Source: Candidatus Gastranaerophilales bacterium (GTDB lineage Bacteria > Cyanobacteriota > Vampirovibrionia > Gastranaerophilales > Gastranaerophilaceae). Taken from it: a stretch of DNA of 64,000 nucleotides. Positions within the stretch are counted from its first letter, which is position 1, and each line of letters opens with the position of its first letter. A program made the translations under genes and the position numbers. Location: the NCBI GenBank assembly GCA_944324235.1, contig CALUVN010000001.1, positions 331-64,330 on the forward strand, in the 5' to 3' direction. This document shows, one piece after another, positions 1 to 64,000 of the stretch. The notes under the pieces were generated by a model that saw only the letters and a list, made by a program, of their open reading frames with translations, was not told the origin of the DNA and made no database searches.

Positions 1-497
1 GGCAAAACTAGCCCCCCGAATTCTTTTTCTACCGATTTTATAACATTCAGGGTTTTTGATTTTGGCACGTAATCCATTTTTGTGACTACCGTGATTATCG
101 GCAAATTATAGTTATTAACCCATTCTCGCATTTGAAAATCGTTCTTTTGAATTTCGTGCCGTCCGTCAATTAGCTGAACCAGTGATTTGATTTGTTTTCT
201 GTTTAAAAGATATTCTTCTAAATATTTTTGCCAACGGTTCTGCGCTTCCTTGGAAACTTTCGCGTACCCGTAACCCGGAAGATCTGCTATTGTAAATTTG
301 TCTGAAAAATTGAAAAAATTGATTAATCTGGTCTTCCCCGGTGTGTTGGAGGTCTTTGCCAGCTTTTTATTATTTGCAAGCCCGTTGATAAATGAAGACT
401 TGCCTACATTTGAACGCCCAAGAAGCGGATATTCCTCAAGTTGAAAATCCGGACATTGCGAGAGCTTTTCAGCACTTACAACAAATTTTGCCTGCAT
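1..497 (-). CDS. engB: GTP-binding protein EngB/YsxC (3' end runs off the window)
   Basis: Not in the ORF track because it has no in-window stop. My minus-strand translation from ATG 497-495 gives MQAKFVVSAEKLSQCPDFQLEEYPLLGRSNVGKSSFINGLANNKKLAKTSNTPGKTRLINFF... It has the P-loop GRSNVGKSS, G3 DLPGYGYA and G4 TKMD. Confidence 0.85.
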   Translation of the reverse strand, partial: MQAKFVVSAEKLSQCPDFQLEEYPLLGRSNVGKSSFINGLANNKKLAKTSNTPGKTRLINFFNFSDKFTIADLPGYGYAKVSKEAQNRWQKYLEEYLLNRKQIKSLVQLIDGRHEIQKNDFQMREWVNNYNLPIITVVTKMDYVPKSKTLNVIKSVEKEFGGLVL

Positions 498-514
498 GTA
501 TTTTAATTTCGTAC

Positions 515-772
515 TCATTTTGTAGATAATGCTTTTTTCTGTTGTTCTTTTAATTTTTGTTTATACAGGACAGTCTGAAATAAGTTGTACATTTTTTCGC
601 TGTTTACAACGGTAATTTGAGTTTTCTTTTCGGTTAAATCAATGTTTACTGCCGGTTTTTGACTAAAAATATTTGACTGGAGATGTACAATCTGGAATAA
701 CCCCACTTTTAATATACTTAAGGGTTCCATCAAGAACATTTCAAATGTTTTCCGTATGTCAAATTTACTCAT
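515..772 (-). CDS. Hypothetical small protein (85 aa)
   Basis: The ORF is wedged between the TPR gene (2-nt gap) and engB on the same strand. It has no recognisable motif. Confidence 0.3.
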   Translation of the reverse strand: MSKFDIRKTFEMFLMEPLSILKVGLFQIVHLQSNIFSQKPAVNIDLTEKKTQITVVNSEKMYNLFQTVLYKQKLKEQQKKALSTK

Positions 773-774
773 AA

Positions 775-2577
775 TTACTGTACTTTAGTTTTGTATTTTT
801 CAATTTTCTTTTGAACTTCAGCTTTATCAGGAGCATCAGGACTGTAAGACAAATATTGAGTATAATATTTTACTGCACCCTGATAGTTCTTTTCTTGTTC
901 GTAAGCCATTGCTTTTAATTTTGCAATATGCGGTCCGTTGTGGAAGAAGTCAATAGCTCTGTTACAGTATTCAATAGTAGATGCGTAATTTTCTTCTTTG
1001 TATTGTCTTTGAGCAACATCAAAGAATTCATTTGATTTAATTTCGCAAAGGTCAATGTAATTCATTGTATTTTTAGCGATTACATTGTTAGGATCTCTTG
1101 TCAGAGCTTTTTTCAGAGCAACTCTAGCTGTTCTGAATTGTTTATGCTGTAATAGGATTTCTGCAAGATACAAATCATCATCCAGTGATTCAGAGAAGTT
1201 AACTGCATTTTCAAATGTATAAACAGCATCTTTTTCTCTGCCGAGAGCAAGGTATGCTTCACCTTTAATCACGGTATCCATAAGGTTATTGCTTGCTGTT
1301 TGGATAATGTAATTCAGGCTGTCCTTAGATAAATCCATCTGGTGTGTTAATGTTGCAATTTTAATTTTTGCAAGGTGGAGTTTCAAATCATAAGGAGTTC
1401 TTTCAAGAGCCTGATTGATGTAATCGTATGCAAGATACAAATCCTTGTTTGTTGTGAAAGAGTTACTATCGGCTTCATCTCTGGACATTTCGTAATAAGT
1501 GTTTGCCAGACCGATAATAGCATCATCATTATATTCTTCATCGCCGATTAATTTTGAATAGTATTCAAGAGCTTGATTATATTTTTTAGTTTCAAGCGAC
1601 AAATCTGCGATACGGATTATACCTTGAGTAAATCTAGGATTAATAGCCAGAACGGTTTTCAACTGTTCCATTGCAAATTCCGCATCAGCTCGTTTTTCAT
1701 AAACGTTAGCCAGATTAACGTAAGGTTTTGAGTTTTCCGGTTTAACTGTTACAGCTTTTTTGAAAGAGTTGATAGCTGCAGGCTGGTTGCCCTGTCTGAG
1801 ATACAGTTCACCTTGCAGGTTAAGTGCAGGTGAAGAATTCGGATTGATGTGGATAGAGTGGTTAATCCACGTAAGAGCTTTGGAGTAGTCTCCTTGTCTT
1901 GCTGCAACTTGAGCCATGTGGTACATGGAAGTCGGGTTATGCGTATTAAGTTTCAATGCTTTTTGGAATTGAGCTTCGGCAGCATCAAGGTTTCCTTCCA
2001 TCATTTCCAGAACGCCGAGGTTATCGTATGCGTTTGCAAAGTCGGGATTTACCTGAAGAGCCAGATTAAATAATTCTCTTGCATCTTTTTTGTTGCCTAA
2101 TTTTAAAGTTGCAACACCCATAGCATTATAAGCTTGATAATGATTACTATCAAGATTTACTGTTTGTACAAATTCTTTAACAGCTGAATTTAAAAGGTTT
2201 CTTGTATTTTTGATATATTCAACGTCGGAAGATGTTTGGCGCATCATATATACTATACCTTGAGCATAGTGAAGATCCGGATTATTAGGATTGTCTTTTA
2301 ATAGTGCATCTAATTCTTTTTGAGCCGGTGCGAGTTTATATTGCTTAGCTAAAGAAACCGTTCTCAGTGCTTTTAACTGTACATCGTTAGGGCTTTGTTT
2401 TAAGGCATCGCTAATCATTTTATCAGCGCGTTCGTATTCGTTATATTCCAATAATTTGTCAATTTCAACATAGCTTTTTTCGACTTTTGCCTGAATTTCA
2501 CTTGCGAATGCATTAGTTGCAGAACAGAGGACACTTGCCAAAATCATTGATGACACTATAAGCTTTTTACAATTCAT
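775..2577 (-). CDS. Secreted/periplasmic TPR-repeat protein
   Basis: 600 aa. The signal peptide is MNCKKLIVSSMILASVLCSATNAFA. The body is tandem 34-aa TPR-like units (ALKQSPNDVQ, ALQVNPDFANAY, ALKLNTHNP, AVTVKPENSKPY, LAINPRF, ALTRDPNN). Confidence 0.85.
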   Translation of the reverse strand: MNCKKLIVSSMILASVLCSATNAFASEIQAKVEKSYVEIDKLLEYNEYERADKMISDALKQSPNDVQLKALRTVSLAKQYKLAPAQKELDALLKDNPNNPDLHYAQGIVYMMRQTSSDVEYIKNTRNLLNSAVKEFVQTVNLDSNHYQAYNAMGVATLKLGNKKDARELFNLALQVNPDFANAYDNLGVLEMMEGNLDAAEAQFQKALKLNTHNPTSMYHMAQVAARQGDYSKALTWINHSIHINPNSSPALNLQGELYLRQGNQPAAINSFKKAVTVKPENSKPYVNLANVYEKRADAEFAMEQLKTVLAINPRFTQGIIRIADLSLETKKYNQALEYYSKLIGDEEYNDDAIIGLANTYYEMSRDEADSNSFTTNKDLYLAYDYINQALERTPYDLKLHLAKIKIATLTHQMDLSKDSLNYIIQTASNNLMDTVIKGEAYLALGREKDAVYTFENAVNFSESLDDDLYLAEILLQHKQFRTARVALKKALTRDPNNVIAKNTMNYIDLCEIKSNEFFDVAQRQYKEENYASTIEYCNRAIDFFHNGPHIAKLKAMAYEQEKNYQGAVKYYTQYLSYSPDAPDKAEVQKKIEKYKTKVQ

Positions 2578-2660
2578 TTTTTCACCTACAATTTTTCACT
2601 ATACTAATTATCTTGATTATATTGTATAATATATAATATAAAAAAGCAACAAGGTTATAT

Positions 2661-3575
2661 ATGGGATTAAATAACAATTCAAAACAGAATCTGGAAGATT
2701 TTAAAACTTACATAATTGTGGAGAAAAATTTTTCCAAACATACGGCACAAGCTTACTGTTCGGATGTTTTGAGTTTTCTTGTATGGCTTGATGACGGTTT
2801 ATGCGAGGATGTAAATTTTTCTAAAATCAGAGAATATTTGCATTTTATTCAAAAATTTCATTATAAAAAATCGACAATTGCGAGGAAGATAGCATCCCTG
2901 AGAACCTTTTATAAGTACCTTTACAGGGAGAAGAGGGTTGATAACAATCCGGCTATGAATTTAAATTCCCCCAAACGGCCTAGAACTTTGCCAAAATTCC
3001 TCACACCGGAGGAGGTGGAAGAAATTTTGAATAATATAAAGATAGAAACGCCTTCGGGTTTCAGGAACAGGGCTATTCTTGAACTTTTGTGGGCAACCGG
3101 AATGCGTGTATCGGAGCTTGCGGGGTTGAATTTCGGCGATTTAAATCTGGAAAATAATGAAATTCGTGTATTCGGAAAAGGTGCAAAGGAGCGGATTATC
3201 CTTGTATCAAACAGGGCAAAGACTTATTTGGAAAGGTATATAGAATCTGCAAGAGCATTGATACCTAAGGGTTACAAGATAGAAGAGCCGACGGAAAGCT
3301 CGCCTGTTTTTATTAATAATACTGGTTACAGACTTCAGACAAAGACAATCAGAAACGTTATAAATGAAGTTGTGGAAAAGATAGCATTACCGAAAAAAGT
3401 GACTCCTCACGTATTCAGGCACAGTTTTGCAACGCACCTTATAGAAAACGGTGCTGATTTACGTGTGGTGCAGGAGCTTTTGGGGCATGCAAGCATATCA
3501 AACACTCAAATTTATACACACGTATCCACGCAGCACTTAAAAGATGTTTATAACGAAACACACCCGCGTGCTTAG
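2661..3575 (+). CDS. Tyrosine site-specific recombinase, XerC/XerD type
   Basis: 304 aa. The catalytic C-terminus HVFRHSFATHLIENGADLRVVQELLGHASISNTQIYTHV shows the R..HxxR..H..Y pattern. ARG at GMRVSEL. There is an N-terminal core-binding domain. Confidence 0.9.
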   Translation: MGLNNNSKQNLEDFKTYIIVEKNFSKHTAQAYCSDVLSFLVWLDDGLCEDVNFSKIREYLHFIQKFHYKKSTIARKIASLRTFYKYLYREKRVDNNPAMNLNSPKRPRTLPKFLTPEEVEEILNNIKIETPSGFRNRAILELLWATGMRVSELAGLNFGDLNLENNEIRVFGKGAKERIILVSNRAKTYLERYIESARALIPKGYKIEEPTESSPVFINNTGYRLQTKTIRNVINEVVEKIALPKKVTPHVFRHSFATHLIENGADLRVVQELLGHASISNTQIYTHVSTQHLKDVYNETHPRA

Positions 3576-3582
3576 TAAATTT

Positions 3583-4206
3583 TTAATGAATACGTTCAAA
3601 CTGTAAAAGTTTCAGCCCGCGTTTTTGTTTTTCGTGCTGAATGTCAGGGAGTTCATAACACTGAATGCATCGTGCTTCATAAGTTTCATCCCCGCCAATC
3701 ATAATCAAAGGAGAATTTTTGTCGGCAGGTTTGCCGTCGATTAATCTCTGGGTTCTTGTAGCATGGTCGCAGCCGCATTTCATGCAAACTGCGTGAAGTT
3801 TATCTACTTTTGTTGCGATGCACATTAATTCAGGCATGCAGCCGAAAGGTTCTGCTTTGAAGTCAAGTTCAAGGCCGCTGCCGATAACTTTTTTGCCTTC
3901 TTCCATCAGTTTTGTGATAACTTTTACGATGTTTGAATCAAAAAATTGCAATTCGTCGATTGCAACGACTTCATCTTCAGGTTTCACGACACTCATAATC
4001 TGGATAGCATGTTTAACCTTTATTGCATCAAGCCACAATCCGTTTCTGGATTCAATATAATCACCTTGAGCTCTTGTATCAACTTCCGGCGAAATAACTT
4101 TAACCTTTTTCTTTGCAATAATACAGCGTCTGACCCGTCTTAAAAGTTCTTCTGTTTTTCCGCAGCTCATCGGACCTGTAATTATTTCAAAAGTATACCC
4201 TTGCAT
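3583..4206 (-). CDS. tdk: Thymidine kinase
   Basis: P-loop GPMSCGKTEELL and a C-terminal Zn ribbon (CMKCG...CIQC). I prefer the ATG at 4206, preceded by GGGGGAG, over the TTG at 4230 given in the track. Confidence 0.9.
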   Translation of the reverse strand: MQGYTFEIITGPMSCGKTEELLRRVRRCIIAKKKVKVISPEVDTRAQGDYIESRNGLWLDAIKVKHAIQIMSVVKPEDEVVAIDELQFFDSNIVKVITKLMEEGKKVIGSGLELDFKAEPFGCMPELMCIATKVDKLHAVCMKCGCDHATRTQRLIDGKPADKNSPLIMIGGDETYEARCIQCYELPDIQHEKQKRGLKLLQFERIH

Positions 4207-4359
4207 CAAATCTCCCCCGTAGATTCCCAAATCTGATAAATATTATTGTTCTTCTTACACTTTTAATTATACGGCCTTGAATTTATTTTGAGAAGTAAAA
4301 GTAAAAAAATGTTACAGCAGAAAAAATGTGATATAATAACAGACGACTAAGGAGAGATT

Positions 4360-4839
4360 ATGTACAGAATAGGATTAGGCTATGACATACACCAGCTTAC
4401 GGCAGGAAGGGATTTGATAATCGGCGGGGTCAAAATTACGCACGAAAAAGGATTACTGGGACATTCCGATGCGGATGTATTGATTCATGCTATTATTGAC
4501 GGGATGCTTGGAGCTCTTGCGCTTGCGGATATCGGGACACTTTTTCCTGATACGGATAAAAAATACAAAGATGCGGACAGTACAATTTTGCTGGAAGAGG
4601 TTTACAAAAAAATCAGGGCAAAAGGTTATGTTATAAATAACATTGACTGTAATATAATTGCGCAAGAACCTAAAATGATGCCTTATATCCCTAAAATGAA
4701 GGATGTTCTGTGCAAGATTTTGGAAATTCCTTATGAGGATTTGTCTATTAAAGCCAAAACAAAAGAGAAAATGGATGCAGTCGGGCAGAAACTTGCTATA
4801 GAAGCAAATTCTGCCGTTTTGTTAAAAAAGATTAAATAA
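4360..4839 (+). CDS. ispF: 2-C-methyl-D-erythritol 2,4-cyclodiphosphate synthase
   Basis: 159 aa with GLGYDIHQL and GHSDADVLIHAIIDGMLGA motifs. SD AAGGAGAG lies upstream. Confidence 0.95.
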   Translation: MYRIGLGYDIHQLTAGRDLIIGGVKITHEKGLLGHSDADVLIHAIIDGMLGALALADIGTLFPDTDKKYKDADSTILLEEVYKKIRAKGYVINNIDCNIIAQEPKMMPYIPKMKDVLCKILEIPYEDLSIKAKTKEKMDAVGQKLAIEANSAVLLKKIK

Positions 4840-4847
4840 ATTCCCGC

Positions 4848-5474
4848 TTAAATTTCGCAGTTAACTAATTTATACGTATTTTCCGTTCCCGGAAAATAAT
4901 AAAGTTCTCCTGTCGCTTTGTTGATGAGTTCTCCCAGTTTTTCGCAGGTTGAATCTTTTTCCATAATATACAGGTCGTCGATTTTTGCCTTATCAAATTT
5001 TAATGTTGCAGCCTGTTCAGGGTTAAGTGCAAGAACTCCGATTTTGGCTGTGCCGAGATCTTTTACTTTTGAACCTTCAATGTTTAAAAATTCAAAAGTT
5101 TGATTGCCAAGTTTAACTACTGAGGAATTTTTCATTATTGTTTCACCGTCAAATTTTTTTATGGAGTTGAAAAGTCTTTGTTCATTAATACCGTAGTCTT
5201 CAAAAGTGTTATCTTCATCGGGCTGTGAATATTCCGCAACATAAAGCTTGCCTGTTGTCGGGTCTTTTTCGGCTTCAAAATCAAATTCGTTTAATATGGT
5301 TTCATAGTCTTCTTGTTGGATTGCATCTTTGAGTTTAATCGAAACTTCAGGTTTTCCGCTGAATGAAACGGTGTCTTTTGCCAGCGGTTTTAGATTTGAA
5401 AAATTGTTGCAATATTTTGGCTGATTGTTGTTTTGAGTATTAAAAATTTTTAAACTTACAGGCGAAATATTCAT
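4848..5474 (-). CDS. Orphan protein (208 aa) with polar N-terminal P..F signature
   Basis: Clean ORF with no Sec signal. N-terminus is MNISPVSLKIFNTQNNNQ... followed by TVSFSGK. No family recognised. Confidence 0.5.
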   Translation of the reverse strand: MNISPVSLKIFNTQNNNQPKYCNNFSNLKPLAKDTVSFSGKPEVSIKLKDAIQQEDYETILNEFDFEAEKDPTTGKLYVAEYSQPDEDNTFEDYGINEQRLFNSIKKFDGETIMKNSSVVKLGNQTFEFLNIEGSKVKDLGTAKIGVLALNPEQAATLKFDKAKIDDLYIMEKDSTCEKLGELINKATGELYYFPGTENTYKLVNCEI

Positions 5475-5561
5475 ATTTACTCCTTAAAATTGTGTACATA
5501 TCCGCTGTAAAACAACTAAATAATTTTTTTTGTCATGTTTTAAAATAAATTATTACAAAAA

Positions 5562-8057
5562 TTAAAATTTTTTGAGTCTGGCATAATTTGCATCCATGGC
5601 TTTTCTGCCCATTTTGCCGAAATCTATGGTGTACATTACGCTTTCGCCTATATAAGATACATCTTCAATGTGTCCCACGCCGAGTTTATCGTGGAAAACA
5701 CGTTCTCCGACATTGAACACATATTCAATCGGTTTATCAGAATTGCGTTCTTTTTCTCTTTCTTCAGCTTTGACCTGAGCTTCTTTTTCCTGACGGCGTT
5801 TTTCTTCAAGCATACGTTTAATGGCATTGTCTTTGAAGAATTCTTTAACTTTTTCTTCATCGCGCTGTTTATTTGCCTGAGATTTAACAAGAATGGTACG
5901 TGCAGGGGTTCTGTTCGGCTGCTGGGTTTGCTGTTTATTTCTGTATTGCGGAGCGACAAAACCTTTGCCAAAGCCTGTGGACGGTTTGACATAGCCGTAA
6001 CTGTCAGATTGGGCTGCCGAATAAGAATAGTCCGAATGCCCTGTTTTAGCTTTTGAAACGGCATTTCTGAATGTAGAAGATGTGTTTGTGCTGCCTTCAA
6101 AGGAAATCATATCCATAAGCTGGCGCGGAATTTCGTCAATAAAGCGTGACGGGTTGTAGTATTTATATTCACCCCACATCTGGCGTCGTTTGGCGGATGT
6201 CAGGTATAATTTTTCTTCGGCACGGGTTACTCCGACGTACATCAGGCGGCGTTCTTCTTCCATTTCCGACGGCGAATTAAAGGTTCTCTGGTGCGGGAAA
6301 ACTCCTTCATCCAGCCCTGCAAGAAATACTACCGGAAACTCCAGTCCTTTTGCGGAGTGAAGAGTCATCAACGTTACATTATTTGCAATCTCGTCAACGC
6401 CGTCAAGGTCTGAGACCAGTGCGACCTGTTGAAGAAATTCACCTAAGATATTATCGAGTTCTTCCGGTTCAAATTCGCCTGCGACGTTTACAAGTTCCTG
6501 AAGGTTTTCAATATCTGCCTCTGCCTCATCAGTTCCCTGAGCTTGAAGTTCTGCGAGATAGCCGCTTTTTTCTATTACAAGAGTTACAAATTCCTGCAGG
6601 TTATAAGATTTTTGTGCATCTTTAAATCTCAGGATTAATTCTGCAAAATCTTTGAGTTTAGAGCGGGTTCTCGGCGGAATTTCAATGGCATCGTCGATGT
6701 GTTTAACGGCTTCAAACAGGCTCATATCGTTCTGGTCGGCAAATGTTTGAAGGTTTTTAATCGTAGTATCGCCGATTGAGCGTTTTGGAACGTTAACGAT
6801 TCGTGCAAAACTTTGAGAGTCATCAGTGTTATAGATTAATCTCAGGTAGGCGATTATGTCTTTTACTTCTTTACGGTCATAGAATTTCAGGCCGCCGTAA
6901 ATTCTGTATGGAATACCTGCTGCCATGCAGGCTTCTTCCAGAGCACGGGATTGTGAATTTGTGCGGTACAGGATTGCATAGCGGTTATAATCTCCGCCGC
7001 TGTCCTGTTTAATTTTGCTTGCAATAAAGTTTGCCTCGTCTGCTTCGTCCTGAGCTTCAAAGTAATCAATCTTTTCGCCGTCGCCTTTTTGAGAGTAGAG
7101 AACTTTGTCCACGCGTTCTGTATTATTTTCAATAATAGCGTTGGCAACATTCAAAATATTTGCGGTAGAACGGTAGTTTTGTTCAAGCTTGATGAGTTTT
7201 GTATTTTTAAAATCCTTCTGGAAGTTCAAAATAATTGTATAATCCGCACCGCGCCAGCTGTAAATTGACTGGTCAACATCGCCAACAACGCAAAGGGAGC
7301 GTTCTTCAGGGATTTCTGCCTGCAGGTTGGTGTAGAGCATATTAACAAGTCTGTACTGAGCCTGGTTTGTATCCTGATACTCATCTACGAGAATATGCTG
7401 AAAACGGTCGAAATATTCTTTTCTGACCTGCGGGTTTTGTTCAAGAAGTTTCACTGTCAAAAGAAGCATATCGTCAAAATCGATTGCGTTGTTATTATTC
7501 AGCGAATTTTCGTATTCTTCGTATATTTTGGCAATATTCTGGGATTTGAAATCTCTTGCGAATGTGGCAAAAGTGTAGGCGTCCTGCATTTTGTTTTTTG
7601 CATTGGAAATTATGGATTTCACAAGTTTTGGCTGATAAATTTTATCGTCAAGATTAAGCTTTTTGATGGCTTTTTTTATAACCGCATTGCTGTCGGTTTC
7701 GTCATAAATAGAAAAGTTTTTATCAAGCCTTTTGCCGGATTGGAAACTGTAATCCTCAATATGCTCGCGGAGCATTCTTCCGCAAATTCCGTGAAAAGTT
7801 CCGACCCACATATATTTTACGGTATTTTCTCCTAAAATATTCCCGAGACGTTCTTTCATTTCTCTTGCCGCCTTGTTCGTAAACGTTACGGCCAGAATAT
7901 TACGCGGTCTGACACCGTTTTGAATGAGGTATGCTATGCGTGAGGTAAGTAATTTCGTCTTTCCGCTGCCGGCACCTGCCAGTACCAGCAAAGGTCCTTT
8001 GATGGTTTGAACGGCTTCTCTCTGCTCCCTGTTGAGGTTTTCCAATATATTTTCCAT
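5562..8057 (-). CDS. pcrA: ATP-dependent DNA helicase PcrA/UvrD
   Basis: Walker A AGAGSGKT, DEYQDT, VGDVDQSIYSWRGA, QNYRS, TLHSAKGLEFPVVF and VGVTRA. It has a K/E-rich linker plus a C-terminal Tudor-like tail. The likely start is ATG 8057 (MENILENLN); the track start at 8099 would collide with the divergent promoter. Confidence 0.92.
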   Translation of the reverse strand: MENILENLNREQREAVQTIKGPLLVLAGAGSGKTKLLTSRIAYLIQNGVRPRNILAVTFTNKAAREMKERLGNILGENTVKYMWVGTFHGICGRMLREHIEDYSFQSGKRLDKNFSIYDETDSNAVIKKAIKKLNLDDKIYQPKLVKSIISNAKNKMQDAYTFATFARDFKSQNIAKIYEEYENSLNNNNAIDFDDMLLLTVKLLEQNPQVRKEYFDRFQHILVDEYQDTNQAQYRLVNMLYTNLQAEIPEERSLCVVGDVDQSIYSWRGADYTIILNFQKDFKNTKLIKLEQNYRSTANILNVANAIIENNTERVDKVLYSQKGDGEKIDYFEAQDEADEANFIASKIKQDSGGDYNRYAILYRTNSQSRALEEACMAAGIPYRIYGGLKFYDRKEVKDIIAYLRLIYNTDDSQSFARIVNVPKRSIGDTTIKNLQTFADQNDMSLFEAVKHIDDAIEIPPRTRSKLKDFAELILRFKDAQKSYNLQEFVTLVIEKSGYLAELQAQGTDEAEADIENLQELVNVAGEFEPEELDNILGEFLQQVALVSDLDGVDEIANNVTLMTLHSAKGLEFPVVFLAGLDEGVFPHQRTFNSPSEMEEERRLMYVGVTRAEEKLYLTSAKRRQMWGEYKYYNPSRFIDEIPRQLMDMISFEGSTNTSSTFRNAVSKAKTGHSDYSYSAAQSDSYGYVKPSTGFGKGFVAPQYRNKQQTQQPNRTPARTILVKSQANKQRDEEKVKEFFKDNAIKRMLEEKRRQEKEAQVKAEEREKERNSDKPIEYVFNVGERVFHDKLGVGHIEDVSYIGESVMYTIDFGKMGRKAMDANYARLKKF

Positions 8058-8139
8058 GTCCCTATTCCCAAAAAATTTTTTTTGTGTTATAATCAGCATA
8101 ATCGAAAAAAATATTTATTGCAATCAGAAAGTAGGAAAA

Positions 8140-8739
8140 ATGACAGAGACTGAAATGAATTCAATTATGATGAGCACTGACGGACAGGATCAGGAAAAAC
8201 AAAATTCAATTATGGTTCCGATAGATGATATGGATACGGTAGATTCTGATTCTCCGCACACGGTCGATGCTCTGGCGATGGAACTCGCTACGATTCAACA
8301 GTCTGCAAAAAGAATTGCCATTATCGGCAGTCGTAACCTTCCTATTACTCATCAGCAGATGATTGAAACTCTTACTTCTGCTCTTGTTATGCAGGGAAAT
8401 ACAATTATTACGTCAGGAGGTTCTTCAGGTACTAACGCAGCTGCTATTCGCGGTGCTATGAAGGCTAATCCGGATAAATTAAAAGTTATTCTCCCGCAAA
8501 CTATAGGACAGCAGCCGTCTGATGTTCAAGATCAGCTTATCGGAGTTCCGAATATCGTTGAGCACTCCGACAGAGCTATGATGACTCTTGCCGATGCTTC
8601 CCGCATTTGCAACAGAGAAATTATAGATGATTGCAACCAGTTAATCTGTTTCTTGTCTCATACAAGTAAAACTTTACATAATGCAGTGCAGTATGCTGAA
8701 GAAGGACACAAAGTTATTACGGTGTTCTATCTTGATTAA
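8140..8739 (+). CDS. DprA/Smf-like Rossmann (SLOG-superfamily) single-domain protein
   Basis: IAIIGSRNLP...ITSGGSSGTNAAAIRGAM resembles the DprA/LOG nucleotide-binding core, but the SAM and winged-helix domains of full DprA are absent. Start moved to ATG 8140 (MTETEM). An extended -10 TGTTATAAT lies at 8085-8093. Confidence 0.45.
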   Translation: MTETEMNSIMMSTDGQDQEKQNSIMVPIDDMDTVDSDSPHTVDALAMELATIQQSAKRIAIIGSRNLPITHQQMIETLTSALVMQGNTIITSGGSSGTNAAAIRGAMKANPDKLKVILPQTIGQQPSDVQDQLIGVPNIVEHSDRAMMTLADASRICNREIIDDCNQLICFLSHTSKTLHNAVQYAEEGHKVITVFYLD

Positions 8740-8770
8740 GCCGTAAACTGCACCGGTATTCGGGTTTATT

Positions 8771-9940
8771 ATGCAAGAGATTTTAAAAAAACTGACAGGC
8801 AAAAATCAGCGCGAAGCAGAAGAAGTTGCCCGCAATATGGTGGATAATTCAGATACGGAGCTTTTCCGCGAACTTGTAGGAAAAGACGACTTTTTGTTCG
8901 ATTTTGTTAAACAAAATATCTCCGAATATATCAGAAATGTCTGCGACGAAACAAATTATAAAAATCTTTTGAAATTTTTAAAATATTATTCACCTTCATA
9001 CGAAGATGCAATTATTCAGGTGCTTGCCAAATACGCCGACGAAGATTTGACCGACGAAATGCTCGATATATTTGAACACGGGACGGATGACGAAAAAACT
9101 TACTGTGCAAAATTCTTTTCATATATTCAGGACAACCTTGCTCTTGATTTGCTCAGAGAATACGCGCACAGTGAGAATTATGCTCTTGCAATAAACTGTG
9201 CTTATACGCTCGGTATGATGAAGGACAGCGTTTCATACAATAAGGCAACGGCAAATCTCAATTCAAACGATGACTTTGAAAAGCTTGCAGCTGTGAAATT
9301 TCTCGTATCATACGGCGAAAAAGAAGCAGTGCCGCAAATTATTCAGGCAATGAAAACATCTTCCATGGCGGAAAATATTGCAGGTGAAATCCCTTATCTG
9401 GAAGACCTGTTTTCTATAATGAATACAAATTTTGAAGATGCGCTTCTGATAATTAATAATATAATTAACGGACTCGGAGAAATCCTCTCTCTTTCGCAGG
9501 TGTTTGACTTTGAACTGTACGAACTTTTTGAAAATTTAATCCGTAAACAGCATACCGGTCCAATTTCCGTAATACTGTTGAACGCAAAAGAAAAATTTGA
9601 TATACTAACAGAGAACGATGAATATCTCTTTGATGAAAACAAAGAAACCAAAAACGAAATTCTGTCAATAAAAAAATTACTTTCGAACATTGATGAAAAA
9701 GAATTAAAACAGCTTGTAAAATACGAACTTAAAGAAGAGAGTCCGTTTGTTTACACGGCATTGGAATTAAGCGATGACGTTCTCGCCATAAGAGAACTCC
9801 TCAAATGCAACAACCAGACAATAATTCTCAAAACCGCAGAGGTTTTGAAATCATTGAATAATCTGGATGAAACAACCAAAACGGTTGCATTAATAAAAAT
9901 TACGGATGAAAATATAAAATCGATTATCAGAGCATTATAG
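8771..9940 (+). CDS. HEAT/PBS-lyase-like repeat protein (hypothetical)
   Basis: 389 aa, all-helical. Repeats include DDEKTYCAKFFS..ALDLLREY and AAVKFLVSYGEKEAVPQIIQAMK. Assignment is weak. Confidence 0.35.
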   Translation: MQEILKKLTGKNQREAEEVARNMVDNSDTELFRELVGKDDFLFDFVKQNISEYIRNVCDETNYKNLLKFLKYYSPSYEDAIIQVLAKYADEDLTDEMLDIFEHGTDDEKTYCAKFFSYIQDNLALDLLREYAHSENYALAINCAYTLGMMKDSVSYNKATANLNSNDDFEKLAAVKFLVSYGEKEAVPQIIQAMKTSSMAENIAGEIPYLEDLFSIMNTNFEDALLIINNIINGLGEILSLSQVFDFELYELFENLIRKQHTGPISVILLNAKEKFDILTENDEYLFDENKETKNEILSIKKLLSNIDEKELKQLVKYELKEESPFVYTALELSDDVLAIRELLKCNNQTIILKTAEVLKSLNNLDETTKTVALIKITDENIKSIIRAL

Positions 9941-9948
9941 GTGACACA

Positions 9949-10482
9949 ATGAATTTAGAAGAAAAAACAATTAACAGCAGAACAGCTTACGAAGGAAAAG
10001 TAATAGATGTACTTATTGATGATGTTGTAATCTCAACAGGTCAAAAAACAATCAGAGAAGTTGTAAAACATAAGGGCGGAGTTGTAATTATAGCATTGAA
10101 AGATGATATGAATATCTTAATGGTAAAACAATACCGCTACCCTATAAAGGAAGAATCACTGGAGCTTCCTGCAGGTAAACTTGATGAAAATGAAGACCCT
10201 GCAGTTGCCTGCAAAAGAGAATTGGAAGAAGAAACAGGCTATGTTGCACAGGATTGGAAGTCACTCGGTTATATCTATACATCTCCGGGATTTTGCAATG
10301 AAAAACTGTACCTCTATCTTGCAACCAATTTAAAATTTGTCGGTGAAAACCCTGATGAAGGTGAAGTTCTTCAAACTCAGGAATATAAAGCAGATGAAAT
10401 ATTCCAGATGATTAAAAACGGCGACATCAATGATGCCAAAACGATTTGTGCAATGAGCAGAGCATTCAGCGGAGGGTTTTAA
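9949..10482 (+). CDS. nudF: NUDIX hydrolase, ADP-ribose pyrophosphatase type
   Basis: Nudix box GKLDENEDPAVACKRELEEETGY. The size and N-terminal beta domain are typical of NudF. Confidence 0.8.
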   Translation: MNLEEKTINSRTAYEGKVIDVLIDDVVISTGQKTIREVVKHKGGVVIIALKDDMNILMVKQYRYPIKEESLELPAGKLDENEDPAVACKRELEEETGYVAQDWKSLGYIYTSPGFCNEKLYLYLATNLKFVGENPDEGEVLQTQEYKADEIFQMIKNGDINDAKTICAMSRAFSGGF

Positions 10483-10486
10483 TCCG

Positions 10487-11287
10487 ATGATTAAGATGAT
10501 TGCAACCGATATCGACGGGACAATTTTAAAATATAACTATGAGTTTAACCAGCCCGTAATCGATTGCATCAAAAATCTTTCGGCCTGTAATATTCCTGTC
10601 GTTCTTGTGACCGGCAGAATGCATGGTGCTGCAAAAATAGTCGCAGACCGTCTTGATTTAAAAACCCCTATAATATCATATCAGGGCGGACTTATTAAAG
10701 ACGGTGAAAAAATTATCTACGAAAGAACTATTGACCCGAAAACCGCCAGAAAAATTATCAACTGGGGTAAAGCCAATAATATTCATTTGAATGTTTATAA
10801 CAACGATAAAATCTACGTAGAACATGACGATGATGCAATTAAGCGTTATATTCTCCAGAGCGGATTGCCTTACACCGTCGGGAATTTTGATAATCTTGAA
10901 CTGGATAATGTAAACAAAATTCTGGGTATAGATTACGACGACTCTGACAGAGTCTCAGCGTGGGTTGAATACTTACAGGCAGATTATCCTGAATTGTATA
11001 TTGTCAAATCTACCCCGTATTTTTGCGAGATATCCCATAAAGAAGCTACAAAGGCCTGCGCGCTTGAATATTTAAGAAACTTGTGGGGTATCAAAAAAGA
11101 AGAAGTTATGACAATCGGCGATCAGAACAACGATATAGTTTTGTTAAAAGCAGGCGGGCTTGCGGTTGCGATGGGCAATGCTACGGATGAACTTAAAGCA
11201 TGCGCGGACTACGTCACTGATTCTATAGAAAATGACGGGTTTGTAAAAGCCGTTGAAAAGTTTGTCCTTGTTAAAGCTGCTGATTAG
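10487..11287 (+). CDS. Cof-type HAD-IIB phosphatase
   Basis: Motif I ATDIDGTIL and motif IV GDQNNDIVLLKAGGLAVAMGNA. Confidence 0.85.
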   Translation: MIKMIATDIDGTILKYNYEFNQPVIDCIKNLSACNIPVVLVTGRMHGAAKIVADRLDLKTPIISYQGGLIKDGEKIIYERTIDPKTARKIINWGKANNIHLNVYNNDKIYVEHDDDAIKRYILQSGLPYTVGNFDNLELDNVNKILGIDYDDSDRVSAWVEYLQADYPELYIVKSTPYFCEISHKEATKACALEYLRNLWGIKKEEVMTIGDQNNDIVLLKAGGLAVAMGNATDELKACADYVTDSIENDGFVKAVEKFVLVKAAD

Positions 11288-11306
11288 TCAACATTATTTT
11301 AAGTTT

Positions 11307-11345
11307 ATATTTCCCTCTCCAAATCGGAAGAGGGAAATATTTTAC
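11307..11345. terminator. Bidirectional intrinsic terminator between convergent genes
   Basis: Perfect 12-bp stem atatttccctct / agagggaaatat (11307-11318 and 11329-11340) with a 10-nt loop. It is flanked by T-rich sequence on both strands. Confidence 0.7.
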
Positions 11346-11409
11346 TTATATGCTGCGTATAATTGCGGGTTTTCTACGAACAACGCCGGATTGTAAGATA
11401 TTAATTTGC

Positions 11410-12708
11410 CTAAAATTCAAACGTATCGTTTTCATTCATTTCTTCATATTCTTCAGGGGTGACGGTGTCAGGTGCTTGAGCTTCCGTTTCAAGACCGCGG
11501 CGCAGGAGGTCAGGCTGCTTTTTGATTAACTTTTTGTCTGCGGAAACTATATCCCTGTAGAGTGATGTTGTGATTAATTGAATTGTTTTTTCAGTCGGCG
11601 CTCCTTCTTCGCCTACTTTTTCCTGAACTTTATAGCTTGCCCAGTCGTCAGGAAGTTCGGATATTTTTGTATAATCCAGATTTTCTCCGAGGCGCTTGTC
11701 TATTTCGTTTTCAAGAATGTTTGTGACGTATTCCTTTTGTGATTCAAAGTGGCACGGTTCATAGATTGTTGTGCCGATAACCTCTTCAGGGTCGCGTTTT
11801 TCGTATTTTTTGAAAAGGTCTGCCGCAACTTGAAGGTGGCCGAGTTCAAATGCAAGAAACTCTTCCCATACCTGTTTCAGTTTCAAATCGGATTCGTCTT
11901 TATAGCAGTTATAGTAATTGCAGACTTCCGTAAATTCGTGAACAAGTAATTTTTCAAACTTGGATTCTGTCGGGTCTATCAAAGATTCATACATTGTAAC
12001 GTGTTCTTCTTCGACATCACAGATTTCGGCATAAGTTCTTCTCAAATCGTCGTTGCCGTACATAAATCCGTGTTCCGCATAATAATTGTGGGTTTGCTGT
12101 TCACCTGATACAAGCGTAAGGATATTAACTTTTGTCTGCGGAGAAGCTGTTTCTTTATTATATGCCTTTCTCAATCTTATTTTGTTGTCATTGTGGTGAT
12201 TCTGGGTCGGGCGGCCTATTACAACATCTGTCATTCCCTGCAAAATATCATTAGGGTTTTGGCCTTCAATCATATATTGCCACTGGCTGTACCTGTATAG
12301 GTGGTCAAAATCCTCAAGCAGCCCGAAGTTAAAAGTTTCTCTTACATAATCATCGGGTTCGTTTTGCGCAAGCCATGCGGTGAGGTCAACAGCAACCTGT
12401 TCGTAGCCGAGAGTTGTATTCAAAACGGATTGGTCTGCCGGCCCGAACCAGTTTACCGTGGTCTGCTGCATGTCTTCTAAGCGTCTGATACAGGCAAGTG
12501 TTTTTCTCAAATCCAAATCGTCGCATAATCTCGCCATACAGTGTTTGTAGCCCCATGCTTCCGTTTCTATGCCGTTCATAAGAATTTGTCTTGTTCTTGT
12601 GTAGCAGTCTACTTCTGTTTTGTTAAACGGACGCTTTACGATATCGTGCCATGTTCTGATTTGTTTTTCTATGGAAATTCCTTTTTCTTTAAGCGGATTG
12701 AAAGTCAT
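11410..12708 (-). CDS. Hypothetical protein, possible ferritin-like di-iron fold
   Basis: 432 aa. Several E..H-type ligand candidates (GIETEAW, GEQQTHNYY, DVEEEHVTMYE, FELGHLQ). No firm family assignment. Confidence 0.35.
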   Translation of the reverse strand: MTFNPLKEKGISIEKQIRTWHDIVKRPFNKTEVDCYTRTRQILMNGIETEAWGYKHCMARLCDDLDLRKTLACIRRLEDMQQTTVNWFGPADQSVLNTTLGYEQVAVDLTAWLAQNEPDDYVRETFNFGLLEDFDHLYRYSQWQYMIEGQNPNDILQGMTDVVIGRPTQNHHNDNKIRLRKAYNKETASPQTKVNILTLVSGEQQTHNYYAEHGFMYGNDDLRRTYAEICDVEEEHVTMYESLIDPTESKFEKLLVHEFTEVCNYYNCYKDESDLKLKQVWEEFLAFELGHLQVAADLFKKYEKRDPEEVIGTTIYEPCHFESQKEYVTNILENEIDKRLGENLDYTKISELPDDWASYKVQEKVGEEGAPTEKTIQLITTSLYRDIVSADKKLIKKQPDLLRRGLETEAQAPDTVTPEEYEEMNENDTFEF

Positions 12709-12847
12709 TTTTTTCTCCTTTTCTTATTTTGACCGTGCGGTTTGAAAACCGTAATTCACAATACTCTTATAATATGCAGGAGAAAAACTTACATTGCCCG
12801 AAGAGATAATTGTAATTCCAAACCGGTTATAGTAGTATGGTTTTGTT

Positions 12848-13195
12848 ATGATGAAGAAATTAATTAAATTAATGTCAGTTATGATACTTACTTGCGGTAT
12901 CGCAATTGCACAGGAAATTACAACAGTAAGAGCAAGTCATATTCTTGTAAAAGACAGAAACGAAGCCGTTCAGATTAAGAAAGACATTGATAACGGCGGA
13001 AGTTTTGAAGAATACGCCCAAAAATATTCACTCTGTCCTTCAGGTCAAAGAGTAGGCGATTTGGGGTATTTCAGACGCGGACAAATGGTAAAACCGTTTG
13101 AAGACGAAGCTTTTGAACTTCCTGTAGGCGAAGTGTCAGACCCTGTGCCGACTGAATTCGGCTGGCATCTGATAAAAGTTACCGATAAGAAGTAG
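12848..13195 (+). CDS. Parvulin-type peptidyl-prolyl cis-trans isomerase (PpiC domain), secreted
   Basis: Signal peptide MMKKLIKLMSVMILTCGIAIA. Motifs ASHILV, GGSFEEYAQKYSLCPSGQRVGDLGYF and TEFGWHLIKV. Confidence 0.85.
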   Translation: MMKKLIKLMSVMILTCGIAIAQEITTVRASHILVKDRNEAVQIKKDIDNGGSFEEYAQKYSLCPSGQRVGDLGYFRRGQMVKPFEDEAFELPVGEVSDPVPTEFGWHLIKVTDKK

Positions 13196-13198
13196 ACT

Positions 13199-13690
13199 AT
13201 GAATTTTATAAAAGTTGAAAAAGAAGAGATTCCCGTGCTTGCAGCTCTTGCGTCAGATATCTGGCATGAATACTGGGGCATAATCCTTTCTGATGAACAG
13301 ATTGAATATATGGTCGAAAATTTTCAATCCGAAAAAGCTATGAAAAAACAGATTTCGGAGGAGAATTATTCGTACTGTTTTATTAACGATAACGGGGAAA
13401 ATATAGGCTATTTCGGCATTTCACCGAAAGACGGGTATATGTTTCTGTCCAAATTATATATAAAAAAAGAATTCCGCGGGCAGGGAACAGGGCGCAAAGC
13501 TTTTGAAGAAATTAAACGCCTGAGCGCAGAGCAGGGTTTTAATAAAATAAGGCTTACCGTAAACAAATACAACTCAAATACCATAAAAGCCTATGACCGT
13601 TGGGGGTTCAAAACTATAGATGCGGTTGTAACCGACATTGGTCAAGGCTTTGTAATGGACGATTATATTATGGAGTATTCGCTTTCTTAA
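13199..13690 (+). CDS. GNAT family N-acetyltransferase
   Basis: Acetyl-CoA motif A FRGQGTGRKAFEEI and a C-terminal AYDRWGF. Confidence 0.8.
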   Translation: MNFIKVEKEEIPVLAALASDIWHEYWGIILSDEQIEYMVENFQSEKAMKKQISEENYSYCFINDNGENIGYFGISPKDGYMFLSKLYIKKEFRGQGTGRKAFEEIKRLSAEQGFNKIRLTVNKYNSNTIKAYDRWGFKTIDAVVTDIGQGFVMDDYIMEYSLS

Positions 13691-15290
13691 AAGCTTCGAA
13701 TGCTACGGGAAGATTTTCCCGAATGTCCGGACGGATTGCCTGCGGCGGGGTTTCTAAAGGTTTTTGGTGGTTCTTTTTATATTCGGCAACCGCAATATTG
13801 AATAACGGCACCATAAACCCGAGTGCTACGGTTGAATAAGCAAGGCCTGCCATGTGTGCGACATTAAGTTTCCACATGTTTTTAAACGCAAAATCTTTAC
13901 CTTTTGCGGCAATTTCCGTATGAGATTTGAGGGTTATGTCGTTTAGCCAGTGTTTAATGCCTTTGCCTTCTTTATTTATATTGAACAGAAATTCGCGTTT
14001 TTTATCCAGAAGATTTGCCGTGCCTTTTGCTGCGAAGCCGCCGAGTACAAGCCAGTTAAGAAATCCGAAATAATCTCTTGTTACGGATTCTCTCAATTCG
14101 TTATCATTGTCTGCAGCCATGAATCTGCCTACGATTGTCGAAGTGTAGACGGTTTTTATTGCGTTTCCGCTTGATATAGGGCCGGTGAATTCCAGTTTTC
14201 TGATAAAATCTTTCGGATTTTTAATTCTCATAACCCCGATTGCCATAGCAATCATACCTGCGCTTGCTGCGAGTTTACGGAAGATAAATCCTCCGGTTTT
14301 CTTTTCTTCCTGAGTTTTTCCTGCGACAGCGTTTTCGTAGTCGACTTCTCCGACAAATTTTGTTGAGCCTGTGCGTTTTTTGGTTATCTGACGGTTAATA
14401 TACTGGTTAGTTAATCCCAGAACCGATGCCAGACTCAGCGCGCCCAAGATTTTTACTTTATTTACGGTTTTGATTTTATTCAGGGCAGATTCAATATTTA
14501 AGTTTTTATTTGTCAGAACATCTTTTCCCATATCGTATGTATCGCGGATTATATTGGAAAGAGTTGCGTTCATCTTATATTTGCCTGAAGTGACATCCAC
14601 GCTGCGGTTTACGCCCAGTGCATTTGTTACTCTGGCTTCTATCAGGCGGAAAAGGTTCTTTTTATCTTTAGAAGAGATATTATCGTTTTTGATAATTTCT
14701 GTCATCGTATCAACGATACCGTCGGAAGTTTTTAGTTTTTCGCTGATATTTTTGTAAGCCGGATTTTCCCATTTTATGTTATCCCAGCTTTTTTCGTCAA
14801 TCCAGTCGATATTTTTCCAGTTAATTTCGTTCCAGCGAGCGATTTTGCTGCCGTCGTGCCCGCTCATTCCGTTCATAACGTTGTTTACATATCCGCGTAA
14901 ACCGTCGCGGCTTTCGTCCCACGAATTTTTCAGCACCATAAGCGAATCATTGGAAAACCAGCTTTTGTTATTAATTTTTATTTCAGGATTTATATATTTA
15001 TTGGCAAGTATTCCGATAGGAATTGCCAGAAGTCCTGCAGACAGACAGTTGATAAATGTTCCGCAGATTTCGCGGAAGAAGGTTTCTGAACCTGCGTATT
15101 TGTTTCTTTTTTTTGTATCAATATAAGTTCTCGGGGCTACCATTGCGCCGACATCAAGAAGTACGGCGTTTGCCATTTCGTTTGTGTCGAGTGTGCGGAA
15201 TGTATTTGTAATAACTCCGTCCAGAGGTCCTTTAAATGTAGGTTTGTACTGTTGCTGCCGTTTTCCGTAATTTTTGACTGTTAAATCCAT
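13668..15290 (-). CDS. Orphan multi-pass membrane protein (540 aa), paralog of 15802..17139
   Basis: N-terminus is ...QQYKPTFKGPLD. It has about 5 hydrophobic segments and a large Asn/Lys/Trp-rich loop. GRFMAADNDNELRESVTRDYFGF aligns with GYFGAAKDRGKLEVQEVATRVPVI of the divergent neighbour. RBS GGAG lies upstream of ATG 15290. Confidence 0.6.
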   Translation of the reverse strand: MDLTVKNYGKRQQQYKPTFKGPLDGVITNTFRTLDTNEMANAVLLDVGAMVAPRTYIDTKKRNKYAGSETFFREICGTFINCLSAGLLAIPIGILANKYINPEIKINNKSWFSNDSLMVLKNSWDESRDGLRGYVNNVMNGMSGHDGSKIARWNEINWKNIDWIDEKSWDNIKWENPAYKNISEKLKTSDGIVDTMTEIIKNDNISSKDKKNLFRLIEARVTNALGVNRSVDVTSGKYKMNATLSNIIRDTYDMGKDVLTNKNLNIESALNKIKTVNKVKILGALSLASVLGLTNQYINRQITKKRTGSTKFVGEVDYENAVAGKTQEEKKTGGFIFRKLAASAGMIAMAIGVMRIKNPKDFIRKLEFTGPISSGNAIKTVYTSTIVGRFMAADNDNELRESVTRDYFGFLNWLVLGGFAAKGTANLLDKKREFLFNINKEGKGIKHWLNDITLKSHTEIAAKGKDFAFKNMWKLNVAHMAGLAYSTVALGFMVPLFNIAVAEYKKNHQKPLETPPQAIRPDIRENLPVAFEAFKKANTP

Positions 15291-15310
15291 GTTCTTCTGA
15301 TTTCTCCATT

Positions 15311-15339
15311 AAAAAAGTCCCGCCATGCCGGCGGGACTT
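15311..15339 (-). terminator. Leader (attenuator) terminator 20 nt upstream of the 540-aa gene start
   Basis: Minus-strand RNA reads AAGUCCCGCC-loop-GGCGGGACUU (10 bp, GC-rich) followed by a U6 run, then AAUGGAGAAAUCAGAAGAAC-AUG. Confidence 0.6.
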
Positions 15340-15379
15340 AAATTATCTTATAAACTTTTGCTGCATCAAACTTTTCTCA

Positions 15380-15472
15380 TCACACGCAAAGCTTTAAAAT
15401 AAGTCCCGTCGGAAACTTATTCGAAGAGGAGGAGGATGAGGATGAAGTTGTTAATGCGTATAATTTTTTCAT
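15380..15472 (-). CDS. Candidate leader peptide, 30 aa, with eight consecutive Ser codons
   Basis: My translation is MKKLYALTTSSSSSSSSNKFPTGLILKLCV*. SD AAAGGGA lies 6 nt upstream. Ser codons TCA TCC TCA TCC TCC TCC TCT TCG occupy 15445-15422. The ORF is below the track's length cut-off. Confidence 0.5.
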   Translation of the reverse strand: MKKLYALTTSSSSSSSSNKFPTGLILKLCV

Positions 15473-15496
15473 TAATTTCCCTTTTCTATGTTTTAT

Positions 15497-15526
15497 ATAA
15501 TACTCCAACAAAAATTTTTTTGTCAA
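15497..15526 (-). promoter_or_regulatory. Sigma70-like promoter for the Ser leader
   Basis: On the minus strand: TTGACA (15526-15521), 18-nt spacer, TATTAT (15502-15497). The predicted TSS near 15490 includes the leader SD. Confidence 0.45.
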
Positions 15527-15554
15527 TAGGTGTAGTGTATACAATTTCTATATA

Positions 15555-15581
15555 TTGACACGGGAATTTCTTTTTTATAAT
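15555..15581 (+). promoter_or_regulatory. Sigma70-like promoter for the Met leader
   Basis: TTGACA (15555-15560) and TATAAT (15576-15581). The spacer is only 15 nt, shorter than optimal. It sits back-to-back with the minus-strand promoter. Confidence 0.4.
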
Positions 15582-15635
15582 CTCTAATTAAGAAAAAAGG
15601 GAAAAAATATTTTGAATATACGTTCTTTTGAAAAA

Positions 15636-15704
15636 ATGACAGATATGATGATGGCTATGCAAATGATGATGATGTGCAAGTCAGCTTCAGTCTGCCGAAT
15701 GTGA
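15636..15704 (+). CDS. Candidate leader peptide, 22 aa, 10 Met
   Basis: My translation is MTDMMMAMQMMMMCKSASVCRM*. The SD is weak (GAAAAA). Codons 15-20 form one arm of a 15-bp helix with the terminator 5' arm. Confidence 0.4.
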   Translation: MTDMMMAMQMMMMCKSASVCRM

Positions 15705-15739
15705 TGAACATTTTTCAAAATTAACAGATTGGAGCTGAC
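15680..15739 (+). promoter_or_regulatory. Candidate antiterminator helix
   Basis: 15680-15694 gtcagcttcagtctg pairs with 15725-15739 cagattggagctgac over 15 contiguous bp (13 Watson-Crick plus 2 G-U). It competes with the 7-bp terminator stem for 15733-15739. Confidence 0.45.
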
Positions 15740-15766
15740 GGTAATTAAACGGGTCAGCTTTTTTTA
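15733..15766 (+). terminator. Leader terminator upstream of the 445-aa membrane protein gene
   Basis: agctgac (15733-15739) and gtcagct (15753-15759) form the stem, followed by T7. The heptamer gtcagct is duplicated at 15680-15686. Confidence 0.5.
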
Positions 15767-15801
15767 TGCGTGTATTACAGAATTATAAGGAAGATATTAA
15801 A

Positions 15802-17139
15802 ATGACATTTGATTATAACGTAACATTTACTGCTAAAACCCCTCACGGTGTAAATAAAATTTCAAAAGAGCTGCTGGATAATTTAACCCCTAAAAAGAGA
15901 TTTCTGGCAAAAGTTATAGATATGAAAGAAGGCGATTCCGGACTTTCACATTCGCGATTTGCTCAGGCAACGGCGACAAACTGGCTGCCTAAGGCTGTTT
16001 TTGCAAGAAGTCTGGCAGATTTGTCCGAGATAAGTTTTCTTGAAGTGTTTGAATCGGCCCTGTTTTTCTATCTGCCGTCACTGATGGGTGAATATCTTTC
16101 CAGAAGAAAAATATTTTCAAAATTTCTTCCGAAAGACCTCAGGAAAGATGTATCAAAATCCGTAGCGGAGCTTGCAAATAATCCTGCGGCAGGAAAGCTT
16201 TTGCCGGTCAAAGCAGGTATCGTGTTAAGTTGTGCGGCAATTCCTGCGGCAGAGTACGGTTTGAGTTTTGCTAAGAATTTGTTTACCCAGAAACTTTTCA
16301 ACAAAGCGGATTTCAGCAATGTTGTAAATCTTGATAAAGAGAAAAAAGAAGACCCTAAGGTGCATGAAAGAGTGGAAAAAAGTGCTGTTTCACATCTTAA
16401 AAAGGCAGGAATTGTTTCAGCCGCCGCGTTTGGTGCAAGTATAGCGCTTGCGGCAGCCGGACGTAAAAGCAGGGCGGTGCAAAAAGCCAGCGAAATTTTC
16501 CTGAATCCGGGGGCAAAAATTTACAACCTGCTTGAAAAAACAGGAGTAAAATCCAATGGGCTTAAAAATTTCTTAGACACTTATGTCAACCTTGATTTTG
16601 CGAGAAAATCGGACGGTTCTCTTGCGCTTGGCAACGGACAGCTTGCCGTAACAGTGTTATCGGGCGTCGCAGGTTATTTTGGCGCTGCAAAAGACAGAGG
16701 TAAACTTGAAGTACAAGAAGTTGCAACAAGAGTACCGGTGATTGCACTATATACAATTTTCGGGAGTACACTGTTTGACGCAGGGTTTAAAAAATTGCTC
16801 CAAAAGAACGGCAAGTACCCTGAAATTCTTTCAAAAGACTTGAATGTCGCATCACTTAACGATATCCCGAAAATTGCCAAACAAATTGCAGGCGATGACA
16901 AAAATCTTTATAAACAAAAAATTGGTGAATTATTTAAAGGCAAAGCAGTAATTGCAATGGTTCCGTTTTTGTTCAGTCTGCTGGTTGTAGGCGGGCTGCT
17001 TGCGTTGATTTCACGCCTTTGGACACAGTACAGATATAACCGCAGTATAGCAGATAAACCGCCGGTACAGCCTGCTTTCAATAACAGTTTCGGAACAGGC
17101 AGCAATATATTAATCAATCAAATCCACAAGGCCGGTTGA
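15802..17139 (+). CDS. Orphan multi-pass membrane protein (445 aa), paralog of 13668..15290
   Basis: Start moved to ATG 15802 (MTFDYNVTFTAKTP), preceded by AAGGAAG. The track start at 15766 lies inside the terminator T-run. About 6 hydrophobic segments. The C-terminal TM followed by TQYRYNRS resembles AEYKKNHQ of the paralog. Confidence 0.6.
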   Translation: MTFDYNVTFTAKTPHGVNKISKELLDNLTPKKRFLAKVIDMKEGDSGLSHSRFAQATATNWLPKAVFARSLADLSEISFLEVFESALFFYLPSLMGEYLSRRKIFSKFLPKDLRKDVSKSVAELANNPAAGKLLPVKAGIVLSCAAIPAAEYGLSFAKNLFTQKLFNKADFSNVVNLDKEKKEDPKVHERVEKSAVSHLKKAGIVSAAAFGASIALAAAGRKSRAVQKASEIFLNPGAKIYNLLEKTGVKSNGLKNFLDTYVNLDFARKSDGSLALGNGQLAVTVLSGVAGYFGAAKDRGKLEVQEVATRVPVIALYTIFGSTLFDAGFKKLLQKNGKYPEILSKDLNVASLNDIPKIAKQIAGDDKNLYKQKIGELFKGKAVIAMVPFLFSLLVVGGLLALISRLWTQYRYNRSIADKPPVQPAFNNSFGTGSNILINQIHKAG

Positions 17140-17715
17140 GTGGTCAAGGTGGCATTTGGCAATGTATAATTTGTCATTGTCAACGGCGTTTTTAATTATA
17201 CGGGATTTTTCAAGCAGAACTTCCTCAACCCAGATGGTGTGCTGCTGCGCAAAGTAATTATGGCAGGTGATGTCTTCTTTTTTATCCAGTACAGGATAAA
17301 CACAATTTATTATGGATTTGAAGTCTTCCGTCTGCTCAGGATAATGGTCTTTTGCGTATTTCATAACCCCGCAGTCATCATGGCCGAGAAGTACAAGCAG
17401 CGGAACTTCAAGTTTTTTGACGGCATATTCAATGCTTTCGATAACGTTAGGGCCTGCGGTTATTCCTGCTACCCTCACGACAAATAGTTCCCCTATTCCG
17501 CAGTCAAAAATTATCTCAGGCACAACCCGCGAATCCGAACAACTTAAAACAACGGCACGCGGCTCTTGATGAAATGCAAATTTTTTCAAAGTCTCAAGGC
17601 ACATATTTTTTGCTGTAGGTGTGCCGTTTACAAAATTTTTGTTCCCGTTGAGCAGGCGCTCAAGCTCTCTTTTTGCGTTTTCGTTCATAGAGTTATTATA
17701 TAATATTTTTTTCAA
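17110..17715 (-). CDS. Beta-class carbonic anhydrase
   Basis: Zn ligands in LSCSDSRV and GHDDCG. FVVRVAGI is also present. Confidence 0.85.
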   Translation of the reverse strand: MKKILYNNSMNENAKRELERLLNGNKNFVNGTPTAKNMCLETLKKFAFHQEPRAVVLSCSDSRVVPEIIFDCGIGELFVVRVAGITAGPNVIESIEYAVKKLEVPLLVLLGHDDCGVMKYAKDHYPEQTEDFKSIINCVYPVLDKKEDITCHNYFAQQHTIWVEEVLLEKSRIIKNAVDNDKLYIAKCHLDHSTGLVDLID

Positions 17716-17783
17716 AAACTCAAATACTCGTATGATTGCTTTTTGACAGGAATTTAATATTATATTTTTAAAAGGGGAATTTT

Positions 17784-20453
17784 ATGGAATTAACGGAACA
17801 CTCACAGGCGATTATCAATTCTGCAAAATCAATTGCGAACGCAAGAAACTTTATGATGGTCGAACCGGAACAAATTTTACTTGCATTAATGTACGACGAA
17901 AATGATTTACCAAAGATTCTGCTCTCTAAAATCGGGCTGGATAACCCGTCGCTTGCGCAGCAGTTAGACGGATTTATCACAAAACGAGGCTGTAAACCGT
18001 TAAGTGATTATAAAGACATGCCGCTTTCCAAAAATACGGCAAAACTCCTTGAAATTGCGCGTGATGAGGCCAGAATGTCCAATGATTCCCTGATAAGTAT
18101 TGAACATCTTTTGCTTGCACTTTTGAAAATCGACAGCGGTACTATTATTTACCTGTTTGAAAAGAATAAAATTTCCCGAAAAGATGTTTATGAAAAACTG
18201 ATTACCGTAATAAGAAACATAACAACAGTTGATATAGTTTCGACCCCTGACACTCCAGCAGCCCCTGTTGAAAGTCCGAAAGAAACCGCCGCCGTACAAA
18301 AAATTGAACAACAAACACAGACCCCGCTTCAAAAATATACGGTTGATATTACGGAAAAAGCAAAGCAAAACAAACTTGATCCTGTCATCGGCAGAGATGA
18401 CGAAATTCGGCGCGTAATACAAATTCTGAACCGTCGTTCCAAAAACAATCCCGTAATTATCGGCGAGCCGGGGGTGGGAAAAACAGCGATTATTGAAGGT
18501 CTTGCACAGCGGATTGCATGCGGTGACGTGCCTGAAAGTTTAAAAAATGACAGGATAATGGAGCTTGATTTAGGTGCACTGCTTGCAGGTGCATCATACA
18601 GAGGCGAGTTTGAAGACCGCCTGAAAGGTGTTTTAAAAGAAATTGAAGAGCACTATGAAGATTTGATGCTTTTTATTGATGAAATTCATACAATCATGGG
18701 GCTTGGCGGTTCAGAAGGCTCTGTTGATGCGGGAAATCTTCTGAAACCGATGCTTGCCCGCGGCAACGTACGTGTAATCGGTGCAACAACTACAGACGAG
18801 TACAGAAAATATATAGAAAAAGATAAAGCGCTCGAACGCCGTTTTCAGCCTGTTATCGCGGAAGAACCGTCCGTTGAAACTACTATAAGTATTCTCAGAG
18901 GTCTTAAAGATAAATATGAGGCTTATCACGGGGTAAAAATTCTTGATGATGCCATTGTTCAGGCCGTAAAATTATCGGACAGGTACATCTCTGACCGCTA
19001 TCTTCCGGATAAGGCAATCGACCTTATTGACGAGGCAGCATCTTCCCTCAGAATTGCTATAGACACTCTCCCTGAAGAAATTGATGTTTATATAAGAGAA
19101 AAAATGCAGCTTGAAATCGAAAAAGGTGCGCTTAAAAAAGAACACTCCAAAGAAGCTGAAAGTAAAATTCAGAAAATTCTCAAAAAAATAGAAACGATAG
19201 ATGCAAAGATTAACAAGTTAAAAAATCAATGGGCTCAGGAAAAGAAACTTATTGAAACCACCCGCGTTTTGAAAAAGAACATGGCGGCTATTAAAGCTCA
19301 GCTTGAACTCAATAAGAAAAATGAATCCCCTGATATCAATATAGAAAAACGCTATGCACAAATGGCAGAAACACAGAAAAAACTTGAAGCCATTCAGGCC
19401 AAATCTTCCACTCACCGCCTGATTAAAGAAGAAATTGACGGCGAAGATATCTCGGAAATTATTTCAAAATCAACAGGAATTCCTGTAACAAGCCTTCTTG
19501 AAGACGAATCGCAAAAGTTAGTCCACATGGAAGACTACCTGAAAAAACGCGTTGTAGGACAGGATGTAGCTGTTAAAAAGATATCCGATGCAATAAGACT
19601 CGGCCGCTCCGGTCTGAATGATCCTAAGCGTCCTATAGGTACATTCCTGTTTCTCGGCCCGACAGGGGTTGGGAAAACCGAACTTGCAAAAGCTCTTTCG
19701 GAATTCATGTTCAGTGACGAGGATTCTCTAATCAGAATTGACATGAGTGAATTTATGGAAAAACAAAACGTATCGCGTCTTGTAGGTTCAGCACCGGGAT
19801 ACGTAGGCTACGAAGAAGGCGGTCAGTTAACCGAAGCTGTCCGCAGAAAACCTTATTCGGTTGTTCTGTTCGATGAGGCGGAAAAAGCTCATCCCGATAT
19901 ATTTAACATAATGCTCCAGATGTTTGACGATGGCCGTTTAACCGACGGACAGGGGCATTTGATTGATTTTAAAAATACCGTCATTATTATGACAAGTAAT
20001 ATTGCAAGCGATGTCATTTTAAATGAACAATTAACAGAACACGACAAAGAACAGCAGATTAAATGTGCCCTCCGTTCAAAGTTTAAGCCTGAATTTATAA
20101 ACAGAATTGATGAAATTATTTCATTCAATCCTCTTGATATTGAACAATTAAAAAGCATCATTGATATTCAGCTTAAATCTCTTCAGGCAAGAATGGCGGA
20201 ACAACAAATTACACTGGAAGTTACTGAACCTGCAAAAGAATATCTGGCAAAAGCAGGATACGAGCCTCTTTACGGTGCAAGGCCGCTGAAACGGGTTCTG
20301 CGTAAGCTTCTGGAAATCCCGCTTTCAATGAAAATAGTCGCTAACGAATTCCAAAAAGGTGATTCTGTCCTCGCTGACTGTGTTGATAATGCGATTGTTT
20401 TGTCGAAAAAGACGGCTGCTGCTAAAAGTTTACAGACAAATACAGCGAATTAA
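17784..20453 (+). CDS. clpB: Chaperone/disaggregase ClpB
   Basis: 889 aa. Clp N-domain, two AAA+ modules (GEPGVGKTAI, GPTGVGKTELAK) and a long coiled-coil M-domain between them. LDEAEKAH-type Walker B (FDEAEKAH). Confidence 0.95.
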   Translation: MELTEHSQAIINSAKSIANARNFMMVEPEQILLALMYDENDLPKILLSKIGLDNPSLAQQLDGFITKRGCKPLSDYKDMPLSKNTAKLLEIARDEARMSNDSLISIEHLLLALLKIDSGTIIYLFEKNKISRKDVYEKLITVIRNITTVDIVSTPDTPAAPVESPKETAAVQKIEQQTQTPLQKYTVDITEKAKQNKLDPVIGRDDEIRRVIQILNRRSKNNPVIIGEPGVGKTAIIEGLAQRIACGDVPESLKNDRIMELDLGALLAGASYRGEFEDRLKGVLKEIEEHYEDLMLFIDEIHTIMGLGGSEGSVDAGNLLKPMLARGNVRVIGATTTDEYRKYIEKDKALERRFQPVIAEEPSVETTISILRGLKDKYEAYHGVKILDDAIVQAVKLSDRYISDRYLPDKAIDLIDEAASSLRIAIDTLPEEIDVYIREKMQLEIEKGALKKEHSKEAESKIQKILKKIETIDAKINKLKNQWAQEKKLIETTRVLKKNMAAIKAQLELNKKNESPDINIEKRYAQMAETQKKLEAIQAKSSTHRLIKEEIDGEDISEIISKSTGIPVTSLLEDESQKLVHMEDYLKKRVVGQDVAVKKISDAIRLGRSGLNDPKRPIGTFLFLGPTGVGKTELAKALSEFMFSDEDSLIRIDMSEFMEKQNVSRLVGSAPGYVGYEEGGQLTEAVRRKPYSVVLFDEAEKAHPDIFNIMLQMFDDGRLTDGQGHLIDFKNTVIIMTSNIASDVILNEQLTEHDKEQQIKCALRSKFKPEFINRIDEIISFNPLDIEQLKSIIDIQLKSLQARMAEQQITLEVTEPAKEYLAKAGYEPLYGARPLKRVLRKLLEIPLSMKIVANEFQKGDSVLADCVDNAIVLSKKTAAAKSLQTNTAN

Positions 20454-20785
20454 CGAAGAGTCTTTTTTGTAAGCTTGTCGTCGTCGATAGCTTTTTTGAT
20501 TTTTTCGAATTTTAATTTGACGGCCTTTTCCGCAAGATATTTTTCGACATTTTCTTTTAAATCCATAATATCGACGCGCCCGAATTTATCTATGAACTTG
20601 TCCTGATGTTTGCCGGTTATAATGTATAAAGTTCTTTTCCATTTGGATTTGTCTTTAAAAAATACAAAACTGTCAGGTAATGCATCTCTGATAGGTTCTA
20701 CCAGAGGTTTCAAATCATGCGCCGTACCTTTTATCTTGTAAAACCCTGTAAATGTCTGGGGTGTATTTTGTATATTAGAAATCAT
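20450..20785 (-). CDS. Orphan protein (111 aa) with N-terminal P..F..G signature
   Basis: Start moved to ATG 20785 (MISNIQNTPQTFTGFYK), with GGAG 8 nt upstream. The longer track ORF would overlap the upstream MBL gene. Confidence 0.45.
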   Translation of the reverse strand: MISNIQNTPQTFTGFYKIKGTAHDLKPLVEPIRDALPDSFVFFKDKSKWKRTLYIITGKHQDKFIDKFGRVDIMDLKENVEKYLAEKAVKLKFEKIKKAIDDDKLTKKTLR

Positions 20786-20846
20786 TCCGGTCTCCGTTTT
20801 TGTGAGTATTATATTTAAAATCCGAACAAAAATTTTTTTGCCATTT

Positions 20847-21596
20847 TTAGAAAATAATTTCATCCCCTGTGCAAACTTCTTCAATCTTGCAGTATTGAGC
20901 AAGAAGTATTTTGGAATTCAAATCGCAGCAATGGCACGGGTATAAATGCTTTATGTCCTCTTTTTGTAATGTTATTGCGATGTTTTTGAGTTCATCAGAG
21001 CTTTTTTTAATCAGATGAAAACCTCCGATTATTCCGTAAATACGGTTTACGCCGGTGATTTTTTTCGCGTGGTTGATTATATTGATTATTCCTGAATGCG
21101 AGCAGCCGGTAATAATAATTAAACCTTCTGGAGATTTATAAACCAGCGCAGAATCGTCAATATCGCAACTTTTGTTATTTTCAATTTGTCCGAGAAAACA
21201 GAGATTTTCGCTCAAAAAATAAGGCGCGGCCGTTAAAATCAGATTGAATTTTTCATCAAGCTGTTTTTCAGAAAGCGGGCAGCCGTAGTGAATTTTATCC
21301 TCGCCGACTTTTTCGTCAAAAATGTTCGGGTGTGCGATAAAATTTATTTTTTTGTCTTTTATATCCAAGAATGTCAACCCGCGCGTATGGTCGTTATGTC
21401 CGTGCGAAATAACTATATCCGTAGTTCGGGAAAGGTCGATGCCTAACTTTTTTGCGTTTTTTAAAAATACATCACTGTAGCCTGTGTCAAACAGTATTTT
21501 TTTGTTATCCGCTTCTACAAATAAAGACAAAGCAGGTTCTGCAAGCAGGTAGTTATCAATTCTTGAATTATTTTCCGCAAGAACGGTAATTTTCAT
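20847..21596 (-). CDS. MBL-fold metallo-hydrolase
   Basis: HxHxDH motif ISHGHNDHTRG, plus downstream GCSHSG and His/Asp ligand candidates. Confidence 0.8.
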   Translation of the reverse strand: MKITVLAENNSRIDNYLLAEPALSLFVEADNKKILFDTGYSDVFLKNAKKLGIDLSRTTDIVISHGHNDHTRGLTFLDIKDKKINFIAHPNIFDEKVGEDKIHYGCPLSEKQLDEKFNLILTAAPYFLSENLCFLGQIENNKSCDIDDSALVYKSPEGLIIITGCSHSGIINIINHAKKITGVNRIYGIIGGFHLIKKSSDELKNIAITLQKEDIKHLYPCHCCDLNSKILLAQYCKIEEVCTGDEIIF

Positions 21597-21606
21597 CGGT
21601 ATTATC

Positions 21607-22623
21607 CTAGAATATTTTGTAAATCAGAAAATAAATTACTGATGAGATTATCATGCAGGCAGGGATTGTGAGAACCCATGCAGTCACAATGTTTCCAACG
21701 ATATTCCACTTGACGGCATGTGCGTGGAGTGTAGAACCTACCCCCATGATTGCCGTTGAAATAACGTGGGTCGTACTGAGCGGAATCCCGAAATGTGATG
21801 CCGTCAAAATCAATCCTGCTGCGGAGGTTTCTGCTGCAAATCCGTGTATAGGTTTTAATTTAATGATTTTGTGCCCCATGGTTTTGATGATTTTCCAGCC
21901 GCCGTTCATTGTGCCTGCTGCCATTGTTAATGCGCAGGCTATGATTACGTATATAGGAATTTCAAAATCACCTGTCGGGTTTTTATGCAAAACTCCGCCG
22001 GCTAAAAGTGCCAGAGTAATAATACCCATTGTCTTTTGAGCATCGTTTGAACCGTGGCTTAATGCCATTAAACCTGAAGACAGCAGCTGTAATTTTCTGA
22101 ATTTTTTGTTAATGGTATCCGGATGAGCACGTGTTATAAGAATAGCCCAGGCCAGAAGTAGCATCAGGGTAAACCCTACGCAGAATCCCAGTACCGGTGA
22201 GGTGAACATCGGGATAATAACTTTGTCTATCAAAGTATGAAAATGGATTGCATCAACTCCTGCTTTAACGACAGTAGCACCTAGCAGCCCCCCGATTAAC
22301 GCGTGGGAGGAACTTGACGGCAGCCCGAGCCACCATGTAAACAAATTCCATATAACTGCGGCGGTTAAAGCACAAAAAATTACAGTCAAAGTAATCATTT
22401 CAGCATTAACTATACCTGAACCTATCGTTTTTGCAACGTGAGTGCCTGTGAGCGCCCCGATAAATTCCAGACTCGCGCCGAAAAGAACGGCCTGTTTAGG
22501 GGATAAAACTTTTGTTGATACAACTGTTGCGATTGCGTTTGCACAATCGTGAAAACCGTTTATGAATTCAAATACTAATGCTATCAGTACTACTGCGATT
22601 AATAGTAATATTGTTACCGTCAT
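21607..22623 (-). CDS. pit: Inorganic phosphate transporter, PiT family
   Basis: Signature FEFINGFHDCANAIATVVSTKVL and repeat GSNDAQKTMG. About 10 TM segments. Confidence 0.9.
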   Translation of the reverse strand: MTVTILLLIAVVLIALVFEFINGFHDCANAIATVVSTKVLSPKQAVLFGASLEFIGALTGTHVAKTIGSGIVNAEMITLTVIFCALTAAVIWNLFTWWLGLPSSSSHALIGGLLGATVVKAGVDAIHFHTLIDKVIIPMFTSPVLGFCVGFTLMLLLAWAILITRAHPDTINKKFRKLQLLSSGLMALSHGSNDAQKTMGIITLALLAGGVLHKNPTGDFEIPIYVIIACALTMAAGTMNGGWKIIKTMGHKIIKLKPIHGFAAETSAAGLILTASHFGIPLSTTHVISTAIMGVGSTLHAHAVKWNIVGNIVTAWVLTIPACMIISSVIYFLIYKIF

Positions 22624-22630
22624 ATAACAC

Positions 22631-23272
22631 CTACGCTTGTTTTAATACAACATTTAATATGGTATCCGTTACATAGAAGCAGGCGTCAAATGCATTTTCA
22701 ATTTCTTTATACATATCTCTGAGTTTAATAACTTCCAGCGCATCATATTGGCCTGAGAAAAGATTTTTCATTGCACGGCGGTGAATTTCATCACCGTGGG
22801 ATTCTATCTCTTTCATTTCAATATTAAGTTTGGTTATTTTTTCAACGTCGGAAACTTTTTTGAATATTTTGATAATTTCTCCGAGTTTTTCGGTTGCCTG
22901 AACCAAAGTTAAAGCCTGTTCTTTCATTTCTTCAGTGTAATTGTTTAATCTATACACTTCCAAATTAAGACAGGCTTTTATAATTTTTTTATCGATTTTA
23001 TATAATTGAACGGCAATTGTTTGTATATCTTCTCTTTCGAGCGGCGTTATAAAACTTTTGTTTAATTGTTTTAAAATAGCTTTATACGAAAGTTTGCCTT
23101 TCTTTTTATATTTCAAAGCTTTTTCTTTATATTCTTCGTTAAGCTGGTTATGCATAATCTCGTCATAAAGGCCGGCAGCTTTGCGGCAGATTACCGCACT
23201 GTCCTGAAAGTATGTAAAAAACATCTTATCCTCAGGCGGCATAATATAAGACATCAAATTAAATTTAGGCAT
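22631..23272 (-). CDS. DUF47/PhoU-like phosphate-transport regulator
   Basis: 213-aa helical protein immediately upstream of pit, which is the usual partner arrangement. It has C-terminal EIHRRAM...RDMYKEIE PhoU-like repeats. Confidence 0.75.
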   Translation of the reverse strand: MPKFNLMSYIMPPEDKMFFTYFQDSAVICRKAAGLYDEIMHNQLNEEYKEKALKYKKKGKLSYKAILKQLNKSFITPLEREDIQTIAVQLYKIDKKIIKACLNLEVYRLNNYTEEMKEQALTLVQATEKLGEIIKIFKKVSDVEKITKLNIEMKEIESHGDEIHRRAMKNLFSGQYDALEVIKLRDMYKEIENAFDACFYVTDTILNVVLKQA

Positions 23273-23377
23273 GATTAATCTCCTTATTCATACTCACGCT
23301 CAGCATACTTAAAAAATAACTCTTTGCATAGTGTTTGTTTACAAAACGTAAAAATGTTGTTTTATAAAGGAGTATAT

Positions 23378-24262
23378 TTATACGTATGCAAGCTTTTTAA
23401 TATCGGTTTTCGGCGGGTTGCCGAACATTTTTTTGTATTCTCTGCTGAACTGGGTCGGGCTTTCGTAACCGACTTCATAGCAGGCGGTTGCGGCATCATA
23501 ATTGCCTGTTAACATCAGTCTTTGCGCTTCGTATAGTTTTAACTGTTTCTGATATTGCAGAGGACTGACCTGTGTCACTTTCTTAAAGTTTCTGTAGAAA
23601 GATGACGGCGCCATATTTACACTTACGGCGATTTCATCCATGTTAAGCTTTTCGCTGAATTTTTCTTTCAGGATTGAAATTGCATGGGCAATCTGGTTTG
23701 AGCGAGTTCCTTTTGTATTTATCAGACGGAGCTGACCGCCCAGAGGGCCTGTAAGAAGTCTGTAGTAGATTTCTTTTATAATCATCGGTGACATAATCTG
23801 CTGTTCTGATTCTGGTTTATCAAGAAGCAGGGCAAGGCGGTAAAATGCATCAAGCAATTCTTCATCCGTTTCGGATATTGCAAGTGCTTTTTCATCCTGT
23901 TCGATTGTTTTAGGCAGTTTAGTTTCCAGAATCAGGTTGGAGATTATATTGGAATTCAGTTCCAGAATCATTACGACAAAAGGTTCATCCGGTGAGGCCT
24001 GTGCGACCCTGCTTGATACCGGAATATCCGTGCAGGATACGACATATTGTCCTTTTGTGTAGGTAATATTTTCTTCTCCGTAGAGCATGTGTTTGATACC
24101 CTGAAGTACAAATATGCAGCTCGGATTGTAAAAACATCTCAAAAATTCCGTCGGGTTATTTCTTCTGGCAATTCGCACTCCTTCTATGGAAGTCGGATAA
24201 TTTCCTTCATCCGGAATATTTCTTAAAATAATATCTCTGATTGCTGTATATTTAGATTCCAC
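23378..24262 (-). CDS. AraC family transcriptional regulator
   Basis: C-terminal double HTH (APSSFYRNFKKVTQVSPLQYQKQLKLYEAQ...VGYESPTQFSREYKKMFG). The N-terminal domain is AraC_N-like. Confidence 0.85.
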   Translation of the reverse strand: MESKYTAIRDIILRNIPDEGNYPTSIEGVRIARRNNPTEFLRCFYNPSCIFVLQGIKHMLYGEENITYTKGQYVVSCTDIPVSSRVAQASPDEPFVVMILELNSNIISNLILETKLPKTIEQDEKALAISETDEELLDAFYRLALLLDKPESEQQIMSPMIIKEIYYRLLTGPLGGQLRLINTKGTRSNQIAHAISILKEKFSEKLNMDEIAVSVNMAPSSFYRNFKKVTQVSPLQYQKQLKLYEAQRLMLTGNYDAATACYEVGYESPTQFSREYKKMFGNPPKTDIKKLAYV

Positions 24263-24416
24263 GCCTTATCTCCTTTAATTATCTTATATTAAAAAATAAA
24301 TTTTTTCAAAATATTATGAGAGGATTAGATAATAATTAAGCAGAATCGGGTCTTCAAATTTTCAATAAATATTAAATAATGTAATTATAGGCTTTTATTT
24401 AAAAAAAACAGGAGTA

Positions 24417-25055
24417 ATGAATATGAAAGTTTTGCTGATAAACGGTTCGCCGAACCGGAACGGTTGTACTTATACTGCATTGAAAGAAATGGCAGATACC
24501 TTAAATCAGGAAGGTATTGAAACAGAGATTTATTATATCGGAAAAGATCCGATATCCCCTTGCAGGGCCTGCCGTGCGTGCGCAAAAATCGGGCGGTGTG
24601 TTATAAATGACAAAGTTAACGATTTTGTAGAGCATGCAAGAGAATTTGACGGTTATGTCATAGGTTCGCCTGTTCACTACGGTTCTGCGGCGGGCGGAAT
24701 TATTCCGTTTTTGGACAGAGCTTTTTTTGTTGACTATATGTCGGGTCACGACTCATTCAAACATAAACCCGGCACTGCGATAGTTTCGGCAAGACGTGCA
24801 GGAACAACAGCGACAATCGACCAGCTAAACAAATATTTTCAAATCAACCAGATGCCTGTGATTTCGGGCAGATACTGGAACATGGTGCACGGACAAAATC
24901 CCGAAGAGGTTAAACAGGATAAAGAGGGCATGCAGAATATGCGTATTCTGGCAAAAAATCTTGCCTATCATCTTAAATGTAAAGAAGCAGCAGAAAAAGC
25001 AGGAATTTATCCGCCTGAACCGGTTGAGGTTGAATATACAAATTTTATAAGGTAG
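24417..25055 (+). CDS. Iron-sulfur flavoprotein / NADPH-dependent FMN reductase family
   Basis: MKVLLINGSPNRNGCT flavodoxin-like start and a Cys cluster SPCRACRACAKIGRC. Confidence 0.75.
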   Translation: MNMKVLLINGSPNRNGCTYTALKEMADTLNQEGIETEIYYIGKDPISPCRACRACAKIGRCVINDKVNDFVEHAREFDGYVIGSPVHYGSAAGGIIPFLDRAFFVDYMSGHDSFKHKPGTAIVSARRAGTTATIDQLNKYFQINQMPVISGRYWNMVHGQNPEEVKQDKEGMQNMRILAKNLAYHLKCKEAAEKAGIYPPEPVEVEYTNFIR

Positions 25056-25109
25056 GGGCTTGTTATGGAGTTACCACCGGATGCTAATTTAAGAAAAGGA
25101 GATATAGCT

Positions 25110-25952
25110 ATGCAAAATGTAAAATTAAATAACGGCGTTGAGATGCCTATTTTAGGATACGGGGTTTATCAGGTAACTCCGGCTGAATGTGAAAGATGCG
25201 TAAGAGATGCGCTTGATGTAGGTTACCGTCTTATTGATACGGCACAGGCTTATTTTAATGAGGCGGAAGTCGGAAACGCCATAAAACAATCTGGCGTTAA
25301 AAGAGAAGATATTTTCCTTGTTACAAAAGTTTGGATTTCCAATGCAGGAGAAGAAAAGGCTGCAAAATCCATTGACGAATCTTTAAAGAAACTTCAGACT
25401 GATTATGTTGACCTGCTTTTAATCCACCAGCCTTTCGGGGATTATTACGGCACATATAGAGCTATGGAGAAGGCATACAAAGCCGGAAAAGCAAGAGCAA
25501 TCGGAGTAAGCAACTTCTATCCTGACAGATTTATTGACCTTTCTCATTTTTGTGAAATTCAGCCTGCAGTCAATCAGGTAGAAACACATGTCTTCCAACA
25601 ACAAAAAGAAGCGCGTAAAATTATGGAAAAATATAATACACACATTATGGCGTGGGGGCCTTTTGCAGAGGGTAAAAACAATATGTTTACCAATGAAACT
25701 TTAGTATCCATCGGTGAAAAATATGAAAAATCTTCTGCTCAGGTCGCCCTGCGTTTTCTTACACAGGAAGGTATTATTGTTATTCCAAAATCAGTGAAGA
25801 AAGAGCGTATGGAACAAAATATGGATATCTTTGATTTTGAATTAACAAATGAAGAGATGGAAACAATCAGAGCACTTGATACAGGGAACAGTTTATTCTT
25901 TTCACACTATGACCCTGCAACGGTTGAAATGATTATAGGACTTGCAAGATAA
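25110..25952 (+). CDS. Aldo/keto reductase
   Basis: LNNGVEMPILGYGVYQ, IDTAQAY, LLIHQP and IPKS. Start moved to ATG 25110 after AAAGGAG. Confidence 0.9.
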   Translation: MQNVKLNNGVEMPILGYGVYQVTPAECERCVRDALDVGYRLIDTAQAYFNEAEVGNAIKQSGVKREDIFLVTKVWISNAGEEKAAKSIDESLKKLQTDYVDLLLIHQPFGDYYGTYRAMEKAYKAGKARAIGVSNFYPDRFIDLSHFCEIQPAVNQVETHVFQQQKEARKIMEKYNTHIMAWGPFAEGKNNMFTNETLVSIGEKYEKSSAQVALRFLTQEGIIVIPKSVKKERMEQNMDIFDFELTNEEMETIRALDTGNSLFFSHYDPATVEMIIGLAR

Positions 25953-25964
25953 GGAAAAAGCATC

Positions 25965-26540
25965 ATGAAAAACTTTTGGATAATCATATTTTCAATAATT
26001 GTTATCGGTACAGGGGTGGCTTATGCCATCACTCAGACAGCGCAAAGTCAGCAGCAAGGAGGTTTTATGGATAAAAAAATATTGGTTGCGTATTTTTCAT
26101 GGAGCGGTAACACAAAATCTATCGCCGAAAAAATTCATAATCAGGTCGGCGGGGATATTTTTGAAATAACGCCTGTAACTCCTTACCCTTCGGATTACAA
26201 TGAAACCGCTTACGGTGTTGCAAAAGAACAAAAAGACAAAGGTATTCATCCGCCGATAAATAATACGGATGTAACACCTTATGATATTGTATTTGTCGGC
26301 ACGCCGGCATGGTGGTATACAATGGCTCCGCCTGTTATGACATTCTTAGCCGAAAATAATTTTGAAGGCAAAACCATTGTGCCATTTGTTACACACGGCG
26401 GCGGCGGGGGCTATACTATAGATAAAGATATGGTAAAATTAGCTAAAGGCGCTAAAGTCCTTGCTCCGTTTGTTGTTTACAGCAGAGGCGGCGCAGGTGT
26501 TGATAAAGATATTGCAAGTTGGCTGGAAAAATTAAAATAG
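25965..26540 (+). CDS. Flavodoxin-fold protein with N-terminal membrane anchor or signal
   Basis: ILVAYFSWSGNTKSIAEKI FMN-phosphate loop. The hydrophobic N-terminus is FWIIIFSIIVIGTGVAYA. Confidence 0.7.
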   Translation: MKNFWIIIFSIIVIGTGVAYAITQTAQSQQQGGFMDKKILVAYFSWSGNTKSIAEKIHNQVGGDIFEITPVTPYPSDYNETAYGVAKEQKDKGIHPPINNTDVTPYDIVFVGTPAWWYTMAPPVMTFLAENNFEGKTIVPFVTHGGGGGYTIDKDMVKLAKGAKVLAPFVVYSRGGAGVDKDIASWLEKLK

Positions 26541-26555
26541 AAAGGATTAAAAATA

Positions 26556-26768
26556 ATGAAACATTTTTTAATTGCCGGACTTATTATATGTACATGTCTT
26601 GTGGGCATGTGTAAAGTAAAAGCTGCAGCGCCTACTGTTTCAAGTGACAAAGTAACTGTAAAAAAGGTTCATTTTAAAAACAGGATTAATATAAATATTG
26701 TCGGCCACCCGTTTGGCGGGGTTAAAGAGCAGACGGCAGATTTTTACTCGGTGAAAATTTATGATTGA
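26556..26768 (+). CDS. Small signal-peptide ORF (70 aa), possibly a truncated hydrolase remnant
   Basis: Signal peptide followed by VTVKKVHFKNRININIVGHP, which reads like the first strands of an alpha/beta hydrolase. It ends abruptly, overlapping the next start. Confidence 0.25.
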   Translation: MKHFLIAGLIICTCLVGMCKVKAAAPTVSSDKVTVKKVHFKNRININIVGHPFGGVKEQTADFYSVKIYD

Positions 26769-27366
26769 AAATTATGAAAATTATATTAATTATTTAAAAT
26801 TTCTGAATGAAAAACTGTCAAAGTTTTTTATAATGCAAAAACCTTATATTTTTTGTAAAAAAGGCTGTTCGTTGTGCTGTAAAAACGTACAGCTGCCTTA
26901 TTCCAAAATTGAGTTTGAATTTTTGATGTCAGGCGCAGCACAGCTGGATGAGGATACCAAAAATATAGTTAAACAAAATATAAAAAATATTCTTGCCGGA
27001 AAAGAAAAATTTCATGGAGAAATGTTCAGATATGACTGTCCGTTTTTGATAAATGATGTATGTACCGTGTACAATTTCCGCGGGGTAATCTGCCGTTCAT
27101 TCGGCTTGATGAATGTAGGCTCGGACGGTAGAATAAAAGTCCCTTTCTGTTGTTTTCAGGGGCTGAATTATGCAAATGTAACGGAGACCGAAAACGGAGA
27201 AAATACAATATCTGTTGAAAAGTTTAAAAACCTCGGCGTCAAAGAAGTTCCGTCTGCTTTTAACGTAAATTATGAATTTTTAACCGATGCAGATTTTGAG
27301 CAAACATTTGATTTCAAATTCGGCGATAAAAAGCCCCTGATTGACTGGCTGGAAGATTTAAAATAA
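26761..27366 (+). CDS. YkgJ-family Cys-cluster (CxxCxxCC) protein
   Basis: CKKGCSLCC and YDCPFL...CTVYNFRGVICRSFG. It is a paralog of 31111..31701. Confidence 0.7.
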   Translation: MIENYENYINYLKFLNEKLSKFFIMQKPYIFCKKGCSLCCKNVQLPYSKIEFEFLMSGAAQLDEDTKNIVKQNIKNILAGKEKFHGEMFRYDCPFLINDVCTVYNFRGVICRSFGLMNVGSDGRIKVPFCCFQGLNYANVTETENGENTISVEKFKNLGVKEVPSAFNVNYEFLTDADFEQTFDFKFGDKKPLIDWLEDLK

Positions 27367-27450
27367 AATGTGTTACAAAAATTTGACAACAGTTTAATTT
27401 CTCATAAAATAACAATATAAACTGTAAAAAAACAAATGTAGAGAGATTTC

Positions 27451-28011
27451 ATGAACGAAAAAGAAAAAATGCTTAACGGTTTATTGTATGATGCAAATTA
27501 TGATAAATCTTTGATAGAAGAACGCATAAGCTGCAAAACTCTCTGTCATAAATATAATATGTTATCACCGGAGTTGACCGGAGATAGACAAAATCTTATT
27601 AAAAAAATTCTCGGCAAAACAAAAGAGAATTATCTGCTTGAGCCTCCGATTCATTTTGACTACGGATATAACATTGAAATCGGCGAAAATTTTTATTCAA
27701 ATCATAATTTGATAATTCTTGATCCCGCAAAAGTGACATTCGGGGACAATGTGTTTATCGGTCCGAATTGTGCTTTTTATACCCCTGAACACCCGCTTGA
27801 TGCTGAAACAAGAAATAAAGGGCTTGAATATGCTTATCCTATAAAAGTCGGCAGTAATGTATGGTTTGGCGGAAATGTCGTTGTTCTCGGCGGAGTAACT
27901 ATAGGCGATAATACGGTTATCGGTGCTGGAAGCGTTGTGACGAAAGATATCCCGTCAAATGTTGTTGCTGCAGGTAATCCGTGTAAAGTTATAAAACAAA
28001 TTGAAGGATAA
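27451..28011 (+). CDS. maa: Maltose/galactoside O-acetyltransferase (left-handed beta-helix)
   Basis: The MLNGLLYDAN N-terminal Mac domain and hexapeptide repeats VWFGGNVVVLGGVTIGDNTVIGAGSVV. Confidence 0.85.
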   Translation: MNEKEKMLNGLLYDANYDKSLIEERISCKTLCHKYNMLSPELTGDRQNLIKKILGKTKENYLLEPPIHFDYGYNIEIGENFYSNHNLIILDPAKVTFGDNVFIGPNCAFYTPEHPLDAETRNKGLEYAYPIKVGSNVWFGGNVVVLGGVTIGDNTVIGAGSVVTKDIPSNVVAAGNPCKVIKQIEG

Positions 28012-28023
28012 GCAAAGATCTTT

Positions 28024-28539
28024 TTATACAGGATTGGAAATGTCTGCGTGTTCTAATTCAAGCAGCTTAATTTTACGTTGAAGTCCCCCCGCATATCCTG
28101 TTAAATTCCCGTCTACAGAAACAACCCTGTGGCATGGAATGATTATAGAAATAGGATTGTGTCCTACAGCTCCGCCGATTGCCTGCGCAGACATCGTTGA
28201 TTTATTAAGCTTTGCGGCAGTTTTCAATGCAAGCGCTTTGTATGTTGTTACTTTGCCATAAGGAATTTCGCACAACAAATCCCAGACGGTTTGACGAAAT
28301 TCATTTCCTGCTGGTGCTAGTTTTAACTCTTTTATATCCGGTCTTTCCCCTCTAAAATATCTGTCAAGCCAGTCTTTTGTCCGGTGAAAAATTTCAGGGG
28401 AGTCATTTTCCTGCATTTCTTCTTTTATGGAATCTGCGAAGTATTTTTGTCCGTCAAACCACAGACCGGCAAGTTTGTTATCTTTACACGCAAGAGTTAT
28501 TACGCCCATCTGAGATGTATATTTTGTTTTATAAAACAT
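28024..28539 (-). CDS. ogt: Methylated-DNA--protein-cysteine methyltransferase
   Basis: Active site IIIPCHRVV and a YGKVTTYKALA helix-turn-wing. Confidence 0.9.
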   Translation of the reverse strand: MFYKTKYTSQMGVITLACKDNKLAGLWFDGQKYFADSIKEEMQENDSPEIFHRTKDWLDRYFRGERPDIKELKLAPAGNEFRQTVWDLLCEIPYGKVTTYKALALKTAAKLNKSTMSAQAIGGAVGHNPISIIIPCHRVVSVDGNLTGYAGGLQRKIKLLELEHADISNPV

Positions 28540-28601
28540 ATTAAACCTCGGTGATTATTTATAAATTAAATATAAAACAAACAAAAAATTCTGCTGTTTG
28601 T

Positions 28602-29408
28602 CTATTTCAGTCCGGAAAAATTTGTCGTATATCTAACGTTGAATTTGTCAGCATTATCTTTCCAGAAATTATGGATGCTTCTGGCTGCAGTGCCGCTCTG
28701 GATAAATTCGTGCTCAAGAAGAGTTATTTGATTTACCAGATCAGCATTTTTCTGTAGATTTCTGCCGCGTTCTATAACTTTTTTGCCTGATAAAAGTTCG
28801 TTATTTATATTTGCATGTATCATTAAGCGGACTTTTTCTCTCAATTCTGCAGGGAAAAAGTCTGACCACATTTTTGTGTATTTTTCCAGCGCCGTAGAAG
28901 ATGCTCCAACACGTACTGTTAAATCAAAAAAGTTTTTTATACCCGAAGGCATCAGATTCCAGAAATTACTTTTGGGTTTTGTGGAAAGTATGGAATACTC
29001 GCCGCGTTTGTTATAGGCAATGATACTTCTCATCTGATGTCCGGACATTGTTAAAAAATCGCCAAGACTCAGCGGCATAGCTCCATCCGGATATAAATCA
29101 GGGTGGCCGTGTACAAAGTCGGCATTATTTGTCTTATTAATCAATTTAGATTTGGAAATATCAATGCTGTTAAAATTACCGTTAATCTCTCCCAGAATCC
29201 GGTTGCTTTTAACAAGAACTCCTTTTTCGTAAGGTATTTGTGCTTTTAAAGCCTGTATAACTCTGTTTTTGGCATAAGTATGTGCAGCAGTGGGAGTTTG
29301 AAATGTAATTGTATTATCGGGTCTTACCCAGCCTAATGATGCACTGTTGATTTTTTTTATATTTGAGGTGAAAATTTTTGGGGAAATAAGCGTATTTATC
29401 TTTAACAT
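28602..29408 (-). CDS. Orphan protein with possible JAB/MPN-like metal site
   Basis: 268 aa. N-terminus is MLKINTLISPKIFTSN. FVHGHPDLYPDGAMPLSLGDF resembles the HxH...S..D motif of JAMM/RadC-type domains, but with longer spacing. Confidence 0.35.
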   Translation of the reverse strand: MLKINTLISPKIFTSNIKKINSASLGWVRPDNTITFQTPTAAHTYAKNRVIQALKAQIPYEKGVLVKSNRILGEINGNFNSIDISKSKLINKTNNADFVHGHPDLYPDGAMPLSLGDFLTMSGHQMRSIIAYNKRGEYSILSTKPKSNFWNLMPSGIKNFFDLTVRVGASSTALEKYTKMWSDFFPAELREKVRLMIHANINNELLSGKKVIERGRNLQKNADLVNQITLLEHEFIQSGTAARSIHNFWKDNADKFNVRYTTNFSGLK

Positions 29409-29542
29409 TTTTGTTTAATCTACTCCTGCTACACGTATTTTAAAAAGTATGAATAATAAAATTTGTTATTTTACAGAGTATTCTTAATATAATTTAACAA
29501 ATAGCAGGATATAGGTTAATACAAGCAAAACTGAAATGAGGT

Positions 29543-31027
29543 CTAAATTTTTTGAGTAAATATTGCGTAGAAATCGTTGCATAGCATAAATACCATAAGC
29601 AATATTAAAAGCATAAAGAATGTGGAACTTATTTTTTCAATAATTTTTTCATCAAGCGGTTTGCCGTGAATTTTTTCTAAAATAAGAAACAATGCATGCC
29701 CGCCGTCAAGTGCAGGAATCGGTAAAAAGTTAAATATAGCAAGGTTCATGGAAATCATAGCCGTCAAAAGCAATCCGTAAAAGATACCCTGATTATCTAT
29801 GATATTCCCGCCGATTTTCGTTACAACAACGATGCTGTGCAGATATTTAAGCGGGATTTTGCCCGTAAATAACTGTTTCAGAGTAATCAGCATCCCGCTG
29901 GTTTCGTTATACAAATATTTGCAGCTTACCCCTATTGCTGAGAAAAATCCTTTAACAGGCATCATTTTTTCATCTGCAGTATATGAAATTCCGATAAGGC
30001 CTGACTCGTTCGGATAAATTGTGTTCAAATCAATTCTCTGCCCCATTCTTTCAACCGTAATATCCAGCGGATGGACATTATCCGAAAGAGCATAAGCAAT
30101 ATCCGTTAAAGAACTTTCGCCGTCTGCAAGCCAGTATTTATCATTTTTTATGGAGTCACGAATTTCTTTTTGTTTATCAGTGAGTTCAATTTGTTTGTCC
30201 TGATAAATAGCAACCCCGCGCAGAACATTGTTATCAAGATAAATTTTTTCTTCACTCTGCTGACTCGGAAGTTTAACCAGCGAATCTTTGAGTATAATTT
30301 CATTTTGTTCGTATGCGTGATTCAGGCGTTTAAGATTTTCGTAAACAGTTTCAAGCTGTCTTTCGGAAACTTTTCCGTCGTGCTTTGCGCTGTACATCGC
30401 GTAAAGTCTCAGTGCAAATCTTGATGTAATTTCGGAATTATTTATTTTAACAATTTTGTCCCCTTTTTGAGCTCCTGAATTTTCAGCAGAAGGTGAGACA
30501 GATTTTCTGTACAAATATTCGATTAATTCATCGCTGTCTTTAGCGAGTGATTTTGTAATAGGCAACAGAGGCTTGCCGTTATAGCTTAAATCAATTGTGC
30601 TGAAAGCTATATCTGATTTTTCAATAACTTTTTCGAACTTAACGTCATATTGATTTGACGGCAGCTGCCCCCATAAAAGTGCCGTAATCAAAACTATCAC
30701 AAATGCACATACAATGTTTGCGAGCACACCTGCTGAGATTACTATAAATCTTTGATAAATCGGCTTGTTCGCAAACCTGTCAGGTGAATCTGCAGGCAGA
30801 GAATTTTCAGGTTCATCATCAGGGAATGATACATATCCGCCAAGCAGGAACGCATGAATTCTTACCGTCAAATCTCCGAATTGTTTTTCCCACAGGGTTG
30901 GCCCGATTGGAAGCCCGAATCCGAAGGCCGAAACTTTCATTTTGAACATTTTTGCGGCAAAAAAGTGTCCTGCCTCATGTACGAGTACCAATACACTTAA
31001 TAACAGTATCATTATAATGATTGACAT
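29543..31027 (-). CDS. rseP: RIP site-2 metalloprotease RseP (M50)
   Basis: HEAGHFFAAK near the N-terminus, a PDZ-like middle region, and C-terminal NLAIFNFLPIPALDGG. Confidence 0.9.
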   Translation of the reverse strand: MSIIIMILLLSVLVLVHEAGHFFAAKMFKMKVSAFGFGLPIGPTLWEKQFGDLTVRIHAFLLGGYVSFPDDEPENSLPADSPDRFANKPIYQRFIVISAGVLANIVCAFVIVLITALLWGQLPSNQYDVKFEKVIEKSDIAFSTIDLSYNGKPLLPITKSLAKDSDELIEYLYRKSVSPSAENSGAQKGDKIVKINNSEITSRFALRLYAMYSAKHDGKVSERQLETVYENLKRLNHAYEQNEIILKDSLVKLPSQQSEEKIYLDNNVLRGVAIYQDKQIELTDKQKEIRDSIKNDKYWLADGESSLTDIAYALSDNVHPLDITVERMGQRIDLNTIYPNESGLIGISYTADEKMMPVKGFFSAIGVSCKYLYNETSGMLITLKQLFTGKIPLKYLHSIVVVTKIGGNIIDNQGIFYGLLLTAMISMNLAIFNFLPIPALDGGHALFLILEKIHGKPLDEKIIEKISSTFFMLLILLMVFMLCNDFYAIFTQKI

Positions 31028-31110
31028 ATATTCCCCTTTAAAAGTCTCTCTTTTAGTATTTTATCATAAATAAATATGTTTTAGCATTTTGCCCTGAAAT
31101 AATTTTACCG

Positions 31111-31701
31111 TCAGGATTGTTTTTCAAACCAGTTCAGCATAGGGCGGATTTCTCCGAATTCCAAATCGTCAATCCCTTTTGCGACTTTTTTAATCATATT
31201 GTTTAAATCCGGCGGGCACGGAAGAATTTCTCCGGTGTTGAAGGATTTGAATTTTTCCATATCAACGGTACTGTTTGAAGAATCATAGATTTCCGAATAA
31301 TTCAGCCCCTGTTTTCCGCATTCGGGAATAACAACGACCTTTTTTCCGTCAACAATATCAAAAGCGGCAAGCCCGAATACCCTGCATATAATCCCGCGTC
31401 TTTCATAAAGTGCACATTTTTTGTCTATAAGAAACGGACATTTGTGGAAGAATTTTCCCTCCTGCGGTTTCCGGTTTAATAAGTCTGCTATATTTTTCTT
31501 GATTACTCCCTGAATTTCAGCAGGCAGTTTTACAAATCCTGCCATTAAATATTCCATTTCCAGACGGGAAAAAGGATAATCACCTGTTTCACAGCAGTAT
31601 GTACAACCTTCTTTGCAATGAATAAACGGTTTCTGGTCTTCAAAGTATTTTTGCAAATATTTGTCTACAACCTCAAGGTATTTTTCGTACAGTTTCAGCA
31701 T
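31111..31701 (-). CDS. YkgJ-family Cys-cluster protein (paralog)
   Basis: CKEGCTYCC and HKCPFL...CALYERRGIICRVFG. It overlaps the upstream aldolase-like gene by 7 nt. Confidence 0.7.
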   Translation of the reverse strand: MLKLYEKYLEVVDKYLQKYFEDQKPFIHCKEGCTYCCETGDYPFSRLEMEYLMAGFVKLPAEIQGVIKKNIADLLNRKPQEGKFFHKCPFLIDKKCALYERRGIICRVFGLAAFDIVDGKKVVVIPECGKQGLNYSEIYDSSNSTVDMEKFKSFNTGEILPCPPDLNNMIKKVAKGIDDLEFGEIRPMLNWFEKQS

Positions 31702-32714
31702 GTTAAAACTCCCGAGGTTTTATTGTACAAATTTTCTATCAAATTTTTATCAAAACAGGTTTTGTTTTCTTCGGGAATTTCTTTCAAAATTTTATCAATT
31801 GTATCAAAAGATATATTTTTTTCGATTAAAAATGAGGCATAATTCGGATGGCAGAAGTTCTGCGCTGCAAGGTAATACGGTACACTGTAACCCCAGCTTT
31901 TTTTCTCGAAAAATCCGTTAATTATATTATGAAGAAGTGAGAGTACGGGGAGGATTTTATATCTGCTTTTCAGGTTTTCATTGAGATAATTAATCAAAAA
32001 TTCTGTTTTAATATTTCCGGCCCCTCTGCCCATTCCCAGAATACTGGAATCAATTATAATATTGCGGCCGGTTTTAAGTTTAATCAACTCAACAGCGTTA
32101 GCAAACGACAGCTGCAGATTATTGTGGGAGTGAAAACACAGCGTAATATTTTTATTCAAAATCCCGTCTGCCAGTTTGAATAATCCCAGAGCATCTTCAC
32201 AGCGCATAACCCCCATAGAATCCACTATTGAGAATGCGTAAGGATTTATTTCGTTTACTCTTGCTAAAACTCCGGTGAATTCATCTTTTGTATATTGATT
32301 TATAAATGTAGGATTAATAAAAATATTATATCCTTTTTCCTGAATTTTTTTTGCGGTAAGCAGCGCCTCTGTCAGGTTATTTTTTTTGAAAATTATGCGG
32401 AATCCGAAAATAGAATTTTCTGTTTTTTGGGGGAGTTTTTCACAGTCAAATTCACCGTAATCAATCATCGCAACTATTTTTTCCCGCGGCACATCCGGCG
32501 GAATTATTTCTGTCAGGTTCTCTAAAAATTCAAACAAACTTTTATCGCGGCAGTAGTTCGTATCCTGCATAAAACCGCATTCTATAAAATCTACGCCCGA
32601 CGACGAGAGCCCGCTGATAATTTTTTTAATATTATCATATCCGAACATCCATTCATTCACATATCCGCCGTCGCGCAGTGTACAATCAAGAATTTTTACA
32701 GACCTGTTTTCCAT
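31695..32714 (-). CDS. HMGL-like (pyruvate carboxyltransferase/DRE-TIM) aldolase-family protein
   Basis: The N-terminal VKILDCTLRDGGY motif, plus HSHNNLQLSFANA metal-ligand histidines. Confidence 0.7.
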   Translation of the reverse strand: MENRSVKILDCTLRDGGYVNEWMFGYDNIKKIISGLSSSGVDFIECGFMQDTNYCRDKSLFEFLENLTEIIPPDVPREKIVAMIDYGEFDCEKLPQKTENSIFGFRIIFKKNNLTEALLTAKKIQEKGYNIFINPTFINQYTKDEFTGVLARVNEINPYAFSIVDSMGVMRCEDALGLFKLADGILNKNITLCFHSHNNLQLSFANAVELIKLKTGRNIIIDSSILGMGRGAGNIKTEFLINYLNENLKSRYKILPVLSLLHNIINGFFEKKSWGYSVPYYLAAQNFCHPNYASFLIEKNISFDTIDKILKEIPEENKTCFDKNLIENLYNKTSGVLTC

Positions 32715-32778
32715 AGAAAAAATATAGCATAAAAAGGGCGTTCCATGATATAATCTCTAAAAACAGGAGAGTATAATC

Positions 32779-33582
32779 ATGGCAGGCATTTTAAGCATCC
32801 AGTATAAACAAATCGTAAATGATAAACAGGCTAATTTACTGAAAATTGCGGAAATATTAGAGCAAAATTCCGACAAAACGCTTGATTTGGTTGTCCTTCC
32901 CGAATTTTTTTCAACAGGCATCTGTGATGAAATGTATACTGATACTGAACCTTCCGATGGCGGTAAAACAGTTAAATTCATATCAGAACTCGCAAAAAAA
33001 TACAATACAAATATTATTGCAGGAACTGTAATTGAAAAAGACGATGATAAACTCTATAATACGATGTTTGTTCTCGACAGAAACGGTCAGGCTGCAGGTA
33101 AATACAGAAAAATTCACCTGTTCGGATATATGGGCGGGAATGAAGACAAAGCTCTGACAGCAGGTGATAAGGAAGTTGTAATTGATTTGGATTTTGCCCG
33201 TGTGGGTTTGAGTATATGTTTTGATATCCGCTACCCTCTTCACCACAGAAAACTCGCGCAGGCAGGTGCTGAAATTATTGTTTCGCCTTCGGCTTTCAGT
33301 TATCCTGCAAGTTTGAGCGATGAAGATAAATTTGCTTTTATTAATACATGGCGCTCTTTAAATGTAACACGTGCAACGGAAAATCTTGTTTATTTTGTCA
33401 CATCCAACCTTTTAGGCAAAAGTTACCCGTACCTTTATTCTATAGGTAATTCCATGATATCTGACCCGTGGGGACGAATTCTGGCTGACGCTAAGGAAGA
33501 TGAAACCTCCGTTTATGCTGATATATCTCTTATGGCAGGTAAAGAAATTCGTAAAATTTATCCTGCGTGTAATATTTCTTAA
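32779..33582 (+). CDS. Carbon-nitrogen hydrolase (nitrilase superfamily)
   Basis: E-K-C triad context: VVLPEFF, YRKIHLF, GLSICFDIRYP. Confidence 0.85.
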   Translation: MAGILSIQYKQIVNDKQANLLKIAEILEQNSDKTLDLVVLPEFFSTGICDEMYTDTEPSDGGKTVKFISELAKKYNTNIIAGTVIEKDDDKLYNTMFVLDRNGQAAGKYRKIHLFGYMGGNEDKALTAGDKEVVIDLDFARVGLSICFDIRYPLHHRKLAQAGAEIIVSPSAFSYPASLSDEDKFAFINTWRSLNVTRATENLVYFVTSNLLGKSYPYLYSIGNSMISDPWGRILADAKEDETSVYADISLMAGKEIRKIYPACNIS

Positions 33583-33642
33583 TAAATTTTAAAGTTTTCA
33601 TATATTTATACCGTAAATCTAAGTGTGAAAGGGTTTATGTAT

Positions 33643-34407
33643 ATGAGAATAAATGATTCAGATAAAGTTTCATTTAAACTGAATGACTCAACAAAGGTGG
33701 ATATCCCGACATTAAATTTTGATGAAACCGCAAAGCTGCCGGATTTTCTGAAAGGTACTCCAGCAGAATCAGATGTGATGATGGGTCTTGGTGTCGAAAA
33801 ACACGATACTACAGCTGCGGAAGTGAAGAAATTAAAAGAGATGTGGTCTCCAGTTGCCAAAGGAGTTTCCGATGATTTTTACAAAGAAATTGTAGAAATT
33901 GCCAAAAGAGTAAATTGTGACCCCGTATATTTATCAATAGTTTTATATCAGGAATCGAAATTTAACCCGCGGGCCAAAAACGGTTCATTTCGCGGAATAG
34001 GACAGATGTCTCACATCACGCTTACTGACAGTCTTCAAAATGTAAAAAGAAAAAATTTGGATATAGAAGTTAATACAAAAATGACCATCAATCGTTTTGC
34101 ACAACTTTCAAGAGAAAAGCAGCTTCCGTATATTGAAGCCTACATAGTGAATGCAAAACGCATTGCCGGAATCGGTGAAAAAGAAAAACTTGAACCAGGA
34201 CAATTATATGCCTTGTTTTTCACCCCCGGTAATGCAGATAAACCGGCGTTGGCTACAAAAAATAATCCTAAAACAGCAAAATTTTACAGGGCAAACAGAT
34301 ATTTTGACGGCAACAAAGACGGAAAAATTACAACCGCTGAGTTAAAAGATTTCCTTGACGAAAAGACAAAGATATGGGGAATTAAATTGCCGGATGAGAC
34401 TTCTTAG
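33643..34407 (+). CDS. SLT-type lytic transglycosylase domain protein with C-terminal EF-hand loop, no Sec signal
   Basis: LYQESKFNPRAKNGSFRGIGQMS matches the SLT ES...GLMQ pattern. DGNKDGKITTAE is a canonical 12-residue EF-hand loop. The likely start is ATG 33643 (MRINDSDKVSFKLND). Confidence 0.55.
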   Translation: MRINDSDKVSFKLNDSTKVDIPTLNFDETAKLPDFLKGTPAESDVMMGLGVEKHDTTAAEVKKLKEMWSPVAKGVSDDFYKEIVEIAKRVNCDPVYLSIVLYQESKFNPRAKNGSFRGIGQMSHITLTDSLQNVKRKNLDIEVNTKMTINRFAQLSREKQLPYIEAYIVNAKRIAGIGEKEKLEPGQLYALFFTPGNADKPALATKNNPKTAKFYRANRYFDGNKDGKITTAELKDFLDEKTKIWGIKLPDETS

Positions 34408-35299
34408 AACATTTACGGCAGTAAGCTTCAGGCTCGGCGTGGATAAAAACTGCGGTATTTCCCCCTAATTTTAGCGATACGGCTTCTTCAATTTCATCAC
34501 AAATTTTGTGACAGTCATGTATAGTCATTTCGTTTTGGAAAAATAAAGTAAGCTCAATATTTTTTTTAGAGCCTGCCCGACGGGATTTAAGACCTTTATA
34601 ACCTGTTATTTTTTTTGATTTTATAAAATTGTCCAATACATCTTCAATTACCTGCAGGTTTTCTTGTGGTAATGAGCCGTCAAGTAAATTGTTAAGAGCT
34701 TTTTTTGTAATATAAAAACCTGTACGCATAATAAAGGCTGCAACAAGAATTGCTATAACAGAATCTAAAATATGCAGTCCCGTAAATTTAATTAAAACCA
34801 AACCTGCCAGAACACCTGCAGAGGATAAAATATCCGTATTTAAATGTTCAGCATCCGCAAGAAGGGAGAGAGATTCTGATTTTTTAGCGACATAAAATAA
34901 ATATTTACTAACCAGAAAATTTGCCGCAACAGCGATGAGCATAACTACAATACCAATGACAGTATCAATTTCACCGGATTTATTCATATATAATTTTTCG
35001 GCAGCTTCGTAAATAATATAAACTGCAGCAAAAATTATCAAAAGCCCTTCCAAAAAACCTGACATATCTTCATATTTGCCGTGACCGTACGGATGGTCGC
35101 TGTCTGCAGGCTGTGCTGATTTCATGACGGAAAAAAATGTTAAGCAGGATGCCAGCAAATCGCTCATAGAGTGAATCGCTTCAGAAATAACGCTTATACT
35201 GCCGGAAATAAATCCTGCAATAAGTTTTAAAATTATTATTGAAGCATTTGAAAATATTGAAAGTCCTGCCGCGAATTTTTTTTCAGTTTCGATATTCAT
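34382..35299 (-). CDS. Cation diffusion facilitator (CDF) metal efflux transporter
   Basis: Six TM segments. HSMSDLLAS and HLNTDILSS are the metal-site motifs. There is a C-terminal cytoplasmic domain. Confidence 0.85.
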   Translation of the reverse strand: MNIETEKKFAAGLSIFSNASIIILKLIAGFISGSISVISEAIHSMSDLLASCLTFFSVMKSAQPADSDHPYGHGKYEDMSGFLEGLLIIFAAVYIIYEAAEKLYMNKSGEIDTVIGIVVMLIAVAANFLVSKYLFYVAKKSESLSLLADAEHLNTDILSSAGVLAGLVLIKFTGLHILDSVIAILVAAFIMRTGFYITKKALNNLLDGSLPQENLQVIEDVLDNFIKSKKITGYKGLKSRRAGSKKNIELTLFFQNEMTIHDCHKICDEIEEAVSLKLGGNTAVFIHAEPEAYCRKCSKKSHPAI

Positions 35300-35304
35300 T
35301 TATA

Positions 35305-35988
35305 CTACCTGCGTTTCATTTTTTTAAGAATTTCTTTTGTAGTGCTGTCAACCCTGTAGGATTCTATAATTTTCTGTATTGATTTATTATAAGTCCAATC
35401 CTGAAGTTTACAATTTTCTAAAAATTTATGGGTTTTTGCGGGAAACTTTATGTAACAAATAGAAACAGCCCAGGCAACTCCCATTTTTACATAATAACCT
35501 TCATGTCTGATATTTTCTAATAATCGTAATATTTCGTCAAGGTAATCTTCCTCTATAAAATATGACAGAATCATTACAACCCCGAAACGGATTTCGTATT
35601 CTTTATCGGATTTGAGGTAAGGTTGAAGAAAATTCCACACCTGTTTTTTGTTGTTTTTTGTAAACTTTAGACCGCCGCAAAATATATCACAGACAGCCCA
35701 GTTATCAATTTTAGGAACAAAGTTTTTTACATTTTCAAGAATTTTTTCAGGTTTATCTTTGCTTAAACCTATAAGCATTCCCTGAAGCATTGTCTCTTCC
35801 ATAAATTCTGTTGAATCAGAGTTTATAAAATCTTCACAGTTTGCGGTTTTATAAATTTCTTTAGCAATTTTTCTGAGAACGGGTATTCTTATTCCTAGAA
35901 TATTATCTGCATTAGGAATAAGTCCTGCAGAAAATTTTTGATACTTTTTGTCAGCAGCGGACAACAGTCGAGCTTTGATAGAATTCAT
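35305..35988 (-). CDS. DNA alkylation repair protein (AlkD-like HEAT repeats)
   Basis: KKYQKFSAGLIPN..ILGIRIPVLRKIAKE and WAVCDIF. Start moved to ATG 35988, preceded by GGAGGA. Confidence 0.75.
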   Translation of the reverse strand: MNSIKARLLSAADKKYQKFSAGLIPNADNILGIRIPVLRKIAKEIYKTANCEDFINSDSTEFMEETMLQGMLIGLSKDKPEKILENVKNFVPKIDNWAVCDIFCGGLKFTKNNKKQVWNFLQPYLKSDKEYEIRFGVVMILSYFIEEDYLDEILRLLENIRHEGYYVKMGVAWAVSICYIKFPAKTHKFLENCKLQDWTYNKSIQKIIESYRVDSTTKEILKKMKRR

Positions 35989-36105
35989 ATTTCCTCCGAC
36001 ATTATAAGGATAATATAATTTGGCCGTTGATGCAAACACATCATATTTGTATAAATAAAATTGGTATGTAAATAGTGATTAGCCTGCATAACGAAATTAA
36101 TACAA

Positions 36106-37491
36106 GTGCATATTATCCCAAATAGCAATGAAAAATTTTTGCGAATTGTCTATAACATAAGAATGACAAATCCTTGTGAAAAACTTTTAAAAGCTTTGGG
36201 TCAAAATCCTGAATTTAAACCTGATGAATGGACTGAAGAAAAAATGTTTCGCGGTTTAGGTTCTGCGCACAGAAAAAAATGGATAGGAAATATTCTGCCG
36301 TTTGAATTGCTTGAAAGGAGTGTCAAAGATGCAGTTAATTCCATTTTGACTTTATCTGAAGGTGAAATATTTTACAAAAAGTTTCCTGATAAAATAGAAA
36401 CTCCAAATTACGGTGACAGATGGGGCAGACTCGCAAACTATATTGAAATTAACAATAGGGCTGTTGCGGAAATGCACGGGGACAGGTGTACAAATGGTAT
36501 TTTAAGTATGATAAAGCTTCTTCCGGCAATCCCGCCTTCTGCGAACAGTTGGGCTAATTGTATTATAATATCGCAGATTTTCCCGAACATTTACGGTGAC
36601 GGTTACAACAAATCACCTGATGAAGAAAATTCTATTTACGGCTTAAAACTCAATTCCGGATACAGTGAAAACATTATTGATTATTCTGTTGCGGAGAAAA
36701 TTTCGCCGGAAGAGCAGCTTAAGGCATTTAACGATCTTGCTCATTTCAGAGGCTTAAAAACCGGTTTTCGAATGGTTATTTCTGCCGATCAGATGAAGGT
36801 TGTCCGCCCTTATGAAGAAGATGTTACATTCAACTGGTGTAATCCTGAACATCAGGAAATTTATATTAACGAATGCGTAAAGTTAATGAATTTAGGGTTT
36901 GAATCTATGTTTATAGATTCGGCAAAACATATAGGCGGCTATGATTGCGGGAATTATACCGGAGTCGGCGACCTTCCTGAATATCCGCAGATGCAGTACA
37001 TTCTATATGAAATTAGAAGAAGGTCGGGAAAAAGTAATTTGAGTTTTGTAGGAGAAAAAAGTTCTGATGATTTTGAACGTTACAGACTTATGGGGCTTAC
37101 TGCCGGAACAGATTTTATAACAGGCGATGATTTTTATGCGGTGCGAAGTCTTTCCGAAAAGTGTAAGTACATGCGGGATTATGCGCCCGGAGTACAGGTT
37201 GAAAATGATAATTATGAAGGCGGACTTTCTTATGAACAATTATTAAACAGGATTAATACAGTACTTTTCGGTTATTATCTTGCAAGTGATAAACTGCCGA
37301 GTTTTATGCAGACGCATGATTTATTCCCTTTAAGATATGATACAAATACTCATCACATAATGATGACAAATCCGTCCTATTCCACCGACGGTTCTCCGGA
37401 AAGCCATTGGGAAAACCTTTTCACTAAAGATGACGGAAAAAATTTCAACCTGCGCGTTGGTGAATTATTTGCGCACGCTCTTCAATTTTGA
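36106..37491 (+). CDS. Divergent alpha-amylase-family (GH13-like) TIM-barrel protein, paralog A
   Basis: ANYIEINNRA (cf. IYEI..R.F), GFESMFIDSAKH (region II GFRxDxxKH), FVGEKS (region III Glu) and FMQTHD (region IV). The real start may be ATG 36163 (MTNPCEKLL), where alignment with paralog B begins. Confidence 0.5.
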   Translation: MHIIPNSNEKFLRIVYNIRMTNPCEKLLKALGQNPEFKPDEWTEEKMFRGLGSAHRKKWIGNILPFELLERSVKDAVNSILTLSEGEIFYKKFPDKIETPNYGDRWGRLANYIEINNRAVAEMHGDRCTNGILSMIKLLPAIPPSANSWANCIIISQIFPNIYGDGYNKSPDEENSIYGLKLNSGYSENIIDYSVAEKISPEEQLKAFNDLAHFRGLKTGFRMVISADQMKVVRPYEEDVTFNWCNPEHQEIYINECVKLMNLGFESMFIDSAKHIGGYDCGNYTGVGDLPEYPQMQYILYEIRRRSGKSNLSFVGEKSSDDFERYRLMGLTAGTDFITGDDFYAVRSLSEKCKYMRDYAPGVQVENDNYEGGLSYEQLLNRINTVLFGYYLASDKLPSFMQTHDLFPLRYDTNTHHIMMTNPSYSTDGSPESHWENLFTKDDGKNFNLRVGELFAHALQF

Positions 37492-37556
37492 CAAATCTAT
37501 GTGACGATTCTGTTATTATTTTGCGGGTATAGAAAAATCATATTAACTTTTGCTGA

Positions 37557-38225
37557 TTATTTATCCAGATTTAAAACATTAATTAAGTCAATATTTGGAG
37601 ATGTTTTCAAATCTTTTACGGAAATTGCTGATTTATTTTGGAGATTTTTAATTTTTTCCCCCAGTTTTTCATCAGAAATAATCAGGTCGCCTGTTTGTTT
37701 TTCTTTGGAAAATCCCAGAGATTTATAGTAATTTGCAGATTTTTCTTTTAAATTTTGCGGCATAATCTGTGCGAAAAAATCACCTTTGTTCTTGATATCT
37801 TTTAAAGCCTGTAGTAAAAGCGCCTTACGCCCCATGCTCTGTGCGTCATCTTTGAACATATAAAGCGTATTGATATCTATATCGCCTTTTTCTCTGTAAT
37901 CAAGAATTCCTGCAATATTCTTTTTATCCTCAACGGCAACCAAAAGACCGTCATCATAGTGTCTGTTCGGACTAAGAATATTTTTTATCGCATCAAGAAC
38001 GGAGGCTTTTGCATTTTTACCGCCAATCATAAGTGAGTCTTGCGGCAGATGCTGACCTTTTAAAGCTTCTGCAAAACGGTTCAAAAACGCTTCATCTTTT
38101 TTATCAACGGAATATACATCTATTACTGATTTAACTCCGTTTTTGGCAGTTGATACTACACGGGATAAATTTCTTGCCTGAAAATTCGGCTGTGGGTTTG
38201 TGTTATTCACTTTTTGTAATTGCAT
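37557..38225 (-). CDS. Orphan protein with GNAT-like C-terminal half
   Basis: N-terminus is MQLQKVNNTNPQPNFQARN. C-terminal MGRKALLLQALKDIK...NYYKSLGF resembles the GNAT motifs A/B. Confidence 0.4.
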   Translation of the reverse strand: MQLQKVNNTNPQPNFQARNLSRVVSTAKNGVKSVIDVYSVDKKDEAFLNRFAEALKGQHLPQDSLMIGGKNAKASVLDAIKNILSPNRHYDDGLLVAVEDKKNIAGILDYREKGDIDINTLYMFKDDAQSMGRKALLLQALKDIKNKGDFFAQIMPQNLKEKSANYYKSLGFSKEKQTGDLIISDEKLGEKIKNLQNKSAISVKDLKTSPNIDLINVLNLDK

Positions 38226-38304
38226 TCTTATATCTTCCTTTTATTCTTCTTTCCAATTTGATAAAACATGAACAAAAAAAATATTGCTATGGTATGATAA
38301 TTAT

Positions 38305-38709
38305 ATGAAAAAAATATTAATATTAATTGCAATAATGTATCTCGGGGCGGGGAATGTATTTGCTTTACATGAAATAGACAGAGATGAGCTTAAATGTATT
38401 AACAGTACAAGCAGTTATAAAGAGATGATGGCCTGTACAAATAAAGCCCGCACACAATGGGAAGAAGAAATCGTAAAGTATTATCAAATGCTTATATCTG
38501 AACTTCCTGATCGGGAACAGCGGACACTCACAAGCTCTCAGAACCGCTGGGAAAAATATCGCGACGCGGAATTCAAAATGATAGATGAACTGCTTAAAAA
38601 GAAGGTGGCGATTGAAGGTAAAACCATTGCCTGCGGGTTGAAAAAGGATATTGTTAAAAACCGCGCAATCTATTTGAAAGATTATCACGAACTTTTTCAT
38701 GAAGATTAA
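38305..38709 (+). CDS. DUF1311/LprI-like periplasmic protein
   Basis: Signal peptide MKKILILIAIMYLGAGNVFA. It shows a C..C pattern plus QNRWEKYRDAEF, typical of the lysozyme-inhibitor LprI family. Confidence 0.6.
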   Translation: MKKILILIAIMYLGAGNVFALHEIDRDELKCINSTSSYKEMMACTNKARTQWEEEIVKYYQMLISELPDREQRTLTSSQNRWEKYRDAEFKMIDELLKKKVAIEGKTIACGLKKDIVKNRAIYLKDYHELFHED

Positions 38710-38759
38710 CCGCAAAAAATTTTTTTCACGTTTTTTTATCCGTATGAGGTCTCAAACAT

Positions 38760-40106
38760 ATGACATTAAAAATTAATCCGATAAATTTCAAATCAGGAAT
38801 ATCACAAAATCAACAATATTTATTTGTATCAAAACCGCAAACCGGCGAAGGACAGCGGCAATCTTCAACAAACGGCGCAAAAATTCTTGCGGGGATGTCG
38901 CTTGCAGGTGTTGTCGGTTTGAGTATTGTTACAATCAATCAGAGAAAAAATTTGCAGAAACTTCAGCAAATAATTACGGAAAGTGCAGAAAAAGCCAAAA
39001 ATAACATTCAAATTCCCGAGAAAGAAGAAGTTATCCCGTATGTTGTGAAAAAGTTTGAAGAGACATCACTTTACGGTGCATTTAAAGAAAGCGGCAAAAA
39101 TTTCATAGATTTTATATCAAATGTGCATGCACCTGAAAACGTAAAGGAATTTTTGTTCGGTATAACTTCCGATGAAAAAGTGAGCGGTGATTTTATTCGC
39201 GAGATAACGCAAAACCCGCGTGAAAGCTTTAAAAATACAAAAATTCTGATTGATGCCGCAGGCGGCGAGAATAATCTTCTGGATTGGCTTCATGCACCTG
39301 AAGGGTACAATAACGCTTACCAAAAATATTTGACAAAAATGCTTAATGCACCTGAAACCAAGATTGAGGATTTAATTGAAATTTCGCCAAACTGGCATCT
39401 GTTTGTATTCCTTTATAAAACAGGAAATCAGGGAGTTAAAAATATCCGCTGGGGGCAATTGCCGGAAGATTTTCAAGCTCTTGGCGACTTCGGTCACTTT
39501 GTCAACTGGATATTTAACAAACAGGACTATTCACAAATTTACGAATACAGCGGGAAATATATGAAAATTCAGCCGCTGAAGGCAGGTCTGTCGGGGAAAT
39601 CCCCTTTGAAACTTCAATTCTGCACTTCTGACGGCAAATTGTTAAATAAACCTTACATAATTAAGAAAGAGTTCTGTCCGTCAAGCCAGAATGACCATAT
39701 AAATCAGGCCTACCGTTCGGATTCGGTTTTTATCAACGCTCAGCTGGACTATTATCTCTCACGTCATAAATCGCCTAATATACCTGAATTTCATTATTAT
39801 GACTGCAGTGTTAATGCTGCGTTATACGATTTTATTGAAGGAGAAAACTATACAGCTTCTTCAAATATCATAGAAGTAAACAGAGCAATGAAAGATTTGA
39901 ATAAACTCGGTGTATTTTATAATGACTGTAAAGGTACAGGCAATATTCTTATAGATAATGGTGTTATGAAAATAATTGACAGCGGGGAATCATATTTTCA
40001 CGATGTATTGCGTCCTCCGTGCTCGGTGCTGCATTTTGAACTTCCGAACTGGTGCGGCAACCGTATTGAAAATTTAACACTGAACAAATTATTCGGAGAC
40101 TGTTAA
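38760..40106 (+). CDS. Membrane-anchored orphan protein with protein-kinase-like C-terminal domain
   Basis: N-terminus is MTLKINPINFKSGIS, with one TM (ILAGMSLAGVVGLSIVTI). In the C-terminal domain, AGLSGKS is Gly-loop-like, YIIKKE is VAIK-like, YNDCKGTGNILID is catalytic-loop-like (D..N) and IIDSGES is DFG-like. Confidence 0.45.
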   Translation: MTLKINPINFKSGISQNQQYLFVSKPQTGEGQRQSSTNGAKILAGMSLAGVVGLSIVTINQRKNLQKLQQIITESAEKAKNNIQIPEKEEVIPYVVKKFEETSLYGAFKESGKNFIDFISNVHAPENVKEFLFGITSDEKVSGDFIREITQNPRESFKNTKILIDAAGGENNLLDWLHAPEGYNNAYQKYLTKMLNAPETKIEDLIEISPNWHLFVFLYKTGNQGVKNIRWGQLPEDFQALGDFGHFVNWIFNKQDYSQIYEYSGKYMKIQPLKAGLSGKSPLKLQFCTSDGKLLNKPYIIKKEFCPSSQNDHINQAYRSDSVFINAQLDYYLSRHKSPNIPEFHYYDCSVNAALYDFIEGENYTASSNIIEVNRAMKDLNKLGVFYNDCKGTGNILIDNGVMKIIDSGESYFHDVLRPPCSVLHFELPNWCGNRIENLTLNKLFGDC

Positions 40107-40134
40107 AAATTTTTGCGGCGGTATGAATTCTGAA

Positions 40135-40677
40135 TTACGGCAGGAGGGCTTTTACGGCAAGTATAATCAGGATTAAACCGCCTGAAATTTCGAGGTATTT
40201 TGACGGAAAAGATTTGAAAAAATTCCCGAACCAGAAACCTGCCATAGACATTAGAAATGATGCACATCCTATGATTAATGCTGAAAGCAGAAGAGGAGTG
40301 CCGGTAAAATTCAAACTTGCTCCGGCAACCAGCGCATCAATGCTTGTTGCAAGTCCCATTCCGAGCAGACATTTTAATCCTATACAGCAAATCCCGTCTT
40401 CTTTTTCCTCAAACGCTTCAAAAATAAACTTCAACCCGAGTATTAAAAATATTCCGAATACAAGCCACTGGCTGAAGGATTCAACATATTTATGAATAAC
40501 ATCCGCGCCCGTATAACCTATAACCGGCATCAATCCCTGAAATAAACCCATTGTAAGAGCAAGCGCAAGCGAGTTTTTGGTTCGTTTTGAAGTGAAGATT
40601 AACCCCTGTGAAAACGAGACCACAAGACAGTCTATACCGAGTGCTATTGCCAGAAATATTAATGCCGGAATGCTCAT
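40135..40677 (-). CDS. mntP: Manganese efflux pump MntP
   Basis: Duplicated DUF204 halves with GIDCLVVSFSQG and SIDALVAGASL. Confidence 0.85.
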   Translation of the reverse strand: MSIPALIFLAIALGIDCLVVSFSQGLIFTSKRTKNSLALALTMGLFQGLMPVIGYTGADVIHKYVESFSQWLVFGIFLILGLKFIFEAFEEKEDGICCIGLKCLLGMGLATSIDALVAGASLNFTGTPLLLSALIIGCASFLMSMAGFWFGNFFKSFPSKYLEISGGLILIILAVKALLP

Positions 40678-41999
40678 AAAGTTACCTCTACCTCAAAACG
40701 TCTGTTCCACGGGAATTTGTACTCCGGAGTGAAATTGGTATCCAAAAATTTATTTACTCTTTCTTCAAAAGGATACATCGCATATTTTATTTCTGCTTCC
40801 TCAGACTGGCGAATGTTTGCCTGATAAGCCCAGTCATCAAGCAGGCGCACGGCTTCAAGCGCTTTAAAAGCCTCCTCATTATAGTTTTGTGCACAGAATT
40901 TGACTTTTGCCGCGCAAATCAGGCTTCCCAGCGTGTTGGCTGAAGTATTCCACGCCGAATATCCGTAAAAATTTTTATCACAGCCGCTTTTTAAAATCTG
41001 TTCGACAAAAGCATTATCCGCACCGTTAGCATAGCGTACGTCAGCAATCATATAAGGTTTTTCGCTCTTTTCCCATATTCCGTCGAACGGTTTTGTCGGG
41101 ACACCCATAACGATTTCGCCCTGTCTTTCCTCAAAATTATTCACGTAAAGAATAATATCAGCATCTTCTACCGATGCAACCTGACATCCTGCAAGTTCAA
41201 TCTGACCTGTTACGGATTTTTCTATTGAAACATCCTCGTAATTTGAAATAAGGTCTTTGCATTCCGGTGCAAGAAATACGGGGGCTGTTTTGATTGGTTG
41301 CCCGATTGCTCTTGCCAGCAGTGTCAGCGGAATTTCGTCCGCGCCTGTTTTTGTAAATCCTCCAAGTGCTTCAAGTGCCCGTGCTTCCTGTACATTGAAC
41401 CCGTATTCGGCACAATCGTCTTTGGAAAAGACAAGAGTGTCCAGAAGTCCTTCTTTTTGCCATTCAAGGTAAATTTTGTTTATCTCGAAATTGCGTTTGC
41501 GGCCTGCCATATAATCGTCAAGAATTTCAGACGGGATTACATTTGCGATGCAGCTTTCGCATCCGAGTTTGTGGGTCTGGTATGAGTAATCAAAAATTTT
41601 TTTGCCCCAGCGATTCCAGTAAACTTTTTCTTCTTCGTTTATATTGTTGTTTGAAATCCGCATTATACTTGAAAACGCATATATTTTTGCATGTTTTGAT
41701 TTCAGAATTTCTTTTAAGCATTCTATTCTGTCTTTGATTTCTTCAAAAGTTTCCTCAGAACGCCTTGACGGAATCAATCCTCCGTATGCAATCGTATCAA
41801 GAGACAGAATTATTGCATCACATTGCGGAAGATTTTCAAGCCATTTAAACAGTCCGCTTATGTCCGCCTGCATAGTCAAATCTCCGAGCAGATTTCTTTC
41901 GGGAATGAAAAATTCTATATCCTTATCTATCCGTGTAATCTGCACAGGCAGCGTATAGCATACGGGTCTGTTATCTATCGGCAAAAATGCTATTTTCAT
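40674..41999 (-). CDS. DUF4127 family protein
   Basis: The N-terminal MKIAFLPIDNRPVCY signature and a length of about 440 aa. It overlaps mntP by 4 nt. Confidence 0.6.
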   Translation of the reverse strand: MKIAFLPIDNRPVCYTLPVQITRIDKDIEFFIPERNLLGDLTMQADISGLFKWLENLPQCDAIILSLDTIAYGGLIPSRRSEETFEEIKDRIECLKEILKSKHAKIYAFSSIMRISNNNINEEEKVYWNRWGKKIFDYSYQTHKLGCESCIANVIPSEILDDYMAGRKRNFEINKIYLEWQKEGLLDTLVFSKDDCAEYGFNVQEARALEALGGFTKTGADEIPLTLLARAIGQPIKTAPVFLAPECKDLISNYEDVSIEKSVTGQIELAGCQVASVEDADIILYVNNFEERQGEIVMGVPTKPFDGIWEKSEKPYMIADVRYANGADNAFVEQILKSGCDKNFYGYSAWNTSANTLGSLICAAKVKFCAQNYNEEAFKALEAVRLLDDWAYQANIRQSEEAEIKYAMYPFEERVNKFLDTNFTPEYKFPWNRRFEVEVTL

Positions 42000-42047
42000 T
42001 TCTTCATTATATGTTAAGATACAAAAAAGGCAAAAAGGTTAAAAAAT

Positions 42048-42707
42048 ATGACTGACAAAAATCCCGAAAAAATAAGAGAGATGTTTGATTTAATTGCTGA
42101 CCGCTACGATTTTATCAACAATATAATTTCGTTCGGAACTCACAAACGCGGGAAAAAACTTGCCGTAAAAAATCTTGAAATCCCAGAAGATTTAAAAATT
42201 CTGGATTTATGCACCGGAACAGGTGATTTGGCATATTTTTTGAGTAAACGCGGAAGAGTTACGGGGTTGGATTTTTCTTCTAAAATGCTCGCTGTTGCGC
42301 GCAAAAAAGTCCCTGATGCGGAATTTATCAAAGGTGATTGTACGAATCTTCCGTTCAATAATGCATCTTTTGATGTTGTCACAATCGGTTTCGGTCTCAG
42401 AAATATTGAAAATTCTGACCGCGCTATTGAAGAAATATGCCGTGTATTAAAGCCTGACGGGATTTTTATGCATCTTGATTTTAGTAACGCCAACCCGTTC
42501 GGAGATTTTGTGTTTGAAAAATTTGTACCTTTACTGGTGAAAATTTTTTACGGAAACACAGTACCTTACAAGTATCTTGTCCAATCTAAACAGGAGTATT
42601 TTAATCCGCAAAAACTCAAAGAAAAATTTGAATCGCACGGATTAAAATACGTCACACAAAAATTCTATGCACTCAATATGATGTGCGAAACCGTTATGAA
42701 ACGTTAA
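42048..42707 (+). CDS. ubiE: Demethylmenaquinone/ubiquinone methyltransferase UbiE/MenG
   Basis: FDLIADRYDFINNIISFGTHKRGKK and the SAM motif ILDLCTGTGD. Confidence 0.85.
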   Translation: MTDKNPEKIREMFDLIADRYDFINNIISFGTHKRGKKLAVKNLEIPEDLKILDLCTGTGDLAYFLSKRGRVTGLDFSSKMLAVARKKVPDAEFIKGDCTNLPFNNASFDVVTIGFGLRNIENSDRAIEEICRVLKPDGIFMHLDFSNANPFGDFVFEKFVPLLVKIFYGNTVPYKYLVQSKQEYFNPQKLKEKFESHGLKYVTQKFYALNMMCETVMKR

Positions 42708-43738
42708 ACTACCCGATACTTGCTGCTTCCTGCAAGTGAATCTTTGATTGCATTTATAGAAACATTCAAAATATAATCAATCGCATCCTGTGTTTCATAC
42801 GCAATATGCGGTGTTATTATTACGTTTGGAAGTTTTGTTATTTTCCTGACAATTTTGGCCTCTTCAAGACAGGTTAACCCTGTATCGCCCATATTTTCGG
42901 ACAAGTTTTCACAGTTGAACGAAATATCTTCACACTCCATTACGTCAAGTGCTGCACCGGCTGCTTTGCCGCTTTGCAGTGCTTTGGCCAGTGCTTTTAT
43001 ATCTATCAATTCTCCTCTGGATGTGTTGATAATTCTGACCCCTTCTTTCATTATTTCGAATTCTTTTTCTCCTATCATATGATAGTTGTCACCTGTATAC
43101 GGCAGATGTAATGTAATAATATCCGAATTTTTTAACAAATCATCAAGTTCCGTGTATTTGATATTCTGTTTTTCAATAAGTTCAAGACGCGGGTTTAAGT
43201 CATAGGCAAGTATATTCATCCCGAATGTCGAAAGATAATTGCAAAGATTTGCCCCGATTGAACCTGTTCCTATTACCCCGAGTGTCAAATACCCGAGATT
43301 TCTGCCTATAAAATTATATTTGCAGTATTCTTTATCTCTGATTGATAAATTGGCTGGTATAATGTTTCTCACAAGGGCAATCATTAATCCTATTGTGTAC
43401 TGGGCAACCGTTGTTGAACCGTAGTGTTCAACATTTACAAGCATAATATTACGTGCTTCGCAGGCTTTTTTATCAATATGATCAACACCTGTCGAACGGG
43501 TTGAAATTATCCGCAGGTTTTTGAATTGGCTTATTACTTCGCTATCCACGATTGAATCTATAAATACGCTGATTACAGCCGCTTGATTTTTTTCTTCGTC
43601 AGACAAATTTTTTACGGTCTCCCCGTTTAAGCTCTCTTTGTAAAAACTTATATCAAAATTTTTCAGGTCTTTTTCGTGACGTTTAAAGTAACTTTTTTCG
43701 GAATCCCTGTAATCAAAAATTAACATTTTTACTGACAT
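42704..43738 (-). CDS. D-isomer-specific 2-hydroxyacid dehydrogenase
   Basis: GVIGTGSIGANL NAD loop, NTSRGELID and ITPHIAY. Confidence 0.85.
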   Translation of the reverse strand: MSVKMLIFDYRDSEKSYFKRHEKDLKNFDISFYKESLNGETVKNLSDEEKNQAAVISVFIDSIVDSEVISQFKNLRIISTRSTGVDHIDKKACEARNIMLVNVEHYGSTTVAQYTIGLMIALVRNIIPANLSIRDKEYCKYNFIGRNLGYLTLGVIGTGSIGANLCNYLSTFGMNILAYDLNPRLELIEKQNIKYTELDDLLKNSDIITLHLPYTGDNYHMIGEKEFEIMKEGVRIINTSRGELIDIKALAKALQSGKAAGAALDVMECEDISFNCENLSENMGDTGLTCLEEAKIVRKITKLPNVIITPHIAYETQDAIDYILNVSINAIKDSLAGSSKYRVV

Positions 43739-43884
43739 AAATTTCTCCTTTTGATTAATTGTCCCAGAATTTATTGTTTATTCTATTGCTCTAAAGTTTA
43801 GTCCTGATGTATGAAATTTTGCCGCTTACGGTAATGAAATTACGCTAAAAATTTTTTATCCTGATAATGTGAAAGGAGTTCCAG

Positions 43885-44364
43885 ATGAAACACGATTTGA
43901 TAATAAGAGAACCTGATTTGTATTTCGACAGCATACATCAAGAATTAAATAATTTTCTACGTGATACGTTACTTATTAATTCATTTGCCAACCCGCTGAA
44001 TATAAAGAAAAAATCGACATGGCGTCCTGCCGTCGAGATTAAGCAAAATGACGCAAACTATAAAATAAAAGTCCAGCTTCCAGGTGTGCCGAAGGATAAC
44101 ATAGAAGTAGAACTGGACAACGATTTTATGACAATAACCGCCACAATAGAGGAAGAAAAAGAAGAAAAACAGGAACACGAAAAAAACGAAAGATACCACA
44201 CAAGCGAATTCCGCTACGGCAAATACCAGAGAACAATTTCGTTTGATACACCGGTTAAATGCGATGATGCAAAGGCTGTCTACAAAAACGGTGTGCTTAA
44301 CATCACAATTCCAAAACAGGAATCTATGCATAAAGAACCTAAAAAATTAACCATACAAGAATAG
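43885..44364 (+). CDS. Small heat-shock protein, Hsp20/alpha-crystallin family
   Basis: WRPAVEIKQNDANYKIKVQLPGVPKDNIEVELDNDFMTITA and NGVLNITIPK. Confidence 0.9.
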   Translation: MKHDLIIREPDLYFDSIHQELNNFLRDTLLINSFANPLNIKKKSTWRPAVEIKQNDANYKIKVQLPGVPKDNIEVELDNDFMTITATIEEEKEEKQEHEKNERYHTSEFRYGKYQRTISFDTPVKCDDAKAVYKNGVLNITIPKQESMHKEPKKLTIQE

Positions 44365-44372
44365 GAATAATT

Positions 44373-44477
44373 CGTCGCAGTTCTCCCGCGACTGTGCGGG
44401 CGTGCAAAGCAAGGCGATGAGTTCCGTAACATGACCGCAGGCGGGTCTGCACGATTACCTGTCTTAAATTTGCGGTC
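44373..44477 (+). other. GC-rich structured element between the hsp20 stop and its terminator (candidate sRNA or 3'UTR element)
   Basis: Locally GC-rich in an AT-rich genome. Complementary pairs are cccgc/gcggg (44385-89 / 44396-400), cgtgca/tgcacg (44401-06 / 44448-53) and gaccgca/tgcggtc (44433-39 / 44471-77). Confidence 0.3.
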
Positions 44478-44486
44478 AAAAAGAAG

Positions 44487-44512
44487 GAGGCGTTGTAATG
44501 ACGCCTCTTTTT
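44487..44512 (+). terminator. Intrinsic terminator
   Basis: Stem gaggcgt / acgcctc with a 7-nt loop, followed by cTTTTT. Confidence 0.65.
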
Positions 44513-44643
44513 ACCAAAAGAATTTAAGTATTTGTTGGAATTATTAATCGATATTAAGATTAATTTATTCTATGACCCATATTGTATAGAACATGTCCCA
44601 ATTTGTCAACAATATAGCCTTAAAACTATAAAATTAAAATATT

Positions 44644-44850
44644 ATGATTACTAACAGATTATCAGCCCTAATCGGCGAAAAAAGATTGAATATAAAAGAA
44701 GTATCAAGGCTGGCAAATCTTGATTATACAACAGTTTACAATTTATACCACGATAAAACGACCCGTGTTGACTTTAGAACCATAGACAGATTGTGCTGGG
44801 TGCTTGATTGTACGACTCAGGACATATTACGCTATACGGCCGATGAATAG
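44644..44850 (+). CDS. XRE/Cro-type helix-turn-helix protein (68 aa)
   Basis: The HTH is LNIKEVSRLANLDYTTVYNLY. DRLCWVLDCTTQDIL is typical of the short YozG-like XRE family. Confidence 0.75.
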   Translation: MITNRLSALIGEKRLNIKEVSRLANLDYTTVYNLYHDKTTRVDFRTIDRLCWVLDCTTQDILRYTADE

Positions 44851-44911
44851 AGAATAAATTTAATGTAACAACAATTTATTTATATTCTGCAAATTAAACA
44901 AAATATGATGA

Positions 44912-45439
44912 TTATTCTTCTTCAAGAATTTCAATCGCTGTTTTCAGTGCAAGTTCGCTGAACTTATATTTCATAATACGTCTGCCAAGTGTCGGATTTA
45001 AGCTGAACTCCCTTATAACAAGTTTATCGTGGTATTTTACGGCAACAAAAATGAGACCTACCGGTTTTAGTGTAGTACCTCCCGAAGGGCCTGCAATGCC
45101 AGTTGTACATATCGCAACATCACATTCTGTACGCCGCATAAGTCCCTGTGCCATTTCAAACGCACATTCACTGCTTACTGCCCCATAGTTTTGAAGAGTT
45201 TCATTTGTAACTCCTAGAATCCGATGTTTAATCTCATTGGCGTAAGTTACATAACCTTCCCTAAAGTAGTCCGAACTTCCGGACACATCTGTTATTCTTG
45301 ATGCAACCAGCCCGCCGGTACAGGATTCCGCAGTCGAGACCGTTAAAGATTTTTCTTTTAGAATTCTGCCGAGTTTTTCTTCTGTCACGGTATTTTTTAT
45401 GCTGAAGAAGTATTTAATATTTTCAAAAAGTTTATTCAT
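44912..45439 (-). CDS. pncC: CinA C-terminal domain protein / nicotinamide-nucleotide amidase
   Basis: LTVSTAESCTGGLVASRITDVSGSSDYF and TGIAGPSGG. Confidence 0.8.
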   Translation of the reverse strand: MNKLFENIKYFFSIKNTVTEEKLGRILKEKSLTVSTAESCTGGLVASRITDVSGSSDYFREGYVTYANEIKHRILGVTNETLQNYGAVSSECAFEMAQGLMRRTECDVAICTTGIAGPSGGTTLKPVGLIFVAVKYHDKLVIREFSLNPTLGRRIMKYKFSELALKTAIEILEEE

Positions 45440-45532
45440 ATTTTTACTCTAAAAATATTCGTAAAATTTGTCAATTATTCATGTTTACGATTTTTAAATA
45501 AACCTTGTCATTATAAAATTGATTATAATATC

Positions 45533-46939
45533 ATGTGTGGTAAGGAGCATGGAAAAAGCATGGCAGTTAATACAAAAAAACAAACTAACGATCTGAATCT
45601 TTTACCTCAAAATATAGAAGCTGAAGAGGCAATTCTGGGTGCAATTCTTGTTAATCCGGATTGTATTACAAAAATTGTGGAACATTTAAAACCGGAAAGT
45701 TTTTATAAACCGGCCCACAGATTTGTGTATGAAGCCATGCTGGAACTGTTTAATAGCAACGACAGAATTGATATCGTATCAGTTTCCGATGTTCTGAATT
45801 ACAATCAAAAGCTTGATATAGTCGGCGGACGTGCATTTATTAATGATTTAAGCTACAAAACAATCACAACTTCCAATGTGGAATATTATGCCAGAATAGT
45901 TCAGGAAAAAGCCATCAAAAGAGCTTTAATCAACGCAGGTTCGGAAATAGTATCTTTCGGATATGACGTGAACCCTATTGATGAATCTCTGGACAGCGCT
46001 GAAAAATTAATCTTTGATATAGCGGCAAATAAAGCAACCAGTGATCTTGTTCACGCAAAAGATTTAGTTTTAAAAGCTTATGAAAACATAGAATACCGCT
46101 ATGAGCATCAGGACGAACTTTTGGGAACACCGACAGGTTTTTATGATTTGGATGATACCCTGAACGGCTTGCAAAAGTCAGATTTGATTATACTTGCGGC
46201 CCGTCCTTCAATGGGTAAAACTGCATTTGCACTGAATATTGCACAAAATGTTGCAATAAGAGCAAAAGTTCCTGTCGCAATATTTTCTCTTGAAATGTCA
46301 AAAGACCAGCTTATGCACAGAATGCTATGTTCTGAAGCGGAAGTCGATTCCCAGCGTCTTAAAACAGGGAATATGCAGAGCAAAGACTGGGAAAAACTCG
46401 CAAACGCAATGAATGAATTTTCTCAAGCTCCTATATACATAGATGATACATCAGGCTGTACTATTACGGATATTCGTGCGAAATGCAGACGTTTGAAAAT
46501 GCAGGAAAAAAATTTGGGTCTTGTCCTGATAGATTACTTGCAGCTTATGGAGGGTTCTGGCAGAGAAGATCGTATGCAGCAGATTTCTGCCATATCAAGA
46601 GGGTTGAAAATTCTCGCCAAAGAACTTGACGTTCCTGTAATAGCACTTTCTCAGCTTTCCCGTGCTGTTGAATCCAGAACCGACAAACGTCCGATGCTTT
46701 CGGATTTGAGAGAATCAGGCGCAATCGAACAGGACGCAGATATTGTAATGTTTATTTACCGTGATGAATACTACCGCAAAACCGAAGACGGAGAAGAAGA
46801 AGTTCAAAGAGCCGAAACCAAAGGCGAATCCGAAATTATTATCGCAAAACACAGAAACGGCGGTTTGGGTACTATCAAACTTATCTTTCAAGGTAATATT
46901 ACAAAATTCAAAAATCCTATTAAAACAAATGTGTTTTAA
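45533..46939 (+). CDS. dnaB: Replicative DNA helicase DnaB
   Basis: LPQNIEAEEAILGAIL, Walker A ARPSMGKTAFALN, IDYLQLM and SQLSRAVE. An alternative start is ATG 45560. Confidence 0.95.
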   Translation: MCGKEHGKSMAVNTKKQTNDLNLLPQNIEAEEAILGAILVNPDCITKIVEHLKPESFYKPAHRFVYEAMLELFNSNDRIDIVSVSDVLNYNQKLDIVGGRAFINDLSYKTITTSNVEYYARIVQEKAIKRALINAGSEIVSFGYDVNPIDESLDSAEKLIFDIAANKATSDLVHAKDLVLKAYENIEYRYEHQDELLGTPTGFYDLDDTLNGLQKSDLIILAARPSMGKTAFALNIAQNVAIRAKVPVAIFSLEMSKDQLMHRMLCSEAEVDSQRLKTGNMQSKDWEKLANAMNEFSQAPIYIDDTSGCTITDIRAKCRRLKMQEKNLGLVLIDYLQLMEGSGREDRMQQISAISRGLKILAKELDVPVIALSQLSRAVESRTDKRPMLSDLRESGAIEQDADIVMFIYRDEYYRKTEDGEEEVQRAETKGESEIIIAKHRNGGLGTIKLIFQGNITKFKNPIKTNVF

Positions 46940-46976
46940 TTGAATTGCAGTAATAATGACAGTGCTGCCTGTAAGA

Positions 46977-47882
46977 TTACATCATCACAACTTCAGCAAG
47001 CAGTCCGGCGTGTTTTTTGAGCAGCATATCTCCGAAAACATCAGGATCAATCTGCGTGATAACCATTGATAATAAGTCATTTGGCAATTCTTGAAGCATT
47101 TTTATCATTTCTTCTTTTTCTATGACTTCAAGTGCTTTTACAACATGAGGTTTTTGTTTATAAGTATTTATAATATTTGTATATTCTTCAGGCGCAAAGA
47201 GCTGATACAGTTCAGGATTTTCTTTGCATAATGAAAGCATCAGCTGTTGTTTTTGTACCGGCTGCATACCTATTAATGCATCCTTATATTCCATAGGATT
47301 AAAATTTTCTATCTGTTTAATCATGCCAAGGCTGTCCATCTCTTCAAGAGGTTTGCCGGTGACATTTTCAATCATTTGTGCAAGATATTCGGGAGGAATT
47401 GATTTTAAGTGTTCAAGTACTTTATTTTTCTCAAGTTCCGGCCCTGTTAAAACTTTGTCTATCTGGTCTTCAGGCATATATTGGATAATTTCTTCCTGAG
47501 AAAACATTTCAAATACTGCATTAACAAGCTGTTCAGGCGGTAAATCTTCCATCATGTCAAGCAATTTATCCATTGAAAAATACATTAATCCCTGTTGAAG
47601 ATCTTTTTCTTCCATTAAAGGTAAAAATTCTGCCAGTTGTTGTGCAGTCATCTGTGAAAGTATCATATACTTATTTTGAGGATCGGCAAGCTTAAAGATT
47701 TCAACCAGAAACGCAACGTTTGTGTACATTTCATTAACAATCTGAATAGCAGCCTGATTACCTGCAGCCGCTTCGGCTTCCAGAATTTCATCAACGGTTT
47801 TTGTACCGTACTCTAAAAGTTTCTGCGGAGTAAGGTTCAATTTATTTATTAAATAATTGTAATCACCGTCTATGACTAGCAT
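46977..47882 (-). CDS. Hypothetical acidic helical-repeat protein (MgtE-N/FliG-like repeats?)
   Basis: 301 aa. It has repeated L..QL.EFL..M.E.DL / LPPEQL / IPPEYLAQMIE helices. No catalytic motif. Confidence 0.3.
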   Translation of the reverse strand: MLVIDGDYNYLINKLNLTPQKLLEYGTKTVDEILEAEAAAGNQAAIQIVNEMYTNVAFLVEIFKLADPQNKYMILSQMTAQQLAEFLPLMEEKDLQQGLMYFSMDKLLDMMEDLPPEQLVNAVFEMFSQEEIIQYMPEDQIDKVLTGPELEKNKVLEHLKSIPPEYLAQMIENVTGKPLEEMDSLGMIKQIENFNPMEYKDALIGMQPVQKQQLMLSLCKENPELYQLFAPEEYTNIINTYKQKPHVVKALEVIEKEEMIKMLQELPNDLLSMVITQIDPDVFGDMLLKKHAGLLAEVVMM

Positions 47883-47960
47883 GGGTACTATTATCCTGTA
47901 ATTATACTCTCATACATATAATAACGTTTTTCGGTATATAAAATTGCTATAACAAAGAAA

Positions 47961-47980
47961 TTTGTAACAATTTGTAACGT
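47961..47980. repeat. Tandem decamer tttgtaacaa/tttgtaacgt upstream of ferritin (third copy cttgtaac at 48027-48034)
   Basis: Read directly from the sequence. It lies 55-130 nt upstream of the ferritin ATG. Confidence 0.3.
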
Positions 47981-48089
47981 TTAAAAAACCGTTGTCTAAA
48001 GCCTTCCGGATAATAAATACTAATAGCTTGTAACTGTTTATTTACGTGTTAGACTTAATATACCCGAGAGAGGGAAAAGGAGTATAGTA

Positions 48090-48599
48090 ATGATTAACGA
48101 GAAATTGGAAAAAGCATTCAACGATCAAATTAACAAAGAATTCTATTCAGAATATCTTTATCTTTCAATGAAAGCATATTTTGAAAGATTGAATTTAAAA
48201 GGATTTGTAAACTGGTTTGATGTACAGGTTCAGGAAGAGCATGCGCATGCTATGGGTATGTTTGATTATGTACATCAGCGCGGCGGTGAAGTAGAGCTTC
48301 TTGCAATAGACAAACCTGAAACAAAATGGGATTCTCCGCTCCATTGCTTTGAAGAAGTCTTAAAACACGAAGAATTTGTAACATCAAGAATTAATGCCCT
48401 GATGGATGTTGCTGAAGAAGCAAAAGACAGAGCAGCAGTTTCATTCCTCAACTGGTATTTGAAAGAACAGGTTGAAGAAGAAGCAACAGTAGGCGATGTT
48501 CTCGCTACATTAAGACTTATCAAAGATGATGCCAAGGCACTTTTGATGCTTGATAAAGACCTTGCAGCAAGAACTTTTACTGCACCTGTAATAGGTTAA
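48090..48599 (+). CDS. ftn: Non-heme ferritin
   Basis: NDQINKEFYSEYLYLSM and QEEHAHA ferroxidase ligands. 169 aa. A strong SD GGAAAAGGAG lies upstream. Confidence 0.9.
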   Translation: MINEKLEKAFNDQINKEFYSEYLYLSMKAYFERLNLKGFVNWFDVQVQEEHAHAMGMFDYVHQRGGEVELLAIDKPETKWDSPLHCFEEVLKHEEFVTSRINALMDVAEEAKDRAAVSFLNWYLKEQVEEEATVGDVLATLRLIKDDAKALLMLDKDLAARTFTAPVIG

Positions 48600-48608
48600 T
48601 TTTTGTAA

Positions 48609-48640
48609 CGAAAAGCAGGATTTTTATCCTGTTTTTCGTT
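48609..48640 (+). terminator. Intrinsic terminator after ferritin
   Basis: cgaaaagcaggat-tttt-atcctgtttttcg forms a 13-bp stem (one G-U), followed by TT. Confidence 0.65.
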
Positions 48641-48684
48641 CAAACTAACAAAAAAAAATATTCAGAGATTTTAAATTTAACAAG

Positions 48685-50154
48685 ATGAGAATACAATCAA
48701 TAAAAAATAATATTGTTACCCCGAACAATTTTCTGCAATCCGATAAAAAAGAGACCAAAAAAATTGATTCACAGCGTAACACACACATGTCAAATCCAAA
48801 TTTAAACAGGTTTGACAACTATATGGCAATGCTTAACAGAGCAAAAATTTCGTTTAAAGGATACTACGGCGACCAGCAGCCTGCAAAAAAATTGTTCTGG
48901 AATTTGACCGGCAGAAATGATGTTTACGAAGATAACTGGACAAACGAACATCTTTATCAGGTCGGTTACAAAAAATGGGTAAATGCTTCCCCTAACGAAC
49001 TTTTGAAACGCACGCCGGAGCAGGCAATGCAATCTATTCTGACAATAGTTAAACCTCCGTTTCAGTATCCGGGGATTCCTCCGTGCATATATTCTCCGAA
49101 TTATGGAGACAAATGGGGAAGGCATGCCAATTATATAGAAATTAACCCTCGAGCTATTGCCAAATATGATAACGGTAAAGTTTCCGAAGGTTTATTTCAG
49201 GTAATGAAACTTCTTCCGGCAATACCTCCGTCGCCGAGAAGTTTTGCGAACTGTATATTGCTTTCACAGGTATTTCCGAGTACATACGGAGATGGTTACA
49301 TGGACGGAAACGGGCTTTATACTGCTAATTTGCATACAGGAATAAGCAGAAACCTGACATCTCCGGGTTTATACTGCAAAATGGGCGAAGACGAACAGGT
49401 AAAGGCATTTAATGATTTAGCGCACCTTATGGGGTTTAAGACAGGTGCAAGAATGCCGCTTTCTGCAGGACAGCTGCAGGTACAGGGCCGCGGATTTGAT
49501 TGGTGGAAGGATGAGAGGGCATATATTGATGCATGCAAAAATCTGGTTGATTTAGGTTTTGATGCAATATACTTTGACAGTGCAAAACACGTTATAGATT
49601 ACAACGGTTACTGCGGAGTCGGTGCATTGCCTGATTTTTATCAGATGCAAAGAATTACGGAAGCCGTAAGACGTGAGACAGGCAGAGGAGATCTTGCATT
49701 CATAGGTGAAAAATGCAATGACGAGTATGCATACAAAGAAATGGGTTTGACAGCAGGGACTCACTGGGGTCAGGCTGATGATTTCGGAAGTGTGCTGTGG
49801 GAATCTCGAAAACAGAAGGGTAACCGCGATTACGCAGGCGGGCCTGAGGTTTCCAATGACAATGACTACGGCGATATTCGTTACGAACAAAGGTTAAACA
49901 GAATAAGCAACTGTCTTTTCGGATACGACCATATTGCGGATAAACTTCCGACTTATATGCAGATAAACGATATTCTTCCGCTTTCAAATTATACAAACAC
50001 GCATGAGCAGATGGAACGGATTAAAGCAATGCGCGGTTCTGATGCGTGGACGGAATGTGAACGTCACTGGGACGGAATTTTCAACACAGATTGGCCTGCT
50101 CAAAATTATAGAAATGATGCTTACCATTTGTTTGAACATGTTATGTTCAGATAG
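48685..50154 (+). CDS. Divergent alpha-amylase-family (GH13-like) protein, paralog B, with about 65-aa polar N-terminal extension
   Basis: ANYIEINPRA, GFDAIYFDSAKH, FIGEKCN and YMQIND. It is collinear with 36106..37491. The extension is MRIQSIKNNIVTPNNFLQS...AKISFKGYY. Confidence 0.5.
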   Translation: MRIQSIKNNIVTPNNFLQSDKKETKKIDSQRNTHMSNPNLNRFDNYMAMLNRAKISFKGYYGDQQPAKKLFWNLTGRNDVYEDNWTNEHLYQVGYKKWVNASPNELLKRTPEQAMQSILTIVKPPFQYPGIPPCIYSPNYGDKWGRHANYIEINPRAIAKYDNGKVSEGLFQVMKLLPAIPPSPRSFANCILLSQVFPSTYGDGYMDGNGLYTANLHTGISRNLTSPGLYCKMGEDEQVKAFNDLAHLMGFKTGARMPLSAGQLQVQGRGFDWWKDERAYIDACKNLVDLGFDAIYFDSAKHVIDYNGYCGVGALPDFYQMQRITEAVRRETGRGDLAFIGEKCNDEYAYKEMGLTAGTHWGQADDFGSVLWESRKQKGNRDYAGGPEVSNDNDYGDIRYEQRLNRISNCLFGYDHIADKLPTYMQINDILPLSNYTNTHEQMERIKAMRGSDAWTECERHWDGIFNTDWPAQNYRNDAYHLFEHVMFR

Positions 50155-50163
50155 AATATTGTA

Positions 50164-51390
50164 TTAAAAGCGGTTTGTAAAGATTAAAGAGGTGTTGATT
50201 CCTCCGAATGCAAAGTTATTTGACATAACATAATTTGTGTCGATTTCTCTGCCTTCGTGCATAATATAATCAAGCGGTGCGCAAGTTTCGTCCACATTGT
50301 TTAAATTCAAAGTCGGGTGAAACCATTTTTTGTTCATCATTTCAATTGTTAAAATAGCTTCAATCGCCCCGCATGCGCCGAGGGTATGTCCTGTATAGCT
50401 TTTAAGCGAACTTATAGGTACTGCGCGTTTAAAAACATCATAAGTCGCATTGCTTTCGGTCATATCGCCCTGAATTGTACCTGTGCCGTGTGCATTGATG
50501 TAACCTATTTTATCCGGAGAAAGTTTTGCATTTTCCAGAGCAAGCTCCATAACTTTAGCAACAGTCGGCTGATTCGGGGTTGTGATATGATTTCCGTCAG
50601 TATTTGTGCCGAATCCTATTATTTCCGCGATAATATTTGCCCCGCGTTTTTTAGCGTGTTCGTATTCTTCAAGGATTAAAGTGCCTGCGCCTTCACCTAT
50701 TACCAATCCGTCGCGTTCCGCGTCAAACGGGGAAGGTGTGGTTTCCGGAGCGGAATTTTTCTGGCTTGTTGCATAAAGCGTATCAAATATTGCAATCTGT
50801 GTCGGGTGAAGTTCATCAGAGCCGCCTGCTATCATTACATCCGCATAACCGTTTTGAATTGCTTCAAAAGCGCATCCTACTCCCATTGAGCCTGATGTAC
50901 ACGCTGTGGAGGTTGTAATAAGACGTCCTGTTGTTTTAAAATACATTGAAATATTCACTGGCGCAGTGTGTGCCATCATTTTCACATAAGAGCCGGAGGT
51001 CAGGCCTTTTACGGATTTTTCCACCTGCATGGAATAAAAATCTATCAGAGCTTCCATTGTACCTGAGGATGAACCGTAACTGACGCCTGTTCTTCCGTTT
51101 GTGATAACGGAATCATTTAAAAGCCCTGCCTGTTCAAGCGCTTTTTCGGTACTGGCAACGCTCATAACCGATACTCTTCCCATTGTTCGCAGAACTTTAC
51201 GGTTATAGTGGGCAGGAGTTTGAAAATTATCCACAGGTGCTGCAAGTTTTGTATTCAAACGTTCATACTGTTCAAGGTTTTCCATATATTTGACAGTATT
51301 TTTGTAAGTATGCAGTCTTTCAAACGCTGTTTCAGCGTCAAATCCGAGTGAACTTACAAGCGACATTCCTGTTACTACAACACGTCTCAC
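50164..51390 (-). CDS. Beta-ketoacyl-ACP synthase (FabB/F-like; ApeR-like position)
   Basis: C-H-H triad in TSTACTSGSMG, NAHGTGT and YTGHTLGACG. It overlaps the KR gene by 4 nt. Confidence 0.9.
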   Translation of the reverse strand: MRRVVVTGMSLVSSLGFDAETAFERLHTYKNTVKYMENLEQYERLNTKLAAPVDNFQTPAHYNRKVLRTMGRVSVMSVASTEKALEQAGLLNDSVITNGRTGVSYGSSSGTMEALIDFYSMQVEKSVKGLTSGSYVKMMAHTAPVNISMYFKTTGRLITTSTACTSGSMGVGCAFEAIQNGYADVMIAGGSDELHPTQIAIFDTLYATSQKNSAPETTPSPFDAERDGLVIGEGAGTLILEEYEHAKKRGANIIAEIIGFGTNTDGNHITTPNQPTVAKVMELALENAKLSPDKIGYINAHGTGTIQGDMTESNATYDVFKRAVPISSLKSYTGHTLGACGAIEAILTIEMMNKKWFHPTLNLNNVDETCAPLDYIMHEGREIDTNYVMSNNFAFGGINTSLIFTNRF

Positions 51391-52109
51391 AGATACATTC
51401 CTCCGTTTACCGAGATTACCTGTCCCGTAATATATGACGCATCTTCACTCATAAGATAATTAATAAGGCTTGCGACTTCTTTCGGTTTGCCGGCACGTTT
51501 CATCGGAATCATTTTTTTCATTTCATCTAAAGGCAAGTCTTTTGTCATATCAGATTCTATAACCCCCGGAGCAACGCAGTTGACTGTAATTCCGCGTTTT
51601 GCGAGTTCAAGGCTGAGTGCTTTGGTTGCCCCTATAATTCCGGCTTTTGAAGCGCTATAGTTTACCTGTCCGCGGTTTCCGCATAATCCTGAGATTGAAG
51701 AAAGGGTTACAATGCGGCCTTTAATTCTTTTTTCTATCATCGGCATCACAAGAGGTCTGAGAACGTTATAAAATCCGCCGAGATTTGTATTCAAAACGTC
51801 GTCCCACTCGGAGTCTTCCATTGCAGGGAAAACGTTATCACGTGCAATTCCCGCATTAACCACGATGCCGTAGTACATACCGTTTTCTGTAATATCTTTC
51901 AACAGCACGCGGCTGCATTCTTCCCGATTTGTAACATCAAATTTTAAAACACGGGCCTGTCTGCCGGCGGCTTCTATTTCTTTTTTGACTTCATCAGGGG
52001 AAGTACGATTATAGTGAAGAACTATATCATATCCGTTTTTTGCAAGATATAAGGCTGTTTCTCTTCCTATTCCGCGTCCGGAACCTGTTATTAAAATCTG
52101 TTTTTCCAT
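51387..52109 (-). CDS. 3-oxoacyl-ACP reductase, SDR (FabG/ApeQ-like)
   Basis: TGSGRGIGRE cofactor loop, NAG, and the S...YSASK catalytic motif. Confidence 0.9.
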   Translation of the reverse strand: MEKQILITGSGRGIGRETALYLAKNGYDIVLHYNRTSPDEVKKEIEAAGRQARVLKFDVTNREECSRVLLKDITENGMYYGIVVNAGIARDNVFPAMEDSEWDDVLNTNLGGFYNVLRPLVMPMIEKRIKGRIVTLSSISGLCGNRGQVNYSASKAGIIGATKALSLELAKRGITVNCVAPGVIESDMTKDLPLDEMKKMIPMKRAGKPKEVASLINYLMSEDASYITGQVISVNGGMYL

Positions 52110-52550
52110 CTATATTCCTTCAAAATTTACGTCATCTGCCGGCATGTAGGCATTTACGATTGCGTGTGCGCACTCTTCTTCCCCATTATAAATAAAACAC
52201 TCAAAGGAGACAAGGTCGGTATCACCGTAGACTTCTTTTGCCTTTACCGTGTAGGTTTTTCCTTCTTCAAAGCATTTGAGCGTGTTTTTGTAAGAGCGTG
52301 TGCCGAGTAAGAAACCGACTTTAGGCGTGTGTTCGTTGTTTTTGAAATAAGAATAGCAGCCGATTGTCTGTGCCATAAATTCCAGCCCTACAAGCGGGTT
52401 TACACCGTCTTTTTCGAAAAATATTTTGTCTTTTGTAATTGTGACAGAGCAGGTGACCGAATGTTCGGATAAATTTACGTCGATGATGTCGTCAATCAGT
52501 ATCATCGGGTGGTTGTGCGGCAGAACTTTTTCGAGATTATATTTTTTCAT
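52110..52550 (-). CDS. Hot-dog-fold 3-hydroxyacyl-ACP dehydratase (ApeP-like)
   Basis: 146 aa. LPHNHPMILIDDI is the N-terminal motif typical of APE/FabZ-like dehydratases. Confidence 0.75.
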   Translation of the reverse strand: MKKYNLEKVLPHNHPMILIDDIIDVNLSEHSVTCSVTITKDKIFFEKDGVNPLVGLEFMAQTIGCYSYFKNNEHTPKVGFLLGTRSYKNTLKCFEEGKTYTVKAKEVYGDTDLVSFECFIYNGEEECAHAIVNAYMPADDVNFEGI

Positions 52551-53641
52551 CTTTTGTTTCCCATAATTATAACGGCGTTTGTGCCTCCAAAACCGAAGGA
52601 ATTAGACATACAGATATCCAGTTTTTTTGCGTGTGAATTTTTGTCTGCAAGTTTTATTTTTGGCAGTTTGTCATCGTAAATTCCGTCATAAATATGCGGA
52701 AGAAGTCTATTTTCGGGATTTTTAGAGAGCATTTCACAGCAGAGCGCGATTTCAACACTGGCAGCAGCACCGAGACAGTGTCCGGTGAGCGGTTTTGTGG
52801 AGCTTGCATAGACTTTGTCTCCGAAAATTTTGTGGATGGCGTTTGCTTCCATAATATCATTGCTGATTGTGCCTGTTCCGTGCATGTTTATGTAATCAAT
52901 ATCTTCAGGGGATAAACCTGACTGTTTGAGTGCTATTTTAATAGCCTGTGCAGCTTGTTCGCCTTCAGGGTCAGGTGTTGCCGCGTGGTATGCATCGGAA
53001 GTTTCTCCGAGTCCTAATATTTCAATCCCTTTTTCTGCATTTTTTTCCAGAATAAACAGCGCCCCGCCTTCTCCGATATTCATACCTTTCCGGTTTTTGC
53101 TCATCGGGTTTGTGAGGTCGTCAGTCAAAACTTCAAGCGCTCTGAATCCGTATAACGGTAAATCTGCCATTGGTTCTGTTCCGCCTGTGATTACTGCATC
53201 ACAAATCCCGCTGTTCAGAAGCTTTATGGCGGTTGAAAATACTTTTACTCCCGATGTGCAGGCAGTTGAAACCGATGCGTAAAAATTTGTAAAACCGAAA
53301 TATTTTGCCAGAAACTCTGCAGGATTGCCGAACTGGGCGTGTTTTAATTCTCCGTCTTTTTCAAATTCCTGTATTCCGGAGTTTGTAGTACCGATTACTA
53401 TCCCTATTCGGTCTTTGCCGTATTTTTTAATTAAATCTTCAATCTCTTTGCGCATATTGTTTACGCAGTGAAGAAGAATTTTGTTACAGCGTAAATTATA
53501 GTCAGGGTTTTCTATTGCAGGTAATTCCGAATCAATTTTATGCGGACGTATTACTCCGTTTGACGCGTTTTCGAAAATCTCCCCGATATCATCTCCCAGA
53601 CAGCATATTGCAGATGTTTTTGTAATAAAAATTTTTTCCAT
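52547..53641 (-). CDS. Beta-ketoacyl-ACP synthase (ApeO-like)
   Basis: 364 aa with SVSTACTSG, NMHGTGT and LTGHCLGAA. It is the first gene of the minus-strand operon. Confidence 0.85.
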   Translation of the reverse strand: MEKIFITKTSAICCLGDDIGEIFENASNGVIRPHKIDSELPAIENPDYNLRCNKILLHCVNNMRKEIEDLIKKYGKDRIGIVIGTTNSGIQEFEKDGELKHAQFGNPAEFLAKYFGFTNFYASVSTACTSGVKVFSTAIKLLNSGICDAVITGGTEPMADLPLYGFRALEVLTDDLTNPMSKNRKGMNIGEGGALFILEKNAEKGIEILGLGETSDAYHAATPDPEGEQAAQAIKIALKQSGLSPEDIDYINMHGTGTISNDIMEANAIHKIFGDKVYASSTKPLTGHCLGAAASVEIALCCEMLSKNPENRLLPHIYDGIYDDKLPKIKLADKNSHAKKLDICMSNSFGFGGTNAVIIMGNKR

Positions 53642-53660
53642 AACTTTATTTTTACCAACG

Positions 53661-53676
53661 ACTATATTAATATAGT
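53661..53676. promoter_or_regulatory. 16-bp perfect palindrome ACTATATTAATATAGT in the 38-bp divergent gap of the cluster
   Basis: Read directly; the sequence equals its own reverse complement. It contains TATAGT/TATATT -10-like hexamers on both strands. Confidence 0.35.
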
Positions 53677-53679
53677 AGC

Positions 53680-54285
53680 ATGAACCAATTTAATCAAACA
53701 TTTTATATATACAAAACTTCATACATTAAAGATGAAGTGCCTGATGTTGGTTTTTTACCGATGCTTATGCGCCGTAAGCTCAGCAGTATCGGTAAAACCG
53801 CGCTTTATACAATGAATGAAGTTTATGAAGGCAACGATATAAAATTGGTTTACGCATCTAATTACGGCGAACTTGAGCGGGTTAAAAAGCTTCTCGACCA
53901 GAAAAATACGGAAGGCGAGATGTCTCCGACGGGATTTAGTTTTTCCGTGCATAACTCATCGGTGGGACTTTTTTCGCTGTTGAATAAGATTAATTCTCCA
54001 TACAGCTCGATTTCTGCCGGAGAAAACAGTCTGTCTGCGGGGATTCTCGAAAGTGTAATTACAAACGACGATGTCCTTTTCTGTTTTGCCGAATCAGTCG
54101 GGGGGCTCAGAGGTGCAGCGTGTACGTTTGGAAGAAAACCGCGCGTCGGGGCAATAAAAGCTGAACTGCTGCCTAATGACGGAAAAACTTCTGCTGCGGG
54201 CTTTGATGATTTTGTGAATTTCTTGAACGGTGCGAAAGATGAATATGTAAGCGATTTTTACGTATTGAGAAGGTACAATGGTTAG
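53680..54285 (+). CDS. KS-N-terminal-like protein lacking the active-site Cys (chain-length-factor-like, ApeC-like)
   Basis: 201 aa with LPMLMRRKLSSIGKTAL and SPTGFSFSVHNSSVGLFS. There is no C-H-H triad. Confidence 0.6.
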   Translation: MNQFNQTFYIYKTSYIKDEVPDVGFLPMLMRRKLSSIGKTALYTMNEVYEGNDIKLVYASNYGELERVKKLLDQKNTEGEMSPTGFSFSVHNSSVGLFSLLNKINSPYSSISAGENSLSAGILESVITNDDVLFCFAESVGGLRGAACTFGRKPRVGAIKAELLPNDGKTSAAGFDDFVNFLNGAKDEYVSDFYVLRRYNG

Positions 54286-55012
54286 ATTTTTCAGGGCAAT
54301 TGCCGTTTTGATATGTGTAATAATTTTTGGAGCAGGCTCGTGTTTATTGAGTTTTGTGCTTTTCCCGCTTGGCATTTTGTTTGTACCTGCCGGACGCCGC
54401 CGTAAATATTTTACTGCGGTTGTGCATTATTCGTGGAAACTGTTTACCGTAATAATTCAAAAAGCAGGCTGCGTCAGAGTAACTTTTACGGGTGACTTTG
54501 AGAATATCAAGGGAAAAATAATTGCGGCATCTCACCCGAGTTTTATTGATATAGTGCTTTTGATAGGGAAAATCCCGAATTCCGTGTGTATCGCAAAGCA
54601 GGGATTATTGAAAAATCCGATTATGCGTAATATAGTGAAAAATGCCTATATAGTTAACGGCGGCGATACCGAGCAGTTTATTAAAGATGCAAAAAGCTTT
54701 CTGGATGACGGTTTTAACGTTGTGATATTCCCGACAGGCACTCGTACCAAAAAAGGTGAAGATATAAAAATTCATAAAGGCGCGGCTCAGCTTGCCATAG
54801 CCTCAAATATTGATATTATACCCGTAAAAATTGACTGCGATTACGATTTTCTGCAAAAAAATAAATCTATGCTTGATGCAGGCGAACATATAGTGAATTA
54901 TACCCTTGAAATTCAGCCTGTAATCCGCGTTAAAGATTTCGAAAACCTGAATCTTACCGATATCAAACTTCGTAACCATATTTCCGAACGTATTAAAATT
55001 TCAATAAATTGA
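54278..55012 (+). CDS. PlsC-type lysophospholipid/glycerolipid acyltransferase (ApeD-like)
   Basis: HX4D motif ASHPSFID, VIFPTGTR, and an N-terminal TM. Confidence 0.8.
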   Translation: MVRFFRAIAVLICVIIFGAGSCLLSFVLFPLGILFVPAGRRRKYFTAVVHYSWKLFTVIIQKAGCVRVTFTGDFENIKGKIIAASHPSFIDIVLLIGKIPNSVCIAKQGLLKNPIMRNIVKNAYIVNGGDTEQFIKDAKSFLDDGFNVVIFPTGTRTKKGEDIKIHKGAAQLAIASNIDIIPVKIDCDYDFLQKNKSMLDAGEHIVNYTLEIQPVIRVKDFENLNLTDIKLRNHISERIKISIN

Positions 55013-55070
55013 CTTTAACGTTTTATCAGGTTAAAATTTTATATAGACACAGGAATTAGGGATTAGAATT

Positions 55071-55328
55071 ATGAGTTTAGAAGAAGATATTAAAAAATTG
55101 ATTATTAAATCACTTGATCTTGAAGATATAAGTGTTGACGATATAGAAGATGAGGCTCCGCTTTTTAATGAAGGTTTGGGACTTGATTCAATTGATGCCC
55201 TTGAACTCGGTATGGCGCTGAAAAAACAATATAATCTTACGTTAAGTTCCGACAAAGATGATAACAAAGAGTATTTCTATTCGGTAAAAACGCTGGCAGA
55301 TTACATAAGGGGGCAGGGCATTGAATAA
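55071..55328 (+). CDS. Acyl carrier protein 1
   Basis: 85 aa with the phosphopantetheine site GLDSIDALEL. Confidence 0.85.
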   Translation: MSLEEDIKKLIIKSLDLEDISVDDIEDEAPLFNEGLGLDSIDALELGMALKKQYNLTLSSDKDDNKEYFYSVKTLADYIRGQGIE

Positions 55329-55575
55329 ACAATTTACACGCGATGAAATCAGCAAAAAATTAACTGAAATTTTGACTGATGATTTTGAAATTGCACCGGA
55401 AAAAATTAAACCTGATGCAAGCCTTTTTGATGATTTGGAACTTGACAGCATAGACGCGGTGGATCTGGCAGTTAAATTACAATATTTTACCGATAAAAAA
55501 ATTGCACCGGAAAATTTCAAACAAATTAAAACCGTTGATGATGTTGTAAAAGCTATAGAAGATTTGCTGAAATGA
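55321..55575 (+). CDS. Acyl carrier protein 2 (TTG start, 8-nt overlap with ACP 1)
   Basis: 84 aa with ELDSIDAVDL. Confidence 0.8.
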   Translation: MNKQFTRDEISKKLTEILTDDFEIAPEKIKPDASLFDDLELDSIDAVDLAVKLQYFTDKKIAPENFKQIKTVDDVVKAIEDLLK

Positions 55576-55973
55576 AGTTGAGATTTTTATTACCGATATC
55601 TTTTACTTTACTGGTAATTTTTCTATTCTGGTATACCAGAATTTTTGCGTTTAAATTTTATCCGGTCATAATGGATTTTCTGTTTTTTGCGATGTTCTTT
55701 TCATCTCTTTTTATGAAAGAAACAGTAATCCAAAAAATTGCAAGAATGATGGAGGGCGGAGAGTTAAATGATTTTGTAAAAAAATATACAAGAAATTTGA
55801 CATATATCTGGTGTGTATTTTTGTTTGCAAATTTTTTAATCGCACTGTCAACAGTGTTTATGGATGATAAAATCTGGATGCTCTATAACGGATGTATTTC
55901 TTATCTTGCAGTCGGCACATTTTTTATAATCGAATACATAATCCGCATTATAATGAAGAAAAAATACGAATGA
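55572..55973 (+). CDS. Small integral membrane protein (ApeG-like position)
   Basis: 133 aa with 4 hydrophobic segments. It overlaps both neighbours by 4 nt. Confidence 0.6.
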   Translation: MKLRFLLPISFTLLVIFLFWYTRIFAFKFYPVIMDFLFFAMFFSSLFMKETVIQKIARMMEGGELNDFVKKYTRNLTYIWCVFLFANFLIALSTVFMDDKIWMLYNGCISYLAVGTFFIIEYIIRIIMKKKYE

Positions 55974-57559
55974 ATTTTATAGATTTATTTACAAAAACCG
56001 AATACGATAATAAACCGTTTTTGAGAAAAGACGGCCACGATTTTACGCTTGCGGAAATCAAAAAATTTGTTGCATTTCAGATAGAAAATTTTTCGAAATC
56101 CGATAAACAAAATGTTGTACTTTTTGCTGATTCAAATTTTGATTTTATGATTAATTTTTTTGCCGCGGTTTTTGCGAAAAAGGACATTTTTTTACTCACT
56201 GATAAAAACAGATTAAATCAGCTTGATGTTGAATATATTTTGCCAGAAAAATTTTCAAAATTTGATACGGAAAATTATAAATTCCCGCTTATAAATCCGA
56301 AAGAAATTTTTATAACTTTATTCACATCAGGCTCAACTTTTTCTCCGAAAAAAATTAAAAAAACATTGTATAATGTGTTTGCAGAAAGTGATGATATCTA
56401 TGAACAATTTTACAGTGATTATCCGCCTGAAACACTTGTTGTTGCGACAACAAATCCGGCACACATGTTCAGTTTGACTTTTTATTTTATACTGCCTTTT
56501 AATAACGGCTATCTAATTGATACTGAAAGAGTAGTTTTTCCTGAAGAATTGGATTTGAAAAAAAATTATATTCTGATTTCAACACCGGCATTTCTTGATA
56601 GAATTATCGACTATAAATTAAAAAGTTTTCCTGAAATAATTTTTACTGCAGGCTCAAAATTGAAACAAAAAACTTTTGAAATTTTTGAAAAAAATTCAAA
56701 AGTTGTTGACATTTACGGCAGCACGGAAACTTCAACAATTGCATTCAGAACAAACTCGCAAGATGAAAAATTGACTCTTATAAATAATGTAAAATTGGAT
56801 ACAACGGCAGATGTTATTACGGCAAAGTCAGAATATTTTTTGCCTGATTATCTTACTATTGCAGATGCGTATGAAATGGTAAATGAAAAACAATTTATTT
56901 TGAAAAATCGTACCGACAGAATTGTGAAAATTTTGGAAAAAAGAATCTCTTTAAACGAAATCGAAAATATCCTGAACAGACATGAATTTGTACAGAATAA
57001 TTACTGTTTAAAATATGAGGATAACCTTGCGGCTGCAGTTGTTTTGAATGAAAAAGGCAAAGAATTTTTTCTGAAAAACGGAAAGTTTAAAACTGTTAAT
57101 GAAATTAAAAATTTCTGTAAAAATTTTTCAGAAATTCCGCCGAAAAAATGGAAAATTTTATACGAAATTCCTGTAACGGAATGCGGCAAAATTAATAAAG
57201 AAAAAATTGAAAAAATATTCGAATTAAACTTATCTTATCCGTTTATAATTTCAAAAAATGTTAATCAAAATTCAGCGGAATTAAAATTGATTTTTACAAA
57301 AAAATCTAATTTTTTTGACGGACATTTTGAAAATTTTCCTATTGTTCCGGGGGTAGTTCAATTATTTTTTGCAGATTATTTTGCAGAAGATATTTTTGCT
57401 CAAAAACTTCCGCTTGAAGATATCAAAAAAATTAAATTTTCGAACATTATTTTGCCGGACGTTCCTGTCAATCTGGTATTAAAAAATAACGAAAAAAATA
57501 TAGAATTTACCTACCTGTCGGATGACAAAATATTTTCATCAGGTATATTCGTAAAATGA
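55970..57559 (+). CDS. AMP-dependent synthetase/ligase fused to a C-terminal hot-dog dehydratase (ApeH-ApeI-like fusion)
   Basis: Adenylation motifs are LFTSGSTFSPKKI, DIYGSTETS, NRTDRIVKILEKRISLNEIE and IPVTECGKINK. The C-terminal FFDGHFENFPIVPGVV is the FabA/Z signature. The start ATG 55970 overlaps the previous stop (ATGA). Confidence 0.8.
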   Translation: MNFIDLFTKTEYDNKPFLRKDGHDFTLAEIKKFVAFQIENFSKSDKQNVVLFADSNFDFMINFFAAVFAKKDIFLLTDKNRLNQLDVEYILPEKFSKFDTENYKFPLINPKEIFITLFTSGSTFSPKKIKKTLYNVFAESDDIYEQFYSDYPPETLVVATTNPAHMFSLTFYFILPFNNGYLIDTERVVFPEELDLKKNYILISTPAFLDRIIDYKLKSFPEIIFTAGSKLKQKTFEIFEKNSKVVDIYGSTETSTIAFRTNSQDEKLTLINNVKLDTTADVITAKSEYFLPDYLTIADAYEMVNEKQFILKNRTDRIVKILEKRISLNEIENILNRHEFVQNNYCLKYEDNLAAAVVLNEKGKEFFLKNGKFKTVNEIKNFCKNFSEIPPKKWKILYEIPVTECGKINKEKIEKIFELNLSYPFIISKNVNQNSAELKLIFTKKSNFFDGHFENFPIVPGVVQLFFADYFAEDIFAQKLPLEDIKKIKFSNIILPDVPVNLVLKNNEKNIEFTYLSDDKIFSSGIFVK

Positions 57560-57589
57560 TGAAAAGCAATTAGGGAAAAGAGGTTTATA

Positions 57590-58006
57590 ATGGTAAAATT
57601 TGAATCGTCATTAATTATAGAAATTCCGTTTTATGACTTAGATCCGATGAATGTAGTGTGGCACGGAAATTATATTAAATATCTCGAAGAAGCAAGATGC
57701 GAGATGTTTAAAAATTTAAAATATACATATTGTGATATGCGTGATGACGGAGTGGCATATCCTATTGCAAAAATGGATTTAAAATTCATAAAATCCTGCC
57801 ATTTCGGACAGAAAATAAAAGTTACAACCTTGCTTGAAGATATAGAACCGTGTATAATTATAAAGTATCTTATTACCGATGCTGACACGGGAGAGAGTAT
57901 TTTGAAAGCAAAGAGTATGCAGATAGGTGTTAATGCTTTGTCCGGCGAAAGTATTTATCAGGCTCCGGAAAGGCTGAAGAAAATTTGTGAGGAGTGTAGA
58001 GTTTAG
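57590..58006 (+). CDS. 4HBT/YbgC-type acyl thioesterase (ApeK-like)
   Basis: IPFYDLDPMNVVWHGNYIKYLEEAR. 138 aa. Confidence 0.8.
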   Translation: MVKFESSLIIEIPFYDLDPMNVVWHGNYIKYLEEARCEMFKNLKYTYCDMRDDGVAYPIAKMDLKFIKSCHFGQKIKVTTLLEDIEPCIIIKYLITDADTGESILKAKSMQIGVNALSGESIYQAPERLKKICEECRV

Positions 58007-58009
58007 ATT

Positions 58010-58519
58010 ATGAAAAAGTTTTTATTAATTTTGCTGGTAAGTTTTATATGTGTGAATTCAGTAATGGCTTTTGGAAGCAGAAAAAATGCAAGAGAAATTG
58101 CAGAACAAATTCCTGAGCTGAAAAATATTTCTTGTAAATTTACGCAGAAAAAAATTCAGGAGGATTTGGTGTTAAACTCCGGAGGAAATTTCAAATTTAT
58201 ATCGGATAAAGGCGTTGTTTTTGAGACACTTTATCCTATAAAAATGATTACAACATACAATTCTCCGCGTAACAAACACATCAATGATATAATACTTGCT
58301 GTTTCCAAAAAAGATTACACTTATCTTGATAAAAATTTTGATTTGGATTTCACAAAACTTGACGAAAGATGGCAGCTTGTTTTAAATCCGAAAAAAGATG
58401 TAATCAAACAACATTTGCATAGTGTGGTTATTGACGGGAATTCAGGAATTGACAGGATTTATATTGACACTGTAAACAGCGGACAAACCGAAATTTTATT
58501 TGATTGTGAGAAAGAGTAA
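58010..58519 (+). CDS. LolA-like lipoprotein/lipid carrier (ApeL-like)
   Basis: A signal peptide, then ISCKFTQKK...GGNFKF, the LolA-like beginning. 169 aa. Confidence 0.6.
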   Translation: MKKFLLILLVSFICVNSVMAFGSRKNAREIAEQIPELKNISCKFTQKKIQEDLVLNSGGNFKFISDKGVVFETLYPIKMITTYNSPRNKHINDIILAVSKKDYTYLDKNFDLDFTKLDERWQLVLNPKKDVIKQHLHSVVIDGNSGIDRIYIDTVNSGQTEILFDCEKE

Positions 58520-60651
58520 TGAAAAAGTTTTTAAGAATTTTATTTGTCGGAATTTTTCTTATTCTGGCAATAATGTCACTTAGTCACCCGATAAAAACAG
58601 AGACAAATATTTTACGTACTGTAGTCTCGGAAAAGAATACGGATCTTCTGGATTTGAGTAATCTTTATTCAGCCAAAATTAACATTTTGGTAGAAGGCGA
58701 AGAGCCTGAAGAAGTAAGTGAAACTGCTGATAAATTTAATGAATCTGCCCTTGAAAATAATTTGAAATCAATATCGGTTGACGGTAATAAAATTCTTGAA
58801 TTATATAAAGATGCAAGAGCAGGATTGCTTTCTGCAAATACAGCAAAACTTCTTGAAAAAAATGATTACGAAAAAGTAAAAGAAAATACAATTGAAATGA
58901 TTTATAACCCGCTGGGTTTTTCATTATTAAAACCTGAGGAAGATCCGTTCTTACTCTTTACTGATTATATTGCAAATCTTGGAGACAATATCAATCCTGA
59001 CGGAATTATTAATTATGAAGATAAATATTACAGAATTTTGAATTATGAATTTGATAAAGATATTTCACTTTCTCCTTCTTTATTAAATAAACGTGTGAAA
59101 AAAATTATCGGAATTCAAAAACAGCTTTCAGTAAACGGAGTTAATGTATATCTTACAGGGACGCCTGTTCATTCCTATTATGCAAGCAGCCGTTCCATGA
59201 TGGAAATTAATATTATATGTGTATTGTCCGCGATTTTTGTAATATTTTTATGTTTAACTTATTTCAAAAATATAAGTGTGTTGATACCTGTGGCATCGAG
59301 TTTATTACTCGGGGGGACTGCAGGATTTTTTGTTACATCATTGATGTTTCCTTCAATTCACGTTTTGACTTTTGTTTTTTCAACAACATTGATAGGAATT
59401 TCAGTTGATTATTCGCTGCATTTTTTCGTGTCTAAAACAAAAGAAAAAACAGGCGATGAAGTGTTGAAAGAAATTTTTAAAAGTTTGTCGGTTAGTTTAT
59501 TAACAACTATTTCCGCGTTTCTTGTTTTATTCTTTTCGCATATGGAATTGCTTAAACAAATTGCAGCGTTTACAGTTACGGGACTTATAACAGTTTATTT
59601 GTTTGTTGTGTTATTTTATCCTGTTATTTGTAAAAAAATTGATGTAAATAATTCAAGTGAAAATCCGCGTTGGAATTTTATTTTTTCTCCTGCAACAAGA
59701 AAAATAATAATGATAATTTTAGGAATTATTACAATATCAGGCTTATTTTTCACAACAACTAATGATGATATCAGAAGTATGTATAAACCTTCCAAAAAAT
59801 TAATGCAGGCAGAAACATTATTTGCAAATGTTGTGGGTATTAATCCGAAAACTTCTTTTGTGGTTGTAGAAGGGAAAAATTTGCAGGATGTTCTGGAAAA
59901 AGAGGAGCACATTACTGAAATTATAGGGGCAACAAAATATCAGGCTATAAGTAAATTTATTCCTTCAAAAAGTAAACAGGCAAAAAACAGAGCATTAATG
60001 CAAAAGTTATATGATACGGAAATCTCTCCGTACACATCGGCATTAAAAGCTAGTTCGAAAGTTCCTGCCGGAGACTATCTTGTATATGATAAAGAGTCTT
60101 TCCCGTTTCTTGAAGGGTTCTTTTTAGATGAAAATAAGACTCTTATGATTTTGTATGATTTTGATAAACCTGAACTGCTTTCAGACATAGACGGAGTTGA
60201 ATATTACAATATACAACAGGATATTTCCAATCTGGTAAAAGAATGCAGAGTAAATTGTGCAAAACTTCTTATTCCGGTATTTATTTTATTATTTGGATTG
60301 CTTGCTGTTATTTACAAACCGAAAAATGCGTTAAAAATTATTTTGCCGCCGCTTTGTGCGTGTATTTTTACGATAGGACTTCTGGGACTTTTGCATATCA
60401 GCTTGAACCTTTTCCACATAATTGCAATGTTCTTAATAATAGGTTTCAGTCTGGATTATTCCGTTTTCAGATTTAACGGTAAAAAACTCGTGAGCGATGC
60501 AGTATTTATGTCCTGTATGACCAGCGTATTTTCGTTTATGCTGCTGGCATTTACAGGTTTTAAACTGATAAGTTCTCTCGGGTTTGTTTTATCTGTCGGA
60601 CTTTTAAGTTCATATATTTTGAGTTTACTTTTGATATCAAAAGAAGAATAA
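58519..60651 (+). CDS. MMPL/RND-superfamily exporter (ApeM-like)
   Basis: 710 aa. Two 5-6 TM bundles are each preceded by a soluble loop. Contains GISVDYSLHF and GFSLDYSVF. Confidence 0.8.
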   Translation: MKKFLRILFVGIFLILAIMSLSHPIKTETNILRTVVSEKNTDLLDLSNLYSAKINILVEGEEPEEVSETADKFNESALENNLKSISVDGNKILELYKDARAGLLSANTAKLLEKNDYEKVKENTIEMIYNPLGFSLLKPEEDPFLLFTDYIANLGDNINPDGIINYEDKYYRILNYEFDKDISLSPSLLNKRVKKIIGIQKQLSVNGVNVYLTGTPVHSYYASSRSMMEINIICVLSAIFVIFLCLTYFKNISVLIPVASSLLLGGTAGFFVTSLMFPSIHVLTFVFSTTLIGISVDYSLHFFVSKTKEKTGDEVLKEIFKSLSVSLLTTISAFLVLFFSHMELLKQIAAFTVTGLITVYLFVVLFYPVICKKIDVNNSSENPRWNFIFSPATRKIIMIILGIITISGLFFTTTNDDIRSMYKPSKKLMQAETLFANVVGINPKTSFVVVEGKNLQDVLEKEEHITEIIGATKYQAISKFIPSKSKQAKNRALMQKLYDTEISPYTSALKASSKVPAGDYLVYDKESFPFLEGFFLDENKTLMILYDFDKPELLSDIDGVEYYNIQQDISNLVKECRVNCAKLLIPVFILLFGLLAVIYKPKNALKIILPPLCACIFTIGLLGLLHISLNLFHIIAMFLIIGFSLDYSVFRFNGKKLVSDAVFMSCMTSVFSFMLLAFTGFKLISSLGFVLSVGLLSSYILSLLLISKEE

Positions 60652-61127
60652 CTTTTTATGGCGAGCATAAAGTTATTAATTTTAAAAACGGCGCATGATT
60701 TTTCAGGTGTCTGCAGCTTAATTCCGGCTTCAAGTTCTGTCCAGAATCTGTAAAAATATTCTGCATCGGGATTTTTTATTCCTAGTTTGTAATACTTAAA
60801 TATTTCATCAAATTTTCTGTTTTTCATAAATTCGATATCTGCGCCTACCGGTGCAGTATCAAAGGCTGCAAGAATAATATTTTTGGAATGCGAGATACTG
60901 AAATTTATATCAGAATATTTGAATCGGGGTTTTTTATTGACGATTTCAATTTCAGGATTTTGAATATTAAATCTTGTTTGTGCAACATATTTTACCAGAA
61001 ATCTTCCAAGACAAAATTGAATCTTTTGTTTTTCTGATTTAAAAGATTTTTTTTCAAGAAAAATATCCAGCGATTTCAAATCGAGGTTTGTCAAAAAGGT
61101 GTCAGAATTAATATAAAAAATTTCCAT
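60456..61127 (-). CDS. Sfp-type 4'-phosphopantetheinyl transferase
   Basis: FSISHS, GADIEF and FWTELEAGIK, which matches the (W/F)xxKE(A/S)xxK motif. The last 64 or so codons are antisense to the MMPL 3' end. Confidence 0.7.
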   Translation of the reverse strand: MEIFYINSDTFLTNLDLKSLDIFLEKKSFKSEKQKIQFCLGRFLVKYVAQTRFNIQNPEIEIVNKKPRFKYSDINFSISHSKNIILAAFDTAPVGADIEFMKNRKFDEIFKYYKLGIKNPDAEYFYRFWTELEAGIKLQTPEKSCAVFKINNFMLAIKSYSSFDIKSKLKIYELKSPTDKTNPRELISLKPVNASSINENTLVIQDINTASLTSFLPLNLKTE

Positions 61128-61144
61128 GCTATAATTTTAATATC

Positions 61145-62224
61145 ATGACAGGAGAAAATGCAACAAATTTAAGATATAGAAGAGAGCGTAAAAGAGGTTC
61201 ATCAAGTGTGGAAGCTCTGACAAAGGCACAGGAAATAGCATTTGCACCGTTTACATTTCAGGCGGCAGGTGTTCTTCTGGAGCTTGGAATTTTAAAATAT
61301 ATAGACGAAACACCTGCTTCAATCGGGGATATAGTGAGAGATTGCAGAGTTTCGGAATATACGGTGTCAACTTTGTTTGATGTTGCCGAATGCGCAGGAA
61401 TTGTTGCATGCGAGGACGGAAAGTACACCGCAACAAAAGTAGGGCAGGCCTTTTTGTACGATGAGATGACAAGGGTTAATTTTAATTTTGTAAAAGATGT
61501 TTGTTATCTCGGTGCATCAGAACTTTTGAATTCTTTTCAGACAGCTGAACCTTGCGGACTTCATAAATTTTTAGGGAATTATCCGACGATATATCCCGCA
61601 CTTACAAAACTTCCGCCTCAGATGCAAAAAAGCTGGTATGAATTTGACCATTATTATTCGGATGGTTGTTTTGAAGAAGTTTTGAAAATCATATTCAAGG
61701 ACAATCCCGAAGAGATTTTTGATATAGGCGGAAATACAGGCAAGTTTGAAAAAGCCTGCCTTGCTTATGACGAAAAATGTAAGGTAACAATGCTTGATTT
61801 GCCTGAAAATATTGACAGAGCAAAGCAAAATATCAACTCTTCCAGATGTAATTTTTGCGGGATTAATGTAGTTGATAAAAGTTATACATACCCGAAATTC
61901 TGCGGGGCTGTTTTTATGAGCCAGTTTCTGGATTGTTTTTCAAAAGAACAAATTCTGTATATTCTTTCAAATATTTGCGAAAACATGGCTGATGATACAA
62001 AAATTTATATACTGGAACCGTTTATTGATAATCAAATATTCCGCGGTGCGGCATATTCATTGACGCATATATCTCTGTATTTTACCTGTATGGCAAACGG
62101 CAAAAGCAAAATGTATAAAAAATCCGATATGGAAAAACTTATTGAAGATTCAGGACTTAAAGTTTCCTCCGAATACAGAATAAGTTCTCATGATTATACT
62201 CTTCTGGAGTGTGTTAAGGCATGA
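61145..62224 (+). CDS. Class I SAM-dependent (O-)methyltransferase with N-terminal winged-helix dimerisation domain (ApeB-like)
   Basis: SAM motif I IFDIGGNTGKF and acidic loop VTMLDLPE. Confidence 0.75.
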   Translation: MTGENATNLRYRRERKRGSSSVEALTKAQEIAFAPFTFQAAGVLLELGILKYIDETPASIGDIVRDCRVSEYTVSTLFDVAECAGIVACEDGKYTATKVGQAFLYDEMTRVNFNFVKDVCYLGASELLNSFQTAEPCGLHKFLGNYPTIYPALTKLPPQMQKSWYEFDHYYSDGCFEEVLKIIFKDNPEEIFDIGGNTGKFEKACLAYDEKCKVTMLDLPENIDRAKQNINSSRCNFCGINVVDKSYTYPKFCGAVFMSQFLDCFSKEQILYILSNICENMADDTKIYILEPFIDNQIFRGAAYSLTHISLYFTCMANGKSKMYKKSDMEKLIEDSGLKVSSEYRISSHDYTLLECVKA

Positions 62225-63132
62225 GATGGTATCAGGTAAAAGAGCAGGCGGCAGGCATAAAAAGACTGATGCTGATGTATCATATTTATTGCATTGCAGG
62301 TAAAAAAGCCGTTAAATTTATTACGTTTTTTGTAACATTTTTTGCTTTTATTTTTGCTCCGCAAATTAGATATTATTCTAAAAAATATTTGCATCAAGTC
62401 GGGGTAAAACCGACTTTAAAAAATCAATTTCTGCATTTTTTATCCTATGCAAATATTCTGATTGATAATATGGAAACATTTATAAACAAATTCAATCCGG
62501 CAAATATTACCTTTGCGGATGAAGATACAAAAAATAATTTCTTTAATATTGTAAGAGAAAAAAAAGGCGGATTCTTAATAAGTTCACATCTTGGCAATAT
62601 TCATGTTCTGCGTTCTTTTTTGAGCGCGGAATACAATAAATATAATGTGCATGTGAATATATTTTTGAGCGAAACTCAATGTAAAATATTTAATGAATTT
62701 ATAAGACGTATAATGCTGCCTCAAAATGATGTTACAACATATCCGGTTGAACAAATTACCATAGGTACACCTATTGAAATTAAAGAAAAAATAGATCGGG
62801 GAGAACTTGTTTTTATTGCAGGCGACCGTGTTTCAGAAACAGGTTCTACGGTGTTCGGTACAGAATTTCTCGGCCGCAGGGTAGAATTTCCTCTTGGAAC
62901 ATTTACTTTTGCAAAACTTATGGATTGCCCTGTTTTTTTTATAGTGCTGGTTAAAACTGATGGCGATAAATACACAGTTTATCTTGAGAAAGCTCCTGAA
63001 AATCAAAATGAGATGCAATCGGCCTATGTTAAATTTTTAGAAAAACTTACACGCCGTTATCCGCTGCAATTTTATCATTTTTATGATATATTTGTAGACG
63101 GTAAAACAGGAGATGAAGATGAACTGCATTAA
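62221..63132 (+). CDS. LpxL/HtrB-like lipid acyltransferase family protein
   Basis: An N-terminal TM, then GGFLISSHLGNIHV (cf. the H.GNxE motif). 4-nt overlap with the methyltransferase gene. Confidence 0.5.
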   Translation: MRWYQVKEQAAGIKRLMLMYHIYCIAGKKAVKFITFFVTFFAFIFAPQIRYYSKKYLHQVGVKPTLKNQFLHFLSYANILIDNMETFINKFNPANITFADEDTKNNFFNIVREKKGGFLISSHLGNIHVLRSFLSAEYNKYNVHVNIFLSETQCKIFNEFIRRIMLPQNDVTTYPVEQITIGTPIEIKEKIDRGELVFIAGDRVSETGSTVFGTEFLGRRVEFPLGTFTFAKLMDCPVFFIVLVKTDGDKYTVYLEKAPENQNEMQSAYVKFLEKLTRRYPLQFYHFYDIFVDGKTGDEDELH

Positions 63133-64000
63133 TTTGGTTATTGATGAGGAGAAATGTATCCGCTGCGGACTCTGCGTAAAGGACTGCACCGCAGGAGTGC
63201 TTGAACAGGCAGAAAATGAAGTGCCTAAAATCGCTGAAAACGGCGAAAAAAGATGTATTAAATGTCAGCATTGTCTGGCAGTTTGTCCGACAGGCGCGCT
63301 TTCAATTTTCGGGAAAAATCCTCAGGATTCCGATTCAATAAGAGAAGTCAACAGCGATGATGTTTTAAATCTAATCAAAAGCCGCAGAAGTTACAGACAT
63401 TACAAACAGGAAAATCTTGATAAAGAAACTATGGATAAGCTGAAAAATATGCTTAACTGGGTTCCGACAGGATGTAACAACCACCGTCTGCATTTTGCAT
63501 TTATTGATGATATTGCGGTAATGAATGATTTTAGAGGATATGTTACAAGTACTCTCATAAAAATTCTCACCAAAACTCCGGTTAAACCTATTATGGATAA
63601 ATTCGGCAAATATAAAAATTCATTTTTGAACGGTGAAGACGTAATTTTTAGAGGATCGCCTCACCTTATTGTTGCCTGCACTCCTATTGATGCGCCGTGC
63701 GCGGATATTGACCCTATAATAGCCTTGAGTTATTTTGAACTTTATGCACAAAGTTTGAATGTAGCAACTGTATGGTGCGGGTTTGCTGCAATATGTTTTA
63801 AAATGTTTCCGGAATTATGCAGTCAGCTTAAAATTCCTGACGGCTACAAAGCGTCTTATGTTATGCTTTTCGGGCCGCGTGATATTAAATATGCAAGAAC
63901 AACACAGCCTGAGCCGTATACGATTTCTACGGCAGAAAAGGGCGGCAGAAATAATATGAATATAGTCGATAAAGTTAAAAGATATTTTTGGAATTTCATC
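63119..64000 (+). CDS. 2x[4Fe-4S] ferredoxin domain fused to a nitroreductase-family domain (3' end beyond window)
   Basis: Not in the track because it has no in-window stop. My translation is MNCINLVIDEEKCIRCGLCVKDCTAG...RCIKCQHCLAVCPTGAL...IKSRRSYRHYKQE...PHLIVAC... The start overlaps the preceding gene by 14 nt. Confidence 0.75.
   Translation, partial: MNCINLVIDEEKCIRCGLCVKDCTAGVLEQAENEVPKIAENGEKRCIKCQHCLAVCPTGALSIFGKNPQDSDSIREVNSDDVLNLIKSRRSYRHYKQENLDKETMDKLKNMLNWVPTGCNNHRLHFAFIDDIAVMNDFRGYVTSTLIKILTKTPVKPIMDKFGKYKNSFLNGEDVIFRGSPHLIVACTPIDAPCADIDPIIALSYFELYAQSLNVATVWCGFAAICFKMFPELCSQLKIPDGYKASYVMLFGPRDIKYARTTQPEPYTISTAEKGGRNNMNIVDKVKRYFWNFI

Follow-up and report, generated by a model that had tools for sequence, protein, structure and literature searches.

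Predicted serine-, cysteine- and methionine-codon attenuators precede a superfamily of membrane proteins, candidate amino-acid importers, in Vampirovibrionia

The window analyzed here, a stretch of 64,000 nucleotides from a Candidatus Gastranaerophilales bacterium, contains two back-to-back genes for membrane proteins, A and B, each preceded by an intrinsic terminator and by a short leader open reading frame (ORF) with a run of codons for a single amino acid. From their anatomy in the sequence and from covariation among relatives, the leaders are well supported as putative elements of classical ribosome-mediated transcription attenuation, and we think it fairly probable that A, B and their relatives are starvation-induced single-gene importers of serine, cysteine and methionine, each under the control of a leader-peptide attenuator. 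The transport role itself we infer from the regulatory logic alone.

In the proposed mechanism, transcription would begin about 200 nt 5' of each gene and a ribosome would translate the short leader ORF, whose run comprises codons for one amino acid (8 Ser for A, 9 Met for B). When this amino acid is plentiful, the ribosome would clear the leader and either cover segment 2 or let segments 1 and 2 pair, upon which the terminator hairpin and its U-run would form just 5' of the SD of the gene and transcription would stop. When the cognate tRNA is poorly charged, the ribosome would stall within the run and leave segment 2 free; segment 2 would then base-pair to the terminator's 5' arm, and this antiterminator would allow RNA polymerase to read into the gene. 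In this reading, A and B are two independent monocistronic transcription units, encoding single-component importers of serine, cysteine, methionine or a close precursor that are made only on starvation for it.

Results

The two genes and their leaders in the window

Gene A (13668-15290, minus strand; ORF call) encodes a 540-aa membrane protein of the Ser-leader clade of family A, and gene B (15802-17139, plus strand; ORF call) a 445-aa membrane protein of family B; both ORFs were found as the earlier note had given them. The ORF of gene B may alternatively be read as 15766-17139 (plus, 457 aa), but the ATG at 15802, which yields the 445 aa, has the better SD (AAGGAAG, 15787-15793, plus). For gene A, an SD read from the sequence (GGAG, 15304-15307, minus) lies 13 nt before the ATG at 15290, whereas in family-A relatives GGAG lies 5-6 nt ahead of the ATG.

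The A unit has a promoter at 15497-15526 (minus; TTGACA at 15526-15521, 18 nt, TATTAT; 11/12 matches in the promoter scan), and this layout recurs in two relatives (L001 and L003). The B unit has a promoter-like site, read from the sequence, at 15555-15581 (plus; TTGACA at 15555-15560, 15 nt, TATAAT), which is missing from the promoter-scan listing because its spacer is short. The two TTGACA -35 hexamers, A on the minus and B on the plus strand, are 28 bp apart, exactly the back-to-back promoter arrangement described before.

The Ser leader ORF (15380-15472, minus; ORF call), which reads MKKLYALTTSSSSSSSSNKFPTGLILKLCV, starts at the ATG at 15472 with an SD (GGGA, 15481-15478, minus) 5 nt ahead of it and contains eight consecutive Ser codons (15445-15422, minus), all of them TCN. 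Segment 1 (15422-15412), which directly adjoins the Ser codons on their 3' side, is predicted to pair with segment 2 (15407-15397) in a 1:2, or anti-antiterminator, hairpin (15397-15422, minus), and compensatory changes in this hairpin are seen in the window leader itself. In the predicted antiterminator (15332-15408, minus), 15408-15386 pairs with 15361-15332, taking in arm 3 of the terminator (fold of 15326-15421: -28.1 kcal/mol, z -3.8). The intrinsic terminator (15311-15339, minus) comprises arm 3 (15339-15330), arm 4 (15324-15315) and a T-run to 15311.

The Met leader ORF (15612-15704, plus; ORF call), which reads ..MTDMMMAMQMMMMCKSASVCRM, starts either at TTG 15612, which is preceded by AAGGGA, or at ATG 15636, which is without a clear SD, and its Met run (15645-15674, plus) has nine Met among ten codons. 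The predicted antiterminator (15680-15739, plus) is a 15-bp helix between 15680-15694, inside the leader ORF, and 15725-15739, in the 5' arm of the terminator (-27.4 kcal/mol, z -5.35), and the intrinsic terminator (15731-15765, plus) has its stem at 15731-15761 and its T-run at 15759-15765. The 1:2 helix is weak in the window B leader, as it is in the Met-type leaders of relatives, and the antiterminator of this leader outranks the terminator in stability even without stalling; B may be controlled by ribosome occupancy of segment 2 alone. We counted these points against our main reading, as we did the finding that, at most loci, folding at equilibrium under a ribosome mask left the terminator in place; the switch must then be a kinetic one, like that of trp.

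Recurrence and covariation among relatives

A Ser-run or Cys-run leader was present at 74/75 family-A loci and a Met-run leader at 37/38 family-B loci. Distant B relatives (~22-30% identity; Vampirovibrionales and other Melainabacteria) carry a Met-run leader in four of the five readable cases, and terminators accompany the Met-run leaders of distant members of the B superfamily. Throughout ~1.4 Mb of retrieved DNA, the pattern of run-leader, terminator and gene was encountered as Ser-A (54), Cys-A (22) and Met-B (42), with zero cross cases between leader type and family and no other convincing target gene. The leader-plus-terminator architecture is not due to chance, because ~110 independent relatives repeat it; the leaders and terminators that had been noticed ahead of each gene are present in the window and, in relatives, conserved and amino-acid-specific. 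On the family-A tree, proteins behind Ser leaders (51) and those behind Cys leaders (22) form two clades without exception, and the superfamily comprises three classes by both regulation and sequence (A with Ser leader, A with Cys leader, B with Met leader). A tie to Ser, Cys and Met physiology, as suggested earlier, is borne out by these two clades of family A and by family B, which is always Met.

The runs vary from 3 to 10 codons, and in relatives segment 2 sits 6-13 nt past the run and is complementary to the 5' arm of the terminator (duplex median -11.5 to -13.6 kcal/mol, z -2.6 to -3.7). The core helix of the Ser-type antiterminator is 90% paired (36 relatives) vs <=57% when slid, the Met-type antiterminator 82.5% vs <=46% (with 25 compensatory cells) and the Cys-type 87.4%, all three types reaching <=63% when the partner was slid. 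Compensatory changes occur in 7/9 pairs of the Ser-type terminator stem, in 8/9 pairs of the Met-type and in most stem pairs of the Cys-type. The 1:2 helix is 83.5% paired in Ser-type relatives (<=53.5% when slid) and is predicted outright by RNAalifold for the Cys-type. As predicted helices, terminator and antiterminator are conserved and covarying, and the anti-antiterminator is conserved for Ser and Cys. Between leaders, the RNA motif CGGGACUUG falls in two different reading frames, which indicates that the constraint acts on the RNA and not on the peptide.

The Ser runs of the leaders lean to the rare codon TCC (62% TCC, 31% TCA, 1% AGY), whereas the Ser codons of the A genes themselves are 4% TCC and 35% AGY. 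Moreover, the A and B proteins are depleted in the amino acid cognate to their own leader: Ser makes up 4.1% of Ser-type A proteins vs 7.2% of Cys-type, Cys 0.20% of Cys-type vs 0.43% of Ser-type, and Met 0.69% of B proteins vs 2.4% in the window background. Distant B relatives have 1.98% Met, i.e., no Met depletion, an observation that we counted against our main reading.

These features bear on two other explanations of the short ORFs. The leader peptides are rich in Ser, Cys or Met and conserved in position, as might be expected if they were functional (RiPP or bacteriocin precursors, or small membrane proteins) and A and B were exporters or immunity proteins, but we regard this as very improbable: a terminator separates each leader ORF from its gene, the conserved nucleotides beyond the run are read in different frames, leader conservation tracks base-pairing, the length of the run is variable, modification enzymes are absent nearby and the proteins encoded downstream are poor in the cognate residue. 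Alternatively, the runs could be simple repeats of a triplet, or pyrimidine tracts resembling an anti-SD (CCUCC), that act only at the RNA level, e.g., by SD sequestration, the ORFs being fortuitous; both runs are purine-rich on the plus strand, and the Ser run reads CCUCCUCC. We give this almost no credence, because UGU/UGC and AUG runs keep the same architecture without anti-SD character, the leader ORFs retain a start codon, a frame and a stop whose spacing to segment 2 is constant, and the U-runs of the terminators imply that control is transcriptional.

The earlier note had seen in A and B a mirrored, functionally coupled two-gene module, which would integrate Ser and Met status. Divergent A-B adjacency does recur at two further loci (L048 and L117), but this amounts to only 3 of ~135 loci, and the A partner in L048 and L117 is Cys-type, not Ser-type. 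Both genes are monocistronic, each having a promoter and an attenuator to itself and a convergent downstream neighbor, and the two promoter-leader-terminator sets are each complete and separate; a survey of the gene neighborhoods showed that the neighbors of A and B vary from locus to locus and that synteny is not conserved, which argues against coupling. A coupled module is therefore very unlikely, and the back-to-back layout is one in which two independent units are occasionally found.

An unannotated superfamily of membrane proteins

Family A has >833 homologues, every one an unannotated Gastranaerophilales protein, and family B has >451 close homologues and 231 clusters at 50% identity (among 1.84e9 proteins); the relatives of A and B all belong to Gastranaerophilales/Vampirovibrionia. 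The source organism of the window is known solely through metagenome assemblies. Similarity between A and B was not detectable by BLASTP (E 5) or by HMM versus sequence, and narrower profiles compared with hhalign gave only 30% (P 5.5e-4), but a broadened B profile aligned to A with 95.9% and E 6.3e-9 over 340 collinear columns, spanning the full length (A14-520 aligned to B4-426). The order of secondary-structure elements also agrees between the AF2 models (pLDDT 77.7 for A, 81.1 for B). The distant paralogy surmised earlier has thus held up, and, judged by profile comparison, A and B are distant homologues within a superfamily that is unannotated and has so far turned up in Vampirovibrionia alone.

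Sequence features reported for the pair were likewise recovered, namely the N-terminal elements KPTFKGP (A) and NVTFTAK (B) and the EYKKN and QYRYN behind the final hydrophobic helix; the internal block exists as well, although its regular expression was slightly off and the aligned form is G[RY]F.AA.....L(..).E..TR. By hydropathy, A has three strong transmembrane segments and B four, each with two or three weaker ones, in keeping with the several segments claimed; the proteins are multi-pass, yet their hydrophobicity is only moderate.

No match for A or B was obtained in Pfam and NCBIfam, nor was a hydrolase or cofactor motif recognized there, and profile searches of PDB found nothing. Foldseek searches of PDB with the predicted models gave no convincing match (best E-values 0.18 for A and 0.14 for B, with TM-scores <=0.2 query-normalized and <=0.29 target-normalized). 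Known amino-acid transporter families (APC, DAACS, NSS, SSS, LysE/RhtB, MetNIQ and others) yielded no sequence match in Pfam, NCBIfam or PDB and no fold match in PDB, and the view that A and B belong to no known family was upheld by all these searches.

The leader switches should induce A and B when serine or methionine is short, which points to a new amino-acid uptake system. Of the roles put forward before (uptake, export or stress effector), uptake fits this logic, whereas export and stress effector do not, because the gene would be induced by a shortage of the cognate charged tRNA. It is possible, though in our estimate rather unlikely, that the attenuators are real and A and B are other starvation-induced membrane proteins and not importers, such as membrane-embedded hydrolases or salvage enzymes that free Ser, Cys or Met from conjugates or peptides, precursor channels, or sensors. 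The moderate hydrophobicity, with just three or four strong segments per protein, the many invariant Asp, Glu, Arg, Lys and His residues in A and B, which look enzyme-like, and the lack of resemblance to any transporter family or fold (Pfam, NCBIfam, PDB) were all counted against the importer reading, and the very long helices and the Trp-rich extramembrane domain of ~165 aa in protein A also suit a non-transport role. However, one superfamily serving three amino acids, with clades that match the leader codons, is the pattern of substrate-specific carriers, the A and B units are monocistronic without partner genes, and the Pfam and NCBIfam searches gave no hint of a hydrolase.

Discussion

The classical attenuators (trpL, hisL, leuL, thrL, pheL and ilv leaders) are those of Proteobacteria, with scattered occurrences in Actinobacteria and Firmicutes. 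The A and B leaders resemble them in having a short ORF that repeats the codons of one amino acid in tandem, segments 1-4 that would form mutually exclusive 1:2/3:4 or 2:3 helices (the 1:2 helix being clear in Ser- and Cys-type leaders but weak in Met-type ones), an intrinsic terminator just 5' of the structural gene and, as predicted for A and B, induction on starvation. They differ in their regulatory amino acids (Ser, Met and Cys), in their host, which belongs to Vampirovibrionia, a class of cyanobacterial relatives that do not photosynthesize, and in their target, a single orphan membrane protein instead of a biosynthetic operon. Attenuators with Ser or Met codons were not found in the literature searched, and the Rfam leader families (Trp_leader, Phe_leader, His_leader and others), T-box and SAM riboswitches had no match in the 64-kb window, the best sub-threshold match being Phe_leader (21.5 bits vs a gathering threshold of 55).

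In Bacillus subtilis, serine limitation is sensed at sinR via the slowing of ribosomes on TCN but not AGY codons (PMC3862929), and the Ser runs of the family-A leaders, 99% TCN, are alike in this respect; the sinR codons, however, lie within the coding sequence of the regulator itself, where they lower its translation, and no attenuator RNA is involved (PMC3862929). Cys-codon uORFs have been described ahead of cysS in Rhodobacterales (uORFC-8-2; PMC8632094) and as polycysteine leaders ahead of cys genes in Mycobacterium and other Actinobacteria (PMC1262725; bioRxiv 10.1101/834739), the actinobacterial leaders being without a recognizable terminator (PMC1262725). The Cys-leader clade of family A resembles these uORFs, which are proposed sensors of Cys-tRNA charging; however, the uORFs govern Cys-tRNA synthetase or cysteine biosynthesis, whereas the Cys leaders of family A precede a membrane protein of no known family and are predicted to form a full three-hairpin attenuator.

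In the amino-acid transporters of Firmicutes that are controlled by T-boxes, a cis-acting RNA monitors whether one particular tRNA is charged and turns the transporter on by antitermination, and its specifier reveals the substrate. These transporters would be the functional analogue of the A and B units as proposed here, with the difference that in A and B sensing would be performed by a ribosome translating codon runs and not by direct binding of a tRNA. If the importer reading is true, A and B represent a novel type of system for amino-acid uptake in a gut relative of the cyanobacteria.

Organization of genes A and B

Gene A (13668-15290, minus strand) encodes a membrane protein of 540 aa, and gene B (15766-17139, plus strand) is an ORF whose likely start, ATG 15802 behind the Shine-Dalgarno (SD) sequence AAGGAAG, gives a membrane protein of 445 aa; both ORFs are present as described in the earlier note. 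Read from sequence, the 511-bp spacer between them consists of two outward-facing promoter-leader-terminator units, whose -35 boxes lie 28 bp apart, the distance already noted. The A unit (minus strand) comprises a promoter (TTGACA at 15526-15521, 18 nt, TATTAT), a Ser-run leader ORF with an SD ahead of it (MKKLYALTTSSSSSSSSNKFPTGLILKLCV; 15472-15380) and a terminator (15339-15311), which is a hairpin rich in G+C with a T-run and borders directly on the SD of A. The B unit (plus strand) comprises a promoter-like site (TTGACA at 15555-15560, 15 nt, TATAAT), a Met-run leader ORF (..MTDMMMAMQMMMMCKSASVCRM; to 15704) and a terminator hairpin with T7 (15731-15765), followed by the SD and ATG 15802. 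At their 3' ends, A and B overlap convergent genes for a GNAT acetyltransferase (13668-13690, 23 nt) and a carbonic anhydrase (17110-17139, 30 nt), with no space for separate terminators; each gene is therefore monocistronic. Elsewhere in the window, a 432-aa protein (11410-12708, minus strand) gave only faint ferritin-like, rubrerythrin and EncB-like matches (E ~0.02) and may represent a further unannotated family.

The mirrored layout had been interpreted as a coupled two-gene module. Synteny speaks against this: A and B lie next to each other in just three of ~135 loci (the window and two loci of relatives, L048 and L117, in both of which the A partner is of the Cys type), each time in divergent orientation, and elsewhere the neighbours of A and B are unrelated. 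A conserved A-B operon or module is thus rejected; the two units are autonomous and stand back to back only occasionally. At L117 (4300-4560, minus strand), a third A-like gene, which is more diverged in sequence (41% identity to A of the window), likewise lies divergent to the B gene behind an interrupted Cys leader (MRYIFVKNSICCTCKFRC).

Distribution of the leaders among relatives

A genome scan yielded 80 A loci from Gastranaerophilales, including the complete genome MEL.A1, and a metagenome scan 52 B loci. A Ser-run or Cys-run short ORF is located 140-235 nt upstream in 74 of the 75 A loci whose upstream DNA was long enough, and a Met-run short ORF precedes B in 37 of 38 loci; the amino-acid-run leaders proposed in the earlier note are thus real and conserved. 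When ~1.4 Mb of related DNA was scanned blindly for a run-ORF followed by a terminator and a gene, Ser runs were found with A (54), Cys runs with A (22) and Met runs with B (42); these pairings never crossed, and no further gene emerged as a convincing target. Distant members of the B superfamily (~22-30% identity), which come from high-GC Melainabacteria and Vampirovibrionales, showed a Met-run ORF and then a terminator in four of five readable loci.

Some loci deserve separate mention. At L137 (1098-2030, minus strand), a distant member of the B superfamily, preceded by a Met-run leader, lies divergent beside an MTHFR (metF-like) gene, a contextual tie to methionine metabolism at this single locus. 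At L143 (2650-2830, plus strand), the region upstream of a distant B-superfamily gene showed no Met-run leader, and this gene is the sole sampled superfamily member without a recognisable one; its upstream ORF instead holds four tandem SHERLHPPN repeats. Between a Cys-leader A gene (upstream) and a dxs-like gene (downstream), a 43-aa Cys-rich ORF (MDKCSCKEPKWV.SYKYYAQNGEMKDKCKGCNESKSGCNCCCG; L068, 6994-7125, and L080, 7006-7137, plus strand) could encode a metallothionein-like small protein.

RNA structure of the leaders

The leaders can be divided into four segments, of which 1:2 would form an anti-antiterminator, 2:3 an antiterminator and 3:4 the terminator. In relatives, segment 2 sits 6-13 nt past the run and is complementary to segment 3, the 5' arm of the terminator, the 2:3 duplexes having median energies of -11.5 to -13.6 kcal/mol (z -2.6 to -3.7 versus shuffles). 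The segment 2/3 pairs covary between classes (CGGGACUUG/AAGUCCCG in Ser leaders, UAGGAACUU/AAGUUCCUA in Cys leaders, and CAGGUGGUC/AAGCCACCU, CAGGCGGUC/GACCGCCU and the window's GUCAGCUUC/GGAGCUGAC in the Met class), and the terminator stems of relatives carry compensatory changes at 7-8/9 pairs. Antiterminator pairing reaches 82.5% (Met), 90% (Ser) and 87.4% (Cys), compared with at most 63% when the partner is slid by 1-3 columns, and at most 1/500 column shuffles attain the observed pairing. Segment 1 consists of the last run codon(s) and the next 2-3 codons; the 1:2 helix is 83.5% paired in Ser leaders (at most 53.5% when slid), is predicted outright for Cys leaders and is weak for Met leaders. 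Among Ser leaders, the motif CGGGACUUG is read in two frames, as S-G-L-G and as G-T-C, and therefore selection acts on the RNA. Given this frame-independent conservation, a reading of the leaders as RiPP or bioactive peptides is rejected.

In the window, the fold of the A leader consists of the 1:2 hairpin (15422-15412 with 15407-15397) and the terminator; without arm 4 the leader forms a 23-bp antiterminator (15408-15386 with 15361-15332; -28.1 kcal/mol, z -3.8). The B leader has a 15-bp antiterminator (15680-15694 with 15725-15739; -27.4 kcal/mol, z -5.35); its 5' strand falls within the leader ORF, ending 8 nt ahead of the stop, where a read-through ribosome would cover it. Within 15680-15765 (plus strand), this antiterminator outdoes the terminator thermodynamically even in the full-length fold, and an untranslated B leader may allow read-through by default, in contrast to superattenuation of the trp type.

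Equilibrium minimum-free-energy folding with a "ribosome mask" did not switch most leaders: the terminator, being the more stable of the local hairpins, persisted. The decision must therefore be kinetic, as in trp, and the duplex, shuffle and covariation tests replaced equilibrium masking. Rfam searches detected neither a known leader nor a riboswitch, whether at gathering or at permissive thresholds, and across the whole 64-kb window (1-64000) no Rfam family attains its gathering score. The pairing data argue strongly for ribosome-mediated attenuation, and we regard it as very probable that the A and B leaders work in this way.

Signs of cognate amino-acid starvation

The Ser runs are written in TCC (62%) and TCA (31%) with 1% AGY, whereas the A genes use 4% TCC and 35% AGY; in B. 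subtilis, a TCN-specific sensitivity to serine limitation has been documented (PMC3862929). Family A falls into two clades that match the leader type exactly, 51 members with Ser leaders and 22 with Cys leaders, and some genomes hold one A gene of each type (L053 with L068, L030 with L080). Only five positions (G48F, N81V, I386L, A393S and T456S) are strictly clade-specific, each clade conserving its residue to 90% or more, and they offer a direct handle on Ser versus Cys specificity. Cognate bias is established for amino-acid pathway proteins. Ser makes up 4.1% of Ser-type A proteins versus 7.2% of Cys-type A proteins and 5.95% of the window background, Cys 0.20% of Cys-type versus 0.43% of Ser-type A proteins, and Met 0.69% of close B proteins versus a background of 2.4%, B of the window having 3 internal Met in 444 residues. 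Such depletion would be expected of proteins made while the cognate amino acid is scarce.

Protein families and predicted fold

More than 833 close homologues of A and more than 451 of B were found, all unnamed or "hypothetical", and their named sources are Gastranaerophilales or Melainabacteria throughout. A search of 1.84 billion representative proteins with the B profile gave 231 clusters at 50% identity, the most distant relatives that bear names again being Melainabacteria or Vampirovibrionales. Neither protein matched a family in Pfam, NCBIfam, the PDB sequence profiles or, by Foldseek, the PDB, in agreement with the first reading, which recognised no transporter or enzyme family in either. 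AF2 nevertheless modelled both with confidence (pLDDT 77.7 for A and 81.1 for B, pTM 0.75). The superfamily consists of orphan membrane proteins, possibly with a new fold.

The proposed paralogy of A and B became significant with broadened profiles only. Pairwise BLASTP found no similarity between them, comparison of HMM with sequence was not significant (E ~0.01), and hhalign of two 25-sequence alignments gave only 30% probability, although its alignment coincided precisely with the C-terminal block and the terminal helix noted by eye. With the B profile broadened by distant B relatives, hhalign reached 95.9% (E 6.3e-9; 340 collinear columns, A14-520 to B4-426), included the N-terminal xTF[KT][GA] element and placed an A-specific insertion of ~130 residues at roughly 105-237. 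The order of predicted helices and a small beta-hairpin also match between the two models, and we accept that A and B are distantly homologous.

Functional interpretation

Each unit encodes one membrane protein and no partner, would be turned on when charging of Ser-, Cys- or Met-tRNA falls, and belongs to a clade that tracks the leader; this points to an importer. Import of the cognate amino acid or a close precursor is the most economical reading, and we give it roughly an even chance; the export or "stress effector" roles suggested in the earlier note are contradicted by the direction of control. A serious rival is that A and B act as a salvage enzyme, a channel or in another function, as both have only 3-4 strongly hydrophobic segments and very long helices, A adds a Trp-rich extramembrane insertion, invariant charged and His residues are numerous in both families, and no known transporter fold was matched. 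A literature search found no amino-acid auxotrophy data for Gastranaerophilales. Returning to import, its combination with attenuation appears rather probable, and if A and B are carriers, they represent a new transporter family and fold. Tentatively, at slightly below an even chance, A and B may constitute a new Vampirovibrionia-restricted superfamily of single-gene importers with a fold absent from the PDB and the substrate (Ser, Cys or Met) spelled in the leader; their attenuators would then be the first to use Ser and Met codons and the first case of leader-peptide attenuation to be reported from the cyanobacterial lineage.

Comparison with known systems

In the literature searched, where absence is no proof, we came across neither of the two protein families, nor Ser- or Met-run attenuators, nor any attenuator in Melainabacteria. 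For cysteine, leaders with Cys codons have been described ahead of cysS in Rhodobacterales (PMC8632094) and ahead of cys genes in Actinobacteria (PMC1262725; bioRxiv 10.1101/834739). The A and B leaders would work by the mechanism of the textbook three-hairpin leader-peptide attenuator, which specialists will find unsurprising; what is worth testing are the specificities for these amino acids, the lineage and the functional prediction. Classical attenuation would be extended to Ser and Met and to a phylum without an earlier description, and two large orphan families from a lineage that is common in human and animal guts and has no cultured representative receive a testable functional prediction. 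The leader codons would serve as a natural label of substrate specificity, by the same logic through which T-box specifiers have de-orphaned transporters.

Follow-up and report, generated by a model that had tools for sequence, protein, structure and literature searches.

The 64-kb stretch of Candidatus Gastranaerophilales DNA analysed here (hereafter the window) comes from a gut bacterium of the Gastranaerophilaceae (Melainabacteria). On its minus strand, a gene encoding an uncharacterised membrane protein of 540 amino acids (aa) is preceded by a leader that is very probably a serine-specific member of the trp/his-type class of transcription attenuators, which are ribosome-mediated and operate via a leader peptide. 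In silico, the leader displays an ordered set of regulatory elements, helices that are conserved and covary among related loci, a codon run of constrained frame and spacing, a pronounced codon bias, a replacement of serine by cysteine codons in a sister clade, and a product depleted in the matching amino acid. A full serine attenuator would be conserved among dozens of species in an uncultured lineage of gut bacteria that is related to Cyanobacteria.

Leader-peptide attenuation is textbook biology, and to our knowledge few amino acids are sensed through leader peptides. Judged from sequence, the novelty of this leader appears to lie in a new amino-acid specificity, a new phylum and a new target for a well-known type of regulator.

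Architecture and folding of the leader

Read in the direction of transcription, the region begins with a sigma-70-type promoter (15497-15526, on the minus strand, as are all features described below), in which a -35 box TTGACA (15526-15521) is separated by an 18-nt spacer from a -10 box TATTAT (15502-15497). With 11 of 12 matches, this is the top promoter-like site in a 5-kb scan (13000-18000). A Shine-Dalgarno (SD) sequence, AAAGGGA (15478-15484), recognised by reading the sequence, lies 5 nt 5' of the ATG (15472) of a leader open reading frame of 30 codons plus stop, MKKLYALTTSSSSSSSSNKFPTGLILKLCV (15380-15472; stop codon 15382-15380). This short ORF (sORF) contains the putative regulatory codons, eight uninterrupted UCN Ser codons (TCA TCC TCA TCC TCC TCC TCT TCG; 15422-15445). 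Promoter, SD, 30-codon sORF and eight-Ser run are all found on the minus strand where an earlier note on this DNA had located them.

Four pairing segments accompany the run. Segment 1, the 5' arm of the anti-antiterminator (1:2; 15412-15422), begins at the final base of the final Ser codon, and segment 2 (15397-15412), with the core CGGGACUUA, is a shared strand whose partner may be either segment 1 or segment 3. Segment 3 (15328-15340) forms the 5' arm of the terminator and has segment 2 as its alternative partner (antiterminator, 2:3), while segment 4, GGCGGGACUU (15324-15315), together with a T6 tract (15316-15311), provides the 3' arm and release site of the intrinsic terminator (15311-15324). 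An antiterminator inner helix (15344-15401), in which 15401-15375 pairs with 15370-15344, includes the sORF stop codon and a conserved motif, CUUUGCGUGUGAUGAG; it was read from the minimum free energy (MFE) structure of a transcript truncated before segment 4. The regulated gene for the 540-aa membrane protein (13668-15307; SD GGAGA 15307-15303, ATG 15290, coding sequence 15290-13668) follows, with 20 nt between the T6 tract and its ATG, and is monocistronic in the window. Two divergent gene starts flank the hairpin, which therefore cannot serve to terminate a preceding gene. The leader is the sole sORF of the 64-kb window in which a run of at least three identical residues is followed by a terminator; no other leader of this kind, and no second member of the protein family, was found in the window. 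The sORF peptide was not found as a called protein in a collection of 15 billion proteins.

Folding supports each of the three helices. The 1:2 helix (15422-15412 with 15407-15397) comprises 11 bp at -8.7 kcal/mol, so that the pairing of AAUAAGU (15421-15415) with ACUUAUU (15404-15398) proposed in the earlier note is confirmed and lengthened, and the perfect complementarity that it had reported between CGGGACUUA (15408-15400) and UAAGUCCCG (15340-15332) is likewise present. The 2:3 helix consists of 10 pairs (15412-15402 with 15338-15328) that enclose an interrupted inner helix of 24 bp, and the 2:3 region including this inner helix (15401-15375 with 15370-15344) folds at -28.0 kcal/mol. The 3:4 terminator (15339-15330 with 15324-15315) reaches -19.1 kcal/mol, in keeping with the U6-tailed hairpin (15339-15311) described previously at the same distance from the ATG.

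From the comparison of folds that the earlier note had proposed, all three helices could be computed, but equilibrium folding does not discriminate between the two states: the full-length leader adopts the terminated form even when the run is masked by a ribosome footprint, and the antiterminator appears only in the truncated, co-transcriptional fold. Like that of known attenuators, the switch must therefore operate kinetically, and its demonstration lies beyond thermodynamic folding alone.

The arrangement suggests the following course of events. Transcription would start a few bases past the -10 box (15502-15497), and a ribosome would load onto the 30-codon leader ORF. When seryl-tRNAs reading UCN codons are plentiful, this ribosome would reach the stop codon (15382-15380), where it would cover or disrupt segment 2 and the inner antiterminator helix; segments 3 and 4 would then pair, and RNA polymerase would terminate at the T-tract (15316-15311). 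If no ribosome were present, 1:2 pairing would lead to the same termination outcome. When charged tRNA-Ser is scarce, the ribosome would stall in the run (15445-15422) and mask segment 1, leaving segment 2 free to pair with segment 3 while segment 4 has yet to be synthesised; no terminator would form, and the 540-aa gene would be transcribed. Stalling in the run presumably occurs and controls readthrough, and transcription and translation would have to be coupled in the host organism. If the attenuator is true, it would itself imply transcription-translation coupling in this group.

Conservation and covariation at related loci

Eighty loci were fetched from different species and their upstream regions read; 78 of these loci were testable. 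The same arrangement (run, segments 1-4 and T-tract) is present in 77 of the 78 testable Gastranaerophilales loci, with a shared layout of TTGACA promoter, short ORF, Ser run (in most cases with AAG after it), CGGGACUUG-like segment and terminator of the form AAGUCCCG...CGGGACUUUUUU. The terminator was found in 77/78 loci, a TTGACR-N15-19-TWHNHT motif no more than 90 nt 5' of the sORF ATG in 69/78, and an SD-like motif at -4 to -16 of that ATG in 58/78. All 78 loci have an upstream in-frame ATG for the run without an intervening stop, compared with only 1/78 and 3/78 for the other two frames, and the resulting sORFs are 16-30 aa long (median 25). Run end and segment 2 are separated by a median of 10 nt (interquartile range 9-12), with the stop codon at about -25 to +19 nt relative to the end of segment 2. 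From standard footprint sizes, we infer that a ribosome halted within the run would hide segment 1 and leave segment 2 exposed, and that one which has reached the stop codon would cover segment 2.

Pairing was examined in a structure alignment (A2; MAFFT, 74 distinct leaders), in which the proportion of cells paired was compared with that in slid registers. The terminator (3:4) is 94.0% paired, versus 40-80% when slid, with compensatory changes at 8 of 9 pairs, and is predicted independently by RNAalifold. The antiterminator (2:3) is 89.6% paired, versus 17-61% when slid, and its core includes double changes at pairs 41-138 (GC to AU, in 11 sequences) and 42-137 (AU to GC, in 7 sequences). For the 1:2 stem, the corresponding values are 76.5% and 30-46%, with double changes at 6 pairs. 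Between species, the segment 2 core co-varies with both terminator arms (GGGACUU, GGAACUU, AGAGCUU, GGGGC), and segment 2 pairs more strongly with its own terminator arm (-12.3 kcal/mol) than with the arms of other loci (-10.5 kcal/mol) or with shuffled sequences (-5.5 kcal/mol). In partial transcripts, cut before segment 4, the MFE structure contains at least 6 pairs between segments 2 and 3 in 78/78 loci, and the region from segment 2 to segment 3 folds better than its shuffles in 97% of loci (median z -3.6). Judged from the alignment, all three helices thus appear to be kept via compensatory changes.

The search of relatives envisaged in the earlier note therefore came out in favour of its proposal, with the run in frame in 78/78 loci, the layout shared by 77/78 and compensatory changes in all three stems. 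The trp/his logic that it had put forward is supported by this conservation of helices, by the in-frame ATG in 78/78 loci, by the spacing, and by the Cys-codon sister clade described below; among the testable structural features of the trp/his-type class, ORF and ribosome-binding site, codon cluster, 3:4, 2:3 and 1:2 helices and spacing were all found.

As a positive control, metagenomes were scanned with a pattern consisting of segments 2, 3 and 4, in which the run was ignored. This run-blind scan returned 15 Ser-run leaders; for 13 of the 15 a downstream ORF was present on the contig, in all cases a member of the same protein family, and the other two contigs ended earlier. The scan also retrieved Phe/Tyr-rich and Leu-rich leaders 5' of prephenate dehydratase, as well as one Ile-run leader 5' of a class I tRNA synthetase. 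Since a pattern blind to the run retrieves Phe/Tyr, Leu and Ile leaders, the architecture is that of accepted amino-acid attenuators.

Serine and cysteine runs, and alternative readings

Uninterrupted Ser runs extend over 1-10 codons in the 60 Ser-type leaders, and over 3-5 codons in 48 of them; 57 of the 60 contain at least three uninterrupted Ser codons, the remaining three having interrupted Ser/Cys clusters. The eight Ser codons of the window constitute the second-longest uninterrupted run among the 60. Among close relatives the run varies while the scaffold stays (SSSSSSSS, SSSSNS, SNNSSNSC), and a Cys codon is found within the run in 22/60 Ser-type leaders. Codon use in the Ser runs is strongly biased, with TCC at 61%, TCA at 33% (95% for TCC and TCA combined) and AGY at 1%, compared with 17%, 25% and 27%, respectively, among the Ser codons of long ORFs in the window. 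The expectation, expressed in the earlier note, that TCC would be rare here does not hold at 17%; the true TCC signal is its enrichment in the leader runs. In Bacillus subtilis cells starved of serine, ribosomes slow down at UCN codons, though not at AGC or AGU, and also at Cys codons, serine being the precursor of cysteine (PMC3862929). The codon choice of the runs (TCC and TCA, with almost no AGY) matches these starvation-sensitive codons.

In all Cys-type leaders (18/18), four Cys codons (CCCC) replace the Ser run on the same scaffold. Clustering of the downstream proteins places 59 Ser-leader genes and 18 Cys-leader genes in two clean clades with perfect separation, the two being 56% identical to each other, and the genomes QHME01 and DHMN01 contain one gene of each type apiece. 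Proteins of the Ser clade contain 4.2% Ser, versus 7.1% in the Cys clade (p = 4e-10) and 6.0% in the ORFs of the window, while those of the Cys clade contain a single Cys in 17/18 members and are low in Met (1.6% versus 2.6%). Such depletion of the matching residue is what one would expect of proteins that have to be produced when the cell is starved of the amino acid in question, and represents effectively one phylogenetic contrast between two clades. The twin leaders would constitute a natural specificity swap, in which one scaffold bears two codon runs and the products are depleted in the matching amino acid. Leaders with CCCC include those of loci L032, L064-L067, L071 and L073-L076, and others. 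In two distant paralogues (about 32% identity), a run-containing leader was not found.

Other readings of the region differ in what they assign to the sORF. It is hardly credible that the sORF produces a small peptide with a function of its own, such as a toxin, a signal or the Ser/Cys-rich precursor of a modified peptide, and that the hairpin is its terminator, with enough leakage for expression of the downstream gene. The sORF does own a promoter, an SD and a terminator, some modified peptides typically have cores rich in Ser and Cys, and the C-terminus seems conserved in subsets of the leaders (e.g., GTCMNFGV, SGLGGFSV); this conservation, however, tracks RNA pairing, as the codons for 'GL' and 'GT' are those of segment 2, which covaries with the terminator arm, and the motif beyond segment 2 is kept both in and out of the reading frame. 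N-terminal parts and lengths of the peptides vary freely, run length shifts among the same close relatives listed above, no modifying enzyme or other conserved neighbour was found, and the strong avoidance of AGY would be meaningless for a peptide product. A peptide or modified-peptide precursor was rejected because of the covariation at the RNA level and the frame-independent conservation, and the defining features of such precursors, a conserved core peptide and adjacent genes for modification or transport, were not found, the peptide varying except where the RNA pairs.

It is highly unlikely that the switch is real but set by the binding of some protein, small molecule or uncharged tRNA to the leader, the sORF being incidental. 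Terminator/antiterminator logic is indeed shared by T-boxes, riboswitches, PyrR and TRAP, and a permissive Rfam scan of the leader gives weak matches (e.g., PyrR, 17.5 bits), but all of these are below threshold, the best being Phe_leader (RF01859; 21.5 bits versus 55), with Trp_leader (RF00513) at 16.2 versus 41; at the gathering threshold, no Rfam family matches anywhere in the window. A structured aptamer would have no room in the ATG-to-run gap of about 30 nt, an ATG precedes the run in its own frame in 78/78 loci versus 1-3/78 for the other frames, and the sole large difference between the leaders of the paralogues is the repeated codon, Ser or Cys. An exceedingly unlikely reading retains the stalled ribosome and takes as its signal the modification state of a tRNA, an inhibitor of translation or elongation slowing down in general (erm- or bmrB-type). 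Modifications of tRNAs that read UCN and UGY can depend on sulfur or isopentenyl donors. Leaders that sense antibiotics or general translation stress also exist (PMC4191407, PMC6851288), yet those sensing antibiotics need specific nascent peptides rather than homopolymeric codon runs, and the clean partition into Ser and Cys leaders, like the depletion of exactly the matching amino acid in the regulated protein, favours amino-acid-specific signals. Pairing of the UCC-rich run with the SD of the main gene (an anti-SD role) was rejected, as its energy of -5.2 kcal/mol compares with -4.3 kcal/mol for shuffled SD regions; this role is weakened further by Cys-type runs, which pair at least equally well.

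The regulated membrane protein and related systems

The 540-aa protein is no 'orphan', as the earlier note had labelled it: 833 relatives were recorded at E <= 0.001 (among the candidates scored), and an exhaustive profile search yields 487 clusters at 50% identity. Those relatives that are named derive from Candidatus Gastranaerophilaceae or from Melainabacteria gut genomes, and the protein belongs to a large unannotated Melainabacteria family. It has no match in Pfam, NCBIfam, PHROG or PADLOC, and none in the PDB by sequence profile. Its high-confidence AlphaFold model (pLDDT 89.5, pTM 0.85) retrieved nothing with a TM above 0.2 when compared with the PDB by Foldseek. The protein contains 4-5 hydrophobic helices in addition to large helical soluble parts, a predicted build that appears unlike that of typical amino-acid permeases and in which a link to serine is not recognisable. 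No conserved synteny or operon partner of the family was found, the neighbours being lineage-specific, and the divergent 457-aa neighbour was rejected as a paralogue of the 540-aa protein, to which it shows no similarity.

Regulatory logic and cognate bias hint at a role of the 540-aa protein in serine acquisition, which we regard as possible but, on balance, doubtful; in the sister clade, the corresponding protein may help to acquire cysteine or sulfur. Put forward with slightly greater reserve is the wider proposal that the family might constitute a novel class of machinery with which gut Melainabacteria acquire amino acids, with one paralogue serving serine and another cysteine/sulfur, and with the substrate readable from the codon run of the attenuator. 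If the attenuator reading is true, it would provide a first functional handle on a large unannotated family of membrane proteins with a novel predicted fold, namely the production of these proteins under a shortage of serine or of cysteine/sulfur. It could also offer a lead to how gut Melainabacteria obtain serine and cysteine, and possibly to culturing conditions. Published reconstructions of gut Melainabacteria do not list Ser and Cys among the missing amino-acid pathways (PMC3787301).

Neither Rfam 15 nor the literature searched contains a Ser-codon leader that we could find, which is in line with the novelty claimed for serine in the earlier note, and no paper describing an attenuator in Melainabacteria was found in the literature searched. 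The leader resembles trpL, hisL, pheL, thrL, leuL and ilvL of Proteobacteria in its translated ORF, its run of one amino acid, its 1:2/2:3/3:4 alternatives and a terminator near the gene, as well as in the placement of the stop codon, such that a finishing ribosome would block segment 2, and in the choice of starvation-sensitive codons. It differs from these classical leaders (Rfam Trp_, His_, Phe_, Thr_ and Leu_leader) in its amino acid, serine, and in its occurrence in Melainabacteria (Cyanobacteriota lineage). Whereas classical leaders have biosynthetic operons as their targets, the target here is one gene, encoding an uncharacterised membrane protein, rather than an operon or a tRNA synthetase, and similarity of the window leader to the classical ones, by sequence or covariance model, is below threshold.

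Leader peptides with Cys codons have been predicted in Mycobacterium, Propionibacterium and Bifidobacterium, where they lie 5' of cys/cbs operons (Seliverstov et al. 2005, PMC1262725). As in the Melainabacteria sister clade, the ORF is short and contains consecutive Cys codons, which in the actinobacterial leaders are close to the stop codon. These actinobacterial leaders lack a recognisable terminator/antiterminator, and Rho-dependent termination has been proposed for them (PMC1262725). They precede cysteine biosynthesis genes, in contrast to the Cys leaders of Melainabacteria, which have full 1:2/2:3/3:4 alternatives with clear terminators and precede a membrane protein; the run in the window, moreover, is one of Ser codons.

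Control of readthrough into membrane-protein genes by ribosome position is also a feature of the Pro-codon leaders of Salmonella mgtA (mgtL) and mgtCBR (mgtP) (PMC3641672), and of B. subtilis bmrB-bmrCD (PMC4191407). These systems differ from the window leader in responding to proline, osmotic/Mg2+ or antibiotic signals, in their structures and, in the mgt leaders, in Rho or other inputs, and a serine run is present in none of them. The closest parallel with respect to codons is B. subtilis sinR (Subramaniam et al. 2013, PMC3862929), where decoding of UCN, but not of AGC or AGU, is slow upon serine shortage. In sinR, however, the codons lie within the coding sequence of the regulator itself and act on protein yield, without a dedicated RNA switch, whereas those of the window are concentrated in a dedicated leader that would drive a decision between terminator and antiterminator.

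A conserved motif within the leader

The leaders also contain a motif, TTTTGRYGTGTAR, located at 15393-15378 on the minus strand of the window (about columns 53-75 of a MAFFT alignment of 74 distinct leaders), 5-20 nt 3' of segment 2. Across the aligned leaders this motif is as well conserved as the helices, and among the leader loci it is retained both in and out of the frame of the leader ORF (sORF). In the window, TTTTGRYGTGTAR is part of the inner antiterminator helix, and it might additionally act as a polymerase pause site. A resembling sequence, TTTTAGTGTGYA, is present just past the terminator T-tract in many loci (e.g. L007, L012).

Leaders of other amino acids and a distant paralogue

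Searching metagenomes with a segment 2, 3 and 4 stem pattern that ignores the codon run also retrieved Phe/Tyr, Leu and Ile leaders (L099, L103, L106, L125, L132, L139, L168 and others). Prephenate dehydratase genes are preceded by Phe/Tyr-rich (e.g. MKIGNTFFYFYYYFFKAQAGL) or Leu-rich leaders, and a class I tRNA synthetase gene by an IIII leader, all on environmental contigs of 40-50% GC. These leaders and those of Melainabacteria have the stem sequence GGGACUU/AAGUCCC in common, which may reflect either shared ancestry or just the search pattern.

At L082, a distant paralogue of the regulated gene (about 32% identity) is preceded, at a distance of about 110 nt from its start, by a single terminator-like hairpin (ACCTGCA...TGCAGGTTTTTT; L082:1340-1385). 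No sORF with a codon run accompanies this hairpin, and the paralogue may be subject to a different mode of regulation.

Genomic neighbourhood of the regulated genes

MnmA-like genes, recognized by reading the sequence by eye rather than by family search, are divergently adjacent, upstream on the opposite strand, to 9 of the 19 Cys-type genes (the clade with leader runs of Cys codons; L050, L074, L076, L079 and five others). MnmA is a tRNA 2-thiouridylase, a sulfur-using enzyme. Downstream of the regulated gene, 11 Ser-type loci harbor an anaerobic ribonucleotide reductase-like ORF; both adjacencies probably represent lineage synteny.

In the window, the 540-aa gene (13668-15290, minus strand) converges with a 163-aa ORF (13199-13690, plus strand); the two 3' ends overlap by 23 nt (13668-13690), with no terminator between them. 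In L205, a close relative, the equivalent of the 163-aa ORF gives acetyltransferase hits in Pfam. An acidic-residue-rich 432-aa ORF (11410-12708, minus strand) has no Pfam match. Divergent from the 540-aa gene is an ORF encoding a 457-aa membrane protein (15766-17139, plus strand), which has no match in Pfam, NCBIfam, PHROG or PADLOC and is not similar to the 540-aa protein. At another locus, L040, a homologue of the 457-aa protein adjoins the regulated gene, and upstream divergent ORFs of 460 and 452 aa, likened to the 457-aa ORF by size, are present in the close relatives L203 and L205, respectively.

What the first reader, a model, noticed from the sequence alone, without database searches (positions are those of the whole stretch)
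15555..15801. Methionine-run mini-ORF (10 Met in 22 codons) embedded in an antiterminator/terminator switch upstream of the paralogous membrane protein
On the plus strand, TTGACA-15 nt-TATAAT is followed by the ORF 15636-15704, MTDMMMAMQMMMMCKSASVCRM.

- Codons 15-20 (15680-15694, gtcagcttcagtctg) can pair over 15 contiguous bp (2 G-U) with 15725-15739 (cagattggagctgac).
- 15733-15739 is also the 5' arm of a 7-bp hairpin plus T7 terminator (15733-15766).
- The real gene start is 36 nt further on (15802, SD AAGGAAG).
- The heptamer gtcagct occurs twice (15680 and 15753), competing for the same partner.

A ribosome stalled early in the Met run would leave the long helix free to form, giving readthrough. 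A ribosome translating to the stop would disrupt it, giving termination. I know of no described Met-codon leader attenuator; Met control is normally by SAM riboswitch, T-box or MetJ.

Caveats: the SD is weak, the promoter spacer is short, and stalling at the last Met codons would partly mask the helix, so the polarity of the response is uncertain. An alternative reading is a stand-alone Met/Cys-rich peptide (metal-binding or a RiPP precursor) with its own terminator.
Basis: partly seen in the sequence, partly recalled or inferred. Interest (0 to 1): 0.8.

Follow-up and report, generated by a model that had tools for sequence, protein, structure and literature searches.

The report
Methionine-codon leader peptide transcription attenuator
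A tiny upstream gene packed with methionine codons, coupled to a terminator/antiterminator RNA switch, most likely lets a gut relative of cyanobacteria turn on an uncharacterised membrane protein when methionine runs short; this amino-acid specificity was not found described for this classic type of control.

Summary
On the + strand a promoter, SD and sORF (15612/15636-15704, 10 Met codons), a 15-bp antiterminator (15680-94:15725-39) and a hairpin+T7 terminator (15733-65) precede a 445-aa orphan membrane protein gene (ATG 15802).

The window comes from a Gastranaerophilales (Melainabacteria) genome. In 73 of 77 evaluable loci (the window plus relatives with enough upstream DNA), and in deeply divergent GC-rich subfamilies, a Met-run sORF (median 9 Met) sits in the same place. 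Terminator and antiterminator both show compensatory changes. The antiterminator 5' strand always lies inside the sORF, 4-22 nt after the Met run. ORF-internal indels are all multiples of 3.

An independent Met-run leader with the same geometry precedes the trans-sulfuration/sulfate-assimilation operon in Flavobacterium. The regulated protein family is Met- and Cys-poor.

Best reading: a classical ribosome-mediated attenuator with Met regulatory codons, in which Met limitation gives readthrough.

- The start is probably TTG 15612, which has a good SD.
- 'Paralogous' to the 540-aa neighbour is not demonstrable.
- A 1:2 anti-antiterminator is possible but unproven.

No Rfam family or paper describing it was found. 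The protein's function, possibly Met or sulfur amino-acid uptake, is inferred only.

The parts
15555..15560 (+). -35 promoter hexamer TTGACA
   Evidence: Read directly. A TTGACA lies at an equivalent distance upstream of the sORF in the relatives that were displayed.
15576..15583 (+). -10 region: TATAAT 15576-81 (15-nt spacer) or TAATCT 15578-83 (17-nt spacer)
   Evidence: Which hexamer is used cannot be decided from sequence alone.
15597..15602 (+). Shine-Dalgarno AAGGGA for the leader ORF, 9 nt before TTG 15612
   Evidence: 57 of 65 loci have an in-frame start with an AAGGA-like SD 4-12 nt upstream. Most close relatives of the window use TTG.
15612..15704 (+). Leader sORF, (M)NIRSFEKMTDMMMAMQMMMMCKSASVCRM*, 30 codons from TTG.
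   Evidence: The sORF is conserved in 73 of 77 evaluable loci. ORF-internal alignment gaps are multiples of 3 in 104 of 104 cases, against 61 of 146 after the stop.
15636..15674 (+). Regulatory Met-codon region: AUG at 15636, 15645-53 (x3), 15657, 15663-74 (x4)
   Evidence: Met runs have a median of 9 Met codons across relatives. They are also present in divergent GC-rich subfamilies.
15640..15661 (+). Putative segment 1: 5' strand of an anti-antiterminator hairpin that pairs with 15675-15694
   Evidence: Predicted by RNAfold. The terminator state (-36.0) and antiterminator state (-37.2) are nearly iso-energetic. On A3 the hairpin is 72% paired without covariation, so this part is inconclusive.
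15680..15694 (+). Segment 2: 5' strand of the antiterminator, inside the sORF (codons 15-20 of the short reading)
   Evidence: It is 88% paired in 10 close relatives, with 6 pairs showing double changes, against 23-45% in slid controls.
15725..15739 (+). Segment 3: 3' strand of the antiterminator. Its 3' part (15731-39) is also the 5' arm of the terminator.
15731..15765 (+). Intrinsic terminator: stem 15733-39/15753-59 (7 bp, or 9 with two G-U pairs), 13-nt loop, T7 run 15759-65
   Evidence: The stem is 98.9% paired with 4 double-changed pairs in A3 and 92.7% paired with 7 double-changed pairs in A2. A terminator is found 18-32 nt after the stop in 65 loci.
15787..15793 (+). SD AAGGAAG of the regulated gene
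15802..17139 (+). Regulated gene: 445-aa orphan, all-helical protein with roughly six hydrophobic (putative transmembrane) segments judged by eye from the sequence, specific to Melainabacteria, Met- and Cys-poor
   Evidence: No Pfam or NCBIfam family. AF2 pLDDT 76.5, and no PDB fold match with E below 0.2. 451 close homologs and 230 representatives. Met content is 0.9% against a window median of 2.3%. No transmembrane predictor was run.

Best explanation
This is a ribosome-mediated (leader-peptide) transcription attenuator of the classical trp/his type, with methionine codons as the regulatory codons. It controls a monocistronic gene for a Melainabacteria-specific membrane protein.

How it works:
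1. Transcription starts about 10-30 nt downstream of the -10 region (near 15590) and a ribosome initiates on the leader ORF (TTG 15612 or ATG 15636).
2. If Met-tRNA(Met) is scarce, the ribosome stalls in the run of 9 AUG codons (15636-15674). Its leading edge stops short of segment 2 (15680-94). Segment 2 then pairs with segment 3 (15725-39) as soon as segment 3 is made. This sequesters the 5' arm of the terminator, and RNA polymerase reads through into the gene at 15802.
3. If Met is plentiful, the ribosome runs through segment 2 to the stop codon at 15702. It occupies or separates segments 2 and 3 while the polymerase makes 15753-65, so the 15733-39/15753-59 hairpin plus T-run forms and transcription ends.
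4. Without any ribosome, a possible 1:2 hairpin (15640-61 with 15675-94) may also favour termination. This step is uncertain.

Shown: the sequence features, their conservation, covariation of both helices, the fixed geometry and preservation of the reading frame.

Inferred: that Met-tRNA charging is the signal, the polarity, and that the regulated protein serves methionine or sulfur amino-acid acquisition.
For: 1. The anatomy is at the stated coordinates. The antiterminator is -25 kcal/mol, z = -6.
2. Conservation: 73 of 77 evaluable loci, down to about 43% protein identity, have a Met-run sORF with a median of 9 Met codons. A hairpin plus T-run lies 18-32 nt after the stop in 65 loci.
3. In 64 of 64 loci the best partner of the terminator 5' arm lies inside the sORF. 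It starts 4-22 nt after the Met run and ends before the stop.
4. Covariation:
- Antiterminator: 88% paired with 6 double-changed pairs in A3, and 93% paired with 4 double-changed pairs (37 cells) in A2. Slid controls give 23-52%.
- Terminator: 98.9% paired with 4 double-changed pairs, and 92.7% with 7.
- The stem classes gctgac, gccggtc, gccacct and ctgcct are mirrored by the codons SAS, PTS, GGH and SGS in the peptide.
5. Translation signals: an SD plus in-frame start in 57 of 65 loci. ORF-internal gaps are multiples of 3 in 104 of 104 cases, against 61 of 146 after the stop.
6. Deep conservation: divergent GC-rich subfamilies of the same protein family also carry a Met-run sORF plus terminator (L201, L202, L203, L207).
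7. Independent analogue: Flavobacterium loci L163, L208 and L209 have Met-run sORFs plus a terminator of the same geometry. They sit upstream of two Cys/Met-metabolism PLP enzymes. In L163 these are followed by CysH- and CysD-like genes.
8. The regulated family is Met-poor (median 1.1% against 2.3%) and Cys-poor (0.44% against 1.4%), as expected for proteins made under shortage of those residues.
9. No known RNA family covers the region.
Against: - There are no experimental data: no Term-seq, Ribo-seq or reporter.
- The regulated gene has no recognisable link to methionine. It has no Pfam or NCBIfam family and no structural match.
- In the window and its close relatives segment 2 starts only 4 nt after the last Met codon of the run. 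A ribosome stalled at the last one or two Met codons would therefore mask the part of segment 2 that competes with the terminator. Only stalls at earlier Met codons give clean antitermination.
- A ribosome at the stop codon covers only the 3' half of segment 2, so termination depends on kinetics and sterics that cannot be computed here.
- The 1:2 hairpin lacks covariation.
- Four loci (L038, L045, L060, L078) have an eroded Met run yet keep the terminator.
- Met limitation also affects initiation (fMet-tRNA), which complicates the simple model.
- The conserved CGA-AUG just before the stop is unexplained.
Confidence: 0.72

Rival explanations
1. It is a general translation-stress or antibiotic-sensing leader (as with ermC, bmrCD or topAI leaders). 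Any slowing of the ribosome on the sORF, or a nascent-peptide arrest by the poly-Met sequence in response to a small molecule, opens the antiterminator. Methionine supply is not the signal, and the membrane protein is a stress or efflux function.
For: The architecture (sORF, antiterminator, terminator) is the same as in drug-sensing leaders. The regulated gene is an orphan membrane protein, not a biosynthetic enzyme. Folding suggests that any stall upstream of 15680 would give readthrough.
Against: Only the Met composition of the run is conserved, not a specific peptide motif. Examples are MMMAMQMMMM, MMMQMMMM, MMMMPLMMHSMMM and SMMMCPMPLM. That points to codon-level sensing rather than peptide-level sensing. 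Leaders of the same build precede Met/Cys biosynthesis genes in Flavobacterium. The family is Met-poor.
Confidence: 0.1
2. The polarity is the reverse. A ribosome stalled at the end of the Met run masks segment 2, so the terminator forms and Met shortage turns the gene off. Unimpeded translation and quick release leave segment 2 free to form the antiterminator, turning the gene on when Met is abundant, for example for an exporter.
For: In the window segment 2 begins 4 nt after the last Met codon, so a stall at codons 15669-74 would cover gtcagc. A ribosome at the stop codon leaves 15680-86 uncovered.
Against: In most loci segment 2 starts 12-14 nt after the run, just beyond a stalled ribosome's footprint. 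A starved ribosome stalls at the first Met codons, 25-45 nt upstream of segment 2. The Flavobacterium leaders have the same spacing (11-13 nt) in front of biosynthetic genes, which must be induced by shortage.
Confidence: 0.07
3. It is a stand-alone functional micropeptide (a Met/Cys-rich metal-binding, antioxidant or RiPP precursor peptide) with its own terminator. The complementarity to the terminator is incidental or secondary.
For: The peptide is rich in Met and Cys and often contains His (GGHCC), which resembles Cu(I)-binding motifs. The sORF has a good SD and its own terminator.
Against: The residues after the Met run change with the terminator stem sequence: SAS, PTS, GGH and SGS co-vary with gctgac, gccggtc, gccacct and ctgcct. 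RNA pairing, not the peptide sequence, is under selection there. No maturation or transport genes for a RiPP lie nearby; the neighbours are an orphan membrane protein, carbonic anhydrase, ClpB and GNAT. The sORF-to-terminator-to-gene spacing is fixed.
Confidence: 0.05
4. It is an RNA-only switch (a riboswitch or protein-binding leader) in which the AUG repeats are an RNA motif and the open reading frame is incidental.
For: In the major group the AUG run can pair with CAUUGUUGU, and AAGCCU can pair with AGGUGG. Part of the conservation is therefore structural.
Against: The reading frame, the SD-start and the stop position are conserved. All 104 ORF-internal gaps are multiples of 3. Met runs persist in GC-rich relatives whose RNA context is entirely different. 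No Rfam family matches.
Confidence: 0.05

Closest known systems
Classical leader-peptide transcription attenuators of amino-acid operons (trpL, hisL, leuL, thrL, pheL, ilvL of Proteobacteria; Rfam Trp/His/Leu/Thr/Phe leader families)
   Same: - A short SD-preceded ORF with a run of codons for one amino acid.
- An intrinsic terminator and a mutually exclusive antiterminator.
- The antiterminator 5' strand lies just 3' of the regulatory codons.
- A possible 1:2 hairpin.
- The stop codon lies shortly before the terminator.
   Different: - The regulatory codons are AUG (Met). I found no description of this in Rfam 15 or in the searched literature.
- The host is a non-photosynthetic cyanobacterial relative.
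- The target is a single orphan membrane-protein gene rather than a biosynthetic operon.
- Segment 2 lies wholly inside the ORF.
- The regulatory codon is the same triplet as the standard ATG start codon, although this leader probably initiates at TTG 15612.
Polycysteine uORF attenuators of mycobacteria and predicted Cys-run leaders of Actinobacteria (bioRxiv 10.1101/834739; PMC1262725)
   Same: Short ORFs with runs of a sulfur amino-acid codon upstream of the genes they control. Per its title, the first paper reports them as cysteine-responsive attenuators. The neighbouring 540-aa gene family here carries Cys-run or Ser-run leaders.
   Different: - The mycobacterial ORFs are described in that paper's title as leaderless.
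[quoted passage not shown]
- Here there is a canonical SD, an intrinsic terminator and a covarying antiterminator.
- The amino acid is Met.
Bacteroidetes leader-peptide attenuators (Trp leader; ilvE and hisG leaders mapped in Flavobacterium psychrophilum, PMC9723704)
   Same: They show that leader-peptide attenuation exists outside Proteobacteria. The Flavobacterium Met-run leaders found here (L163, L208, L209) have the same geometry as the window's element.
   Different: That study lists Ile, His and Trp leaders and none for Met. The Flavobacterium Met leaders share no detectable common origin with the Melainabacteria ones; their targets and sequences are unrelated.
SAM riboswitches, Met T-boxes and MetJ/MetR
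   Same: A functional analogy: control of Met-related genes according to Met or SAM status. SAM riboswitches and T-boxes often act by premature termination.
   Different: No aptamer or T-box is present. The sensor here would be the translating ribosome reading Met codons. In Flavobacterium both systems sit back to back: SAM-II on metK and the Met leader on the divergent operon.

Membership tests
Ribosome-mediated (leader-peptide) transcription attenuator | Short ORF with a ribosome-binding site in the 5' leader of the regulated gene | tested here: met
   SD AAGGGA lies 9 nt before TTG 15612. An in-frame start with an SD is present in 57 of 65 loci. The frame is preserved: 104 of 104 ORF-internal gaps are multiples of 3.
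Ribosome-mediated (leader-peptide) transcription attenuator | Cluster of regulatory codons for one amino acid | tested here: met
   10 AUG in 22 codons. The median is 9 Met codons in 73 of 77 loci. The pattern occurs in 0 of 100 shuffles.
Ribosome-mediated (leader-peptide) transcription attenuator | Intrinsic terminator between the leader ORF and the gene | tested here: met
   Hairpin 15733-39/15753-59 plus T7. Detected in 65 loci. Covariation.
Ribosome-mediated (leader-peptide) transcription attenuator | Mutually exclusive antiterminator, placed so that a ribosome stalled at the regulatory codons leaves its 5' strand free | tested here: met
   15680-94 pairs with 15725-39. In 64 of 64 loci the partner lies in the ORF, 4-22 nt after the Met run. 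Covariation.
Ribosome-mediated (leader-peptide) transcription attenuator | Anti-antiterminator (1:2) pairing that includes the regulatory codons | tested here: inconclusive
   Predicted by folding. It is 72% paired in A3 with no covariation beyond shuffles. In A2 there are one-sided changes only, because AUG cannot vary.
Ribosome-mediated (leader-peptide) transcription attenuator | Regulated genes serve supply of the cognate amino acid | not testable with these tools
   The target is an orphan membrane protein. Support is indirect only: Met/Cys-poor composition and analogous leaders upstream of Flavobacterium Met/Cys genes.
Ribosome-mediated (leader-peptide) transcription attenuator | Readthrough increases on starvation for the amino acid | not testable with these tools
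   This needs Term-seq, reporter or in vitro transcription-translation experiments.
Known RNA families (SAM riboswitches, T-box, Rfam leader families) | Match to the covariance model at gathering score | tested here: not met
   No hit in the window. Only sub-threshold noise in 15250-15850. No hit on leaders of relatives.
RiPP precursor or metal-binding micropeptide locus | Conserved core peptide plus adjacent maturation or transport genes | tested here: not met
   The post-Met residues follow the RNA stem sequence. The neighbours are an orphan membrane protein, carbonic anhydrase, ClpB, GNAT and PPIase.
   BLASTP E is at least 5. The HMM of A1 does not hit it. hhalign gives probability 2.6%, E 0.018, with only a colinear C-terminal alignment.
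Known transporter or enzyme families for the 445-aa protein | Pfam/NCBIfam domain or structural match | tested here: not met
   Pfam and NCBIfam give none. Foldseek against PDB gives a best E of 0.23 with TM below 0.2.

The most novel reading that the evidence does not exclude
Methionine-codon leader attenuation is an overlooked, recurrent class of Met sensor. It arose independently in Melainabacteria and in Flavobacterium (met operon).

In Melainabacteria, Met-run and Cys/Ser-run leaders together mark two orphan membrane-protein families as previously unrecognised sulfur amino-acid (Met; Cys/Ser) uptake systems. Those families have no relatives in Pfam or NCBIfam, and the Met-regulated one has no structural match in the PDB.
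Probability: 0.35. Interest if true: 0.75.

Novelty: new member of a known kind. Interest (0 to 1): 0.6.

Why it matters
Leader-peptide attenuators are textbook sensors for Trp, His, Leu, Thr, Phe and Ile/Val. Methionine control is attributed to SAM riboswitches, T-boxes and protein regulators.

A conserved, covariation-supported Met-codon attenuator would extend the classical mechanism to an amino acid that also supplies the initiator tRNA. It would also place the mechanism in a largely uncultured lineage, the gut Melainabacteria.

It gives the first functional handle on an orphan membrane-protein family (230 representatives at 50% identity). By analogy it does the same for the neighbouring Cys/Ser-leader family, and it suggests new sulfur amino-acid acquisition systems.

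The parallel Met leaders in cultivable Flavobacterium make the idea directly testable by genetics.

Tried and rejected
- Rfam at gathering and at E-value thresholds: no known family.
- Pfam and NCBIfam on both membrane proteins: nothing.
- AF2 model plus Foldseek against PDB: no fold match, so function could not be assigned.
- Paralogy of the 445-aa and 540-aa proteins: tested with BLASTP, an HMM, an enlarged HMM and hhalign. Not significant.
- Synteny of the two genes: the 540-aa homolog is adjacent in only 2 of 80 loci.
- 1:2 anti-antiterminator: folding predicts it, but column counts give no covariation. It is left as inconclusive.
- A helix closing the whole sORF (N-terminal codons with the C-terminal CGAAUGxx): seen in single-sequence folds. 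It could not be tested by columns because the N-terminal register shifts in the alignment.
- The conserved CGA-AUG before the stop: I considered a pairing partner or a slow-codon pause. Neither fits all groups, so it remains unexplained.
- Metagenome scan for ATGATGATGCAAATGATGATG: most of the 120 hits were unrelated coding or repeat DNA. Only a handful were leaders.
- Literature searches for a described Met-run leader attenuator found none. The library is incomplete, so absence is not proof.
- Window scan for other amino-acid-run sORFs: only the Met and Ser leaders stand out.
- Neighbourhood annotation: housekeeping genes with no Met metabolism.
Full report
**1. Observation**

- TTGACA at 15555-60, a 15-nt spacer, and TATAAT at 15576-81. 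TAATCT at 15578-83 with a 17-nt spacer is an alternative.
- The ORF 15636-15704, encoding MTDMMMAMQMMMMCKSASVCRM* (10 Met in 22 codons).
- gtcagcttcagtctg (15680-94), complementary over 15 bp (2 G-U) to cagattggagctgac (15725-39).
- A 7-bp hairpin, agctgac 15733-39 / gtcagct 15753-59, followed by T7 (15759-65).
- The duplicated heptamer gtcagct.
- SD aaggaag (15787-93) and ATG 15802.

The Met-codon pattern is unique in the window and absent from 100 shuffles. RNAduplex gives -25.0 kcal/mol for the long helix (z = -6 against shuffles) and -12 kcal/mol for the terminator. The simple terminator scan missed the hairpin only because its loop is 13 nt.

**2. Organism and regulated gene**

The downstream protein (445 aa from ATG 15802) has no Pfam or NCBIfam family.
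- It has 451 close homologs, all hypothetical proteins of Candidatus Gastranaerophilales/Melainabacteria MAGs. The window, at about 37% GC, is therefore from a gut non-photosynthetic cyanobacterial relative.
- An exhaustive profile search finds only 230 representatives at 50% identity.
- The AlphaFold2 model (pLDDT 76.5, pTM 0.71) is all-helical. By eye the sequence has about six hydrophobic segments that could span the membrane; no transmembrane predictor was run. The model matches nothing in the PDB (best E 0.23).
- The gene is monocistronic. A carbonic anhydrase converges on it and ClpB follows.
- The wider neighbourhood is housekeeping, with no Met metabolism.

**3. Comparative test of the sORF**

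I fetched 80 loci encoding relatives.
- In 73 of 77 evaluable loci (the window plus relatives with enough upstream DNA), a Met-run sORF lies upstream of the gene, with a median of 9 Met codons (range 5-13). The stop codon lies about 75-105 nt before the gene start.
- Close relatives read MSDMMMDMQMMMCMSASVCRM. The largest group reads M..NTMMMQMMMMQSL..GGHCC..RMC.
- An in-frame start with an AAGGA-type SD 4-12 nt upstream is present in 57 of 65 loci. The peptide is therefore probably 30 aa, and the 'weak SD' caveat disappears.
- Alignment gaps inside the ORF are multiples of three in 104 of 104 cases, against 61 of 146 after the stop. One caveat applies: gaps within ATG repeats are biased towards multiples of three.

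**4. Comparative test of the switch**

A hairpin plus T-run starts 18-32 nt after the sORF stop and ends 29-55 nt before the gene start in 63 of the 65 loci where it was detected. The two exceptions are upstream copies of tandem leaders. Most of the remaining loci have bulged versions.

In 64 of 64 loci the best pairing partner of the terminator's 5' arm lies inside the sORF. It starts 4-22 nt (median 13) after the Met run and ends before the stop.

| Alignment | Helix | Cells paired | Pairs with changes on both sides | Slid controls |
|---|---|---|---|---|
| A3 (10 close relatives) | Antiterminator | 88% | 6 | 23-45% |
| A3 | Terminator | 98.9% | 4 | 25-60% |
| A2 (47 leaders, major group) | Antiterminator | 93% | 4 (37 cells) | 28-52% |
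| A2 | Terminator | 92.7% | 7 | 30-62% |

The terminator stem falls into distinct sequence classes (gctgac, gccggtc, gccacct, gccgcct, ctgcct, gaccgcc). The codons after the Met run change accordingly (Ser-Ala-Ser, Pro-Thr-Ser/Leu, Gly-Gly-His, Ser-Gly-Ser). It also shows that the C-terminal half of the peptide is shaped by RNA pairing, not by a peptide function.

**5. A possible segment 1**

Folding the window's leader before segment 3 is made gives a hairpin that pairs 15640-61 (covering the first Met codons) with 15675-94. With it, the terminated state (-36.0 kcal/mol) and the antiterminated state (-37.2 kcal/mol) are nearly iso-energetic.

In the major group the Met run AUGAUGAUG can pair, through G-U-rich pairing, with CAUUGUUGU (the His-Cys-Cys codons). 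AAGCCU (Gln-Ser-Leu) can pair with AGGUGG (Gly-Gly). This would account for those conserved residues. However, AUG cannot vary, only one-sided changes are seen, and the A3 count shows no covariation beyond shuffles. I treat the anti-antiterminator as plausible but unproven.

**6. Is methionine the signal?**

Four independent lines point that way.
1. Only the composition of the run is conserved, not a motif. Deeply divergent, GC-rich subfamilies of the same protein family carry Met runs in entirely different sequence contexts, each followed by a terminator:
   - L201: MRFVTPAMMMMPLMMHSMMMCTG...
   - L202: ...FMMMMAMMMTLK...
   - L203: ...TSMMMCPMPLMG...
   - L207: two tandem leaders.
2. A metagenome pattern scan turned up Met-run sORFs upstream of unrelated genes. 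Clearest are the Flavobacterium loci:
   - L163 (89% identical to a F. urocaniciphilum enzyme): MQIVNNKMMMQMMMWKFSAGYSIC* plus a terminator. It precedes two Cys/Met-metabolism PLP enzymes, a CysH-like gene and a CysD-like gene.
   - L208 (F. columnare): MKKYLPKYKMCMMRTSFSRVTIV*.
   - L209: MKRYFKKMMNMMRITFSRVTII*.
   - L208 and L209 precede the same pair of PLP enzymes and lie divergent from metK, which carries a SAM-II riboswitch.
3. These Flavobacterium leaders have the same geometry: segment 2 lies inside the ORF 11-13 nt after the run, and the terminator starts 20-23 nt after the stop. Biosynthetic genes must be induced by shortage, so this supports the polarity 'stall gives readthrough'.
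4. The regulated family is poor in Met (median 1.08%; the window protein has 4 internal Met in 445 residues, rank 4 of 60). It is also poor in Cys (0.44%). The window's ORFs have medians of 2.26% Met and 1.39% Cys. This is the pattern expected for proteins made when those residues are scarce.

**7. Mechanism and its weak points**

A ribosome with an early Met codon in its A site protects about 12-15 nt downstream. That leaves 15680-94 free to capture 15725-39 before 15753-59 is transcribed, so transcription reads through. A ribosome that reaches the stop (15702) covers roughly 15687-15714 and physically separates segments 2 and 3, so the terminator forms.

The weak points are these:
- In the window group segment 2 starts only 4 nt after the run. 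Stalls at the last one or two Met codons would mask gtcagc.
- The ribosome at the stop leaves 15680-86 exposed, so the outcome depends on kinetics.
- Met shortage also limits initiation.
- Four loci have eroded runs (L038, L045, L060, L078).
- The CGA-AUG conserved just before the stop in Gastranaerophilales is unexplained.

**8. Rivals**

- A general translation-stress or arrest-peptide leader, reverse polarity, a functional Met/Cys-rich micropeptide, and an RNA-only switch were all considered.
- Each is disfavoured by the evidence in sections 3, 4 and 6. None is excluded without experiments.

**9. The neighbour and the 'paralogy' claim**

On the minus strand lie a divergent promoter, an sORF (15380-15472, MKKLYALTTSSSSSSSSNKFPTGLILKLCV*) and a strong terminator (15339-15315). 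They precede a 540-aa orphan membrane protein.
- Its relatives carry Ser runs (L002, L210) or Cys runs (L020, L211, L212) in the equivalent leader.
- The two proteins are not detectably related. BLASTP finds nothing, the HMM finds nothing, and hhalign gives probability 2.6% with only a colinear C-terminal alignment.
- The two genes are adjacent in only 2 of 80 loci.
- The pairing of Met leaders with Cys/Ser leaders nevertheless suggests a sulfur amino-acid theme.

**10. Comparison with what is known, and novelty**

In mechanism and anatomy this is a member of the classical leader-peptide attenuator class. All testable defining features are met except the 1:2 helix, which is inconclusive.

No Rfam family covers it. 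Full-text searches found attenuators for Trp, His, Leu, Ile/Val, Thr, Phe and Cys, but none with Met regulatory codons. A Flavobacterium transcriptome study that lists Ile, His and Trp leaders likewise has none for Met. The searched library is incomplete, so prior description cannot be ruled out.

I classify it as a new member of a known kind: a new amino-acid specificity, a new phylum and an orphan target.

**11. Verdict**

- Confidence is about 0.72 for a Met-codon ribosome-mediated attenuator that is induced by Met limitation.
- The transporter role of the regulated protein is an inference, at about 0.35.
- Interest is 0.6.

Noticed in passing
window 15315-15526 (- strand), gene 13668-15290 (-): A divergent twin element lies on the minus strand. 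It has a promoter (TTGACA 15526, TATTAT ending at 15497), an sORF 15472-15380 (MKKLYALTTSSSSSSSSNKFPTGLILKLCV*, eight consecutive Ser) and an 11-bp terminator (15339-15315) plus a T-run. ccgacgggactt inside the ORF can pair with the terminator 5' arm. It sits upstream of a 540-aa orphan membrane protein. In relatives the run is Ser (L002, L210) or Cys (L020, L211, L212).
   Followed up: partly
L163:740-1016; L208:1057-1200; L209:1044-1200: Flavobacterium loci carry Met-run leader ORFs plus a terminator: MQIVNNKMMMQMMMWKFSAGYSIC, MKKYLPKYKMCMMRTSFSRVTIV and MKRYFKKMMNMMRITFSRVTII. They sit upstream of two Cys/Met PLP enzymes. In L163 these are followed by CysH- and CysD-like genes. L208 and L209 are divergent from metK, which carries a SAM-II riboswitch. 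This looks like an independent Met-codon attenuator in a cultivable genus, and it is not in Rfam.
   Followed up: partly
L099:2300-2600, L160, L174; L150:3270-3530; L097:800-960: Other metagenomic Met-run sORFs are followed by a hairpin and T-run, upstream of orphan proteins in GC-richer organisms. Examples are MYRSHSLTAGTCSESSRTMMMQMMMRSMRGLSAA*, MKSFFAFTVATTITMMNMMMQMMMPHRRTVLCEIQ* and MTNQSLMMMQMMMMRLSRGQVV*. The downstream proteins (335 aa and 410 aa) have no Pfam family.
   Followed up: partly
L015, L019, L020 (upstream 450 nt of the gene); L186; L207:1065-1415: Some relatives carry two Met-run leaders in tandem, each with its own terminator, in front of the same gene.
   Followed up: no
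window 15696-15704; equivalent positions in A2/A3: The codons CGA-AUG(-UGU)-stop at the end of the leader ORF are nearly invariant across Gastranaerophilales ('RM*', 'RMC*'). They are absent in GC-rich relatives. No consistent pairing partner or function was found.
   Followed up: partly
L038, L060, L045, L078 (upstream of the gene): These lineages have an eroded Met run in the leader, with only 2-5 scattered Met, yet keep the terminator. They include Candidatus Galligastranaerophilus (L060, L078). Examples are MQDTIMCSL* and MSSLSMNLLTTNMMIQMPFCGLEFRM*. Regulation may be relaxed or altered there.
   Followed up: no
window 15766-15801: The longest ORF of the regulated gene starts at ATG 15766, and database proteins are called at 457 aa. 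That ATG overlaps the end of the terminator T-run and has no SD. ATG 15802 with SD AAGGAAG is the likely true start, so public annotations are probably 12 residues too long.
   Followed up: partly
window 11410-12708 (-): There is another orphan protein here (432 aa, no Pfam). A 432-aa orphan also lies next to a 540-family gene in L210. Whether they are related was not checked.
   Followed up: no
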